Below, one piece after another: positions 1 to 40,668 of a DNA stretch of 40,668 nt. The stretch lies in the sequence record SRR33789315_42; one strand, given 5' to 3'. The position numbers and the translations under genes were made by a program. A model generated the notes under the pieces. It did no database searches. It saw only the letters and a list, made by a program, of their open reading frames with translations, and was not told the DNA's origin. Position 1 is the first letter of the stretch. Each line of letters begins with the position of its first letter.

Positions 1-26
1 GGGTTCGAGTCCCTCCATCCGCACCA
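1..26 (+). tRNA. 3' end of a host tRNA, probably tRNA-Leu (truncated by window edge)
   Basis: GGGTTCGAGTCCC T-arm followed by TCCATCCGCACCA acceptor strand ending in encoded CCA. The ...CCGCACCA end resembles gammaproteobacterial tRNA-Leu. The anticodon is not visible. Confidence 0.8.
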
Positions 27-33
27 TATAAAT

Positions 34-74
34 AAAGGGCTGTAACGAATTAAGCGTTTCAGCCCTTTTTTTTT
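34..74 (+). terminator. Rho-independent terminator of the tRNA transcript
   Basis: AAAGGGCTG(T)AACG...CGTT(T)CAGCCC hairpin followed by T9. Confidence 0.85.
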
Positions 75-76
75 GG
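72..76. repeat. 5-bp target-site duplication, left copy (TTTGG)
   Basis: Identical to 40520-40524. A 5-bp TSD is the Mu transposition signature. Confidence 0.9.
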
Positions 77-87
77 TGTAGCCGCTC

Positions 88-156
88 GGGTAGTTTGATA
101 AATAGCGCGGGGTAGTTTGATAAACACTGAACCCAAAACGCGGGGTAGTTTGATAA
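88..156 (+). repeat. Three transposase-binding sites at the tail-side end (Mu R1-R3 equivalent)
   Basis: GGGTAGTTTGATAA at 88-101, 110-123 and 143-156, with inverted related copies at the other end. Confidence 0.85.
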
Positions 157-158
157 CA

Positions 159-950
159 TTAGTGGCTGGTGGATTGGGATTGGTGCTGCTTGTCTGTGGC
201 TGGTTTTAACGCTTCATTAGCCGCTGATTTGAGTAGTAAATCAATGGGTTTGCTAAAGTCTTGTTGGGTCTCGTTTGCTCTGTGTGTTAACTCTTGTGCC
301 GCGGCTAAGTAGTCATTGGCCAACTGATTATTGTTTGACTGTTGAATCATGCTTTTTATAGTATCAATACGCTGAACGATGCTATTTGATTTAGTGTAAT
401 TCTTAATATCAATTACGTTTAACAACTGTTTAAACACACCATTAAAACGCTTTAAACGGCTCGGGAATGGCACTAAAACACTGAATAGTATTATTCCATT
501 ATTTATATTGCTCACTACATTGCGAGCTGTCCATAGTGACCATGTTGACTCTTTATTAAAATTTGGTGTACTGCCACCATTTAGTGCAATTATGTTGCGA
601 TCGACATGCAGTACTAGATTTAAAATTACATCAATTGTTATACACAACATAATGATTTTAATTGCTGAGTAGAATGGCCAGTGATTAGCACGAGTTGACC
701 AATATAAAAACCCTACAATCAACGCATTAACAAAGGCCCAATAAAGGTAATAAATAGGCACAAGCGGGGATACATTAACAACGATTTGAGCGTACATGAT
801 CGCAGGTAGCGCAAAACCTACAACTAAAATCAAGTTTGTGTAATAAATGGGTTTGTTGTCTTTGCGCTGGACTGCATTAAAAATGAACGCTACTCCTAAA
901 AGTAGCGTCCATATATTATTGATCACAAACGCAGTGGCTAGAGATAGCAT
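159..950 (-). CDS. Uncharacterised polytopic membrane protein (~5 TM helices plus ~100-aa helical C-terminal tail)
   Basis: 263-aa ORF with hydrophobic segments at about aa 5-27, 35-57, 62-84, 92-115 and 143-162. Starts 4 nt after the stop of the upstream peptide gene. Confidence 0.8.
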   Translation of the reverse strand: MLSLATAFVINNIWTLLLGVAFIFNAVQRKDNKPIYYTNLILVVGFALPAIMYAQIVVNVSPLVPIYYLYWAFVNALIVGFLYWSTRANHWPFYSAIKIIMLCITIDVILNLVLHVDRNIIALNGGSTPNFNKESTWSLWTARNVVSNINNGIILFSVLVPFPSRLKRFNGVFKQLLNVIDIKNYTKSNSIVQRIDTIKSMIQQSNNNQLANDYLAAAQELTHRANETQQDFSKPIDLLLKSAANEALKPATDKQHQSQSTSH

Positions 951-954
951 GACG

Positions 955-1149
955 TTATGCTGGGTCGCCGCCAGAGCCTGAACCTGGCTTTGCTGCGCTA
1001 GATAATGCGATAGCTTCAGCTGACAAGGTTACACTATCAGTTGTGCTTGGGGGCTGATTTGCTGGGTCGCCACCGCTGCCACTGCCTGCCGGTGTAGGCA
1101 CAGGTTTAGTGGGTGGTACTGCACTTGGCTTTACATTATTAACTTCCAT
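955..1149 (-). CDS. Small Pro/Gly/Ser-rich peptide with two GSGSGGDPA repeats
   Basis: ORF 955..1161. The likelier start is ATG 1149, preceded by GGAG, giving 64 aa. The repeat is conserved at protein level with different codons. Confidence 0.8.
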   Translation of the reverse strand: MEVNNVKPSAVPPTKPVPTPAGSGSGGDPANQPPSTTDSVTLSAEAIALSSAAKPGSGSGGDPA

Positions 1150-1369
1150 TTTTATCTCCAATAATCCTCACTACCAAACTAGATTAGACTACACTTTTTT
1201 GGAAATTTAAATACCCGCGGTTAATTTATGCTCAAATCTGCTATTTTACAATGAGGGTATAAGGTGCTCGTATTCATGCACTATAAATTCGTAGATGCAG
1301 TTGTTAATATTTAAGACACTATAAATCCCGCTGATTTATTTTTTACTCAAAATACTAGGTATTAAAAAA

Positions 1370-2134
1370 ATGAAAACGTGCATATATTGCAATGTAGTTA
1401 TTGATAAAACCAATAGGAGTAACGAGCATGTTTTACCAAAGTGGTTATTTAAGCACCTGGATGCTCGCAAAGTAGAATTGGGGTTTCTTGAGGTTAGCAG
1501 CAAACAATTAACAGCTAGGCGATCGCGCCCATCACCGAATAGCTTGCGTTATAAAATATGTAATAAGTGCAACAATGAATGGCTTAGTCAAATCGATAAG
1601 TCTTGCATTGGCTTAGTTAAATTTTTATGTGATGGTGAAATAAATTCCGTTGAGGGGCGTTATGGTGAGGACGATTTTATTAGGCTTGCGACTTTTCTAT
1701 ATAAAATATTTCTCAACTTTTTTGCAACATCTTCGTTCGATTTAAAATCTAAGAAACATCTATATGAAAACTTTAAGGAAACTAAAACGCACCCTAAAGA
1801 TGTGGTTTTGTTGAATTCGCCTGGAATCTCTAATACACCCCTAGATATTGCGCATAGTGATATGTGGGAAACTGACTTGGTTAGTTATAACCATGCGACC
1901 GTTATCAAAGAACATGATAGTTTTAAGTTCTTTATACAGATGGGTGACTCAGCTTTTATATTAGCTAAAACACCATTAAAAGGTAAAAAAATCATTGTTG
2001 ATAATTCTTATTTTGTGCCAATAGTTGGGATTGAGCATTGCCGCCATGAATCCATCCCATTAAACAAACCAAGACCACCTATAAAGGATACTATTATTAA
2101 TCGATTTTTACATTCGATTCATTGTGATGTTTGA
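1370..2134 (+). CDS. HNH-type Zn-binding nuclease-domain protein (AT-rich moron)
   Basis: CIYC...SNEHVLPKW...ICNKCNN = CxxC/EH/CxxCN pattern of HNH endonucleases. Opposite strand to the tail operon. Confidence 0.7.
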   Translation: MKTCIYCNVVIDKTNRSNEHVLPKWLFKHLDARKVELGFLEVSSKQLTARRSRPSPNSLRYKICNKCNNEWLSQIDKSCIGLVKFLCDGEINSVEGRYGEDDFIRLATFLYKIFLNFFATSSFDLKSKKHLYENFKETKTHPKDVVLLNSPGISNTPLDIAHSDMWETDLVSYNHATVIKEHDSFKFFIQMGDSAFILAKTPLKGKKIIVDNSYFVPIVGIEHCRHESIPLNKPRPPIKDTIINRFLHSIHCDV

Positions 2135-2152
2135 TTTTAATGTATTAACTCT

Positions 2153-4621
2153 CTAAATCCCTCTAAGAAAAGCTTCGTATTTTGGCACTACGTAATCCAT
2201 GCCAGCTTCATTTAAGTGATAAGTGTCGCCAAGTGTTATTGCTGCTATCTGTGCGGCATTACTCCAGTCAACACTACCGTTTGTCAAATTGTCGAATACA
2301 GGTATAGAGTGATCTCTGCAACGCTCAATAATTGCCGTGATATACGCTTTAACAGCTTCATTCCGTTTGTATGGCGTGATGAAAAAGACCTTTTTTGTTG
2401 GGTATTTATCAAGTAGGGCTTTACATGCGTCATTTAGCGCCCCTTTGAACGTTTCCTCCCCGTTAGCAAAGCTGTCACTATCTGTCCCAATTGGGATAAC
2501 GGCTGTTTGATCATTCGTGCCAGCAAACAGACCAACAAAATCAGCGTCATCATCCATTGCGTCGATACGATTTAACACTGATAGTCCAGCAGCGTTATCA
2601 TTGGTTAATTGGGTGCCGTTAATTCCATAGTTAACCCACGTCATGTTGTTTCTAGCCGCTATTTTAGCGCCCCACACTTGTGCTGATGTGAGGGTATGTC
2701 CTCGCACCATCGAATCGCCATTTACTATTAATTTTTTACCGTAAAGTGGGTTTTTACTATTAACATAGTCAACCACAGTTGCTAGGGCTGTAGTTTGCTC
2801 TGTGTCAGTGACAAAATCCGTAGTAGCGGAAGCAATTGCAGTATCAACTTCTGTTGATGTCATCAATTCATCTGATAACGCTGCTATTGCCGCTTCAATA
2901 TCACCCGTGGTGATAAAATCACTGATCATCTGTGCTACTTTTTCATAAGTCACAGTGTTGTTTTCGAGCTGTTTTCCACTAATAAAAGACTCGGGAATAT
3001 AGTCATTCTTTATAATACTTCCCGTACCATTATCCCTAAACAGACCTCCCGCGACAGGCGCATTAATTGTAGGTTGGCCGTTTAGCGTTAGCGCAAATAA
3101 ACTATGTTTAAATGCGGTCAATGCAGCTGGGCTTGACAATTCAACACCAACATAGGCGTGCAGATATCTAAAGCTGCTGGCAGTAAAATTAGTTGATAGG
3201 GTATACGTTTGAGTTGGGGCATCATACGTACCCAGGGCAAATGTTGCAGTTTGAGTGCCGGTGATATCAGCGGGCGTTGCAACGTCATTTTGAAAAAACA
3301 GGACGTTTAATGATGCAGCGTTAGTGTCATCACAATACATTTTAAATGATAGCGTAAATGCTTGGCCGCTGGTTACCGTTAGCCCCACTAAATCAAACAC
3401 ATAGTCGGTTTGAACTTTTGTGGTGTTGACTGTATTACCACTTGCGACAACATTATATGTTTCTTTAAGAACATGCAGTTCGTTAATTTGCGCTATGCCT
3501 GCATCGTTAATTAATGCTTTGCTGCGAGCGATAAAATCAACTACAGATTTATTTGTAATACCCGATATACCCGCGCTAAACGCTTCGAACGTGCTAACTG
3601 TACTGCCTAACTCTAACTGAAATGTAGCGCGATAATCACGGGCTAAAACAACCACATTTATCCAAATTTGTGTGCAGTTGTCTGGGGTCGTAAATTGTTT
3701 ACCTGCGGGGCTTGCGTTAGCCAATCCCGCTTGACTGACCGCGCTTAGTTGCACATTGCTCGCATCGTAAAACCCCAGTAAACCAACTTGGGATGGAGTA
3801 TACGCTGCATCTGCATGACTAAAACAATATAATGTGTTGGGGGCGACGGGTATTTTAGCTAATACCCAGCCAGCATTTGCACCCACAACGCCAACATTAT
3901 TTATACCAATGTTGGGGGTATCCATCAAATCAGACGAATAGAGGTTTACACCTGTACCCGTTATTGTTAGTGCATTATAAACAGTTGCACCGCTTAGGGC
4001 ATCTGGATTGCCGACTGCAATCTCACCCACTGCTAAATCTGCATCTTTTGCGTATGCTGTTCCGCTCACCCAATGATAATACCCATTTTTAGATGGGTCG
4101 GGGTCGTTAGTGACTTTATATGATGTAACCTGCTCTGCGATGTTAGCAGGCGTATAGGCATCAAGTAAATCGTAGGTTGTAAATGCAATTAACCCTCCCC
4201 GCTGACCTAAGATAAGGGAGTTTAAAGTGCCTTGCACCGTTCCCCCTCTCGATTCCCCAATTTTAGCTGCACCCGTGCTAAGGGTTAACGAGTCGTAACC
4301 CGCAAAATGCGCTTGCAATTCAGTGCCCGAAGCAACAAGTGCATCTATTTGGCCCGTAGCTTTGGCCACAGCGCCCGCCGCACTCACGGGTATCGTTTGC
4401 ACTGAGCAAGGCGAAGCAGTTACTGTTGCAGCATCCCAATTACTTGTAAGTGTAAGTTGTCGAGCGCCGTTATTAATTGACTCGATTTCACGGGGGCGAG
4501 TACTGCTCTCAATAAAGGCAACATTACCCGCAGCGATACCTGTCATCGACTCAGCGCTGTTTATTTGCAGTATTTTACTGCTCGTTTCGATAGCGACACT
4601 TGCAAAGTTTAAAATCGTCAT
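2153..4621 (-). CDS. Tail fibre/spike with C-terminal SGNH/GDSL hydrolase domain
   Basis: Last gene of the tail operon. SGNH blocks NGDS, GINGT, AGTND and DTYHLN. ATG 4621 preferred over TTG 4627. Confidence 0.8.
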   Translation of the reverse strand: MTILNFASVAIETSSKILQINSAESMTGIAAGNVAFIESSTRPREIESINNGARQLTLTSNWDAATVTASPCSVQTIPVSAAGAVAKATGQIDALVASGTELQAHFAGYDSLTLSTGAAKIGESRGGTVQGTLNSLILGQRGGLIAFTTYDLLDAYTPANIAEQVTSYKVTNDPDPSKNGYYHWVSGTAYAKDADLAVGEIAVGNPDALSGATVYNALTITGTGVNLYSSDLMDTPNIGINNVGVVGANAGWVLAKIPVAPNTLYCFSHADAAYTPSQVGLLGFYDASNVQLSAVSQAGLANASPAGKQFTTPDNCTQIWINVVVLARDYRATFQLELGSTVSTFEAFSAGISGITNKSVVDFIARSKALINDAGIAQINELHVLKETYNVVASGNTVNTTKVQTDYVFDLVGLTVTSGQAFTLSFKMYCDDTNAASLNVLFFQNDVATPADITGTQTATFALGTYDAPTQTYTLSTNFTASSFRYLHAYVGVELSSPAALTAFKHSLFALTLNGQPTINAPVAGGLFRDNGTGSIIKNDYIPESFISGKQLENNTVTYEKVAQMISDFITTGDIEAAIAALSDELMTSTEVDTAIASATTDFVTDTEQTTALATVVDYVNSKNPLYGKKLIVNGDSMVRGHTLTSAQVWGAKIAARNNMTWVNYGINGTQLTNDNAAGLSVLNRIDAMDDDADFVGLFAGTNDQTAVIPIGTDSDSFANGEETFKGALNDACKALLDKYPTKKVFFITPYKRNEAVKAYITAIIERCRDHSIPVFDNLTNGSVDWSNAAQIAAITLGDTYHLNEAGMDYVVPKYEAFLRGI

Positions 4622-4630
4622 AATCAATCT

Positions 4631-7600
4631 CTATGGTATGTATGAGTAGGGATATCTATTTGTATCCGAGGGGTAAACAGTGGAATTTGTGGGTGTGCTG
4701 TTGTTATCAGTCGTTATTGTATGGGGCGCACGAATCGATTCTGGTCCATTAAAAAAAGTGTATTTTGCGGATATTGATAGTGGCCTACCCGCCGCTGTAA
4801 CTGCGGTTGCGACCACTTTGATTTGCAATGTTTGCCAAGCAATTGCAACCGTGGTGTATCTATACATCAGCGGCACACTGCCATAATCGACGATTTCATC
4901 ATCATTTAATGTGGTTGAATAAATCAATAATTCGTTATTGTGATAGTAATCAGCGGGATTAACCGTTTCATACGTGACGTATAGGTCAACTGTAGTTTTT
5001 TCTTGCTGACTACTGTCGGTACTGCACAAAATTTCAATGAGTACATCAACTTTATAATTAGCCGCTCGATTTGGGTGAAATTCATATTCCGCACCGTATT
5101 GCGGCCCAACAAGTTTGGGGGGCAATAAGTTTCGATTTTCTCGAACGCTGCTATTTGTAAATGCAAAATCATTAACAGCGATGGGCGCGAGTCGGCGGGC
5201 AGCAGTGAGCAAAACGGCAGAACTCGGCGCTAATGCGCTGGCAGTTAACAACCCCCTTATTGTACGGTCACCGCCGTCAAAAAATTCATTTGTGGCAGTA
5301 ATACATTGGTAACTGTTGGCAATCGTCATTGCACTAGGATTAGCTTTACCATCGCCACCAACAATTTTTGGCCCGCGCCACAGTACTAAACTATCAGGGC
5401 CAAATGGGGTGCTCGATTTATACTCAGTAAAATCATTACTGCCGGTACCCACCATTTCGTAAATGGGCGCTGATACTTTGCCGTAAAATTCACCTGCGCC
5501 ATAAAACTCAAATATGCCAGTACTTGTATTTAAGCCAAGGTAAACGTTACCCATTAAATCAACAATTTTGAAATTTTCAGTAGCCATAGTGATATTACTT
5601 GATGTTTCACTGCCTTCAATAAACATACCTGTGAGTCTGCCTGCAACATCGATGGCAAAATGTATTCTGCCCTCCAATTCACCCGTTTTTGTTTCGAGTG
5701 CTTGAAAAAATGAGTAGACGGAAATAGATTCATCATCAGCATTAACTAAACGTAATTCGTTAAATGCTCTAGCGTATAATGCCCCTTCTATCCAATCTCC
5801 CGCTTCATCTTCGTAGCCGAACCCAACTTCTTTAAATTCAGTGATTTGGGCACTAACTGACTTATCACCCACTTTTGATTCAACCCGCAAAATCTCTAAG
5901 CTGCTCGCTGCATTAGCTGCATATGAACCGATGTAGCGCGTGAATAAAAAATCGATTTCATCATTGGATTTACCCGCTAACTCGTTGACTAAATCAATGT
6001 CGTTTGTGATCCCGCTAATCGTATCTAACATGGATTGCGGTAATCCTGGCAACGTAATGCCCGCGATTAATTCAGGTGTCACAACCGTGCTATCAAGCCC
6101 AATTAAATTTGGTATCACCACTTGCACCCAGTTCGGATCAACTAAGTCGACTTCGGTGATTCTGTACCACAAATACAGTGTGCCGTTTTGCGGCGTTTCG
6201 GTCACGGTAACGGCATTGCCGTTATTCAGTTGTATTGAGTTGGCAAAATCATCGCTAAACAAATAACGCCATTGATACGTTGCAGCGCTGTTGGGTAAGT
6301 CGGGGCCAACCACATGCACGCGCCCTGGCAATACATCTTTTTTTAATGCGGTAGTGGGGGTGGTGGGTAAGCCCACGTTAAACACTAATGCAGTGCCCAC
6401 ACTGCGGCGTTCAAAGCGGTTTTCGGCACTAATCGCGGCGATGTAACTGCCCGCGGGTAAGGTGCTTATATCCAGCTCTTGGGCGATTGGGTATCCACTT
6501 TGATAAAAATCGTCGGCAGGGTTTTTCGTAATCAGTGCAATATATCGGCGCACGGCGGCGGGCACTGGGTGCGACCAACTTAAAAAGCCCTGGCGAAAAC
6601 TGTCGGCGGGGGTGGCGGTAAACGCTAGCGTTGTGGGTTGGTCGATAGTGGTGGTATCGGGTAACGCGGCGTTAGCCGGCGCAGGTACTTCAACGGCGGT
6701 AAAGTCGTCGGGATAAATTAACGGGTTTTCTTCTTCTAGCGAGATTAAGGTTTGTTTGTTAGTGACATCAAAACGGGGGTTTTGCACAATAAATTCACGG
6801 CTGATACCGGTTTCCGCATCATCAAATTGCACTACGCTGCCTGGCACGGCATCGAGGCGGATCCCTTTGAGGGTTGCTTCACCAATAAACCCCGCGCGGT
6901 TGCGCTGCAAGTGTAAATTCAGTAAGCGCTGGGCATTTGTGCTGCGATTAACTAACAGTAATTTTAAGTTAGCTTCTAAAATTGCACCATCTTTGTCGGC
7001 TGCTTGGAGGGCTTTATTTTCGACAACGGGGCAATCGGTTTGCTGATAGTTACGATCGCATGCAACGTATTCGCCACGCACTAAGTTGCAGCGCTCACGT
7101 TCTGGGCGGTGGGGCTGGTAAGTGGGTTGCTCAATAAAATCAGCGGGGGTTAAGCTTACGGTTGCTGGCCCCCCGTACATAGCCGGTTTGATGTATATGC
7201 GGCCACTTGGACGGTATGGGGTTGCGCCCATGGTGTCTAGGATATATTTAAGGCCATCGCCTGGGCGCATGGCATTATTCAATGCGCCGTTGCAGGTAAA
7301 ACGTTTTTCGGTTTGAGGGTTACCGCTCGCGTCGGTATAGCTTGCTGATTCGTCGCAATGGTTGGCGGCGAGGGCGACAAAATTCCACGGTATGCGGCGG
7401 GTCGGGATAGGGCGATAGCCGTAATTCATTACCCAATCGTAACTGCATAATATTGAGTTGTCGCTCCACTCCCAGCTTGTTTGGTCGTTTAAGCGATGGC
7501 TACCGCTGCCGCCTGCCGTTGTATCTAGACGCGGATCATAAAGTGGTTTGCCACGCACTTTAAATTTAATCTCTTTGATCCCTTGAGGGAACTTTTCGGC

Positions 7601-8101
7601 GTTTTCTTCAATTTTTAAATAGGCGTTGGTGAGATCAAACCCAATGTGGTCATTTGTCCAGCCATCAATGTAGGTGTTTGCTAGTGTGTTGGCGGTCGTT
7701 TGGGTGCCAAGGTGATATTGGGCGGTTACGTAGCCGCCCAGTTCTGCGAGCGGGATCCCTTCAATCTGGTAAATCTCAACAGCATCACAGTGGTGGCCTG
7801 CTAAATGGATAGCAAATATATGGTATTTTTTATCGCCAATGGTGGGATTGGCATAGCCGATGATTTGGCCACCGATTACTGCTTCGCCATAGATTATTTT
7901 GCGCGGCTGGTTAGCACTGGTAACAATTTGTTGATCAGCGGCGGGGTTTACTGCGCCTAAGTCGTAGTCGGGGGTAAGTGCGTCGCCTAGGTATTTAACG
8001 GCGGCAGCGGCACCAATGCCAATAGCCCCAGCCAATACTAGGCCAGCCCCAAAAAAGGCAGCAGCTCCCCCTGCGGCAACGGCAATAAGTACGGGAGGCA
8101 C
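4631..8101 (-). CDS. Tail tip / host-specificity protein (lambda J-like central fibre)
   Basis: 1156 aa with PRKIIYGEA, VRGKPLYDPR and WSDNSILCSYDW motifs and Fn3-like middle region. Follows tape measure and hub genes. Confidence 0.85.
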   Translation of the reverse strand: MPPVLIAVAAGGAAAFFGAGLVLAGAIGIGAAAAVKYLGDALTPDYDLGAVNPAADQQIVTSANQPRKIIYGEAVIGGQIIGYANPTIGDKKYHIFAIHLAGHHCDAVEIYQIEGIPLAELGGYVTAQYHLGTQTTANTLANTYIDGWTNDHIGFDLTNAYLKIEENAEKFPQGIKEIKFKVRGKPLYDPRLDTTAGGSGSHRLNDQTSWEWSDNSILCSYDWVMNYGYRPIPTRRIPWNFVALAANHCDESASYTDASGNPQTEKRFTCNGALNNAMRPGDGLKYILDTMGATPYRPSGRIYIKPAMYGGPATVSLTPADFIEQPTYQPHRPERERCNLVRGEYVACDRNYQQTDCPVVENKALQAADKDGAILEANLKLLLVNRSTNAQRLLNLHLQRNRAGFIGEATLKGIRLDAVPGSVVQFDDAETGISREFIVQNPRFDVTNKQTLISLEEENPLIYPDDFTAVEVPAPANAALPDTTTIDQPTTLAFTATPADSFRQGFLSWSHPVPAAVRRYIALITKNPADDFYQSGYPIAQELDISTLPAGSYIAAISAENRFERRSVGTALVFNVGLPTTPTTALKKDVLPGRVHVVGPDLPNSAATYQWRYLFSDDFANSIQLNNGNAVTVTETPQNGTLYLWYRITEVDLVDPNWVQVVIPNLIGLDSTVVTPELIAGITLPGLPQSMLDTISGITNDIDLVNELAGKSNDEIDFLFTRYIGSYAANAASSLEILRVESKVGDKSVSAQITEFKEVGFGYEDEAGDWIEGALYARAFNELRLVNADDESISVYSFFQALETKTGELEGRIHFAIDVAGRLTGMFIEGSETSSNITMATENFKIVDLMGNVYLGLNTSTGIFEFYGAGEFYGKVSAPIYEMVGTGSNDFTEYKSSTPFGPDSLVLWRGPKIVGGDGKANPSAMTIANSYQCITATNEFFDGGDRTIRGLLTASALAPSSAVLLTAARRLAPIAVNDFAFTNSSVRENRNLLPPKLVGPQYGAEYEFHPNRAANYKVDVLIEILCSTDSSQQEKTTVDLYVTYETVNPADYYHNNELLIYSTTLNDDEIVDYGSVPLMYRYTTVAIAWQTLQIKVVATAVTAAGRPLSISAKYTFFNGPESIRAPHTITTDNNSTPTNSTVYPSDTNRYPYSYIP

Positions 8102-8526
8102 TAATTAGGCTCCTGCATGTTATCGACGTGCCAGCAGCCGATCACCTTTTTAAATGGCACGTTAACTAACCCATCTAAACCCACCGCCCAGACTGTGCCG
8201 CCACACATTATGCCTACGGCGTCGCCCAATTCGGTATTGATCAAGACTAAGTCACCACGGCCCGTGTTTAAACGGGGTTTAATGGGGCCAAAAACGTGAT
8301 TAAACGCGGTTTTAATGGTGCCGTCGCCATTGCGTTTAAGTGCGCGCGTTGCACCTAGTTGGGTGGTGTATTTATTGCGGTAAGCTATGCCAGGGTCTTG
8401 GCCTGTCATTACTACTACGCAGTTGCAGCCAAATAAACAGCAGTCATTTTTACCCCATTCAAACGGTTGCGTTTTTAAACTATTCAAGTAAGCCACTAAG
8501 CGCGGTTGCCAGTCGATTAATTTCAT
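8101..8526 (-). CDS. NlpC/P60-like tail assembly protein
   Basis: FEWGKNDCCLF and RGDLV motifs, lambda K-like position. Confidence 0.75.
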   Translation of the reverse strand: MKLIDWQPRLVAYLNSLKTQPFEWGKNDCCLFGCNCVVVMTGQDPGIAYRNKYTTQLGATRALKRNGDGTIKTAFNHVFGPIKPRLNTGRGDLVLINTELGDAVGIMCGGTVWAVGLDGLVNVPFKKVIGCWHVDNMQEPN

Positions 8527-9149
8527 GGGCGAATACCCCGCCCGCCTTGGTTGCGGTAGTTGGTATTATTTTTAACAGGTAACGACGCTAACGAACTGCT
8601 CGCAATCACTTCGGTTAAGTCAAAAATGCGATCACCTGGATGTAAGTTTTGTTGTGCGGCATCGGTGGTGCGGGCATTGCTGGGGGGTTGGTTCCAACGT
8701 TCTGACCAATCACCGCAGGTTAAACGCACAACATAGGGCAGGCCTTTGTCTACGTCGCCGCGTTTAATGCCGACTTTGGTAACGTTGCCGTCAAACACAT
8801 AGGGTATTTCGTGCTCAATGTGTTTGTACTCATCGAGTAGGGCTAAATGCACGGATATTTCGCAGCCCTCTAATGATTCATTCATCACCAAACTAATTAA
8901 GCTGGGGTCGTGTATTTTTAGGGTAAGCGGCAAGCTGGTAGGGCTAGAGCCGGTGTTTTCGGTAAAGTCGCCTACACCGCCCAGTTCGCCAATGCCGAGG
9001 TAGGTTTCGGACATAAAAACACGATCACCTAAACCGGTGTGACACATCACTCGGCCACTGCGGGCCACCAAATCAACAAACAATAAGGCACTCAGTTCGT
9101 CTTGATTTAGGGCATTGATAAGTTCGGGGCTTAGGCCGCGGTCGATCAT
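8523..9149 (-). CDS. Minor tail / baseplate hub protein
   Basis: YLGIGELG and QQNLHPGDRIFD motifs, located between distal tail and NlpC genes. Confidence 0.7.
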   Translation of the reverse strand: MIDRGLSPELINALNQDELSALLFVDLVARSGRVMCHTGLGDRVFMSETYLGIGELGGVGDFTENTGSSPTSLPLTLKIHDPSLISLVMNESLEGCEISVHLALLDEYKHIEHEIPYVFDGNVTKVGIKRGDVDKGLPYVVRLTCGDWSERWNQPPSNARTTDAAQQNLHPGDRIFDLTEVIASSSLASLPVKNNTNYRNQGGRGIRP

Positions 9150-9763
9150 GGTAATGCTTCGATAAAGTCAAGTGATATGCCACGGTATAAACGCTGGTTG
9201 CCTTCAAACTGCTTGATTTGGTCTGGTTTTGACCAGCGGCATAGGCAATACATGGCGGATAAATCGGTTACAAGTGGCGCGTTATCGGTGGTAGGGGTGC
9301 GTATTTCGTTAGCGAGTATTAGGGTGCAATCGCCGGTGCTGCCGGTGACTGCATCCTCGATAATTTCATATAACTGGCCGTTTAAATGAAAGCGGTCAGT
9401 GGCTTTGGCAATTAATGTGTTGTTTACGCTAGTACTAATATCAAGCAATAAACCATACTGGCCTGCACCATCTACTGTGGGGTTACCTAACCAGCCAATT
9501 TTGTGGCTGTATTTGTTATCGATTAATTTAATTTTGTGTTGATGGCCGCGCAGCTTATTCAGCACCGCCCTTACTTCGTGCGCTTGGGCCAGTTCTAAAA
9601 CACTAAAATACCAACTAATGGCCCACGATTCGCCAGGATTAATGCTAATCGATTGACTGCGGTTTACGCTGCTAATATCCATCGTGGTGTTGTGCACAAT
9701 GTTAAAGCCGCCGCGGCTGGGGCTGAATAAGTCACCAAAGGGGGGGAAGGTATACTCGGCCAT
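9146..9763 (-). CDS. Distal tail protein (putative)
   Basis: 205 aa directly after tape measure, translationally coupled. Confidence 0.65.
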   Translation of the reverse strand: MAEYTFPPFGDLFSPSRGGFNIVHNTTMDISSVNRSQSISINPGESWAISWYFSVLELAQAHEVRAVLNKLRGHQHKIKLIDNKYSHKIGWLGNPTVDGAGQYGLLLDISTSVNNTLIAKATDRFHLNGQLYEIIEDAVTGSTGDCTLILANEIRTPTTDNAPLVTDLSAMYCLCRWSKPDQIKQFEGNQRLYRGISLDFIEALP

Positions 9764-12450
9764 TATCCTACCCGCCCCGTTAACATGCGGCTGCGAGTGC
9801 CGTTATTGGCAAAGTCTTGTTGTAATTTTGCATCGTATTCATCCAAAGCCATTTGTACTTGAGAGCGGATTTTTTGTTCCATGCCTGGTGTGGCATTGGT
9901 GGCGTCAATGTTGATGGTGGGTTTAAAGTGGTAAACGTTGCCGCCATTGCTGCCACCGTCTTTGGTGCTCTCGACAACTTGCTCGAAGTTTTCGCGCTGC
10001 TTAGGGTTGAGTACCATTTCGTCGCGGCGGACTAGGTATGTGCCTTCGTTGCGGTTAATAGGCAAACCGTCGTGGGCAATACCCGCTAGCGCCAAGGTTT
10101 CTGATAAGCCCACGGTTGCGGTTATACCCGCCATTGCCGGTACACTGTTGGCACCAAATGACGCGAGGGATGCTAGTGCTGCAGCAGGAGCATAGGCGGT
10201 GGCCATGGCAGTACCTGTTGTTGCAGCTATCGTTAAATCGGCAGCTGCCCCACTTGCGGCGATACCTTTTTTTATTGCAGCGTGGGCTAAGTATTTAACA
10301 CCCAATTGCACTATGCCGCTGATCAATTCACTGATAGCCCCGCGAGCGATAGCGCGGGCTGTATCCCCAAAGTTTTTTTGTTCGAGTATTGCCGTGGCTG
10401 TGGCATCGCCAATGCCTTGGGCAAAGCTTTCAAAGGTACTGCCCCACATAGCATCAAAGTCTTGAGTAGTGACTTTCATGTGGTCGAGCATTTTTGACCA
10501 AAACCCCTGATTCATTGCATCAAGATTAAGTTGATGTTCTTGCTGCAATAGGGTTTCGTTGTCGCGGGAGAGCTGTTTTACCTCGGCGATGCGATCGGCT
10601 TTTTGTTGCTCTAGGGCAACAACCTTATCGGCGTTATTTTTAACTTTTTCTATTTCAGTATCGTAATAGGTTGTTATTTGCTGAGTTAAACGCTCGGTTT
10701 GTTGCTTTTGGGCATTTTCTTTTTGCCAAAGATTACTGTAAATAGCTGCTTGCTCTTTACTTAGGCTGCCATTTAGTACCGCTACACGTAGCTGTAGTTC
10801 TTGATCGTAGGCTTCGGTTTCGTATTGATAACCGCTGATTGCTTCGGCAACTCGCTTATCATTAGCCGCTTTAAAATTATTGGTGCTGGTTTCAACATTT
10901 TGATTGATGTCGTTAATGTTTAACGTTGAGTCAAATAGGGCTTTTTTCTTTATGCTAATGTCGTCTAAAGCTTGGTCAACTTGGGCTATTTGGGCTGTAA
11001 GCTCAGTAATGTCACGGTTTGCAACCCCATTTCCTGACGGCAAATACTGACTAGTTGCTTGAGAGCTTTTAGTCCCTTGTTGTAATCTTTCAGCAGTAGC
11101 TAATTTTTCCTGTAGTTCGATCAGTTTTTCACGGGCGGCTATTTCTTCCTGCGTAAACTGTTCTATTTTAATTTTTCTACCGACTTCATTTAAACTGAGG
11201 TATTGTTTTGTAAGTTTTTGTACTTCTTCGCGTAACTCAGTCGTTCTATCTTTTAATTTATCTGTTTTTTCTTCAGCATCATCACTTTTAGTCGCGAAAT
11301 AAAGGAGGGCGGAACCGGCTGCAATGGCTAATCCTACTGGACCGCCTAAAAACCCCATTGCGACATTCAGCCCACGCATGCTAATAGTTAACGCATTAGT
11401 GGCTATAGTGGCCGCATTCATTACCACCACTTTGCGGCCTAAGCCTGCATAACCGGCATTCATGGCTGGCACACTAAGCAGTTCTTGGCGCACTAGGGCT
11501 GCTTGGGCCAAAGTGGCTGCAATAATTGATGAGGTATAACGGCCTGCCATGATGCTGGCAGACAACACCAGCACGTCTTGCATTGTGTCGAGGTTTTCCG
11601 ACAAACCCACAATGCCTTTACCTAACTTGTCTGTTACACCTAGCGCCTCGTTTTGCTTACCTAGAAAGTCGATTAAGTTGTTTTCGGCAACCTTTAAACT
11701 TTGACCTACCGTGGCCGACATTTTACTAAAACGCACATCAATACCTTGGGCGGCATTTTGCAGGGCCTTAATCACGATATCGGCGGTAATTTTACCCTCG
11801 GCGGCAAATGCACGTAGTTGCCCCGTCGTTAAGCCGGTTTCTTTAGCGATGGCGCGCATGATTTCGGGTGCGCCTTCGGCCACAGAATTAAATTCATCGC
11901 CGCGCAGGGCACCTGCGGCCAACCCTTGGCTTAACTGGCGTATAGCTCCATCTGCCTCAGCCGTAGTTGCACCGCTTAAGGCAAAGGCTTTGGTAATTGT
12001 TCCGGTAATATCAACTAAGTCTTGATCGGTTTTAACTAATTCGCGGGCATTACGATTTAGGGTGGCATATAAATCAGTGGTAGCTGATAAACCACTGCGG
12101 GTAGCATTGGCAGTGCTAAGTAAAATGCCCTGCATTGTTGCCAGTTCTTCGCTTGAACTAGTGACATCGGTAATTTTATTTTTAACGTTGGTGGCTTCAT
12201 CGGCAAATTTAACGAGGTCGCGCACTGCAAAACCACTGGCTAAAATAGCGCCTAAGCCGAGAGCTTGGCGTTTTAGTTGCTCGGTGGCGTTGCCCATTTG
12301 GGTGATGTTTTTGCTAGATGCGGCAGCTTGTTTACCAGCACTGTTAGTGGCATTACTAAATTGCAGTACTTGGCCTTTAGCATTAGTAAGTTGCCCTACT
12401 AAGCCGCTGCCGTCTGCTTTTAGTTTAATACCAACTACAATGTCGCTCAT
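9763..12450 (-). CDS. Tape measure protein
   Basis: 895 aa, Ala-rich and helical. QLSQGLAAGALRGDEFNSVAE tape-measure motif and C-terminal AHDG...EMVLN. Confidence 0.95.
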   Translation of the reverse strand: MSDIVVGIKLKADGSGLVGQLTNAKGQVLQFSNATNSAGKQAAASSKNITQMGNATEQLKRQALGLGAILASGFAVRDLVKFADEATNVKNKITDVTSSSEELATMQGILLSTANATRSGLSATTDLYATLNRNARELVKTDQDLVDITGTITKAFALSGATTAEADGAIRQLSQGLAAGALRGDEFNSVAEGAPEIMRAIAKETGLTTGQLRAFAAEGKITADIVIKALQNAAQGIDVRFSKMSATVGQSLKVAENNLIDFLGKQNEALGVTDKLGKGIVGLSENLDTMQDVLVLSASIMAGRYTSSIIAATLAQAALVRQELLSVPAMNAGYAGLGRKVVVMNAATIATNALTISMRGLNVAMGFLGGPVGLAIAAGSALLYFATKSDDAEEKTDKLKDRTTELREEVQKLTKQYLSLNEVGRKIKIEQFTQEEIAAREKLIELQEKLATAERLQQGTKSSQATSQYLPSGNGVANRDITELTAQIAQVDQALDDISIKKKALFDSTLNINDINQNVETSTNNFKAANDKRVAEAISGYQYETEAYDQELQLRVAVLNGSLSKEQAAIYSNLWQKENAQKQQTERLTQQITTYYDTEIEKVKNNADKVVALEQQKADRIAEVKQLSRDNETLLQQEHQLNLDAMNQGFWSKMLDHMKVTTQDFDAMWGSTFESFAQGIGDATATAILEQKNFGDTARAIARGAISELISGIVQLGVKYLAHAAIKKGIAASGAAADLTIAATTGTAMATAYAPAAALASLASFGANSVPAMAGITATVGLSETLALAGIAHDGLPINRNEGTYLVRRDEMVLNPKQRENFEQVVESTKDGGSNGGNVYHFKPTINIDATNATPGMEQKIRSQVQMALDEYDAKLQQDFANNGTRSRMLTGRVG

Positions 12451-12818
12451 TTAACGTCTCGCTTTATTTTTTTGGTTAACCGCTGCGCAATACTCAGCAA
12501 ACATTATTTTTAGGCCTTGGTAATGCTTTGGCTTCACTTTGCGGCCCGACATTTTCGCGTCGTCTTTTATGGCCGTTACATCTAACCTGGCGCAATACGT
12601 ACCTACCCAAACCAACATGTTTGACACTTGTAAAAACCAACTCACAATGGGCCAGTTTTCGGGCCACACCAGATAAACGTCGTCGGGGGTTAAGTGGCCA
12701 AGGTGCTCGGTAATTTGCTGCTCGGTTGCACCCATATCGCGCATTTGCTGCGCGAGTTCGTCTAGTTCGCTTTTTTCGATTTCGGGGCCGTTTGCCCAAT
12801 AGCGAGCAGCCCCTTCGA
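12451..12818 (-). CDS. Tail assembly chaperone, frameshifted C-terminal part (GT-like)
   Basis: The -1 frame after the slippery site reads LEGAARYWANGPEIEKSELDELAQQ continuously into ORF 12451..12744 (VWPENW motif). Confidence 0.75.
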
Positions 12819-13148
12819 GTTTTTTGACGTGCCACCTCTAATCGCCTCGTGATAAGCAGCAATAAAACCCACACGAACAAAGGGCTCGCTTTTAAATAAA
12901 GTGATTTTGTTGGTGGTAGTGCATTCCATTGGGGTGCCATCTTCGTGTTGCACGTCGTCGCCAAAACCAACAACTATGCGAGCTAATAAGGCTATGTCGC
13001 CTTGGTGAGAAAACTTGTCATATTCGTCTTGGTCGATTATTTCGAAAGAAGCGGTGCACAATTGCTCTACTGGTTGGCCGCCATCGGTAGGGACCGGTAT
13101 TGCTACTGGCCATTGAACTACACGTTTTTTAGTTAATTTAAACGCCAT
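12762..13148 (-). CDS. Tail assembly chaperone (G-like)
   Basis: Between tail tube and tape measure, contains slippery heptamer near its 3' end. Confidence 0.8.
   Translation of the reverse strand: MAFKLTKKRVVQWPVAIPVPTDGGQPVEQLCTASFEIIDQDEYDKFSHQGDIALLARIVVGFGDDVQHEDGTPMECTTTNKITLFKSEPFVRVGFIAAYHEAIRGGTSKNSKGLLAIGQTAPKSKKAN
12819..12825 (-). other. Programmed -1 frameshift site A AAA AAC
   Basis: X XXY YYZ heptamer in frame (TCA AAA AAC). A -1 shift joins it to the downstream ORF. Confidence 0.8.
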
Positions 13149-13314
13149 GAAAGTACCTTTTTAGTTAATTAGGGTGCCGTCCTTGGCGGTGTTATACCGC
13201 TGTTCTCGCGGCTTGGGGGGCATGAACTATTCAGGCCATCAATTGGGGCATGTGCCCCATCGTATTCATTAAAGCCATCCGCTGGCGCATCGTCCGTTTA
13301 GTGCCAGGAGTGGG

Positions 13315-14262
13315 TTATTGGGTGGTGAGTACCGTGTCGTTACCGCGTATTACGCGCAAACTTAACTCCCATGTTTGCTTGCCTTTGTATTCGCCAGGGG
13401 CAATAGACAAAATTTGCGCCTTGGGCGATGCCTGCTTAACGATATTGCCAGCGGGCAGACCGTGAACAAATTCAATGGGCACTAGGGTATTGGTGCGGGC
13501 AACGGCGAACGGATCGAAAGTGCCAAGGGTTGGGGCTTCGATAATGACTTTGCCTTCTTCGGCCCAGTCATTAATAAATACCTGTTTAAGCTCGGTGCCT
13601 TCGTCGTATTCAATGGCGTTGTTTTGGGCCATTTCGTACTCGATCATGTTGTACGCGTCGCCATCGAGGCTAAAGCTGGTATTTTCAAAACTCATGGGTA
13701 CGGGCATGGTAAATGCGGCAAAGGTTGCTGTGGGTATAGCGCCTGCAACGGTGCCGCCGTAAATGCCCTGGGCTTCAAAGTTGAGGTAGGCTAACTCGCC
13801 AATTTTGCCCGATACCGTATTGGTTGATTTACCCGCGAGCAAAATGTGGTACATGCCTTCCCAGTGAAAATAGATAGTGCCGTCGGCTTCGTTGCTGGCG
13901 ACTAATATGCGGTTATGGCTGACTTCGGTGGCGGTGGCTATGTTGACATCGTAACCCGACATTTCAATGATGGGGGCGTAGGCCACTGGGGTGTTGGCGG
14001 TGCCGCTACCTGCCAGCTCGACTGAGCCGGATATTTTAATCATTTCGCCGGTGTGAATAACTTGCTGGCCACCGTTAAGGCCATCGTCTAAGTCGCGGCT
14101 AATTTGTTCAGTTACCCACGGCTCAACTTTTAGCCCTTTGGTTAGCATGGCAACGGCGGTGGCACCGGCGGCAATGTAGTCTTCGCCTTTGGTGTCGGCA
14201 ACCCGTTTAAGGGCGACTTGCATAAAAACACGTTTGGCTTTGTAGCCTGGAGTGATAGACAT
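13315..14262 (-). CDS. Major tail tube protein (non-contractile tail)
   Basis: 315 aa, VELAGSGTA motif, position before chaperones. No sheath gene recognised. Confidence 0.8.
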   Translation of the reverse strand: MSITPGYKAKRVFMQVALKRVADTKGEDYIAAGATAVAMLTKGLKVEPWVTEQISRDLDDGLNGGQQVIHTGEMIKISGSVELAGSGTANTPVAYAPIIEMSGYDVNIATATEVSHNRILVASNEADGTIYFHWEGMYHILLAGKSTNTVSGKIGELAYLNFEAQGIYGGTVAGAIPTATFAAFTMPVPMSFENTSFSLDGDAYNMIEYEMAQNNAIEYDEGTELKQVFINDWAEEGKVIIEAPTLGTFDPFAVARTNTLVPIEFVHGLPAGNIVKQASPKAQILSIAPGEYKGKQTWELSLRVIRGNDTVLTTQ

Positions 14263-14474
14263 TATTTATCTCCTTTTTTGCTGGCCTTGGTGACGGCTGG
14301 GTCTGAGTCGATTGGGCGGTCTTCAACTTGCACCCATTTAAGATCAGGATGGTGGCTAATTTGCGCGAGTTTGGCGGGGCTTAGCTCGGCATTGGGCACA
14401 TGGTTTTCACCTGGTGCAAAGGTGCGGCCTGCGCGAGTAATGTCTACTTTGGTGTTGTTGGTAACTATGATCAT
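14262..14474 (-). CDS. Small protein resembling the HI1506/gp35 domain
   Basis: ATGA-coupled start at 14474. ITRAGRTF...LSPAKLAQISHHPDL parallels FRRAGHGF...FSPEQINAINAEPRL of 15325..15747. Confidence 0.6.
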   Translation of the reverse strand: MIIVTNNTKVDITRAGRTFAPGENHVPNAELSPAKLAQISHHPDLKWVQVEDRPIDSDPAVTKASKKGDK

Positions 14475-14899
14475 GCGTTGACTCCTAAGCGCCAAGTGTT
14501 GGTAGTAAATCGATCTATCCACCACAGGCCATTGGGCACAAACGCGACAATGTCACTGGCGGCTAGCAAAATAGGCGAGTGGTGGGTGGGTTTAAATCCA
14601 TAAAGTAAGTCGCGGTTTGCGCTGCGCAGTTCTTCAAGGGCAATAAGGGCTTTTTCACCGGTTGGGTCGTTAATGCTTTCGAGACCCATAACCACCCCAA
14701 AGGTGATCACAACTTCTTGCAATGGCTGGCCAATATCTTGATCGCGACTATTACCGTTGGGCCGTTCGGCCACGGGCACCACAAATGACACATTACCGCC
14801 TTTGTGGATGGGCTGTTTGATGGCCTCGCGCAAATTAATGGCCGTTTGCACCCGTTTAAAAACGGGTTGAATGCGGGTTGAGATATCGGTTAACAGCAT
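14471..14899 (-). CDS. Tail terminator / completion protein (Mu gp37-like)
   Basis: 142 aa after gp36, with LYGFKP and GLWWIDRFTT motifs. Confidence 0.7.
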   Translation of the reverse strand: MLLTDISTRIQPVFKRVQTAINLREAIKQPIHKGGNVSFVVPVAERPNGNSRDQDIGQPLQEVVITFGVVMGLESINDPTGEKALIALEELRSANRDLLYGFKPTHHSPILLAASDIVAFVPNGLWWIDRFTTNTWRLGVNA

Positions 14900-15318
14900 T
14901 AGATAAACCCTTTGCTGTCTTTGCGATTAAATACACTGCCGCCCGATTCCATGACGATTAAACTGTCGGTTTGGGGCTGTGCTTCGTCAACGCTCAAACC
15001 TAGGCGAATATCGCCTTTTGCTACGGCGGTTAAAAACTTGATGGCATCGGTGTAGTTATTTTTAACCACTTCGGTAACGCTGTTGTCGTACAAATTATAA
15101 CGGGCAATATTGGCGCAAATGCGGGTTAAGCCGCTGGGCACTACTGCAAGAGGTAAGGGGTAGCGACTACCCACATAGCTGTCGATTGTGTCGCTGGCAT
15201 CTTTGATTGCAGCATCAACCACATCAGTATCAACTGTGCCGGTGCCGCTTGAGTCGGTGAGCTGGATCAGCTCATTCAAATCAAAACGGCTGACCATATC
15301 GTTGATGCTGCAATACAT
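14899..15318 (-). CDS. Head-tail adaptor, Mu gp36-like (DUF1320)
   Basis: MYCS..D...RF...ELIQLTD, IDSYVGSRYPLPL and IARYNL motifs. Confidence 0.9.
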   Translation of the reverse strand: MYCSINDMVSRFDLNELIQLTDSSGTGTVDTDVVDAAIKDASDTIDSYVGSRYPLPLAVVPSGLTRICANIARYNLYDNSVTEVVKNNYTDAIKFLTAVAKGDIRLGLSVDEAQPQTDSLIVMESGGSVFNRKDSKGFI

Positions 15319-15324
15319 AATGAA

Positions 15325-15747
15325 TTACGCCTGGTCTTTGTCGGTTGCTGGGTCGCCACCGCTGCCGCTGCCTGCTGGTTTATTAGCTGGGTCGCCACCG
15401 CTACCGCTGCCCGCGGGCTTTTTGCTTGAGTTGCTAGCTTTTACTGCTGGCTTTTTGGTTTCTTTCGGTGCAGGCGGCTTTTTGTCATCCACCGCTTTTT
15501 CTTGCGACGCGTTGAGGGGGGCAAATAGGGCGGCATCCAAGGGCGCACGGTCGACTGACTCGGGTATGGCGTCGGCTGGCATTTGTTTAACTGACAAACG
15601 TGGCTCGGCGTTGATGGCGTTGATTTGTTCGGGGCTAAAGTGGTCTTCGGCAAAAGCGGTGCCTTGGTCGGTAAAACCGTGGCCAGCGCGGCGAAATGTG
15701 GCACAACTGGCAAAGATTACCACCGCCATAATTGATTTATTCATCAT
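15325..15747 (-). CDS. Mu gp35 / HI1506-like protein with low-complexity C-tail bearing two GSGSGGDPA repeats
   Basis: FRRAG..F...EQ..AI.AEPRLSV motif, located between major capsid and gp36. Confidence 0.8.
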   Translation of the reverse strand: MMNKSIMAVVIFASCATFRRAGHGFTDQGTAFAEDHFSPEQINAINAEPRLSVKQMPADAIPESVDRAPLDAALFAPLNASQEKAVDDKKPPAPKETKKPAVKASNSSKKPAGSGSGGDPANKPAGSGSGGDPATDKDQA

Positions 15748-15768
15748 GATTAACTCTCCGATTTAATG

Positions 15769-15795
15769 CTTGGCGCTGGTTAATTCAGCGCCAAG
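15769..15795 (-). other. Stem-loop after the major capsid gene (stabiliser or weak terminator)
   Basis: CTTGGCGCTG / CAGCGCCAAG 10-bp stem with no clear U-tract. Confidence 0.5.
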
Positions 15796-15823
15796 GTTGT
15801 AAAGGTTGTAAGGGTTGTAGATA
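15796..15823. repeat. 28-bp GTTGTA-periodic element, exact inverted copy of 29773-29800
   Basis: GTTGTAAAGGTTGTAAGGGTTGTAGATA. Confidence 0.85.
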
Positions 15824-15835
15824 TTTGGCGGCAAC

Positions 15836-16762
15836 TTATAAAAAGTCGGGCGAAATAACGTTAAACATGCCTTTCAGTTCGTTACTGACGGTAGTGGTGC
15901 CGTCGCTGATATCTGAGCGCGTATTGATTTGCAGCGCTTTTTGATATTCGGTTGCAGGTACAACGAGGGTTAGTTTGTTTTTACCCAAACCCAGTGGGCG
16001 GCCACCGTCGGCTTTAAAGCTGCGCATTAAGTTAATGGCGTCCCAAATAGTTTGGTAATTCATGGTTTTCTTAACGCCTACGGCCATTTGCCAGAAGCCA
16101 AAGCCCACGTTGCAGCGGCAATCTACGCCATAGCGAAAGGTTTTATTGGTGAATACCGATTCGTCGTTGGGGTTGTCCATGGCGACAAACTGCATGCCTT
16201 TGCGCTCTTGAAAAATCAAAGGCTTAAGGCTGCGGCTGGTATCCATTAAATACCAAGGTTGGCCGGTGTAAGCACCATCAACAATGACGTTGGCAAAGCT
16301 GGTATCTGCACCGCTGCCATCGACTGCGGCGTTTACTGGGTGGTCGGTATCAAAGTAGTATTGGCCGTCGTAACACAAAGTCGTGAATCCGGCTTTTAAT
16401 AGCGGGAAGACTAACTCGTCTGGAAATACGCTAGCGGCGTAACCCATTTCATTCATCATTGGCGCGTAAACACCTAGGCCATCATCTTCAATGTCGTTAC
16501 GATCAACTGCGACGGTTGATTCGTAATCTTTATTGGTGATGGCGTAGCTGTGCTCTTTGATGGATTTTAATTGACGATCGCCAATCCATTCACGAAAGCC
16601 GGGCCATTGGCCTAACCAGCCATAGGTATTTGATTTAGTGCTAGATGGGACGACAGTTGCCACTTGAGCAAACATCGGTTCGCCTCTGACTTTGCCGTCT
16701 TCAAAATTCTTTTTAAAGCCAGTGCGTATTGCATTTAATACGGCTGAGGTTACTAATGCCAT
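15836..16762 (-). CDS. Major capsid protein, Mu gpT family
   Basis: NTYGWLGQWPGFREWIGDR, CYDGQYYFDTDHPV and GFGFWQMA motifs. Confidence 0.95.
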   Translation of the reverse strand: MALVTSAVLNAIRTGFKKNFEDGKVRGEPMFAQVATVVPSSTKSNTYGWLGQWPGFREWIGDRQLKSIKEHSYAITNKDYESTVAVDRNDIEDDGLGVYAPMMNEMGYAASVFPDELVFPLLKAGFTTLCYDGQYYFDTDHPVNAAVDGSGADTSFANVIVDGAYTGQPWYLMDTSRSLKPLIFQERKGMQFVAMDNPNDESVFTNKTFRYGVDCRCNVGFGFWQMAVGVKKTMNYQTIWDAINLMRSFKADGGRPLGLGKNKLTLVVPATEYQKALQINTRSDISDGTTTVSNELKGMFNVISPDFL

Positions 16763-16818
16763 GTTCTATTCTCCTGCCTGTAGCGGCGTTAATTGGTTAA
16801 GTTTAAGTAGCTAAAGGC

Positions 16819-17412
16819 TTAGGCTTTATCAGCTGCGAGCTGTTTGGCGTAGTCGTCGTGCGAAATACCCAATTGGTCAGCAATCAATTTGTGATCAGCC
16901 GTTAATGCGGCCACTCCGGTTTTATCCTGGTCAGCTGGGTTTTTCACTTCGGTAGTTTGTTTGCCTTTAAAGGCGGCAACAACGGGGCGGGCATCTAGGG
17001 TGGCTTTTAATGCCGCAATGTTGGTGTTGCCTAAGTTGGTTAAATACTCACGCTCGGCACCGGCGATAAACTTGCCGTCTTTTTCAGCTTGTTCGATCAC
17101 TTGGGTGACAGTGACGGTTTCGTGATTGGCTTTAAGGGCGGCCATTTCTTGCAATACACCGTTATAAGTCGCAACCGGCACATGGGTGGATAGATCAATA
17201 CCTTTGTTAAGCTCGGCGACTTGGGCTTTAAGGGCGGCGATTTCGGTGGTGCTTTCGGCAGAACTGCCGTCAAGTTTGGCTTTTAATGCGGCAAGTTTAG
17301 TTTTTGCTTCTGGTGCAGTTAGCTTGCTGTGCAATGCTGCTGCGTCGATGTCTTTAGCACTGTCAACGGCAATGCCTAACAGGCCAAATAATAGGGTTAA
17401 AGCTTCGTTCAT
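16819..17412 (-). CDS. Probable internally initiated scaffold (Mu gpZ equivalent)
   Basis: In-frame ATG (MNEALTLL) preceded by GGAG inside gene I, as in the Mu I/Z arrangement. Confidence 0.55.
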   Translation of the reverse strand: MNEALTLLFGLLGIAVDSAKDIDAAALHSKLTAPEAKTKLAALKAKLDGSSAESTTEIAALKAQVAELNKGIDLSTHVPVATYNGVLQEMAALKANHETVTVTQVIEQAEKDGKFIAGAEREYLTNLGNTNIAALKATLDARPVVAAFKGKQTTEVKNPADQDKTGVAALTADHKLIADQLGISHDDYAKQLAADKA

Positions 17413-18036
17413 GGGTTGTTGCTCCGGTTTAGGTTGGTGAACGGTTGGGTTTGCATGTAAAGCAGCGGCGGCGGCCATGCCAAGAATGGCGGGGTCGTTA
17501 GTTAAGGCCACGCTATGCAAATCAAGCACTTGGCCGGTGGTTTTGTCGTAAATAATAACGGGCGAGTAAAAGCTGTATTCTTCATTTTTGACATGCTGGC
17601 GGGCAGCGGGGGTAAATTTTAATTGTGCAAATAAGCCTTGCCCTGGACGCCATTCGAAGACATTGCCGCGGGCGCTGGCGGGGGCTTTTTGGCCGTTGTC
17701 TTTGCTGAGTAGGGTTTGATGGTCGTAATCAAATAACAGTTTTCGCCCTGCTTGGGCGCGGGCATTTAGGGTAGCGACTAGGGTTTGGCCTATTTCGTCG
17801 TTAATATGCCATTTGTTACCTGGTACTTCGAAGGGGCGGCCATCGTAGGCGGCAAAGTCGGTGCCTGGCAAAATTTGCTGCCAAGGTTGATCAAGCTGAA
17901 TATCAAACGAACAAGCCGCAATTCCTAGCGGCTGGTCGTTTTGATTCGTTAGGGCGGCAATAGATATGGCAGCCGCATGCATTCTTGCTACATGGCAACC
18001 TCCTAAAACGCTTAATTTTTGATTGGTCTTTTTCAT
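16819..18036 (-). CDS. Prohead protease/scaffold, Mu gpI family
   Basis: FDYDHQTL, YSPV and LHSVALTNDPA motifs. Start 18036 chosen from promoter geometry. Confidence 0.9.
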   Translation of the reverse strand: MKKTNQKLSVLGGCHVARMHAAAISIAALTNQNDQPLGIAACSFDIQLDQPWQQILPGTDFAAYDGRPFEVPGNKWHINDEIGQTLVATLNARAQAGRKLLFDYDHQTLLSKDNGQKAPASARGNVFEWRPGQGLFAQLKFTPAARQHVKNEEYSFYSPVIIYDKTTGQVLDLHSVALTNDPAILGMAAAAALHANPTVHQPKPEQQPMNEALTLLFGLLGIAVDSAKDIDAAALHSKLTAPEAKTKLAALKAKLDGSSAESTTEIAALKAQVAELNKGIDLSTHVPVATYNGVLQEMAALKANHETVTVTQVIEQAEKDGKFIAGAEREYLTNLGNTNIAALKATLDARPVVAAFKGKQTTEVKNPADQDKTGVAALTADHKLIADQLGISHDDYAKQLAADKA

Positions 18037-18043
18037 AGCCCCC

Positions 18044-18088
18044 ATTATGACGGGGGCGAATTTTGATTGGGTTTAGTCTGGGTTAGGG
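18044..18088 (-). promoter_or_regulatory. Activator-dependent late promoter for head/tail operon
   Basis: 22-bp element (18067-18088) identical to 29061-29082, 17 nt upstream of -10 CATAAT. Confidence 0.75.
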
Positions 18089-18766
18089 TTATTGCGTGGT
18101 AAAGTTACTAATCACTTTATAGGTTATTTTTTTATTAGTGGCTTCTATGACTTCTATTTGTGACCCTTTATATCCAATTATATTGCCTTCGGATAAGTCA
18201 TAAACCACATCATTGTTGAATGCGGGACGGGCTAAACTACTGCTGTATTCGCGATACCCTAAATTTAAGGTATTGCCAATTTTACCACTGTAAATTAAGG
18301 TTTGTTGAAAACTAGCATTATCGCTAACTACTTCATCTTCAATTTTAACTGAAATTGTTCCGCACATAGTGAATTCTATATTGCGTAATATACACATTTT
18401 GTTCGTTTTCTTTTCTAATCGTAAACTTGCATCCGCTGCTGGGATATTAAATAGTCCTACGGTAATAAAATTGGTTTGCCCACTAAAACCTTGGAAATAG
18501 TGAAACTTTTCATCTTCACCTATTTTTTGATAAACCCCACTGGGAATATCATAGTTACCTATTTCACTTGGTTGTAAAACATGCAAAACAGCGCGCTGAA
18601 CAGATACACCTTGTTTTAACATGTGGTCTCCCACGTTAACACTCATTATTTCTCCCAACGGAGGCATGCTAAAGCTACTTGTTTGCGGAACATAGTTGTA
18701 GGCAGGTTTGTTTGCGCATCCTGCTAGTAGCATGGTAGATGCAAATATTAGCGATATTTTTTTCAT
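18089..18766 (-). CDS. Lipoprotein moron
   Basis: MKK + hydrophobic stretch + LAGC lipobox, AT-rich. Confidence 0.8.
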   Translation of the reverse strand: MKKISLIFASTMLLAGCANKPAYNYVPQTSSFSMPPLGEIMSVNVGDHMLKQGVSVQRAVLHVLQPSEIGNYDIPSGVYQKIGEDEKFHYFQGFSGQTNFITVGLFNIPAADASLRLEKKTNKMCILRNIEFTMCGTISVKIEDEVVSDNASFQQTLIYSGKIGNTLNLGYREYSSSLARPAFNNDVVYDLSEGNIIGYKGSQIEVIEATNKKITYKVISNFTTQ

Positions 18767-18828
18767 AACATTCCTTATTTTATGATTTTTGTTTGTGGAT
18801 CAAAATACGATAAAACAGCGCGAATGTC

Positions 18829-18857
18829 TTGCAAAGGCTACACAATTGTTTTACTTT
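18829..18857 (+). promoter_or_regulatory. Putative sigma70 promoter for the c4-like RNA / antirepressor operon
   Basis: TTGCAA-N17-TACTTT. Confidence 0.4.
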
Positions 18858-18968
18858 GCCCTTCGATGCTTCAAAACATCATTCAGCTAGCGTTTACCGC
18901 ACACGACAGACAAGCGGTTTTTTTGTGCCTGCCTTTTGGCACGAAATACAAAATTACAGTGTTACCAC

Positions 18969-19046
18969 GTCGGGAGGGTGATCAATACAACACCTTTCGA
19001 GGGAATAGATCACGCGGCTCTAGTTGGCCGTTTTGAACCTCCCGAC
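18969..19046 (+). ncRNA. c4-like antisense RNA
   Basis: Closing stem GTCGGGAGG/CCTCCCGAC. Internal CTAGTTG and TTTTGAA are complementary to TTCAAAA..CAGCTAG (18870-18890) and TTCAAAA..CAACTAG (19060-19076). Confidence 0.7.
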
Positions 19047-19084
19047 ACCCAAATGTTTATTCAAAAAAACAACTAGGAGGCCTT

Positions 19085-19954
19085 ATGCCCAATATCATTT
19101 CAACTCAATTCGACGACCTAGAATTATCTATTATTGATCACAACAATGCCAAATGGTTAACTGCTGAACAAGTTGGCTTAGCCCTTGGCTATTCGCCAGA
19201 TAAAGCACGGCAAGGGGTGATTAATTTATACAATCGCCACAAAGATGAATTTACCACTAATGACAAAGGCGTCATCGAATTGATGACACCCGGTGGTAAA
19301 CAACAAGCGACTGTATTTTCTGCCTCTGGCTGCCACTTGCTGAGTTTTTTTAGCAATACCCACCGCGCCAAGCAATTTAGGGCGTGGGCCAAAGACGCTT
19401 TAAGCACCCCCGCCGCACAATTAAGCCACAGCCATGATGGCTTAACGGCTGAACAACGCCTTGCCCGACTTGAAAGTGCCGTAGGCCACATGGCCATGGG
19501 CATAGGCCAACTGGTTGAAGTCAGCCACCAACAAGCGGCTAAGCTTGATGTTACCGCGCGGTATATTGGTTTGCTTGAGATAAACCAAAAAGGCAAAGTA
19601 AAAGTCACCCGCAAAAAAGAGGCCGAGGTATTGGCGCTTAGGGCGCAGGGTATGAGCATGCGCGACATTAGCAATATGCTGCGTATATCAACAACTGCTG
19701 TAAGCTTATTGGTTAACGAAAAATACCCTTGGAGCGACTCGCAGCGCGATATGCCCACGCCCAGCATTGAAGCCCTGTTAGAAGAAAAGCTGCAACAAGA
19801 AGCCGCCGAACTGGCTAACAGGCTGACACCGCCCCCTAAAGAGCGGATCAAGGTTTACAGCGACCCAACGCAATACTTAAACGCTCGCAAACGCGGTGAA
19901 AAGGCAGAGTTTGCCCCTGACTTAAAAACTATCACAAGCGGAGGAGCATACTAA
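19085..19954 (+). CDS. Bro-N domain antirepressor-like protein with C-terminal HTH
   Basis: WLTAEQVGLALGY...LYNRHKDEF...AKQFRAW Bro-N pattern, GMSMRDISNMLRIS HTH, GGAGG SD. Confidence 0.8.
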   Translation: MPNIISTQFDDLELSIIDHNNAKWLTAEQVGLALGYSPDKARQGVINLYNRHKDEFTTNDKGVIELMTPGGKQQATVFSASGCHLLSFFSNTHRAKQFRAWAKDALSTPAAQLSHSHDGLTAEQRLARLESAVGHMAMGIGQLVEVSHQQAAKLDVTARYIGLLEINQKGKVKVTRKKEAEVLALRAQGMSMRDISNMLRISTTAVSLLVNEKYPWSDSQRDMPTPSIEALLEEKLQQEAAELANRLTPPPKERIKVYSDPTQYLNARKRGEKAEFAPDLKTITSGGAY

Positions 19955-20151
19955 TGGCTGCCGTTAAACTCACCCCTAGCAAAGACTCGCGCTTTAACCG
20001 GATGCAAGACGCGGTATCTGATGCCGATTGCCGCTTAAACGCCATTGAAAACCTGTTGGCTTACCATCCAGAGCTAGAAGCCGTTAACCTCATTGGCTTG
20101 GCTGGTTTGATTGAGTTGGTGCGCAAAGACCTAATGAAAGCCTTAAATTAG
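19954..20151 (+). CDS. Small hypothetical protein coupled to the antirepressor
   Basis: TAATG overlap, GGAGG SD, followed by terminator. Confidence 0.65.
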   Translation: MAAVKLTPSKDSRFNRMQDAVSDADCRLNAIENLLAYHPELEAVNLIGLAGLIELVRKDLMKALN

Positions 20152-20163
20152 GTAAATTGCGTT

Positions 20164-20189
20164 AAAAAAGCAGCTTCGGCTGCTTTTTT
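20164..20189. terminator. Bidirectional rho-independent terminator
   Basis: A6-GCAGC-TTCG-GCTGC-T6 between convergent genes. Confidence 0.9.
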
Positions 20190-20409
20190 GCGTTTTATGG
20201 GCAAACTGCCACCACCAAACCCCGCACAGGTATTTTAATCGCCATCAGAACTGTTTAAGTATTTTTAGCAAGGCCAATTGTTAGCTTAGGTAACAGAATG
20301 GCTTAAATTGGCGTACAGAAAGGATTTTTTACACCCTGCTTGGTTAAAATAGGTGTTTTTACCCCCTTAAATGCCCTACAGCCCGCTTTTAAACTAGGGT
20401 GTAGCGGTT

Positions 20410-20850
20410 TTACTCTTGTAAATGGCTTTGCAGTATGGCGACGATTTCGTCGGCGTCGTTCCATTGTCCTGTGGCTAGGCCAATAAACGGGCGGGCGGGT
20501 ATACCGTCGGCTTCGCGGCCAAACTGGTGAGTAGCACCGTAAATTAGGTTGGTGCCGAAGGTGAGTTCGTCGCCTGATAGTTGATAGGCTAGTGTATCGC
20601 GCATAGTGCCTTGTTGTTGCAAGATGGTGTCTTTGCCTTTTTTGGTAATGGTGCGCGGGGCAAGTGGATCCCATGGGGTGCCGTCGGGGGCGACTTCGAG
20701 TTTAAAGCGCTCTTGGTGTGACTCGATGAGGTATTCGCCAATCTCGGCTAGGGCCGGTTCGAGGCTTTGGCCTTTTTTTATAAATTGGTCGAGTACGTTG
20801 AGTAGGTGTTTTTCGCCGGTTAACTCAACTGCAATAAATGCGCCTGCCAT
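20410..20850 (-). CDS. Virion morphogenesis protein, Mu gpG family
   Basis: APDGTPWDPL, YGATHQFG and IPARPFIGL motifs. Confidence 0.9.
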   Translation of the reverse strand: MAGAFIAVELTGEKHLLNVLDQFIKKGQSLEPALAEIGEYLIESHQERFKLEVAPDGTPWDPLAPRTITKKGKDTILQQQGTMRDTLAYQLSGDELTFGTNLIYGATHQFGREADGIPARPFIGLATGQWNDADEIVAILQSHLQE

Positions 20851-21587
20851 TAGTCTTCCTTGGGGGTACGTGGTGGTAGGCGTTCGGCCAAAGGGGGCTT
20901 GTCGGCTAACTGTTGTTTGAGCCGTTCGGTTTGGCTGGTTGCCCCTGGGGCATAGTCGAAGCCTGGGTCGATGCCAACGGGTACGTAGTGTTCTTCGCCG
21001 GTGGCTTTATCTATCCATTTTCTGGTTTCGATGACTGGCTCTTGGCTGATGTTTAGGCCTTTGCGTTTGATACTTTGGGCCGACTCGCCAAACACTTTGC
21101 ACTTGCAGCCCCAGCCATTTTGCGGAAACCACGTTTGCCAAAAGGGGCTGTCTTTGGGCAGGATTAGGCCGTCTTTGCTTTTATGTAAGGGGCGTGGGCT
21201 TAGGCTGTCGCCGTGTTTGTAGCGCCAATACTCGAAGGTTTGCAATTGCGCGTGGCGGCCAGCGTTGTAGCTTTGGCGCACGTTGGTGCTGTAGATGATG
21301 TTGGCGCGCCATGGCACGCTGCCGGTGTGATCCCATCCGTGCTTTTTCACGAGCTGTTTAAACTGGCTTTGAAAGGCGCTTAAACTTTGGCCGTCGGCAA
21401 TGGCGCTGTCGACGATGGCACGTAAGTCGGCAAGCAAGTCGGTTTTGGTGGCACCGGCCACCATAAAGGCTAAGTCGTGCTGCTCGCGCCATACATCGGC
21501 CCAGCGTTCGCTTGGCATGTTTAGCTTGTTGCGAAAAAAGGTGATGGCTTCGCTAAAGGGTAAAGAGCCGTATTGGGCGGTTGTCAC
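20850..21587 (-). CDS. Head morphogenesis protein, Mu gpF family
   Basis: LPFSEAI.FFR.K, AFMVAGA, PQNGWGCKC and GIDPGFDYAPG motifs. Confidence 0.9.
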   Translation of the reverse strand: MTTAQYGSLPFSEAITFFRNKLNMPSERWADVWREQHDLAFMVAGATKTDLLADLRAIVDSAIADGQSLSAFQSQFKQLVKKHGWDHTGSVPWRANIIYSTNVRQSYNAGRHAQLQTFEYWRYKHGDSLSPRPLHKSKDGLILPKDSPFWQTWFPQNGWGCKCKVFGESAQSIKRKGLNISQEPVIETRKWIDKATGEEHYVPVGIDPGFDYAPGATSQTERLKQQLADKPPLAERLPPRTPKED

Positions 21588-21943
21588 TTAATAGGTTCCA
21601 GATGATGTACAAAAAAAGTAAGGGCTTTTAACTCTTGGTATACGGCTTCTGAAATTTGCCCCTGTTTAACACTCAATTTAGTAAACTTAAGAATTTTTCT
21701 TTGTTTAGCGACTTGCTCTATGCCGTCGATTGATATGTGACGGTCTTGGTTACCGCAAGCCGAAACCAGCAAATCATAGACAACCATTAGATCGGTTTTT
21801 TCTAACCTTAGTCGTTCAAAGTTTGTAAAATTTTGCCCTGGCTGAATTTCATCATGGCCAAACCTAGCTAATTTGGACGCGCGCTGACCAACTTCGTTAC
21901 ATTCCTCAGATAACAAAAGACATAAATATTGTATTAAGTTCAT
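21584..21943 (-). CDS. MazG-like NTP pyrophosphohydrolase-fold protein (putative)
   Basis: EECNEV...K..RFG...E..DL acidic helix pattern. Confidence 0.5.
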   Translation of the reverse strand: MNLIQYLCLLLSEECNEVGQRASKLARFGHDEIQPGQNFTNFERLRLEKTDLMVVYDLLVSACGNQDRHISIDGIEQVAKQRKILKFTKLSVKQGQISEAVYQELKALTFFVHHLEPIK

Positions 21944-22197
21944 TACTCTAATTCTCCGGTGACTAAGATGGGGAACAGTGGATCAAAGTTTGGATTAACC
22001 CAGCTCATGATGATGCAATTGATATCGAACAAGCCTAGGGCGGCATGCCATACCCATTCTGGTACACCGTTGCGTTCGACCATGTTGGGGCAGTTGGTGT
22101 CTTTACTGCCAATGTAAACGGGGCAAAACAGAAACCAGCCTTTGTGTTGAAAGTGGGCCAGTTTGCGTTTTTTACTTAGTTGTTTGAATAGGGCCAT
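21943..22197 (-). CDS. Hypothetical phage protein
   Basis: 84-aa ORF with purine-rich SD, coupled to the next gene. Confidence 0.6.
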   Translation of the reverse strand: MALFKQLSKKRKLAHFQHKGWFLFCPVYIGSKDTNCPNMVERNGVPEWVWHAALGLFDINCIIMSWVNPNFDPLFPILVTGELE

Positions 22198-22301
22198 GTT
22201 AGCCCCCCCTGCCTTGATTGCCGTCTGAGTAACCCCCGTGGCTGCCCAAAATTAGACCTATAATGAAACAAACAAATCCTACGATAATTAACGTTCCCAT
22301 T

Positions 22302-23936
22302 TTATTCTCCTTCGTTTACATCAAAGCGGCCTGCGAGTTCTGCGGCGGCAAAGGCTTGGGCCATGAGTTCGGCATAGTCGTTAGGGTCGAGGCTGTCTTC
22401 GAGTTCGAGCAGTTGGTCGAGCAGCTGAGGTAGTGACTCGGCATTGTCGACTAAGGCTTGTATGGGCTGCATGATTTGCCCAAAGGCGGGGGCAATGTCG
22501 TTTTTTAGCCTGGCGGTGAGTATGTCGGCCCCGTCGTCTTGGTTTTGGATTTGGCGCACGCCAACGGGGTTGGCTTTAAGTGCAGCAAGGGCGAACTTAA
22601 GGGCGGCGGCTTGGGTGGCATTCTCTTTTTTTAATGCACTGTTCGCGGATAAATCCGCTCCTACAGGGGCGGCTCTTGCCAGCACCGGCTCGTTGCCTTC
22701 TGGCATGGGGATGCGCAGTTTGTTTTGCACGTAGCTGAGCGGTACTTGTACGCCTATATCGATTAGCTTGGGCATGGCTTCGCTGTACAGGGCTAAGTCT
22801 TCTGGCTCTTGGGTGTCGAACACCAGGCGCGGTTTACGGCGTGGGTCGCCAATGTAGCTTTTTCCGTTGAGCATATAAAGCGGCTGGATAATGTCGCGGT
22901 TTAGAGTACTGGCGATTTGGGCTAAGTCGTGATCGCGTATTTCGATGCGCACGTCGTTGTGCACATTGCCTAAAGCCTGACTGCCTACCGCGCCCGCGTC
23001 GGCGGTGAGGGTTTGGCCGAGTATGGCTTTTGATTGTGTACGTTCGCACCACGATATCATGGTTTCAAATGGGTCTGAGCCACCGCCTTTTGCGGCTTCG
23101 TTAAATTCGATTTCCATGCCCTTGGGGATAATACCACCGGCATTGTGGCCAATGCTGAGCACGGCTTGCAGTAGCTTGGTTTTTTCGTCTGGGGTGGCCC
23201 CGCTGGGGTATTTGCCCAGCTTGGTGGGTATGCCGTAAATTTCTAAAAACTCGGCGAGGTCGCGCACCGAGTAATTTTTAAATAAAAACGGCCACACCAA
23301 TTGACGCACTAAACCTTGGCGGGCGGGGTAACCGCTTTTTGCCGCGTGGCGGTGTTGTATCCAGCCATAGGGGCGCAAGGGTTCGCCAATACCGTTGTCG
23401 CTGCGCAGTACAATTTGGCGCTGGTCGTGCTGGTGCAACTGAAAAAATGTGGCGGGGATATGCTCAAAACAGGTGGGTATGCGAAAGTTTTGGTATGAAC
23501 CCCATTCGATTTCGATATTGCTAAAGCCTTTTAAGATACCGTCGCCCATATTAAAAATGAGGTCATGCCAGCATTCGGTATCTCGCAATATTTGTTCGAT
23601 GTCGTTGGCGTCTTTTTGCTCTTGGGCGCTGGCATTGGGGGGTGGCTGAATTTCAAAGGGCACACCGGCAAGGGCGGCTTTGCGCTTGAATAGCTCGGCA
23701 AAGATATGGCCGTCTTTTTCTTCGATGTCTTCGGCCAAATAGCACTGGGCAATCATGTTGCCTTGTTCGGCTTCGGTGAGTATTTGCACTAATTTTGCGG
23801 GGGTTAGGCCACTGCTTGGGTGCTCGGCAAACTCGCGACGCATTTGGCCAATGCGCGGGCTATCGTCGGTTTGTTTGGTTTTTAGATCTTTTTCGCGCAC
23901 ACGGTAACGGGTGCCGTTGGTTTCGAAAGTTTCCAT
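22302..23936 (-). CDS. Portal protein, Mu gp29 (DUF935)
   Basis: EHPSSGLTP, FLEIYGIP..LGKYP and SKAILGQTLT motifs. Confidence 0.95.
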   Translation of the reverse strand: METFETNGTRYRVREKDLKTKQTDDSPRIGQMRREFAEHPSSGLTPAKLVQILTEAEQGNMIAQCYLAEDIEEKDGHIFAELFKRKAALAGVPFEIQPPPNASAQEQKDANDIEQILRDTECWHDLIFNMGDGILKGFSNIEIEWGSYQNFRIPTCFEHIPATFFQLHQHDQRQIVLRSDNGIGEPLRPYGWIQHRHAAKSGYPARQGLVRQLVWPFLFKNYSVRDLAEFLEIYGIPTKLGKYPSGATPDEKTKLLQAVLSIGHNAGGIIPKGMEIEFNEAAKGGGSDPFETMISWCERTQSKAILGQTLTADAGAVGSQALGNVHNDVRIEIRDHDLAQIASTLNRDIIQPLYMLNGKSYIGDPRRKPRLVFDTQEPEDLALYSEAMPKLIDIGVQVPLSYVQNKLRIPMPEGNEPVLARAAPVGADLSANSALKKENATQAAALKFALAALKANPVGVRQIQNQDDGADILTARLKNDIAPAFGQIMQPIQALVDNAESLPQLLDQLLELEDSLDPNDYAELMAQAFAAAELAGRFDVNEGE

Positions 23937-25657
23937 CAGTAGCAGCCTGCTTGGTTATAGGTTATGTCGTCGTCATCATTGGTGCGGTCTGCCCAACGGT
24001 CGGTTTTGCTGGGTAGCGGGGTAAAGTCAATTTCGCCGCCTTCTAAGTGGCTGGCGCGGATCAACATGGCTATGGCAACCGCAGCATCACCGTGGCGTTT
24101 TTTGTCTACTTTTCCGGCCTTGGCGTCTTTTTCGGTGGTACGGCCTTTGTCTATCATGGGTATGCCATTGATAACGTGAATATGGCCTAGGTCGTCAAAT
24201 ACGTTTTGGTCTTTGGGTAGGGTGATGGTGCCATCTTCAAAGGCGGCTTTAACTTTGGGCATCCACTCTCGATACCATGTTTGGTTTAAATGCACGCAGT
24301 CGACTAACTCGGTGCCATAGCGTAAGGCGGCAATTTCGGCTAAGTAGCCACCGTTGCCGGTTGCGTCGAAGGCGGCCCCACGAAAACGGGGCAGGCGTGC
24401 CAGGATAAACAGCATTATTTGCTTTTGGCATTCGTAAGGGACGTTGCGCAGCTCGACCATAAAGGGCACTTCGATGTCCATTAACTGGGTAATGGCCCCA
24501 GGGGCGAACACGGTTAAGTCGCCTTTGCGGGCAAAGTCTTCGCCAAAGATATGGTATTGCTCTGGGTTTAATGCGTCTAAAAGTGGCTGTAAGTGGGTAT
24601 CGCAAAAGTCGCTAATTTCGCCAATTCGTTGGTGCTCGGCCCATAGTTCGAAGTTATCAGGGGCGGCATAGCGCACAATTGGCCTACCGGCCACCATGGC
24701 GCGTTCACGCAATGGCCTAGTTAAATACTGGCCGCCACTTTGGCGAGGTATACAGCCGTATTCTTCTTCGGCCATTTCGATGGTTGGGGCGTTTTTGTAT
24801 AGGTCGGCGCGCCATTTTTGCTGGGCTTCTAACGACCATTCTTGCCCTGTGACATAACAAATACGTTTGTATAGGCCTTGTTCGATGGCGTCGTCTAGGG
24901 TGATGGTGTGAATACGGTAGTCTTTGCGACCGGCGCGGGCGTCTTTTATCCATTGGTTAAAGAGGTTGTCAACGCCGTTATGGGTGCTGATTATGCGTAT
25001 TCTGCCGCCCCACATGGTGAGTGATTGAGCGGCTTTAAATAGTTCGTCTAGCTCCATGTGGAAAGCGGCTTCGTCTATTGTGACGTCGCCTTGTAGTCCG
25101 CGCAGGTTTGATGGGCGAGAGCTTAGTGCTTGTATTTTAAATCCGCTTTTTGGAAAGCGGATCATGTAGGCAAGTATTTCTTCTTTTTTGTCTTTGTCCC
25201 AAAAGGTAGTTTCGTATACTTCGGCGTCTGCTAGTTCGTTAAATGCTTTGGCAAACAAGGCGCAGGCGGCAATATATTCGAGCGCCATTTCTTGTTTACT
25301 GCCAATGTAAAATACATTACGCCCGCCACGGTGTTTGGCTTTACTGGCTGTGATTACGTCTTTGGCGGCTTGTGCCCACGTTAAACCGGTTCGGCGGGAT
25401 TTTTCGGCAATGGCGTAGGTGCTGTTGTCTTCGAACCATTCGCGTTGGTATTTTAAAAATACTGGTTCATTGGCGGCATCTGGAAAGTTTTCAGCTAAGT
25501 TTTGGCTAACGTCTACGCCCGACAAGGTGCATTCTAGGGCTAGGTCGATTTTGCGGTGGCGGCCTTCTCGCAAAGCAACAGTGATGTCGTTAGGGGCGGT
25601 GGTTGGGACCTTAACTTTTGGTTTTTCAAGTGTTTTTTTTTGCGGGCGTAAAGTCAT
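23936..25657 (-). CDS. Terminase large subunit, Mu gp28-like
   Basis: EKSRRTGLTW Walker A, IDEAAF Walker B, GEDFAR and HGDAA nuclease motifs. Confidence 0.95.
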   Translation of the reverse strand: MTLRPQKKTLEKPKVKVPTTAPNDITVALREGRHRKIDLALECTLSGVDVSQNLAENFPDAANEPVFLKYQREWFEDNSTYAIAEKSRRTGLTWAQAAKDVITASKAKHRGGRNVFYIGSKQEMALEYIAACALFAKAFNELADAEVYETTFWDKDKKEEILAYMIRFPKSGFKIQALSSRPSNLRGLQGDVTIDEAAFHMELDELFKAAQSLTMWGGRIRIISTHNGVDNLFNQWIKDARAGRKDYRIHTITLDDAIEQGLYKRICYVTGQEWSLEAQQKWRADLYKNAPTIEMAEEEYGCIPRQSGGQYLTRPLRERAMVAGRPIVRYAAPDNFELWAEHQRIGEISDFCDTHLQPLLDALNPEQYHIFGEDFARKGDLTVFAPGAITQLMDIEVPFMVELRNVPYECQKQIMLFILARLPRFRGAAFDATGNGGYLAEIAALRYGTELVDCVHLNQTWYREWMPKVKAAFEDGTITLPKDQNVFDDLGHIHVINGIPMIDKGRTTEKDAKAGKVDKKRHGDAAVAIAMLIRASHLEGGEIDFTPLPSKTDRWADRTNDDDDITYNQAGCY

Positions 25658-25809
25658 TGATTTAACGCCTTTGCAAAAGCCACATACTGTTGATAATACG
25701 CCGGATAATTGACACGACGGCTTTTTACCAAAATCACTCTTTCAGTCGGTTTTTCTACCCACCAATGTTGGTATGGTAATGGTGAAAAAATTGGTTTTGG
25801 CTGGTTCAT
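25654..25809 (-). CDS. 51-aa ORF resembling an internally deleted terminase ATPase N-terminus (below ORF-track cutoff)
   Basis: MNQPKPIFSPLPYQHWWVEKPTERVILVKSRRVNYPAYYQQYVAFAKALNQ, hand-translated. Fills the terS-terL gap and overlaps terL by ATGA. Confidence 0.7.
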   Translation of the reverse strand: MNQPKPIFSPLPYQHWWVEKPTERVILVKSRRVNYPAYYQQYVAFAKALNQ

Positions 25810-25811
25810 AC

Positions 25812-26390
25812 CTATTTTTTACCTAGCAAAATGTTGCGAATTTTTGATTCGAGTTGCTCGCTCATACCATCTACACCGCGAAGTTCTTCTTCTAGCTCTT
25901 GGGCTTTTGCTTCGGCAAAGGCTTGCTGTATGTCTTGGGCGAGTTTTAAGCTTTTAGATTCTGCGTCTTCCAGGCGCTGCGACATAAGCGCAAGTTGATT
26001 AAGGGTTTTAGGATCAATCTTAGATACGTCGCCATCCATCATGGCTGTGCCTACTTCAAAGCCAAGGGTGCGGATGATTTCTCTAAATACTTTGCCCACT
26101 TCGGTGGTGGGCTTGTCGCCAAATTCGGCTGTCCACTGTTTTGACACTTCACGCGCCTGGCGAATGCGCGCGCCGTGTTCTTCCATTTTGGTGGAGTAAC
26201 GGTTTAAACCTGAGCGCGATAGTTGCATTTGGTCAGGCAAGCCTGCCGAGGCAATCATTTGGTTGATTACGTCGAGTAAATCAGTTTGGTTTATTGACTT
26301 GTCGCGCAGGCCTTCAATTAAGGTTTTTTGTATTTTAGCGGGCAGCAAATCAACCTTGCTGGCTTTGCCTCGGGTGCGTTTATCGGTCAT
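25812..26390 (-). CDS. Terminase small subunit, Mu gp27 (DUF3486)
   Basis: RGKASKVDLLP and LSRSGLNRY motifs. Confidence 0.9.
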   Translation of the reverse strand: MTDKRTRGKASKVDLLPAKIQKTLIEGLRDKSINQTDLLDVINQMIASAGLPDQMQLSRSGLNRYSTKMEEHGARIRQAREVSKQWTAEFGDKPTTEVGKVFREIIRTLGFEVGTAMMDGDVSKIDPKTLNQLALMSQRLEDAESKSLKLAQDIQQAFAEAKAQELEEELRGVDGMSEQLESKIRNILLGKK

Positions 26391-26661
26391 TGTGATCCCT
26401 TTTCATTTTTAGCAAATCTTTTGCTAGGGCCTTATGTACCTTTGGCATTTCTTTTTGCAGGGCTTGCCAGATAGCTTTTACGTCCGGCTCTTTATCGAAG
26501 TAGTAATCAACCAAAGACTGACTTTTACCGGCAGCAATTTCTGCTAACTGTTCTTGGCTAAGGGTAGGCTTGAAAATTTTTTGCCATATGTCGCTGATAA
26601 CAAAAGCATGACAAAGCTTGTTGATTAGCATTTTGTCGCGAGCGCTTATTCTAATTGACAT
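26380..26661 (-). CDS. Hypothetical protein
   Basis: 93-aa ORF with GAGG SD, overlapping both neighbours. Confidence 0.65.
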   Translation of the reverse strand: MSIRISARDKMLINKLCHAFVISDIWQKIFKPTLSQEQLAEIAAGKSQSLVDYYFDKEPDVKAIWQALQKEMPKVHKALAKDLLKMKRDHNDR

Positions 26662-26821
26662 GGCGCTTATCCTCTTTTAACACTGCGTCAAGCAGTGCAT
26701 AAACAACAAGCAATACAACCACTATTAGCCAGAGAATATTTACAGACCAATTTAGCGCCATACCCAAATTGACAGTGATTACACAAATAATCAGCATCCA
26801 TTCGACTAACGTAATTTTCAT
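26651..26821 (-). CDS. 56-aa two-TM membrane protein (below ORF-track cutoff)
   Basis: MKITLVEWMLIICVITVNLGMALNWSVNILWLIVVVLLVVYALLDAVLKEDKRHVN, ATGA-coupled to gp26. Confidence 0.6.
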   Translation of the reverse strand: MKITLVEWMLIICVITVNLGMALNWSVNILWLIVVVLLVVYALLDAVLKEDKRHVN

Positions 26822-27114
26822 ACCCTTGGCCCTGGGCGTTTTACACCTGGTTGGCTAGCCATGCCTTGTTGTACGTCGAGGCCGCGATTGGTTAGGGTGG
26901 CAATGGTGTAGGTGCCCAATTGCTGGGTGGTGATTAGGTCTTGCTCTTTTAACCAGGCGAAATGGCTGAGTACTTTGTCGCTGGTCATGGCGTTGCCGTA
27001 CTGGGCGCAGACGGTTTTGATGATGCTGTTGTTGGCGCTGTAGCCGTCCATTACCGCGAGGGAGTGCAGAATGCTCAGGCGCTGGTGTTCGTTCATGACG
27101 TGTTCAATTGCCAT
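26818..27114 (-). CDS. Mu gp26-like winged-helix protein
   Basis: RLSIL..L....GYSAN, WLKEQDLI, LTNRGLDV and PGVKRPGP motifs. Confidence 0.85.
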   Translation of the reverse strand: MAIEHVMNEHQRLSILHSLAVMDGYSANNSIIKTVCAQYGNAMTSDKVLSHFAWLKEQDLITTQQLGTYTIATLTNRGLDVQQGMASQPGVKRPGPRV

Positions 27115-27515
27115 TAGTTTTTATCTCCGGTTTTTGAGCCGCGTATTTCGTTTTCGATTAGCATGTTTTGGTTGTTTAATATCTGTTTAAACAGGGGTTC
27201 CATACCTTCTAAACGGCCTTGTAAATTGGCCATTGATTCGCGGCTTTGCTGGGCTTCTTTGGCGGTGGGCAGGTGTTTTAAATGGCCGTCGATGGTGTTT
27301 ACGGTATCGCGCAGCTTGTAATGTTCGATTTGATGGGCTTGAAATTTAGTACGCTGAATTTCTAACTCGGCCTCGGTGCTGGCTTTGTGTTTTATGAGTT
27401 CTTCTTTGGTGGCAAAGTATTTTGATAGCCAAAAAATGAGCAGGCAGCCAAGCATAAAACTAATGAGGCTGTAGAACTTCCAGTTGTCGTTTATGTGGCT
27501 GATGACGTGATCCAT
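27114..27515 (-). CDS. Mu gp25-like membrane-anchored coiled-coil protein (DUF2730)
   Basis: N-terminal TM, KYFATKEE and LKHLPT motifs. Coupled start at 27515. Confidence 0.75.
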   Translation of the reverse strand: MDHVISHINDNWKFYSLISFMLGCLLIFWLSKYFATKEELIKHKASTEAELEIQRTKFQAHQIEHYKLRDTVNTIDGHLKHLPTAKEAQQSRESMANLQGRLEGMEPLFKQILNNQNMLIENEIRGSKTGDKN

Positions 27516-27754
27516 TATTTGCCTCGTTTTATTTTTTGTTGGCGGTCTTGGTCTTGCTGGCATTCGGCACAGCGCTGGGCACTGGCAACAATGGTGCGGC
27601 GTTGTGTAATGTTTATTTCGCAGTCAATACAAATGGCCTCGCCTGCGGCGTTGGTGCGTTGGGGGGCCATGGGTGGTAAGTCGAATGCTCGATTCGCCAT
27701 GGCGAGACGTTGAAAGTGCTCGGTGCGGGCGAGGGCTTCGTCGATGATGTCCAT
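27515..27754 (-). CDS. TraR/DksA-type C4 zinc-finger protein
   Basis: MDIIDEA...CIDC...I...RR......RCAECQ. Confidence 0.85.
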   Translation of the reverse strand: MDIIDEALARTEHFQRLAMANRAFDLPPMAPQRTNAAGEAICIDCEINITQRRTIVASAQRCAECQQDQDRQQKIKRGK

Positions 27755-27755
27755 A

Positions 27756-28262
27756 TTAGTTTGATGATCCTTGTTTACTGAATTTGTCCCATGTTCTAAA
27801 GCCAAACCATGCGAGGGTTGGGGCGGCAATTAGGGTGGCGATTTCCCAGTTGGCACCGGTGCCGTGGCCAAATGCGCCGAGGCCTTCAAAAACAAGGATG
27901 TAGGCGATGGTATACCAGCTATGGCGATTGGCAATTTGCGGGCGCACGCCTTTTATGTCGGTACTTTGTAGGGTTTGTTGTTGGGCTTGATGCATGGCTA
28001 GGTCGTGATCAAGTACGGCCTTTTCTCGGTCGGCGTTTATCTGAGCGAGGCCTAATTGAATTTTTTGTATTTCTATTGGATCGAGCGATTCAACGAGCGA
28101 TTGCAATTTAGCTTTGTTTTGGGGGTTTGGGTTGTTTTGAAATATGTCTACCACATCGGCAATGGTTTCGGTGACCCGCTCGGTGTTGCCGCCTTTTGAT
28201 TGGCCAAATAGGCGAATTAGGCTGGGGCCTGCGGATATTAATGTGGCGAGTAGTGGCAGCAT
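27756..28262 (-). CDS. Putative holin (3TM GTA-holin-like)
   Basis: N-terminal hydrophobic helix, VRP, two C-terminal TMs and WFGFRTWDK motif, in the lysis cassette. Confidence 0.65.
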   Translation of the reverse strand: MLPLLATLISAGPSLIRLFGQSKGGNTERVTETIADVVDIFQNNPNPQNKAKLQSLVESLDPIEIQKIQLGLAQINADREKAVLDHDLAMHQAQQQTLQSTDIKGVRPQIANRHSWYTIAYILVFEGLGAFGHGTGANWEIATLIAAPTLAWFGFRTWDKFSKQGSSN

Positions 28263-28528
28263 TATGTTTTTGCTCCTATTGCCCTGCGGGCATTGGCGAT
28301 GGGGTTGTTGGTTTGGAGTGGTGGTTGGGCATTGGGGTTGCAATGCTGTTTTATTTCGTCGCGGGTGACGCTGTTCCAGCCGTTGCGCCAATGCTCGGCG
28401 GCTGTTTGGTTGTAACTAGATAATGGCAAGTGCACGGCGGTTTTATTTTGGTAGGCGTGTAGCTGGGCAGCTAGGCGCGCTTTACGGCCCATGTCGTACC
28501 ATGCTTGGTTGAATTTGCTTAGGGTCAT
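28262..28528 (-). CDS. Hypothetical lysis-region protein
   Basis: 88-aa ORF coupled at both ends. Confidence 0.6.
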   Translation of the reverse strand: MTLSKFNQAWYDMGRKARLAAQLHAYQNKTAVHLPLSSYNQTAAEHWRNGWNSVTRDEIKQHCNPNAQPPLQTNNPIANARRAIGAKT

Positions 28529-29031
28529 AATGCGTTGGCCCCGTATAAATACCGGTTGGCTTTGGCGATGTATTTTTTGACCGTGCCTTTACCTAAGTGG
28601 GTGTTGTAGTAGGTTTTCCAGTATTGGGCGCGGGCTGCTAAACCTTGGGGGATTAGCTCGGGTATGAGTTTGTAAACGCAACGGGTAAAGACAAAGGCTT
28701 TTAATGGGTCGTCGGCTAGGTCTTGGGGTTTTAGCTCGCGTATGTCAAAGCCAAAGCAGTTGCGAATGATTTGCACGTCTTTGTAGCGGGTGCGTCTAGC
28801 AATGTCGAGCACGCCTATGCTGTCGGCTTGGGTTGATCCCCAGCCAGCGCCGCCTGGTGTTGGATCTTGATAGGTGCCGAGGTTAGTTTCGACACAGGCG
28901 GTTTCGAGCAGTAAATTAACTGCTACATGGTTTTGGCCGTGCCCTAGTGCGTTGCATACCTTGGTTGCCAGTTCTTTGGCATGGGTGGCATCGCTTAGGC
29001 CGTAATAGTAGGTGTACTTTTCTTGGTTCAT
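28525..29031 (-). CDS. Putative endolysin (lysozyme-like fold)
   Basis: First gene after the late promoter (Mu lys position), with LLETACVETNLG and YWKTYYNTHLGKG motifs. Confidence 0.65.
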   Translation of the reverse strand: MNQEKYTYYYGLSDATHAKELATKVCNALGHGQNHVAVNLLLETACVETNLGTYQDPTPGGAGWGSTQADSIGVLDIARRTRYKDVQIIRNCFGFDIRELKPQDLADDPLKAFVFTRCVYKLIPELIPQGLAARAQYWKTYYNTHLGKGTVKKYIAKANRYLYGANAL

Positions 29032-29037
29032 GCCGCT

Positions 29038-29082
29038 ATGTTAGCGGCAGATTTTGCGGGTTGGGTTTAGTCTGGGTTAGGG
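29038..29082 (-). promoter_or_regulatory. Activator-dependent late promoter for lysis/packaging operon
   Basis: 22-bp element identical to 18067-18088, 17 nt upstream of -10 TAACAT. Confidence 0.75.
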
Positions 29083-29094
29083 GATTTTAGGGCT

Positions 29095-29427
29095 TTAGAT
29101 AGTGACTGATGTTAGTTTTATTTCTGTTTTCCACTGTGAAAATTTGCAATTAAAGTTTGATCTTAATTGCGCCCCAAAACTATTTTGAGAATCGACATAA
29201 CCCGAGACAAGCCACTTACCCCGCGTTACGCCGTCATCTACATAGGTATCGAGCTTTTTTTCAATTTTTGTGTCTGTGATTGAACTAAAAATAGCTGTTG
29301 ATGGGGCTTTTAATCTGGTTTGGATTTGTGAGATACAGGTTTGATAAACATAGCTGGTGTTGCTGGTTTTGCCTCCATTGCACGCCACGGTAGTTAAACT
29401 TAGCAGTATTAGTAAAAGGGGCTTCAT
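29095..29427 (-). CDS. Lipoprotein moron
   Basis: Signal peptide ending VAC, with LKAPSTAIF and VDSQNSFGAQLRS motifs. Confidence 0.75.
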   Translation of the reverse strand: MKPLLLILLSLTTVACNGGKTSNTSYVYQTCISQIQTRLKAPSTAIFSSITDTKIEKKLDTYVDDGVTRGKWLVSGYVDSQNSFGAQLRSNFNCKFSQWKTEIKLTSVTI

Positions 29428-29514
29428 GCTTACTCAAATCTCTGTTTTATTAATTGGTAGCTATGGATCGTGGATCAAAAATGGCGTTGGGTCAAATTTA
29501 AACGATTTGGTATT

Positions 29515-29540
29515 AAAAAGCCCGCGTGGTGCGGGCTTTA
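29515..29540 (-). terminator. Terminator ending the early/middle operon
   Basis: Minus strand AAAGCCCGC-ACCAC-GCGGGCTTTTT. Confidence 0.8.
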
Positions 29541-29554
29541 TAAGTACTTATTTT

Positions 29555-29740
29555 TTATTTTTTTGAGGTTCGCAGAAAAACTCTTATCCTAAGTAACCTT
29601 CGCCATTTAATACCCGCCTTTGTTTTTGATTTGCATGCGATGCCTTTGTACCACTTATAGTCGAAGTTTATAAATACTGGCTTATCTTTAGATTGCAGTT
29701 TTTGGAATTTATCAAAGGTTCTAGCGGTGTATTTTTTCAT
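29555..29740 (-). CDS. Small basic hypothetical protein
   Basis: 61 aa from ATG 29740, Lys/Arg-rich. Confidence 0.5.
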   Translation of the reverse strand: MKKYTARTFDKFQKLQSKDKPVFINFDYKWYKGIACKSKTKAGIKWRRLLRIRVFLRTSKK

Positions 29741-29772
29741 TAATATGTCTCTGTTGTTAATGGTTTTTAATT

Positions 29773-29835
29773 TATCTACAACCCTTACAACCTTTACAAC
29801 TCTAAGACGTTGTAAGGGTTGTAGACGTTGTAAGG
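29773..29835. repeat. Six TACAAC/GTTGTA units at 9-bp period in two inverted triplets
   Basis: TATCTACAACCCTTACAACCTTTACAAC-TCTAAGAC-GTTGTAAGGGTTGTAGACGTTGTAAGG. Confidence 0.85.
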
Positions 29836-30716
29836 CTATAAACAATGCGGGTGTGGTTCTTTTTTGATTGCCAGTAAATACCGTCGTATTTGTCGAGGCG
29901 CGCCCGTGCGGTTTTGTCGTCTTTGGTTGCGCCTGTTGCTTCGAGTAATGCGGTTTTATGCAAGTTTGGCTGGGCGAATAGGGCAGCTTTGACTTGTTCG
30001 ATAAATTCGAGGTCGTCTTCGGTGGCTTTGGCTTCGAGCAAGTCGCGCTCGGTGAGGGTTAAGGTGTGAGGGCAAATATCAAAGGCTTTGTCGGTAATGG
30101 GTGCGCGATCTTTTACTGATATGAGCAATGTCCCTACGCCGTTAGATAGTTCGAGCTTTTTTAGTTGGTACATGTTGTCGATTGAGTTGCGTATGTTGTT
30201 GCTGCCTTGGTAGTTGCGGCCATCTTTGTTGGAGTGGTGCAATACGATAATGGTGGCACCCGCTTCGCGGATGTTCATTAGCATGTTGAGTATCTCCATG
30301 GCTTTGCTGTCGTTGTTGATGTCGCCAAAGTTGCGCAGTGAGTCGATTATGATGATGTGATCGCGATAGCTTTGGCCGGTTGCACTGTTGTTCATGCATT
30401 GCAGTAGGGTGTTGCCGGTGCCTTCCCACTTGCCGCGGTGTATGTATTTTAGGGTTGGGTAGCGTTGTATGAGTTTTTTGTCGACACCGCGTTCTTGGAG
30501 TACGCCTAGGGGGTTGTCAAAATCTAGGTAGATAACCGGCATATTAAGGGCCGCGCAATAGCTGGCAAGGCCGAGGCCTAACCAGCTTTTGCCGTTTCCG
30601 CCATCTGCATAAATCATGGTGATCATGTTTTTGACTAGAAAGCCTTTGATCACGTATTCGGTTTTTACATCAAAGTCGTGCGAGTTAAGGGTGGCGGGAT
30701 TTAAAAAGTCGAACAT
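29802..30716 (-). CDS. RecA-fold AAA ATPase (RepA/helicase-like)
   Basis: ADGGNGKS Walker A, YLDFDN, IIIIDSL Walker B and VLHHSNK. Confidence 0.85.
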   Translation of the reverse strand: MFDFLNPATLNSHDFDVKTEYVIKGFLVKNMITMIYADGGNGKSWLGLGLASYCAALNMPVIYLDFDNPLGVLQERGVDKKLIQRYPTLKYIHRGKWEGTGNTLLQCMNNSATGQSYRDHIIIIDSLRNFGDINNDSKAMEILNMLMNIREAGATIIVLHHSNKDGRNYQGSNNIRNSIDNMYQLKKLELSNGVGTLLISVKDRAPITDKAFDICPHTLTLTERDLLEAKATEDDLEFIEQVKAALFAQPNLHKTALLEATGATKDDKTARARLDKYDGIYWQSKKNHTRIVYSLTTSTTLTTS

Positions 30717-30899
30717 TTAAGATCCCTTATTTAGTTTTTTAATTTTCCGGGTTAGGGCGTTTTCGACCGCTTTTTGCAGACCAGCTACATTTAAAGCGGC
30801 ATGGCATTGATCTAGATTGAAACCTTTAATGGCATGCAATCTGTCGTCGGCGGATAGGTGCGCGCCATGTGAGGTTTGAAATGGATTTTTAAATGACAT
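30717..30899 (-). CDS. Hypothetical protein
   Basis: 60-aa ORF, GAGG SD, tight operon packing. Confidence 0.6.
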   Translation of the reverse strand: MSFKNPFQTSHGAHLSADDRLHAIKGFNLDQCHAALNVAGLQKAVENALTRKIKKLNKGS

Positions 30900-30902
30900 A
30901 GT

Positions 30903-31124
30903 TTAGGCCTCTAGTAAGTCGGTAAAGTTTATATTTTTGCGGGCTAAGATGACGCGGGCTTTGCGCAGTGCGCGTTGTTCGATGTGCCACATTAGGCTTT
31001 CTGAACAGTCGCAAACGGCTGCTATTTCGCCACGGGTATAGGTTTGACCTTTTGGGGTAATGGCACATAAGACGCTGAGGCCTAAGTCGACACTGATTTT
31101 GGTGCTGGGATGGTATGTTGACAT
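30903..31124 (-). CDS. Stand-alone sigma70 region-4-like HTH protein
   Basis: YTRGEIAAVCDCSESLMWHIEQRALRKAR parallels region 4.2 (T.EE.....V.RERIRQIE.KALRKLR). Confidence 0.65.
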   Translation of the reverse strand: MSTYHPSTKISVDLGLSVLCAITPKGQTYTRGEIAAVCDCSESLMWHIEQRALRKARVILARKNINFTDLLEA

Positions 31125-31127
31125 GGG

Positions 31128-31376
31128 TTAGGCCTCCCACAAATTGCATATAGCAATAGGTTTAACTTCAAACTGGTTTAATTTACATCGAGCGGGGAAA
31201 CGTTCATTAGTTGGCTTGTGAAATAATGCACCCAAAAAATGGGCGCAATTACGACACATTTGCAATTCTCTATCGTCATACCCAACTGCTTTGCGTTTGC
31301 TTTTTCGTTGATTTTTAGTCTTTTTTTGAAACCCTCTGATTTTGTCGTTGGCCTCTGTGAAATTGGTTGGCTGCAT
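31128..31376 (-). CDS. Cys-containing hypothetical protein
   Basis: CRNCAHF...C...C..W pattern. Confidence 0.6.
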   Translation of the reverse strand: MQPTNFTEANDKIRGFQKKTKNQRKSKRKAVGYDDRELQMCRNCAHFLGALFHKPTNERFPARCKLNQFEVKPIAICNLWEA

Positions 31377-31379
31377 TAT

Positions 31380-31610
31380 TTAACCCTCGTCTACAAAGTG
31401 ACTGTCGATGCTGGTTACCACTAATTGTGCTTGGCAGACTTTGCCGTCGACTAATAGGGTGCCCAGCCAATAGCGGGCTTCGCATTCTTCACGTTCTTGC
31501 ACTTCAAGGGCTAAATCGTTTACTAGGTGCTCAATCACTGGCGCTTGGATCGCATAGTCGGCCAGTGGCATAACGTCGTAGTCGTAGTCGGGGTGGATTT
31601 TATTTAGCAT
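31380..31610 (-). CDS. Hypothetical protein
   Basis: 76-aa acidic ORF with G-rich SD. Confidence 0.6.
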   Translation of the reverse strand: MLNKIHPDYDYDVMPLADYAIQAPVIEHLVNDLALEVQEREECEARYWLGTLLVDGKVCQAQLVVTSIDSHFVDEG

Positions 31611-31619
31611 AATTACCCC

Positions 31620-32051
31620 CTACCTTAAGACGTTTAAAAGTTGGGTTGGTGAAGTAACGATATCAGTAGCCATTAGTGCCATTAATTCTGGCTCTTCACC
31701 ATCTTTGGTTAATATGTAACAAGATTTCCCCATTCCACAAAACCAACCTGCTTCTAAATGAGCTGAACGCCCACATGGCAATAATAAAACGCAAGTATCT
31801 GCCCACTGCATAGCCCTCATATCATTTTGAAAGCCTAATGCAGCATTAGGATGAGTTAGCAAGTTTTTACGATATTCACTAGCTGACCATTTTTGCCAAT
31901 TTTCGTCTATTGCTCGCCATGAGAACCCTTCGTGACCTTCAAAAGGATTTCGAAAGTCATAAACTTTGTGACCTTCACTTTCTAACAGTTTCAAAATTTC
32001 AGGTTGTTGTGCATTTCTCCACGATGAAGCTAAATATATTTTTTTAGACAT
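31620..32051 (-). CDS. Nucleoside 2-deoxyribosyltransferase-fold protein
   Basis: KIYLASSWRN...F..DM.AM.WAD.CVLLLPCGRSAHLEAGW..G.GK. Confidence 0.75.
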   Translation of the reverse strand: MSKKIYLASSWRNAQQPEILKLLESEGHKVYDFRNPFEGHEGFSWRAIDENWQKWSASEYRKNLLTHPNAALGFQNDMRAMQWADTCVLLLPCGRSAHLEAGWFCGMGKSCYILTKDGEEPELMALMATDIVTSPTQLLNVLR

Positions 32052-32097
32052 TGCTTTTATTCCTAAATGAGTTTTGGGTGGATGTGTTGAAGCATGG

Positions 32098-32757
32098 TTA
32101 GGCCTCATCGGTTTGAGCTTGGTTTAGCCGACGGTTGTGCTCATATACCTTGTCGCAAAATTCTCTAATTGGCTGTCGGTTAGAGGTAATACCACCCACA
32201 ATTTCGGCATAAGATGCGTACTGAGCTAATTCATATCCATCTTCAAAAGCTTTTGTTAAATCCCGCAATTTTTTAGCGGCTTGGTACTGCAAAGAAGACG
32301 TATCAACGTGATCCATTTCAGTAACTGAATGTTCTAAGGCGATGATTAAGTCGTCTATATCGAGCGGTTCTTGCAAATCAGTTGCTTCTGAAATGTTTGC
32401 GGGGTGTTCGTCGGTATCAACCTTATCTTGTTGGCTAAATATGTATTCGACTAAATAGCGGCCTGCGTCGACGCCATCAACACGGCCATCGGCGGTGTAA
32501 AAGGATTCTGTGCCTTGCCGACAAAGTGAACGGTTTTCTTTTTCGCTTTCTATTTTTGCATCGAAAGCGGCGAGCAGTTGGTCGAGTAATTTAGGTTTTT
32601 GTTTGACAGCTGCGTGCTGAATAGCTTCGATAACCCAGTCATGTGGCATCCAATCATCTAAAGACTCTTTAGTGTTTGGCAAATAGGTATGTTCGCCAGA
32701 TACACCTGCATTAAGGGCATACAGCTTGGCAATAACTATGGCTTTATCTTTGTTCAT
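32098..32757 (-). CDS. Hypothetical (probably mosaic) phage protein
   Basis: Start MNKDKAIV at 32757 after AGGA. The upstream extension overlaps mor and is probably not translated. Confidence 0.65.
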   Translation of the reverse strand: MNKDKAIVIAKLYALNAGVSGEHTYLPNTKESLDDWMPHDWVIEAIQHAAVKQKPKLLDQLLAAFDAKIESEKENRSLCRQGTESFYTADGRVDGVDAGRYLVEYIFSQQDKVDTDEHPANISEATDLQEPLDIDDLIIALEHSVTEMDHVDTSSLQYQAAKKLRDLTKAFEDGYELAQYASYAEIVGGITSNRQPIREFCDKVYEHNRRLNQAQTDEA

Positions 32758-32765
32758 AATTTTTC

Positions 32766-33206
32766 CTATATCAGTTTGGGTTGGATGCGTTCCAAATGCT
32801 CTTGGCGTTTGGTGCGTAAAATTTGGTAAACCTGTATTTGGTTTAATTCGGGGCAGTATTGGTGGTGCACTTTTTCTACGGTCCAGCTTTTGAGGTGCCA
32901 GAGTTTGAACATGTGTATGTTGCGTAGCTCTTGTTTGAGTTTGTCGCCCCGTGGCAAGTAGCGACATTCGCCCCCTTGGTAGGTGGCAATTTCGGCAATG
33001 ATGGCGCAACTGGTGTCGTAGGCTTTTTTGCCTTCGAGGCCTTGTTGCTGCAAACGGCGTTCGATGATGCAAACGAGTGCCCATAGGTGTTCTTTGTAAC
33101 TGGCGGCGGCTTTGGTGCGGTCGTCGGTTAGCTCGGGCAGGTTGGCGAGCAGTTGGTCGAGGTCGTCGTTAAATTCGAAGCCGGTTTGGTTGTCTGAGTC
33201 GCTCAT
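32766..33206 (-). CDS. mor: Mor/C-family transcription activator
   Basis: IATYQGGECRYLPRGDKLKQELRNIHMF...QVYQILR...R.QPKL. Confidence 0.9.
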   Translation of the reverse strand: MSDSDNQTGFEFNDDLDQLLANLPELTDDRTKAAASYKEHLWALVCIIERRLQQQGLEGKKAYDTSCAIIAEIATYQGGECRYLPRGDKLKQELRNIHMFKLWHLKSWTVEKVHHQYCPELNQIQVYQILRTKRQEHLERIQPKLI

Positions 33207-33772
33207 AATTTGCCCCGCTTTTGCCAAAATTTGTAGGTGTAAATAACCCAGTCGTAACTGGCTTGGTGTACTGGGTTACTGCCGTTTTTTTGGTTAATGA
33301 GGGTTACGCCAATACTGGTTAGCCTGTTGGCTAAAATACGACGGTGCCATTGTTTTAATGCTTCAAGAACGGTGTGACAGGTTGCATTATTTAACCAGGC
33401 AACCGAGGCAATACCGTTGCCTTGGTTTTGTTTGGCTGTCATGCGTTTTACATAAGCATTGAGGGCGGTTTCGCTGGCATCTTTGACGATGCCGTGTTGA
33501 CCCATGGTGATCCAGATGGCGCGAATTTTGTCGATTTCGGGCAGTTTTGCATTGCCACTGGGGGGCGACATGCGGCGACCTTTGGGGCTTTTTATGGCTT
33601 TAAAGCCTTTGGCTTTGAAGTGATCTAAAACGGCTTCGAGCTGTTTTAAATTCATTTCAGCACAGCTGGTAAGGCCGTTGGCCTTATCGGCTAAGATGCT
33701 GCGGTATAGCTCGTCGTCGAGGCCGAGTTGTTTTTTAGCTATATGAATTTTGGCGATTAGGGCGCGTGTCAT
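33203..33772 (-). CDS. gemA: GemA / Mu gp16 (DUF1018)
   Basis: IAKIHIAKKQLGLDDELYR, KIRAIW and VLEALKQW motifs. Confidence 0.9.
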   Translation of the reverse strand: MTRALIAKIHIAKKQLGLDDELYRSILADKANGLTSCAEMNLKQLEAVLDHFKAKGFKAIKSPKGRRMSPPSGNAKLPEIDKIRAIWITMGQHGIVKDASETALNAYVKRMTAKQNQGNGIASVAWLNNATCHTVLEALKQWHRRILANRLTSIGVTLINQKNGSNPVHQASYDWVIYTYKFWQKRGKL

Positions 33773-33906
33773 TTTTTTGCACCGCGCAGAAAAGCCAATA
33801 TTACGATTAAGCTCATGATGTATGTGGCTGCAAAAATGAGGCTTATTGCGTTGTAATGAAGGGCCGCGGCGGCGGCACCAATGAGTAGTAATGTAAATGT
33901 TTTCAT
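33769..33906 (-). CDS. 45-aa hydrophobic peptide (below ORF-track cutoff)
   Basis: MKTFTLLLIGAAAAALHYNAISLIFAATYIMSLIVILAFLRGAKK, with AGGAG SD and ATGA overlap with gemA. Confidence 0.6.
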   Translation of the reverse strand: MKTFTLLLIGAAAAALHYNAISLIFAATYIMSLIVILAFLRGAKK

Positions 33907-33988
33907 GGTGGTGGCTCCTGGTTGGTTAATCAAAGGCCACTGCATGCAATGGCCTTTGATTAACGCCCGTTTTACGGGCGGTTAAGGT

Positions 33989-34174
33989 TTAGTTAGCGGG
34001 CTTTATTTCGAGCCACTTTTCGCCTGTTTGGCGGTCTTCGTAGGTGTTGATTTCGTACAGTTCTTCGAGGCCGTCGACTGTCGGGTCTACGCGATTGATA
34101 AAGGCGCGCAGGTCTTCGACTGAGCCAACAAAGGAGGTCGTTTTTTTGGGTGGTAACGCGGCTACATTTGGCAT
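33989..34174 (-). CDS. Hypothetical protein
   Basis: ATG 34174 after AGGAG. Confidence 0.6.
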   Translation of the reverse strand: MPNVAALPPKKTTSFVGSVEDLRAFINRVDPTVDGLEELYEINTYEDRQTGEKWLEIKPAN

Positions 34175-34184
34175 GGTGGTTCTC

Positions 34185-34346
34185 CTAATATTCGATAAGA
34201 CTGAAGTCTTCAATTTTTAAAAATGTGTTGTACATCGCATCGCATGCAGGACAGGTGAGGACTAAATCAAGTATCTCGTCATCATGCGCCTCAGTTACGA
34301 TAGTCAAATTTTCTTCTGTTAGTGCGTTGCCGCAATTGCATTTCAT
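34185..34346 (-). CDS. Small zinc-ribbon-like protein
   Basis: MKCNCG...CPAC, ATG 34346 after GGAG. Confidence 0.6.
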   Translation of the reverse strand: MKCNCGNALTEENLTIVTEAHDDEILDLVLTCPACDAMYNTFLKIEDFSLIEY

Positions 34347-34377
34347 TGTGGTGGTGCTCCGTTTAGTTTTGGGTAAA

Positions 34378-35040
34378 TTAGGCTTTTGATATATCAAGTG
34401 GTATTTGCACATAACGGCCATTTTCTTCGCGGTAGAAGGCGCGAAAATACGTGGCGGTAAAGTCGTGTTCTAGGGCGTTGTCGAGGGCTTCCATGGCTTT
34501 GGTCCATAGCTCGTCGGGAGTCTCTAGCTTGAGCTTGCGCACGCGCTGTAAGTCGGCAATGTTGTAGTTGCCTTTGGCGTCGGTGCGAAAGTATTTGCGC
34601 ACAAAGGCTTGTAAGTTGCGGTTACTGCCTTTTGACCAGCCGTTTAAACATTGGTCGACTAACTGAGTGGCGACGACCATGTGCTCGTTGGTGGTGAGGC
34701 GGTCTTGCTTTGAGCGTTCGATTTTTAATTTTTTGTCGATGGTAAGCAGTTGCACGTTGCCTTTTTTACCGCCTAGTTTGACTTGGTAAAGTTCGGCCAT
34801 GCGTTGAATGTGGTTTTCGAAGCGGTTAGCGAATTTGTTTTTAACGGCTTGGATTTCGTCTGACAATACAGCTGAGTCGCGGGCCATTTCGCGCACGAGT
34901 TGATCGCGCAGTATGTCGAACTCTTTTATTTTGTCGACGCGGATCATGTTGCCGTGTTCGTCGAACATAAAGCCGTCTTGGGGTTTGACAGCGGCGAGGT
35001 CGTGAACGATTTCGATTATTTTTTTGGTTGGGATTGTCAT
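34378..35040 (-). CDS. DUF3164-family protein of Mu-like phages
   Basis: IKEFDILRDQLV, LGGKKGNVQL, YFRAFYR and Y.QIPLDI motifs. Confidence 0.8.
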   Translation of the reverse strand: MTIPTKKIIEIVHDLAAVKPQDGFMFDEHGNMIRVDKIKEFDILRDQLVREMARDSAVLSDEIQAVKNKFANRFENHIQRMAELYQVKLGGKKGNVQLLTIDKKLKIERSKQDRLTTNEHMVVATQLVDQCLNGWSKGSNRNLQAFVRKYFRTDAKGNYNIADLQRVRKLKLETPDELWTKAMEALDNALEHDFTATYFRAFYREENGRYVQIPLDISKA

Positions 35041-35050
35041 GGTGGTTGCC

Positions 35051-35323
35051 TTATTTGGTTTGGAGTGATTCGGGTGGTTGTTGCCAATGCACATTGCAGC
35101 CGTGCAGACGGGTTTGCATGTGCAGGTGTTTGCCGTGGTGATCGCCTTTGATGCTGGTGATATGGCCAACTAGCTTTGGGTTGCGGTGTGGCAGTATTTG
35201 GATGGTGCTGCCGTTATCTCCGATGACTAAGCTGGTAATGGCGCACCCCAAGCTGTTTAGCTGGTTTAGCGCTTTACTGGCTTGAGCAATACGGGCCAAA
35301 AACGATTGGTTGTATTTGTTCAT
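35051..35323 (-). CDS. Hypothetical early protein
   Basis: 90 aa ending in GCNVHW, coupled. Confidence 0.65.
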   Translation of the reverse strand: MNKYNQSFLARIAQASKALNQLNSLGCAITSLVIGDNGSTIQILPHRNPKLVGHITSIKGDHHGKHLHMQTRLHGCNVHWQQPPESLQTK

Positions 35324-35631
35324 TGGTTGGCCTTTTTGTTGGAGCAGTTGGCACAGGCTTTAAACAGCCTGATGCGCTGCGGGTTGCTGGGTGAAAACCC
35401 TTTTATTTGCTCGGTGTTGCAGCGCTTTACAGCGATGTCGCCGAGCACAGGGCAGTTGATGGTTATGTTGGTGTAGGCGGCAATGACTTGGCTTTCTATG
35501 TTGCTTAAGTTGCCGAGGTATTTGTCGTTTAACACCATGGATAGGGTGGTTTTGCTCATGCCGGTGTCGGCTTCGACTTGCCGACGACCGAGGGCGTCTA
35601 CCTTTTGCTTGAGTAGGGTTAACCAGCTCAT
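35320..35631 (-). CDS. HTH plus Cys-cluster early protein
   Basis: GMSKTTLSMVLNDKYLG HTH, CPVLG.I....C and ACANC. Confidence 0.75.
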   Translation of the reverse strand: MSWLTLLKQKVDALGRRQVEADTGMSKTTLSMVLNDKYLGNLSNIESQVIAAYTNITINCPVLGDIAVKRCNTEQIKGFSPSNPQRIRLFKACANCSNKKANQ

Positions 35632-36182
35632 TTGCTTGATTCCTTTCTAAGTGGTTTGGCGATTTCAGTTTTGCGGTTTTGATCCCACAAGCTATCTGCA
35701 CTCATTATTGGGTAAAGCCTGCCGGTGTTTTCGACCAACAGATATTTGCAAGGGGTAGATGGCCGTTTCTGCGTGCGGTCTACCCTTTGTTTTCTGGTTT
35801 TTACGACATATCCATATTCGACAAGGGCGCTGATGTAGCGATTTACGTTCGAGCGATTTTGCTCACTTGCAGCAACGACTTCGTCGACGGTGAATGAATT
35901 TAAAAATCTCATTGCTTGCCAAATTTTTTGGCGACCATTACCAGGCGGGTGAGTATTGCCCGAGTCGCGACTAAAATTTGGTTTGCGCTCGATTACACCT
36001 TTGTAAACATAGGGTTTTGCGTTGGTGTTAATAGCAACAACGCAGCCTTTGCGGATGAATTCATCCATCACTAACTTTATTTTTTTACGGGGTACTTCCA
36101 GCACCGCAGCCAACTCAGTTGTATGAAAATCTGGCTGCTCTTCTATCCACTCCCAGCTACGCTGGCTGAGGGTTTTTGTCAT
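35628..36182 (-). CDS. Tandem winged-helix-like early protein
   Basis: RQKIWQAMR.L..FT..E and YISALVEYGYV motifs, directly after MuB. Confidence 0.7.
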   Translation of the reverse strand: MTKTLSQRSWEWIEEQPDFHTTELAAVLEVPRKKIKLVMDEFIRKGCVVAINTNAKPYVYKGVIERKPNFSRDSGNTHPPGNGRQKIWQAMRFLNSFTVDEVVAASEQNRSNVNRYISALVEYGYVVKTRKQRVDRTQKRPSTPCKYLLVENTGRLYPIMSADSLWDQNRKTEIAKPLRKESSK

Positions 36183-36184
36183 GC

Positions 36185-36895
36185 CTATACCTCAGCCGCT
36201 GGAAAGAAAGGCCGAGCTGCCCATTGTTCACTGGTAATGTTTTGTAAATTGTTGGCTTTGCTGAATTTTTCGATGGTAACTAGGCCAACCGTTAAGCGGC
36301 GAAAGTTGCCTTTAGATCGTGTTAGTAATTCTTGCAATAAACAGGGGGCAATTTTTACATCTTCGACCAGTGAATTGGCCATGATTTGGATGTCGCCAAA
36401 ATCGGCAGGTTGAAATTGTACGTGCTGGCTAATGCGGCTAAGTAGCTGCGGCAAGCGTTTTACTTTTTTGGGTAAGTGCTCGTAACCGATCAAGATGATT
36501 GGCACATTAGCAAGGTCGTAAATATCGCGGATTGTTTCGAGTACTTCGGTTTTTTCGGCTAGGTAGTCGGCTTCGTCAATAAATAGAGGTCTGTCGTTTA
36601 ATGCTAATTCTTTGACGATAAAATTAAGCATGTCAGCGCGACGTTGACGTGTTTCTAGGCCTAGTTCTAGCGCTAAGCGTTCGAGAAATGTGCCAAGGGT
36701 ATCGGCTTTTAAACAGCGCACTAAGACGCCGTCGGCATGGACAAACAACCACGATCCTGCTGTGGTTTTGCCTAACCCAGCTTTGCCGCTGAACATGCCC
36801 ATTGCGGGCGTCCCTTCGCGGGCTGCTTGTACGATGTTTTGATAGGCATCGAATGCGGCAAGTACGTTTTGTGTTTTGGCTATTGCTGTTCTCAT
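36185..36895 (-). CDS. MuB-like AAA+ transposition ATPase
   Basis: GKAGLGKT Walker A, LFIDEADYL Walker B, ATGA overlap with transposase. Confidence 0.9.
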   Translation of the reverse strand: MRTAIAKTQNVLAAFDAYQNIVQAAREGTPAMGMFSGKAGLGKTTAGSWLFVHADGVLVRCLKADTLGTFLERLALELGLETRQRRADMLNFIVKELALNDRPLFIDEADYLAEKTEVLETIRDIYDLANVPIILIGYEHLPKKVKRLPQLLSRISQHVQFQPADFGDIQIMANSLVEDVKIAPCLLQELLTRSKGNFRRLTVGLVTIEKFSKANNLQNITSEQWAARPFFPAAEV

Positions 36896-39084
36896 TTTTG
36901 TTGTTTCCTTTTTTCTGCTTGTTGAATGTCGTCTAGCATGCGAGCCGCAGCAGGATTGGCGCGCCGATAGTTGTGTAACCATGCTTTTTCAATTGCTGGT
37001 AGGTCTGTGGTAATGCCTAACTGTGTTAGATAGCGGGCTTTTTGGGCATCGCCAGCGAACACTGGGGTTGTGTTAATTTCGTTGTCGAATTTTTCTAGTT
37101 CGATCAGTTGTTTGCGGCGTTGTTCGAACGTGTTTTTTTGTTGTTCGGTAAAACCATTATCTGGGGTTGCCAATGCAGCAGCAGCACCTTTGGTGGCCGT
37201 GGTATTAATGTTTTGTGATGGCTTTGGAAAGGCATTTAAACCGCCATTTTGGCCCGTTTTATAATCGAGATAGGTTTGGGCTGCGTTGCTGACATCGTGT
37301 TGTTTGGCGAGCTTTTTAAAGCTTTTGCGTTGCTCGGTAAGTTGGGCGCGCTGGATGCGTTTGGCTTCCATTGCGTGGGCCATTGTGATGTCTTGGCCTG
37401 CAATTTCGGGGTTGACGGCTTCGCATATAAAGTGGCCGTGTAGGGCGTGGAATACGTAAATTTTGCCAACGTCGTTGGGGTTCCAGCGGCAGAATACACG
37501 CTCGCCTATGTAGGCACCGAGTTCGGCATGTATGTAGCTGCCGCCTTCGACACTAATGCCGTTTGATTTGGTTATAGTGCGGTAGCCGTCGCCTGGCACG
37601 GGTGATAAGAGCACGTCAAGTAGGCGCGGTTGTTCAATGCGTTTGATGGTTTGTTGGTGTTGGGTGAATTTTTCGAATGGGCTGCATTTTAGGCCGCTGT
37701 GTTCGACTTGGTGATAATGGTGTTCTACCCATTGATTCATGAATTGTTCGAATTCTTCGGCGGTGAGCTGTACGTCGAGGCACATTTTTTCGGCCCCTTT
37801 TTCTTTGCGTTCCATGAGTTGTTGGGCAAAAGTTTTGCGTTTGTTGATGCGTTCGCGGTCTGTGACGTTGTGGCCTATAAAGCCTTGGATTAATTCGACT
37901 ATGCCGTGGCTAAAGGTGCGAAAGAAACGCTCGATAAAGGGTTTTTCCCAACCGCTGTAGGGATTGGTTATGTCGTTTTCAATGTCGAGTGAATTCCAGA
38001 CCGTGGTGATGTGGTGTGATAAATAATCGCTACCGTTATCGGTGCGGGCGACTTCTGGCAAGCCCCAGTCGAGGATTGCATTACGTATTAGTAGGGCGAT
38101 GGCTTCGGCATTTGATGTGGGTTTTAAAACCAGTTTGACGCGACGGGTGAATACGTCGATTACACCGACTATGCTGTAGCGTCCGTCGGTGAGCATGACG
38201 TCGGCAGGGGTACTGTCGAACTCCCAAAGCTGGTTGATGCGGGCTATGTCTATCGACATATTGCCAAAGGCTACCATACGTTTGTTTTGCCAGGCTGATG
38301 GATCAAACATGGACATGTAAAGTTCTTGATTATCGGTTTTCCAGCTGCTTAGCCAGGCGCGGCATGTGCTTGCGGCGGGCGTGTCGTATTTACCGTTAAA
38401 TTCGGCTTCGAGCATGTCGGCAATGCGTTCGCCTTTGATATGCGGGTAGGTTTGGATTAGGGCGAGGCAGTATTCTTTTAGCTCGGGCGTTGAGTCGATA
38501 ATTCCGCTGCCTTTGGTTTGCCCATAGTTGCCAACAAGCGCCATAATGCCTTTGGTGTTATAGGCTTTTTCCCAACGGCTTAGGCTGATGTAGCTTATGC
38601 GGTTGTGGTGGGTGAATTGGCTTTGGTCAATGCTGGGGTGGTTGCTGTTGTAGTGATCGCAAAATTCTGTCCAGGCTTTGACTTTTGGCTGGCCTGTGCG
38701 GCGTTGGTGTTTTTTGGCTGCGGTTAGTATGTTGACTTTTTCAACAGCACGGGCTTGGTTGATTCCGCTTATACCTGCAAATGCTTTTAATGAGGCTTGC
38801 TTTTGCTGGGCCGTTATTTGTTGGTTGGTGGCTTGGCTTTTTAGCGCAAATGTGGCGGCATTTATTGCGCGGTGAGCTATGTTTGTGTCTTGTTCTGTTG
38901 GTGTTTGTTTATTGATTGCGGTTTGAACGTCAATTGGCAAATCGGCTATTGCATAATGCCTAATTTGTCCACCTCGGCCTTTTTTCAATTCAAAAGCCCA
39001 TGAATCCTTTTCAGATCTAATTAGTATAATTCGTTTGCTAACACCAAGTGCCTCTGCAATTTGATTAGCTGTATAGGTACTCAT
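36892..39084 (-). CDS. MuA-like DDE transposase
   Basis: N-terminal Mu-type HTH, with WEFDSTPAD, RTDNGSDY and KPFIERFFRT DDE motifs. Confidence 0.95.
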   Translation of the reverse strand: MSTYTANQIAEALGVSKRIILIRSEKDSWAFELKKGRGGQIRHYAIADLPIDVQTAINKQTPTEQDTNIAHRAINAATFALKSQATNQQITAQQKQASLKAFAGISGINQARAVEKVNILTAAKKHQRRTGQPKVKAWTEFCDHYNSNHPSIDQSQFTHHNRISYISLSRWEKAYNTKGIMALVGNYGQTKGSGIIDSTPELKEYCLALIQTYPHIKGERIADMLEAEFNGKYDTPAASTCRAWLSSWKTDNQELYMSMFDPSAWQNKRMVAFGNMSIDIARINQLWEFDSTPADVMLTDGRYSIVGVIDVFTRRVKLVLKPTSNAEAIALLIRNAILDWGLPEVARTDNGSDYLSHHITTVWNSLDIENDITNPYSGWEKPFIERFFRTFSHGIVELIQGFIGHNVTDRERINKRKTFAQQLMERKEKGAEKMCLDVQLTAEEFEQFMNQWVEHHYHQVEHSGLKCSPFEKFTQHQQTIKRIEQPRLLDVLLSPVPGDGYRTITKSNGISVEGGSYIHAELGAYIGERVFCRWNPNDVGKIYVFHALHGHFICEAVNPEIAGQDITMAHAMEAKRIQRAQLTEQRKSFKKLAKQHDVSNAAQTYLDYKTGQNGGLNAFPKPSQNINTTATKGAAAALATPDNGFTEQQKNTFEQRRKQLIELEKFDNEINTTPVFAGDAQKARYLTQLGITTDLPAIEKAWLHNYRRANPAAARMLDDIQQAEKRKQQK

Positions 39085-39383
39085 AAACCAACATCCTTGT
39101 TGATTTTTGACGTTTTATTTGATTGTTTTTTGGGGATGCTGTTATTCTTACGAGCATCTTTTCTTGTACCGTCTGCATTAAATCTAGATGGCCAGATAAT
39201 ATTCGCGGAAACGCCAATAGCTTCAGCTATTATGTTTTCAACATTTTTGTATGGGCGATGCAGCGCCTGTTGCACTGTTCCAGGCTGTAAGTTGTTGGCA
39301 ATTGATAATTGACGACAGCTTATTTTTTTTGTTTTCCGAAGGGCGGCAATGATATCGGCTTTGTGCCAGTCTAACTGCTCCAT
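39081..39383 (-). CDS. ner: Ner/Nlp-family transcriptional regulator
   Basis: DWHKADIIAAL, ALHRPY..E.IIAEAIGV and IWPSRF motifs. Confidence 0.95.
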   Translation of the reverse strand: MEQLDWHKADIIAALRKTKKISCRQLSIANNLQPGTVQQALHRPYKNVENIIAEAIGVSANIIWPSRFNADGTRKDARKNNSIPKKQSNKTSKINKDVGL

Positions 39384-39415
39384 GTTTTATCCTCGTTAAG
39401 TGTACTAATGAGGAC

Positions 39416-39470
39416 ATAATGTTGCACAATTTAGTGTGCAGTCAATGATATTTGCACATTAAAATGTGCA
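39416..39470. promoter_or_regulatory. Lysis/lysogeny switch: two operators overlapping the early promoter
   Basis: TGCACA-N6-TGTGCA at 39423-39440 and 39453-39470. Minus-strand TTGACT-N18-CATTAT. Confidence 0.75.
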
Positions 39471-39519
39471 AATTAGCTTATCTATATGATTAATAAGAAT
39501 ATTTATTTATGGATTACAG

Positions 39520-40074
39520 ATGCTTATAAATGACTTTTGCAAACTTATTTTTGATATAAGAGAAAAAAAAGTGACTAGAAGTGAAATTGCTAGGAAGTAT
39601 CCTTGGCATAGAAATACACTTTTATCTTATGAGACAGATCGCCTTCCTGATATTGATTATTTATATGCGTTGTCAGTTGAGACAGGGTTCGATTTTAAAA
39701 TTTTAATTAAATTAAGATTGCAGGCAGGAATACTTGGTAATTTATTTAATTTTGATGAAATTAATGTATTTAATAACGACTTAAATAAGTCAGAATTAAT
39801 TGAACATTTAGTGAATGATAACTGTATGGCAAAAACCATTCTTCCTGGCGCAGTTATACATATAGATACAAGCATTAAAGAGCTATCAGAAGGTTCAATT
39901 TACCTATTTTTAGTTGGTTCTGTTCTAAAACCATGCAGGGTTCAATTTGGTATCGATAATAGTGTTATTTTGAACTTTGATAACAATGAATTTTCACCAA
40001 TAAATCTTACTGAAATTCAATTTAAGGATATTGAAGTAAAGGGAAAAGTCGTATCTGTTTTAAACCCTCTATAA
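39520..40074 (+). CDS. Phage repressor: XRE-type HTH plus degenerate S24 peptidase-like domain
   Basis: SEIARKYPWHRNTLLSYETDRLPD HTH, V.DNCMAKTILPG...KGKVV C-domain, divergent from ner. Confidence 0.85.
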   Translation: MLINDFCKLIFDIREKKVTRSEIARKYPWHRNTLLSYETDRLPDIDYLYALSVETGFDFKILIKLRLQAGILGNLFNFDEINVFNNDLNKSELIEHLVNDNCMAKTILPGAVIHIDTSIKELSEGSIYLFLVGSVLKPCRVQFGIDNSVILNFDNNEFSPINLTEIQFKDIEVKGKVVSVLNPL

Positions 40075-40082
40075 ATTGATGA

Positions 40083-40235
40083 AAGTGTGATCTTGCCTGC
40101 TTACCCTAGGATCACACTTTAATTCGTAACTATTTCTTAATTTTCTTTCTGTATATAGCTTTGACTAAAGTGTGATCTCATTTTTAAGTGTGATCTCAAT
40201 GATCACACTTCCAACGAATAAGTGTGATCACTCTT
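40083..40235. repeat. Cluster of six AAGTGTGATC decamers in mixed orientation
   Basis: Forward copies start at 40083, 40168, 40186 and 40220. Reverse copies (GATCACACTT) start at 40110 and 40201. Confidence 0.9.
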
Positions 40236-40377
40236 TAATCTTTATACTGGTATTTAATAGCTGATTAAACCTGCCTAAATGCTGATTTAAACAGGTTTAA
40301 ATGGCTTTATGCTGTTTTTGGCAATGATGTGGTGATGATTATCAATATGGTAGGTGGTTTTTAGACTTGTTCTACAC

Positions 40378-40508
40378 TTTATCAAACTAGGCTGTTTTTA
40401 GGATCTTTATTTATCGCTTAATTAATTGCTCTATAGGCCTTATTTTTAAAGACCTATCCCATATTTTCCCGCCAAATTTTATTTATTCCCATATTAATCA
40501 ATCTATCC
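40378..40508 (-). repeat. Transposase-binding sites at the repressor-side end (Mu L sites equivalent)
   Basis: Reverse complements: TAGTTTGATAAA (40378-40389) and GGATAGATTGATTAA (40494-40508). The latter starts at base 12 from the end, like the site at 88. Confidence 0.75.
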
Positions 40509-40519
40509 AATCAATTACA

Positions 40520-40524
40520 TTTGG
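40520..40524. repeat. 5-bp target-site duplication, right copy (TTTGG)
   Basis: Follows terminal CA, identical to 72-76. Confidence 0.9.
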
Positions 40525-40564
40525 GTTAGATTAAGGCTATTGTTTAATCTTTTACTATTATCCC

Positions 40565-40601
40565 TTGCATTAAAGGGCAGAATCCGTACAATACCGCGTC
40601 C
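40565..40601 (+). promoter_or_regulatory. Host sigma70 promoter for a gene beyond the window
   Basis: TTGCAT-N16-TACAAT followed by GC-rich discriminator ACCGCGTCC. Confidence 0.5.
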
Positions 40602-40668
40602 TTTTATCTGCCAATTATTGGCATTTTGAAGGTAAATCAAGTTAACGTTAACGCTACAACGAGTTTGA

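What the first reader, a model, noticed from the sequence alone, without database searches (positions are those of the whole stretch)
159..1149. Candidate new system: GSGSGGDPA repeat peptide plus 5-TM membrane protein, with the same motif on a capsid-adjacent protein
Seen: a ~64-aa peptide carries GSGSGGDPA twice (1060-1086 and 958-984, the latter forming its C-terminus). It lies 4 nt upstream of an uncharacterised 5-TM protein with polar residues in or near the membrane (DVILNLVLHVDRN, SNINNG) and a helical C-tail. The identical nonapeptide appears twice more in the tail of the gp35-like late protein (15346-15372, 15385-15411). I saw it nowhere else in the ORF track. The operon occupies the terminal slot where Mu has gin/com/mom. 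I do not recognise the family. Inference: the membrane protein binds or processes this motif. Model (a): a toxin/sensor held off by the peptide, with gp35 supplying self-immunity during lytic growth, giving kin-specific abortive infection or exclusion. Model (b): a receptor for a secreted peptide and for lysate or virion gp35, i.e. phage communication conceptually like arbitrium but in a Gram-negative transposable phage. Model (c): an intramembrane protease or transpeptidase using the motif as a tag.
Basis: partly seen in the sequence, partly recalled or inferred. Interest (0 to 1): 0.92.

Follow-up and report, generated by a model that had tools for sequence, protein, structure and literature searches.

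The report
Glycine-rich peptide plus 5-TM phage cassette
A Mu-like prophage carries an uncharacterised but conserved gene pair, a small glycine-rich peptide and a five-helix membrane protein, and the peptide's nine-residue motif is repeated on the floppy tail of the phage's capsid decoration protein, which hints at a shared binding partner of unknown function.

Summary
A 64-aa peptide (955-1149, minus strand) carries GSGSGGDPA twice. It ends 4 nt before a 263-aa five-helix membrane protein (159-950). The same nonapeptide occurs twice in the tail of the gp35-like protein (15325-15747) and nowhere else in six frames.

The pair is a real, unnamed family. By a loose rule, 34 of 39 homologous membrane genes have a small upstream ORF ending in a glycine run plus proline. 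By a strict rule the count is 29 of 40, against 0 of 286 control ORFs. The pairs lie in phage accessory slots, integrase islands and chromosomal arrays of Alteromonadaceae.

gp35 is homologous to the capsid-bound domain of the JBD30 minor capsid (decoration) protein, and its motif sits in a predicted disordered tail. Six of 10 gp35 homologues keep GSGSGGD, five of them as GSGSGGDP. The peptide's C-terminal copy differs from the others at 8-10 of 27 nt, all synonymous, which points to selection.

However, 0 of 3 other cassette-bearing prophages share a motif between peptide and gp35. Binding, topology and function are all unshown.

My best guess (0.4) is a cognate peptide and membrane immunity/receptor pair, with gp35 as a second motif bearer. 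The arbitrium-like reading has no support.

The parts
955..1149 (-). Gene for a 64-aa glycine-rich peptide with no hydrophobic N-terminal segment (alternative TTG start at 1161).
   Evidence: ORF and sequence. An HMM built from 5 chromosomal upstream peptides finds it as the best of 685 window segments, E=0.0022, through TDSVTLSAEAIALS. No hydrophobic segment was found.
1060..1086 (-). Motif copy pep1 (GSGSGGDPA, within PAGSGSGGDPAN).
   Evidence: It differs from gp35 copy b at 1 of 27 nt. A 31-nt stretch is 30/31 identical.
958..984 (-). Motif copy pep2 (GSGSGGDPA). It is the peptide's C-terminus, the position typical of this peptide family.
   Evidence: It differs from the other three copies at 8-10 of 27 nt, all synonymous, including AGY to TCN serine codon switches.
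159..950 (-). Gene for a 263-aa membrane protein with five helices and a four-helix C-terminal domain. The conserved patch is HVDRN..ALNG...PN......W.LW (residues 115-140).
   Evidence: No hit in Pfam, NCBIfam, PHROGs or PADLOC. Only 21 representatives were found among 1.84 billion proteins.
1280..1307 (-). Promoter-like site upstream of the peptide gene (TTAACA, 16 nt, TATAGT; 10 of 12).
   Evidence: This is a consensus match only: 5 such sites were found in 1-1500 against 4.3 expected from shuffles.
15325..15747 (-). gp35-like protein. [quoted passage not shown] The C-terminal tail (about residue 79 to 140) is predicted disordered.
   Evidence: Pfam hit. The A4 profile matches PDB 8rkc chain B residues 59-103 at E=0.0021. 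AlphaFold2 gives pLDDT below 50 over most of residues 79-140.
15385..15411 (-). Motif copy g35a in the gp35 tail.
15346..15372 (-). Motif copy g35b in the gp35 tail.
84..156 (+). Three direct 18-nt repeats, probably transposase-binding sites of the prophage right end. They are context that places the cassette as the terminal gene unit.
   Evidence: An inverted copy with 2 mismatches lies at 40379-40392.

Best explanation
The two genes form a cognate pair from a lineage-restricted family that no searched library names. The first gene encodes a small peptide whose functional element is a glycine run followed by (D/H/P)-P near the C-terminus. The second encodes a five-helix inner-membrane protein.

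I infer that the membrane protein recognises the peptide motif at a conserved patch (H-x-D-R-N ... N ... P-N ... W-W-L-W) at the outer end of helices 4 and 5. The pair would then work like a secreted peptide with its membrane immunity or receptor protein, as in bacteriocin/immunity pairs or SdpC/SdpI.

In this Mu-like prophage the pair is an accessory (moron) unit at the right end, probably with its own promoter. The phage's capsid decoration protein gp35 carries the same nine residues twice on a disordered tail. It would therefore be a second bearer of the ligand motif, so that phage late protein or virions engage the same partner as the peptide.

Shown here: the gene pair and its conservation, the identity of the motif and selection on it, and the homology of gp35 to a decoration protein.

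Inferred only: binding, topology, which partner reads the motif, and the physiological outcome.
For: 1. Conserved pairing. 29 of 40 family membrane genes (single, or first of an array) have an upstream same-strand small ORF with a glycine run plus proline tail by a strict rule, against 0 of 286 control ORFs in the same loci. By a loose rule the count is 34 of 39. Gaps between the two genes run from -20 to 155 nt.
2. The window peptide is related to the upstream peptides of chromosomal arrays through the SDTVTLSSEALA-like block (E=0.0022, best of 685 segments).
3. Within one peptide the glycine-rich units are alike, while they differ between loci. Similar units go with similar loop-4 sequences, read by eye. 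This could simply reflect co-inheritance.
4. Family-wide invariant or near-invariant residues (D117, N124, N130, W137, L139, W140) cluster at the end of helix 4 and the start of helix 5.
5. Arrays of 2-5 membrane paralogues follow a single peptide gene. Some relatives' peptides have double-glycine-like leaders; one scores 17 bits against the type-A lantibiotic leader model, below the 21.7 cut-off.
6. The pair sits in accessory slots. It lies after the tail genes at the end of 5 Mu-like or HS6-like phages, beside a cI-like repressor in an IMG/VR provirus, and beside P4-like integrases.
7. Motif link. pep2 differs from the other copies at 8-10 of 27 nt with no residue change, and 0 of 200,000 random 8-substitution trials keep the peptide. 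Six of 10 gp35 homologues keep GSGSGGD at the same tail position, 5 of them as GSGSGGDP, within otherwise variable tails.
8. The gp35 N-domain aligns to the resolved capsid-binding domain of JBD30 gp39. In the passages I read of PMC11445458, that protein forms trimers on the capsid surface.
Against: - No binding evidence exists.
- The window peptide has no hydrophobic N-terminal segment, whereas 17 of 18 peptides paired with long-type membrane proteins do. If my predicted N-out/C-in topology is right (positive-inside rule, inference only), the window peptide and the conserved patch would lie on opposite sides of the membrane unless the peptide is released some other way.
- 0 of 3 other cassette-bearing prophages (HS6, G209, G248) share a motif between peptide and gp35.
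- pep1 and gp35 copy b are 30/31 nt identical, so part of the sharing is a recent DNA copy.
- No exporter was seen: a crude Walker-A plus LSGGQ scan found none in 12 neighbourhoods of 20 kb.
- With a core of only DPA after the glycine run, the window peptide is a poor bacteriocin or pheromone candidate.
- Residues kept invariant (H/D/N/W) across very diverged paralogues could instead mark a catalytic or ion-conducting site.
Confidence: 0.4

Rival explanations
1. Peptide-controlled membrane effector for superinfection exclusion or abortive infection; this is the reader's model (a). The five-helix protein would be harmful or blocking when free, and the upstream labile peptide would hold it off. 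The gp35 tail would supply the same motif during the phage's own lytic growth, so only kin escape.
For: The gene order (small disordered protein first, 4-nt gap; -1 overlap in HS6) resembles antitoxin-toxin operons. The positions match those of prophage exclusion and defence genes: after tail fibres, beside cI, and beside satellite integrases; that these slots hold such genes is recalled. A possible defence-like HNH gene lies next door at 1370-2134 (weak PtuB match, E=0.0023). The window peptide and gp35 are both expected to be cytoplasmic, as is the membrane protein's C-terminal domain.
Against: No PADLOC match for either protein. Arrays of up to 5 membrane paralogues behind one peptide fit a 1:1 toxin-antitoxin pair poorly. 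In 17 of 18 long-type pairs the peptide has a signal-like N-terminal segment, which would place it outside the cytoplasm. No second motif copy was found in the gp35 of HS6, G209 or G248.
Confidence: 0.2
2. The motif shared with gp35 is a by-product of a short DNA exchange between two low-complexity, glycine-rich coding stretches, and there is no common partner. The peptide-membrane pair has its own role, and the gp35 tail motif is a linker or serves capsid biology.
For: pep1 and gp35 copy b are 30/31 nt identical with no similarity in the flanks. gp35 has one motif copy in its relatives but two here. 0 of 3 other cassette-bearing prophages show sharing. GSGSGGDPA also turns up in 7 unrelated proteins among the 31 IMG/VR pattern hits.
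Against: pep2 sits at the family-typical C-terminal position. It keeps the same nine residues despite 8-10 synonymous differences, including two serine codon-family switches. The motif is a conserved island within variable gp35 tails. Two unrelated functions would each have to require the same 9-mer.
Confidence: 0.25
3. Peptide signal plus membrane receptor, a form of cell-cell or phage-phage communication. A processed C-terminal fragment would be sensed by the five-helix protein, whose cytoplasmic helical domain passes the signal to a small regulator.
For: The chromosomal array peptides have a conserved N-terminal part and a hypervariable short tail after the glycine run. Six loci have a conserved soluble protein of about 90 aa next to the pair, and related small proteins lie near others; one reaches 26.4 bits on DUF6471, cut-off 26.8.
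Against: Short-type family members (about 175 aa) have no cytoplasmic domain. The window has no homologue of the small protein (best E=0.37). The window peptide has only DPA after its glycine run and no export signal. No known receptor or kinase domain was found.
Confidence: 0.1
4. The five-helix protein is a membrane enzyme, such as a peptidase or transferase, that acts on the glycine-run/D-P site of the peptide and of gp35.
For: An H-x-D pair plus N and W residues stay near-invariant across very diverged members. The peptides carry repeated units, like multi-core precursors.
Against: No fold or family match to any peptidase or transferase. Foldseek gave nothing at E<=0.001, and the VIA-align wide search gave only generic helical bundles at Z<=8.7. 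Arrays of paralogues are unusual for a processing enzyme.
Confidence: 0.08

Closest known systems
Class II bacteriocin/microcin plus membrane immunity protein (gene pair)
   Same: A small glycine-rich peptide gene comes first, and a polytopic membrane protein gene follows directly on the same strand. Extra 'orphan' membrane paralogues form arrays. Some relatives' peptides have leader-like ...ELxxVSGG ends.
   Different: There is no sequence or profile match to any known bacteriocin or immunity family. No peptidase-ABC exporter was seen nearby, though only a crude scan was run. The window peptide has no leader, no hydrophobic part, and only three residues after its last glycine run.
SdpC / SdpI / SdpR of Bacillus subtilis (toxin peptide, membrane immunity-receptor, small repressor); recalled from knowledge, not read here
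   Same: Many relatives encode an exported peptide with a cysteine pair, a polytopic membrane protein, and in some loci a small soluble protein next to the pair.
   Different: No homology was found: no Pfam family matched the membrane protein. The organisms are Gram-negative. The window copy lacks both the small protein and an export signal.
JBD30 gp39 minor capsid (decoration) protein and the T4 Soc-like beta-tadpole fold; applies to gp35 only
   Same: The gp35 N-domain matches Pfam FluMu_N and aligns to the capsid-bound residues 59-103 of PDB 8rkc chain B. The gene lies directly after the major capsid gene. JBD30 gp39 also has an unresolved flexible extension (passages of PMC11445458).
   Different: The flexible extension is N-terminal in JBD30 and C-terminal here. 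No motif comparable to GSGSGGDPA is described in the JBD30 passages I read. Presence of gp35 on this phage's capsid is inferred, not shown.
Prophage exclusion morons such as lambda RexAB or HK97 gp15; recalled from knowledge
   Same: A membrane protein gene in an accessory slot after the tail genes or beside the repressor, likely expressed from the prophage.
   Different: There is no homology. Those systems have no partner glycine-rich peptide and no motif copy on a capsid protein.
Arbitrium (AimP/AimR) phage communication
   Same: A small phage-encoded peptide gene lies next to a candidate sensor.
   Different: AimR is a cytosolic receptor and AimP is secreted and processed (recalled). Here the partner is a five-helix membrane protein and the window peptide lacks a signal-like segment.

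Membership tests
FluMu_N / JBD30 gp39-type minor capsid (decoration) protein (for the gp35-like ORF) | Match to Pfam PF17891 above its gathering score | tested here: met
   28.2 bits against a cut-off of 25.8, residues 10-56.
FluMu_N / JBD30 gp39-type minor capsid (decoration) protein (for the gp35-like ORF) | Homology to the capsid-bound domain of a solved decoration protein | tested here: met
   The A4 profile matches 8rkc_B residues 59-103 at E=0.0021, 21.7 bits. Foldseek on the low-confidence model placed HI1506 (2OUT) first, but at E=0.88 this is not significant.
FluMu_N / JBD30 gp39-type minor capsid (decoration) protein (for the gp35-like ORF) | Gene lies directly downstream of the gpT-type major capsid gene | tested here: met
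   gpT (PF10124, E=2.5e-115) is at 15836-16762, and gp35 at 15325-15747 is the next ORF.
FluMu_N / JBD30 gp39-type minor capsid (decoration) protein (for the gp35-like ORF) | Physical presence on the mature capsid | not testable with these tools
   This needs virion proteomics or cryo-EM. The HS6 structural proteome is in a supplement I could not open.
Class II bacteriocin/microcin with immunity protein | Double-glycine leader on the peptide | tested here: inconclusive
   The window peptide has no Pfam hit even at E<=10. One relative (L029) scores 17 bits on the type-A lantibiotic leader model, below the 21.7 cut-off. No dedicated leader model was run.
Class II bacteriocin/microcin with immunity protein | Peptidase-containing ABC exporter in the locus | tested here: inconclusive
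   No ORF with both Walker A and LSGGQ was found in 12 relatives' 20-kb neighbourhoods. This is a crude regex; the window itself was not scanned this way, and exporters can be encoded elsewhere.
Class II bacteriocin/microcin with immunity protein | Membrane protein gene directly downstream of the peptide gene | tested here: met
   4-nt gap in the window. 34 of 39 family loci meet the loose rule.
Class II bacteriocin/microcin with immunity protein | Antibacterial activity of the peptide and protection by the membrane protein | not testable with these tools
   Needs expression and killing/immunity assays.
Known anti-phage defence systems (PADLOC models) | Profile match of either protein to a catalogued defence family | tested here: not met
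   No hit for the window peptide or membrane protein at E<=0.1. One relative's membrane protein gives only E=0.0035 to PDC-S05 over 47 residues.
Arbitrium-type communication (AimP/AimR) | Secreted pro-peptide with a signal sequence, plus a cytosolic peptide receptor | tested here: not met
   The window peptide has no hydrophobic segment (maximum 12-residue Kyte-Doolittle mean 1.27). The neighbour is a five-helix membrane protein with no Pfam match.
Mu right-end genes gin / com / mom | Homology to the Mu accessory genes that occupy the same slot | tested here: not met
   Neither protein matches any Pfam or PHROG family at E<=0.05. Only the position is shared.

The most novel reading that the evidence does not exclude
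A transposable phage uses a short linear motif as a kin tag. The same nine residues are displayed in hundreds of copies on the disordered tails of its capsid decoration protein and on a prophage-expressed peptide. A dedicated five-helix membrane protein reads the tag, so that lysogens tell their own phage, or its lysate, from foreign phage and respond by exclusion, abortive infection or a change in lysis timing. The chromosomal arrays in Alteromonadaceae would be the host-side version of the same peptide-reading membrane family.
Probability: 0.12. Interest if true: 0.9.

Novelty: new variant of a known kind. Interest (0 to 1): 0.66.

Why it matters
If the pairing is functional, it defines a new family of peptide/membrane-protein modules. 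The family is carried by marine Mu-like phages, a lambdoid provirus, integrase islands and chromosomal arrays, and no library names it.

The identical, selected motif on a capsid decoration protein's flexible tail would be a rare case of a phage structural protein sharing a short linear motif with a lysogenic-conversion product. That gives a direct, testable handle on how prophage accessory genes recognise their own phage.

It also corrects annotation. In the HS6 reference record the membrane gene is not annotated; only short ORFs are annotated across that stretch.

Tried and rejected
- **Co-folding.** Complex prediction of the membrane protein with the window peptide gave no verdict: score 0.32 against a mark of 0.34, controls 0.00-0.01. 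I use it neither for nor against binding.
- **Fold searches of the membrane protein.** Foldseek against the PDB gave nothing at E<=0.001. The VIA-align wide search gave only generic helical-bundle matches at Z<=8.7. A PDB sequence profile gave only designed helical proteins at E>=0.014.
- **ESM Atlas.** Recognition was low. The nearest clusters are unnamed, and one carries an automatic 'MreD' label at 0.91. I did not use this.
- **Family libraries.** Pfam, NCBIfam, PHROGs and PADLOC gave no family for the peptide or the membrane protein.
- **Whole genome.** None is held for the window.
- **First locus scans.** Scans with single-protein or 3-sequence patterns found nothing. The 20-sequence alignment was too diverse for the tool. 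A 7-sequence alignment worked.
- **Peptide homologues.** The word search of 5.8 billion clusters found only the window's own peptide.
- **IMG/VR scan with a degenerate DNA pattern for the nonapeptide.** It returned 31 loci. Seven encode GSGSGGDPA in unrelated proteins, and none holds a gp35 or family membrane gene.
- **gp35 in phage records.** tblastn of gp35 against 50,697 phage records found no match at E<=1e-3.
- **Search for motif-bearing gp35 in genomes.** 8 of 401 family genomes, 3 of 140 genomes in one genus and 1 of 4 in another have gp35-like genes. Of the 8 family-sample genes that I translated, none has the motif; the 3 weak hits in the 140-genome genus were not translated.
- **Sequencing runs.** None was listed for 100-2200, and no RNA holder was listed.
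- **Not done.** I did not search the whole G209, G248, G137 and L016 prophages for second copies of their own peptide motifs. For those phages only gp35 was compared, for G209 and G248.
- **Literature.** Searches for HI1506/FluMu, HS6/Mu-like Pseudoalteromonas phages, microcin/immunity/Pseudoalteromonas, and Mu-like moron/exclusion turned up no description of this pair. These four searches are the only basis for saying it is not in print.
Full report
**1. The observation**

The window is a Mu-like prophage.
- It has a gpT-type major capsid gene (15836-16762, PF10124, E=2.5e-115) and a gp36-like gene (14899-15318).
- It has a 730-aa ORF at 36892-39084 that I take to be the transposase, from its size and place by eye (not scanned against any family library), and a repressor-side ORF at 39520-40074.
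- Three 18-nt direct repeats lie at 84-156, with an inverted copy at 40379-40392.

The last coding unit before the right end is the reported pair.
- The peptide ORF is 955-1149 on the minus strand, 64 aa. GGAG lies 7 nt before the ATG, and an in-frame TGA closes the frame just above an alternative TTG at 1161.
- The membrane ORF is 159-950, 263 aa, starting 4 nt after the peptide's stop.
- GSGSGGDPA is at peptide residues 22-30 and 56-64. The second copy is the C-terminus.
- The gp35-like ORF (15325-15747) carries the motif twice in its tail.
- No other frame of the window holds GSGSGG.

The 11-nt core occurs 4 times against a mean of 0.55 in shuffles.

**2. The membrane protein**

AlphaFold2 on a 20-sequence alignment gives a confident model (pLDDT 82, pTM 0.76). 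It has five long helices and a four-helix C-terminal domain.

No library names the protein: Pfam, PHROGs, NCBIfam and PADLOC all give nothing. No solved fold stands out.

The family is small.
- The word search of 5.8 billion clusters found 2 close homologues at 54-57% identity.
- A full HMMER pass over 1.84 billion proteins found 21 representatives, 13 of them at E<=1e-10.

The conserved residues are H115, D117, R118, N119, N124, P129, N130, W137, L139 and W140. They lie at the end of helix 4, in the following loop, and at the start of helix 5.

By the positive-inside rule the C-terminal domain and loops 1 and 3 are cytoplasmic. Basic residues follow helices 1 and 5. This would put the conserved patch on the outer face. 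It is my inference; no topology predictor was run.

**3. The pair is conserved**

Related loci came from several sources:
- one reference phage, Pseudoalteromonas phage HS6;
- 9 places in 3 genomes: Alteromonas sp. a30, a gammaproteobacterial MAG and a Paraneptunicella MAG;
- 4 metagenome contigs and 1 IMG/VR provirus;
- 26 of 401 sampled genomes of the same GTDB family.

Two forms of the membrane protein exist. The long form (250-305 aa) has the C-terminal domain. The short form (about 165-190 aa) is the helical bundle only, and it often stands in tandem arrays of 2-5 paralogues.

Upstream of the single gene, or of the first gene of an array, there is nearly always a small same-strand ORF whose C-terminal part holds a glycine run followed by proline.
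- Strict rule: 29 of 40, against 0 of 286 control ORFs of 140 aa or more in the same loci.
- Loose rule: 34 of 39.
- Rows dropped before these counts: array-internal genes, and genes with less than 350 nt of upstream sequence in the locus.

Examples of the units are GGGGHPGVDP, GGNSGGDPSIPDP, GFGGG(D/H)P, GIGTGDPPGPD, GPGVSGDP and GGGxxxx(D/P)P. The units are alike within a peptide and differ between loci.

Peptides paired with long-form proteins have a hydrophobic, signal-like N-terminal segment in 17 of 18 cases. The one exception is the window. Peptides paired with short forms have such a segment in 3 of 16 cases.

The window peptide instead resembles the signal-less peptides of the chromosomal arrays (MQVN...LQSDTVTLSSDAVAAS...GGG...P). 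A profile of five of them picks the window peptide as the best of 685 window segments, at E=0.0022.

**4. Where the pair lives**
- At the right end of Mu-like or HS6-like phages, directly after the tail genes: the window, HS6, G209, G248 and G137.
- Beside a cI-like repressor in a lambdoid IMG/VR provirus, L016.
- Beside P4-like integrases in islands: L052, L060 and L010.
- In the chromosome: after an rpoS-like gene (named by eye) in two genomes, and as arrays between the arginine operon and a coaD-like gene.

Six loci carry a conserved soluble protein of about 90 aa next to the pair. The window has no counterpart. A crude scan saw no ABC-type exporter in 12 neighbourhoods of 20 kb.

**5. gp35 and the shared motif**

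gp35 matches Pfam FluMu_N. A profile of its homologues aligns positions 11-55 to residues 59-103 of PDB 8rkc chain B, at E=0.0021.

That chain is the minor capsid protein gp39 of the Mu-like siphophage JBD30. From the passages I read of PMC11445458:
- gp39 forms trimers at the threefold and quasi-threefold axes of a T=7 capsid;
- it has a Soc-like beta-tadpole fold;
- its residues 1-52 are not resolved.

The gp35 tail here (about residues 79-140) is predicted disordered, with pLDDT mostly below 50. The motif would therefore sit on a flexible extension of a capsid-surface protein. That is inferred from homology, not shown.

Among 10 gp35 homologues, 6 keep GSGSGGD at the same place in otherwise variable tails. 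Five of these have GSGSGGDP, 1 has GSGSGGDT, and 4 lack the motif. Each has a single copy.

At the DNA level:
- pep1 and gp35 copy b differ at 1 of 27 nt, and a 31-nt stretch is 30/31 identical, with no similarity in the flanks;
- the two gp35 copies differ at 2 of 27 nt;
- pep2, the family-typical C-terminal unit, differs from the other three at 8-10 of 27 nt;
- every difference is synonymous, including two AGY/TCN serine switches;
- none of 200,000 random 8-substitution trials kept the peptide.

I read this as follows. One copy is a recent DNA copy. The identity between the peptide's own C-terminal unit and the gp35 clade's tail motif is held by selection on the protein sequence.

**6. Against a general peptide-gp35 link**

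In HS6, no 5-mer of the peptide recurs in gp18 (its gp35-like protein), and none recurs in any intact ORF.

In G209 and G248, gp35 lies about 12.6 kb upstream of the cassette on the same strand, as in the window. Its C-terminal part is a different, folded-looking domain without the peptide's GPGSGGTGG unit.

So 0 of 3 other cassette-bearing prophages show sharing. The 40-kb IMG/VR relative L017 has neither the motif nor the cassette.

Whether the motif-bearing gp35 homologues travel with the cassette could not be tested, because their contigs cannot be read here.

**7. Mechanism**

My most likely reading (0.4) is a cognate peptide and membrane-protein pair that works like a peptide with its membrane immunity or receptor protein. 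The conserved outer patch would read the invariant glycine-run/proline element, and variable parts would give specificity.

The pair rides phages and islands as an accessory unit. In this phage the decoration protein's tail carries the same ligand motif.

Weak points:
- The window peptide has no export signal.
- After its last glycine run the window peptide has almost no core.
- No binding evidence exists.

Rival readings:
- a peptide-restrained membrane effector for exclusion or abortive infection, with gp35 giving self-immunity (0.2);
- a motif shared only through a short recombination event, with no common partner (0.25; this rival concerns only the gp35 link);
- peptide signalling (0.1);
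- a membrane enzyme acting at the motif (0.08).

**8. Comparison with known systems, and novelty**

The arrangement resembles bacteriocin/immunity pairs and, where a small soluble protein is present, SdpC/SdpI/SdpR (recalled). It is a member of neither, since no profile or fold match was found.

gp35 is a member of the FluMu_N decoration-protein family.

The four literature searches I ran found no description of the pair or of the motif.

I rate it a new variant of a known kind: a new family of peptide/membrane pairs, with the unusual twist of a selected, identical motif on a capsid decoration protein. Interest is 0.66.

It is real, conserved and unexplained. Its mechanism is inferred throughout, and the gp35 link is so far seen in a single phage.

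Noticed in passing
window 1370-2134 (+): A 254-aa ORF lies divergent from the cassette. Its cysteine-rich N-terminus weakly matches HNH_5 (22.5 bits, cut-off 27.5) and PADLOC PtuB (E=0.0023). It may be a second accessory or defence gene in the same terminal region.
   Followed up: partly
window 2153-4627 (-): An 824-aa tail-fibre-like protein has a C-terminal GDSL/SGNH esterase domain (PF13472, 49 bits; PHROG tail fibre, E=2.9e-37). This suggests a deacetylating receptor-binding protein.
   Followed up: no
window 1-72 and 40086-40230: By eye, the first 27 or so bases look like the 3' end of a tRNA gene ending in CCA. A hairpin follows (arms 30-47 and 55-72). ARAGORN finds no tRNA, presumably because it is cut by the window edge. 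Near the left end, AAGTGTGATC-like words recur and look like operator sites.
   Followed up: no
L008 5736-6633 (Alteromonas sp. a30): A second pair lies 0.5 kb downstream of the first. It has a 136-aa signal-bearing protein with NGGGLKPDP about five times, which overlaps by 20 nt a 168-aa short-form family membrane gene.
   Followed up: partly
L006-L011 next to the membrane gene; L003 9082-9321; L012 59-301: A conserved soluble protein of about 90 aa (RRLRYLIQT..NG...F..RG..N.EF...KTKIG) is convergent with the membrane gene in 6 loci. Related small proteins lie near other loci; one reaches 26.4 bits on DUF6471 (cut-off 26.8). It could be a regulator of the pair.
   Followed up: partly
L001/L002 (phage HS6, record positions about 138-1212) and L016 6606-7450: The HS6 reference annotation has no gene for the family membrane protein. 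There the protein reads as a 190-aa ORF plus an overlapping 124-aa ORF that holds the C-terminal helical part. The IMG/VR provirus shows the same split (183 + 135 aa). This could be a true two-gene form, a frameshift or a sequencing error.
   Followed up: partly
window 958-969, 1060-1071, 15346-15357, 15385-15396: The last 12 nt of the motif (GGCGACCCAGCA) are identical in three copies and 11/12 in the fourth. The first 15 nt carry nearly all the synonymous differences. This may reflect codon preference or a constraint at the nucleic-acid level; it remains unexplained.
   Followed up: partly
L052 and L060 (genome handles G029, G034); L053, L058: The short-form pair sits between a P4-like integrase and an XRE-type repressor/primase block, a layout like a phage satellite. 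In L053, L058 and L060 it is followed by a conserved 104-aa single-helix protein.
   Followed up: no
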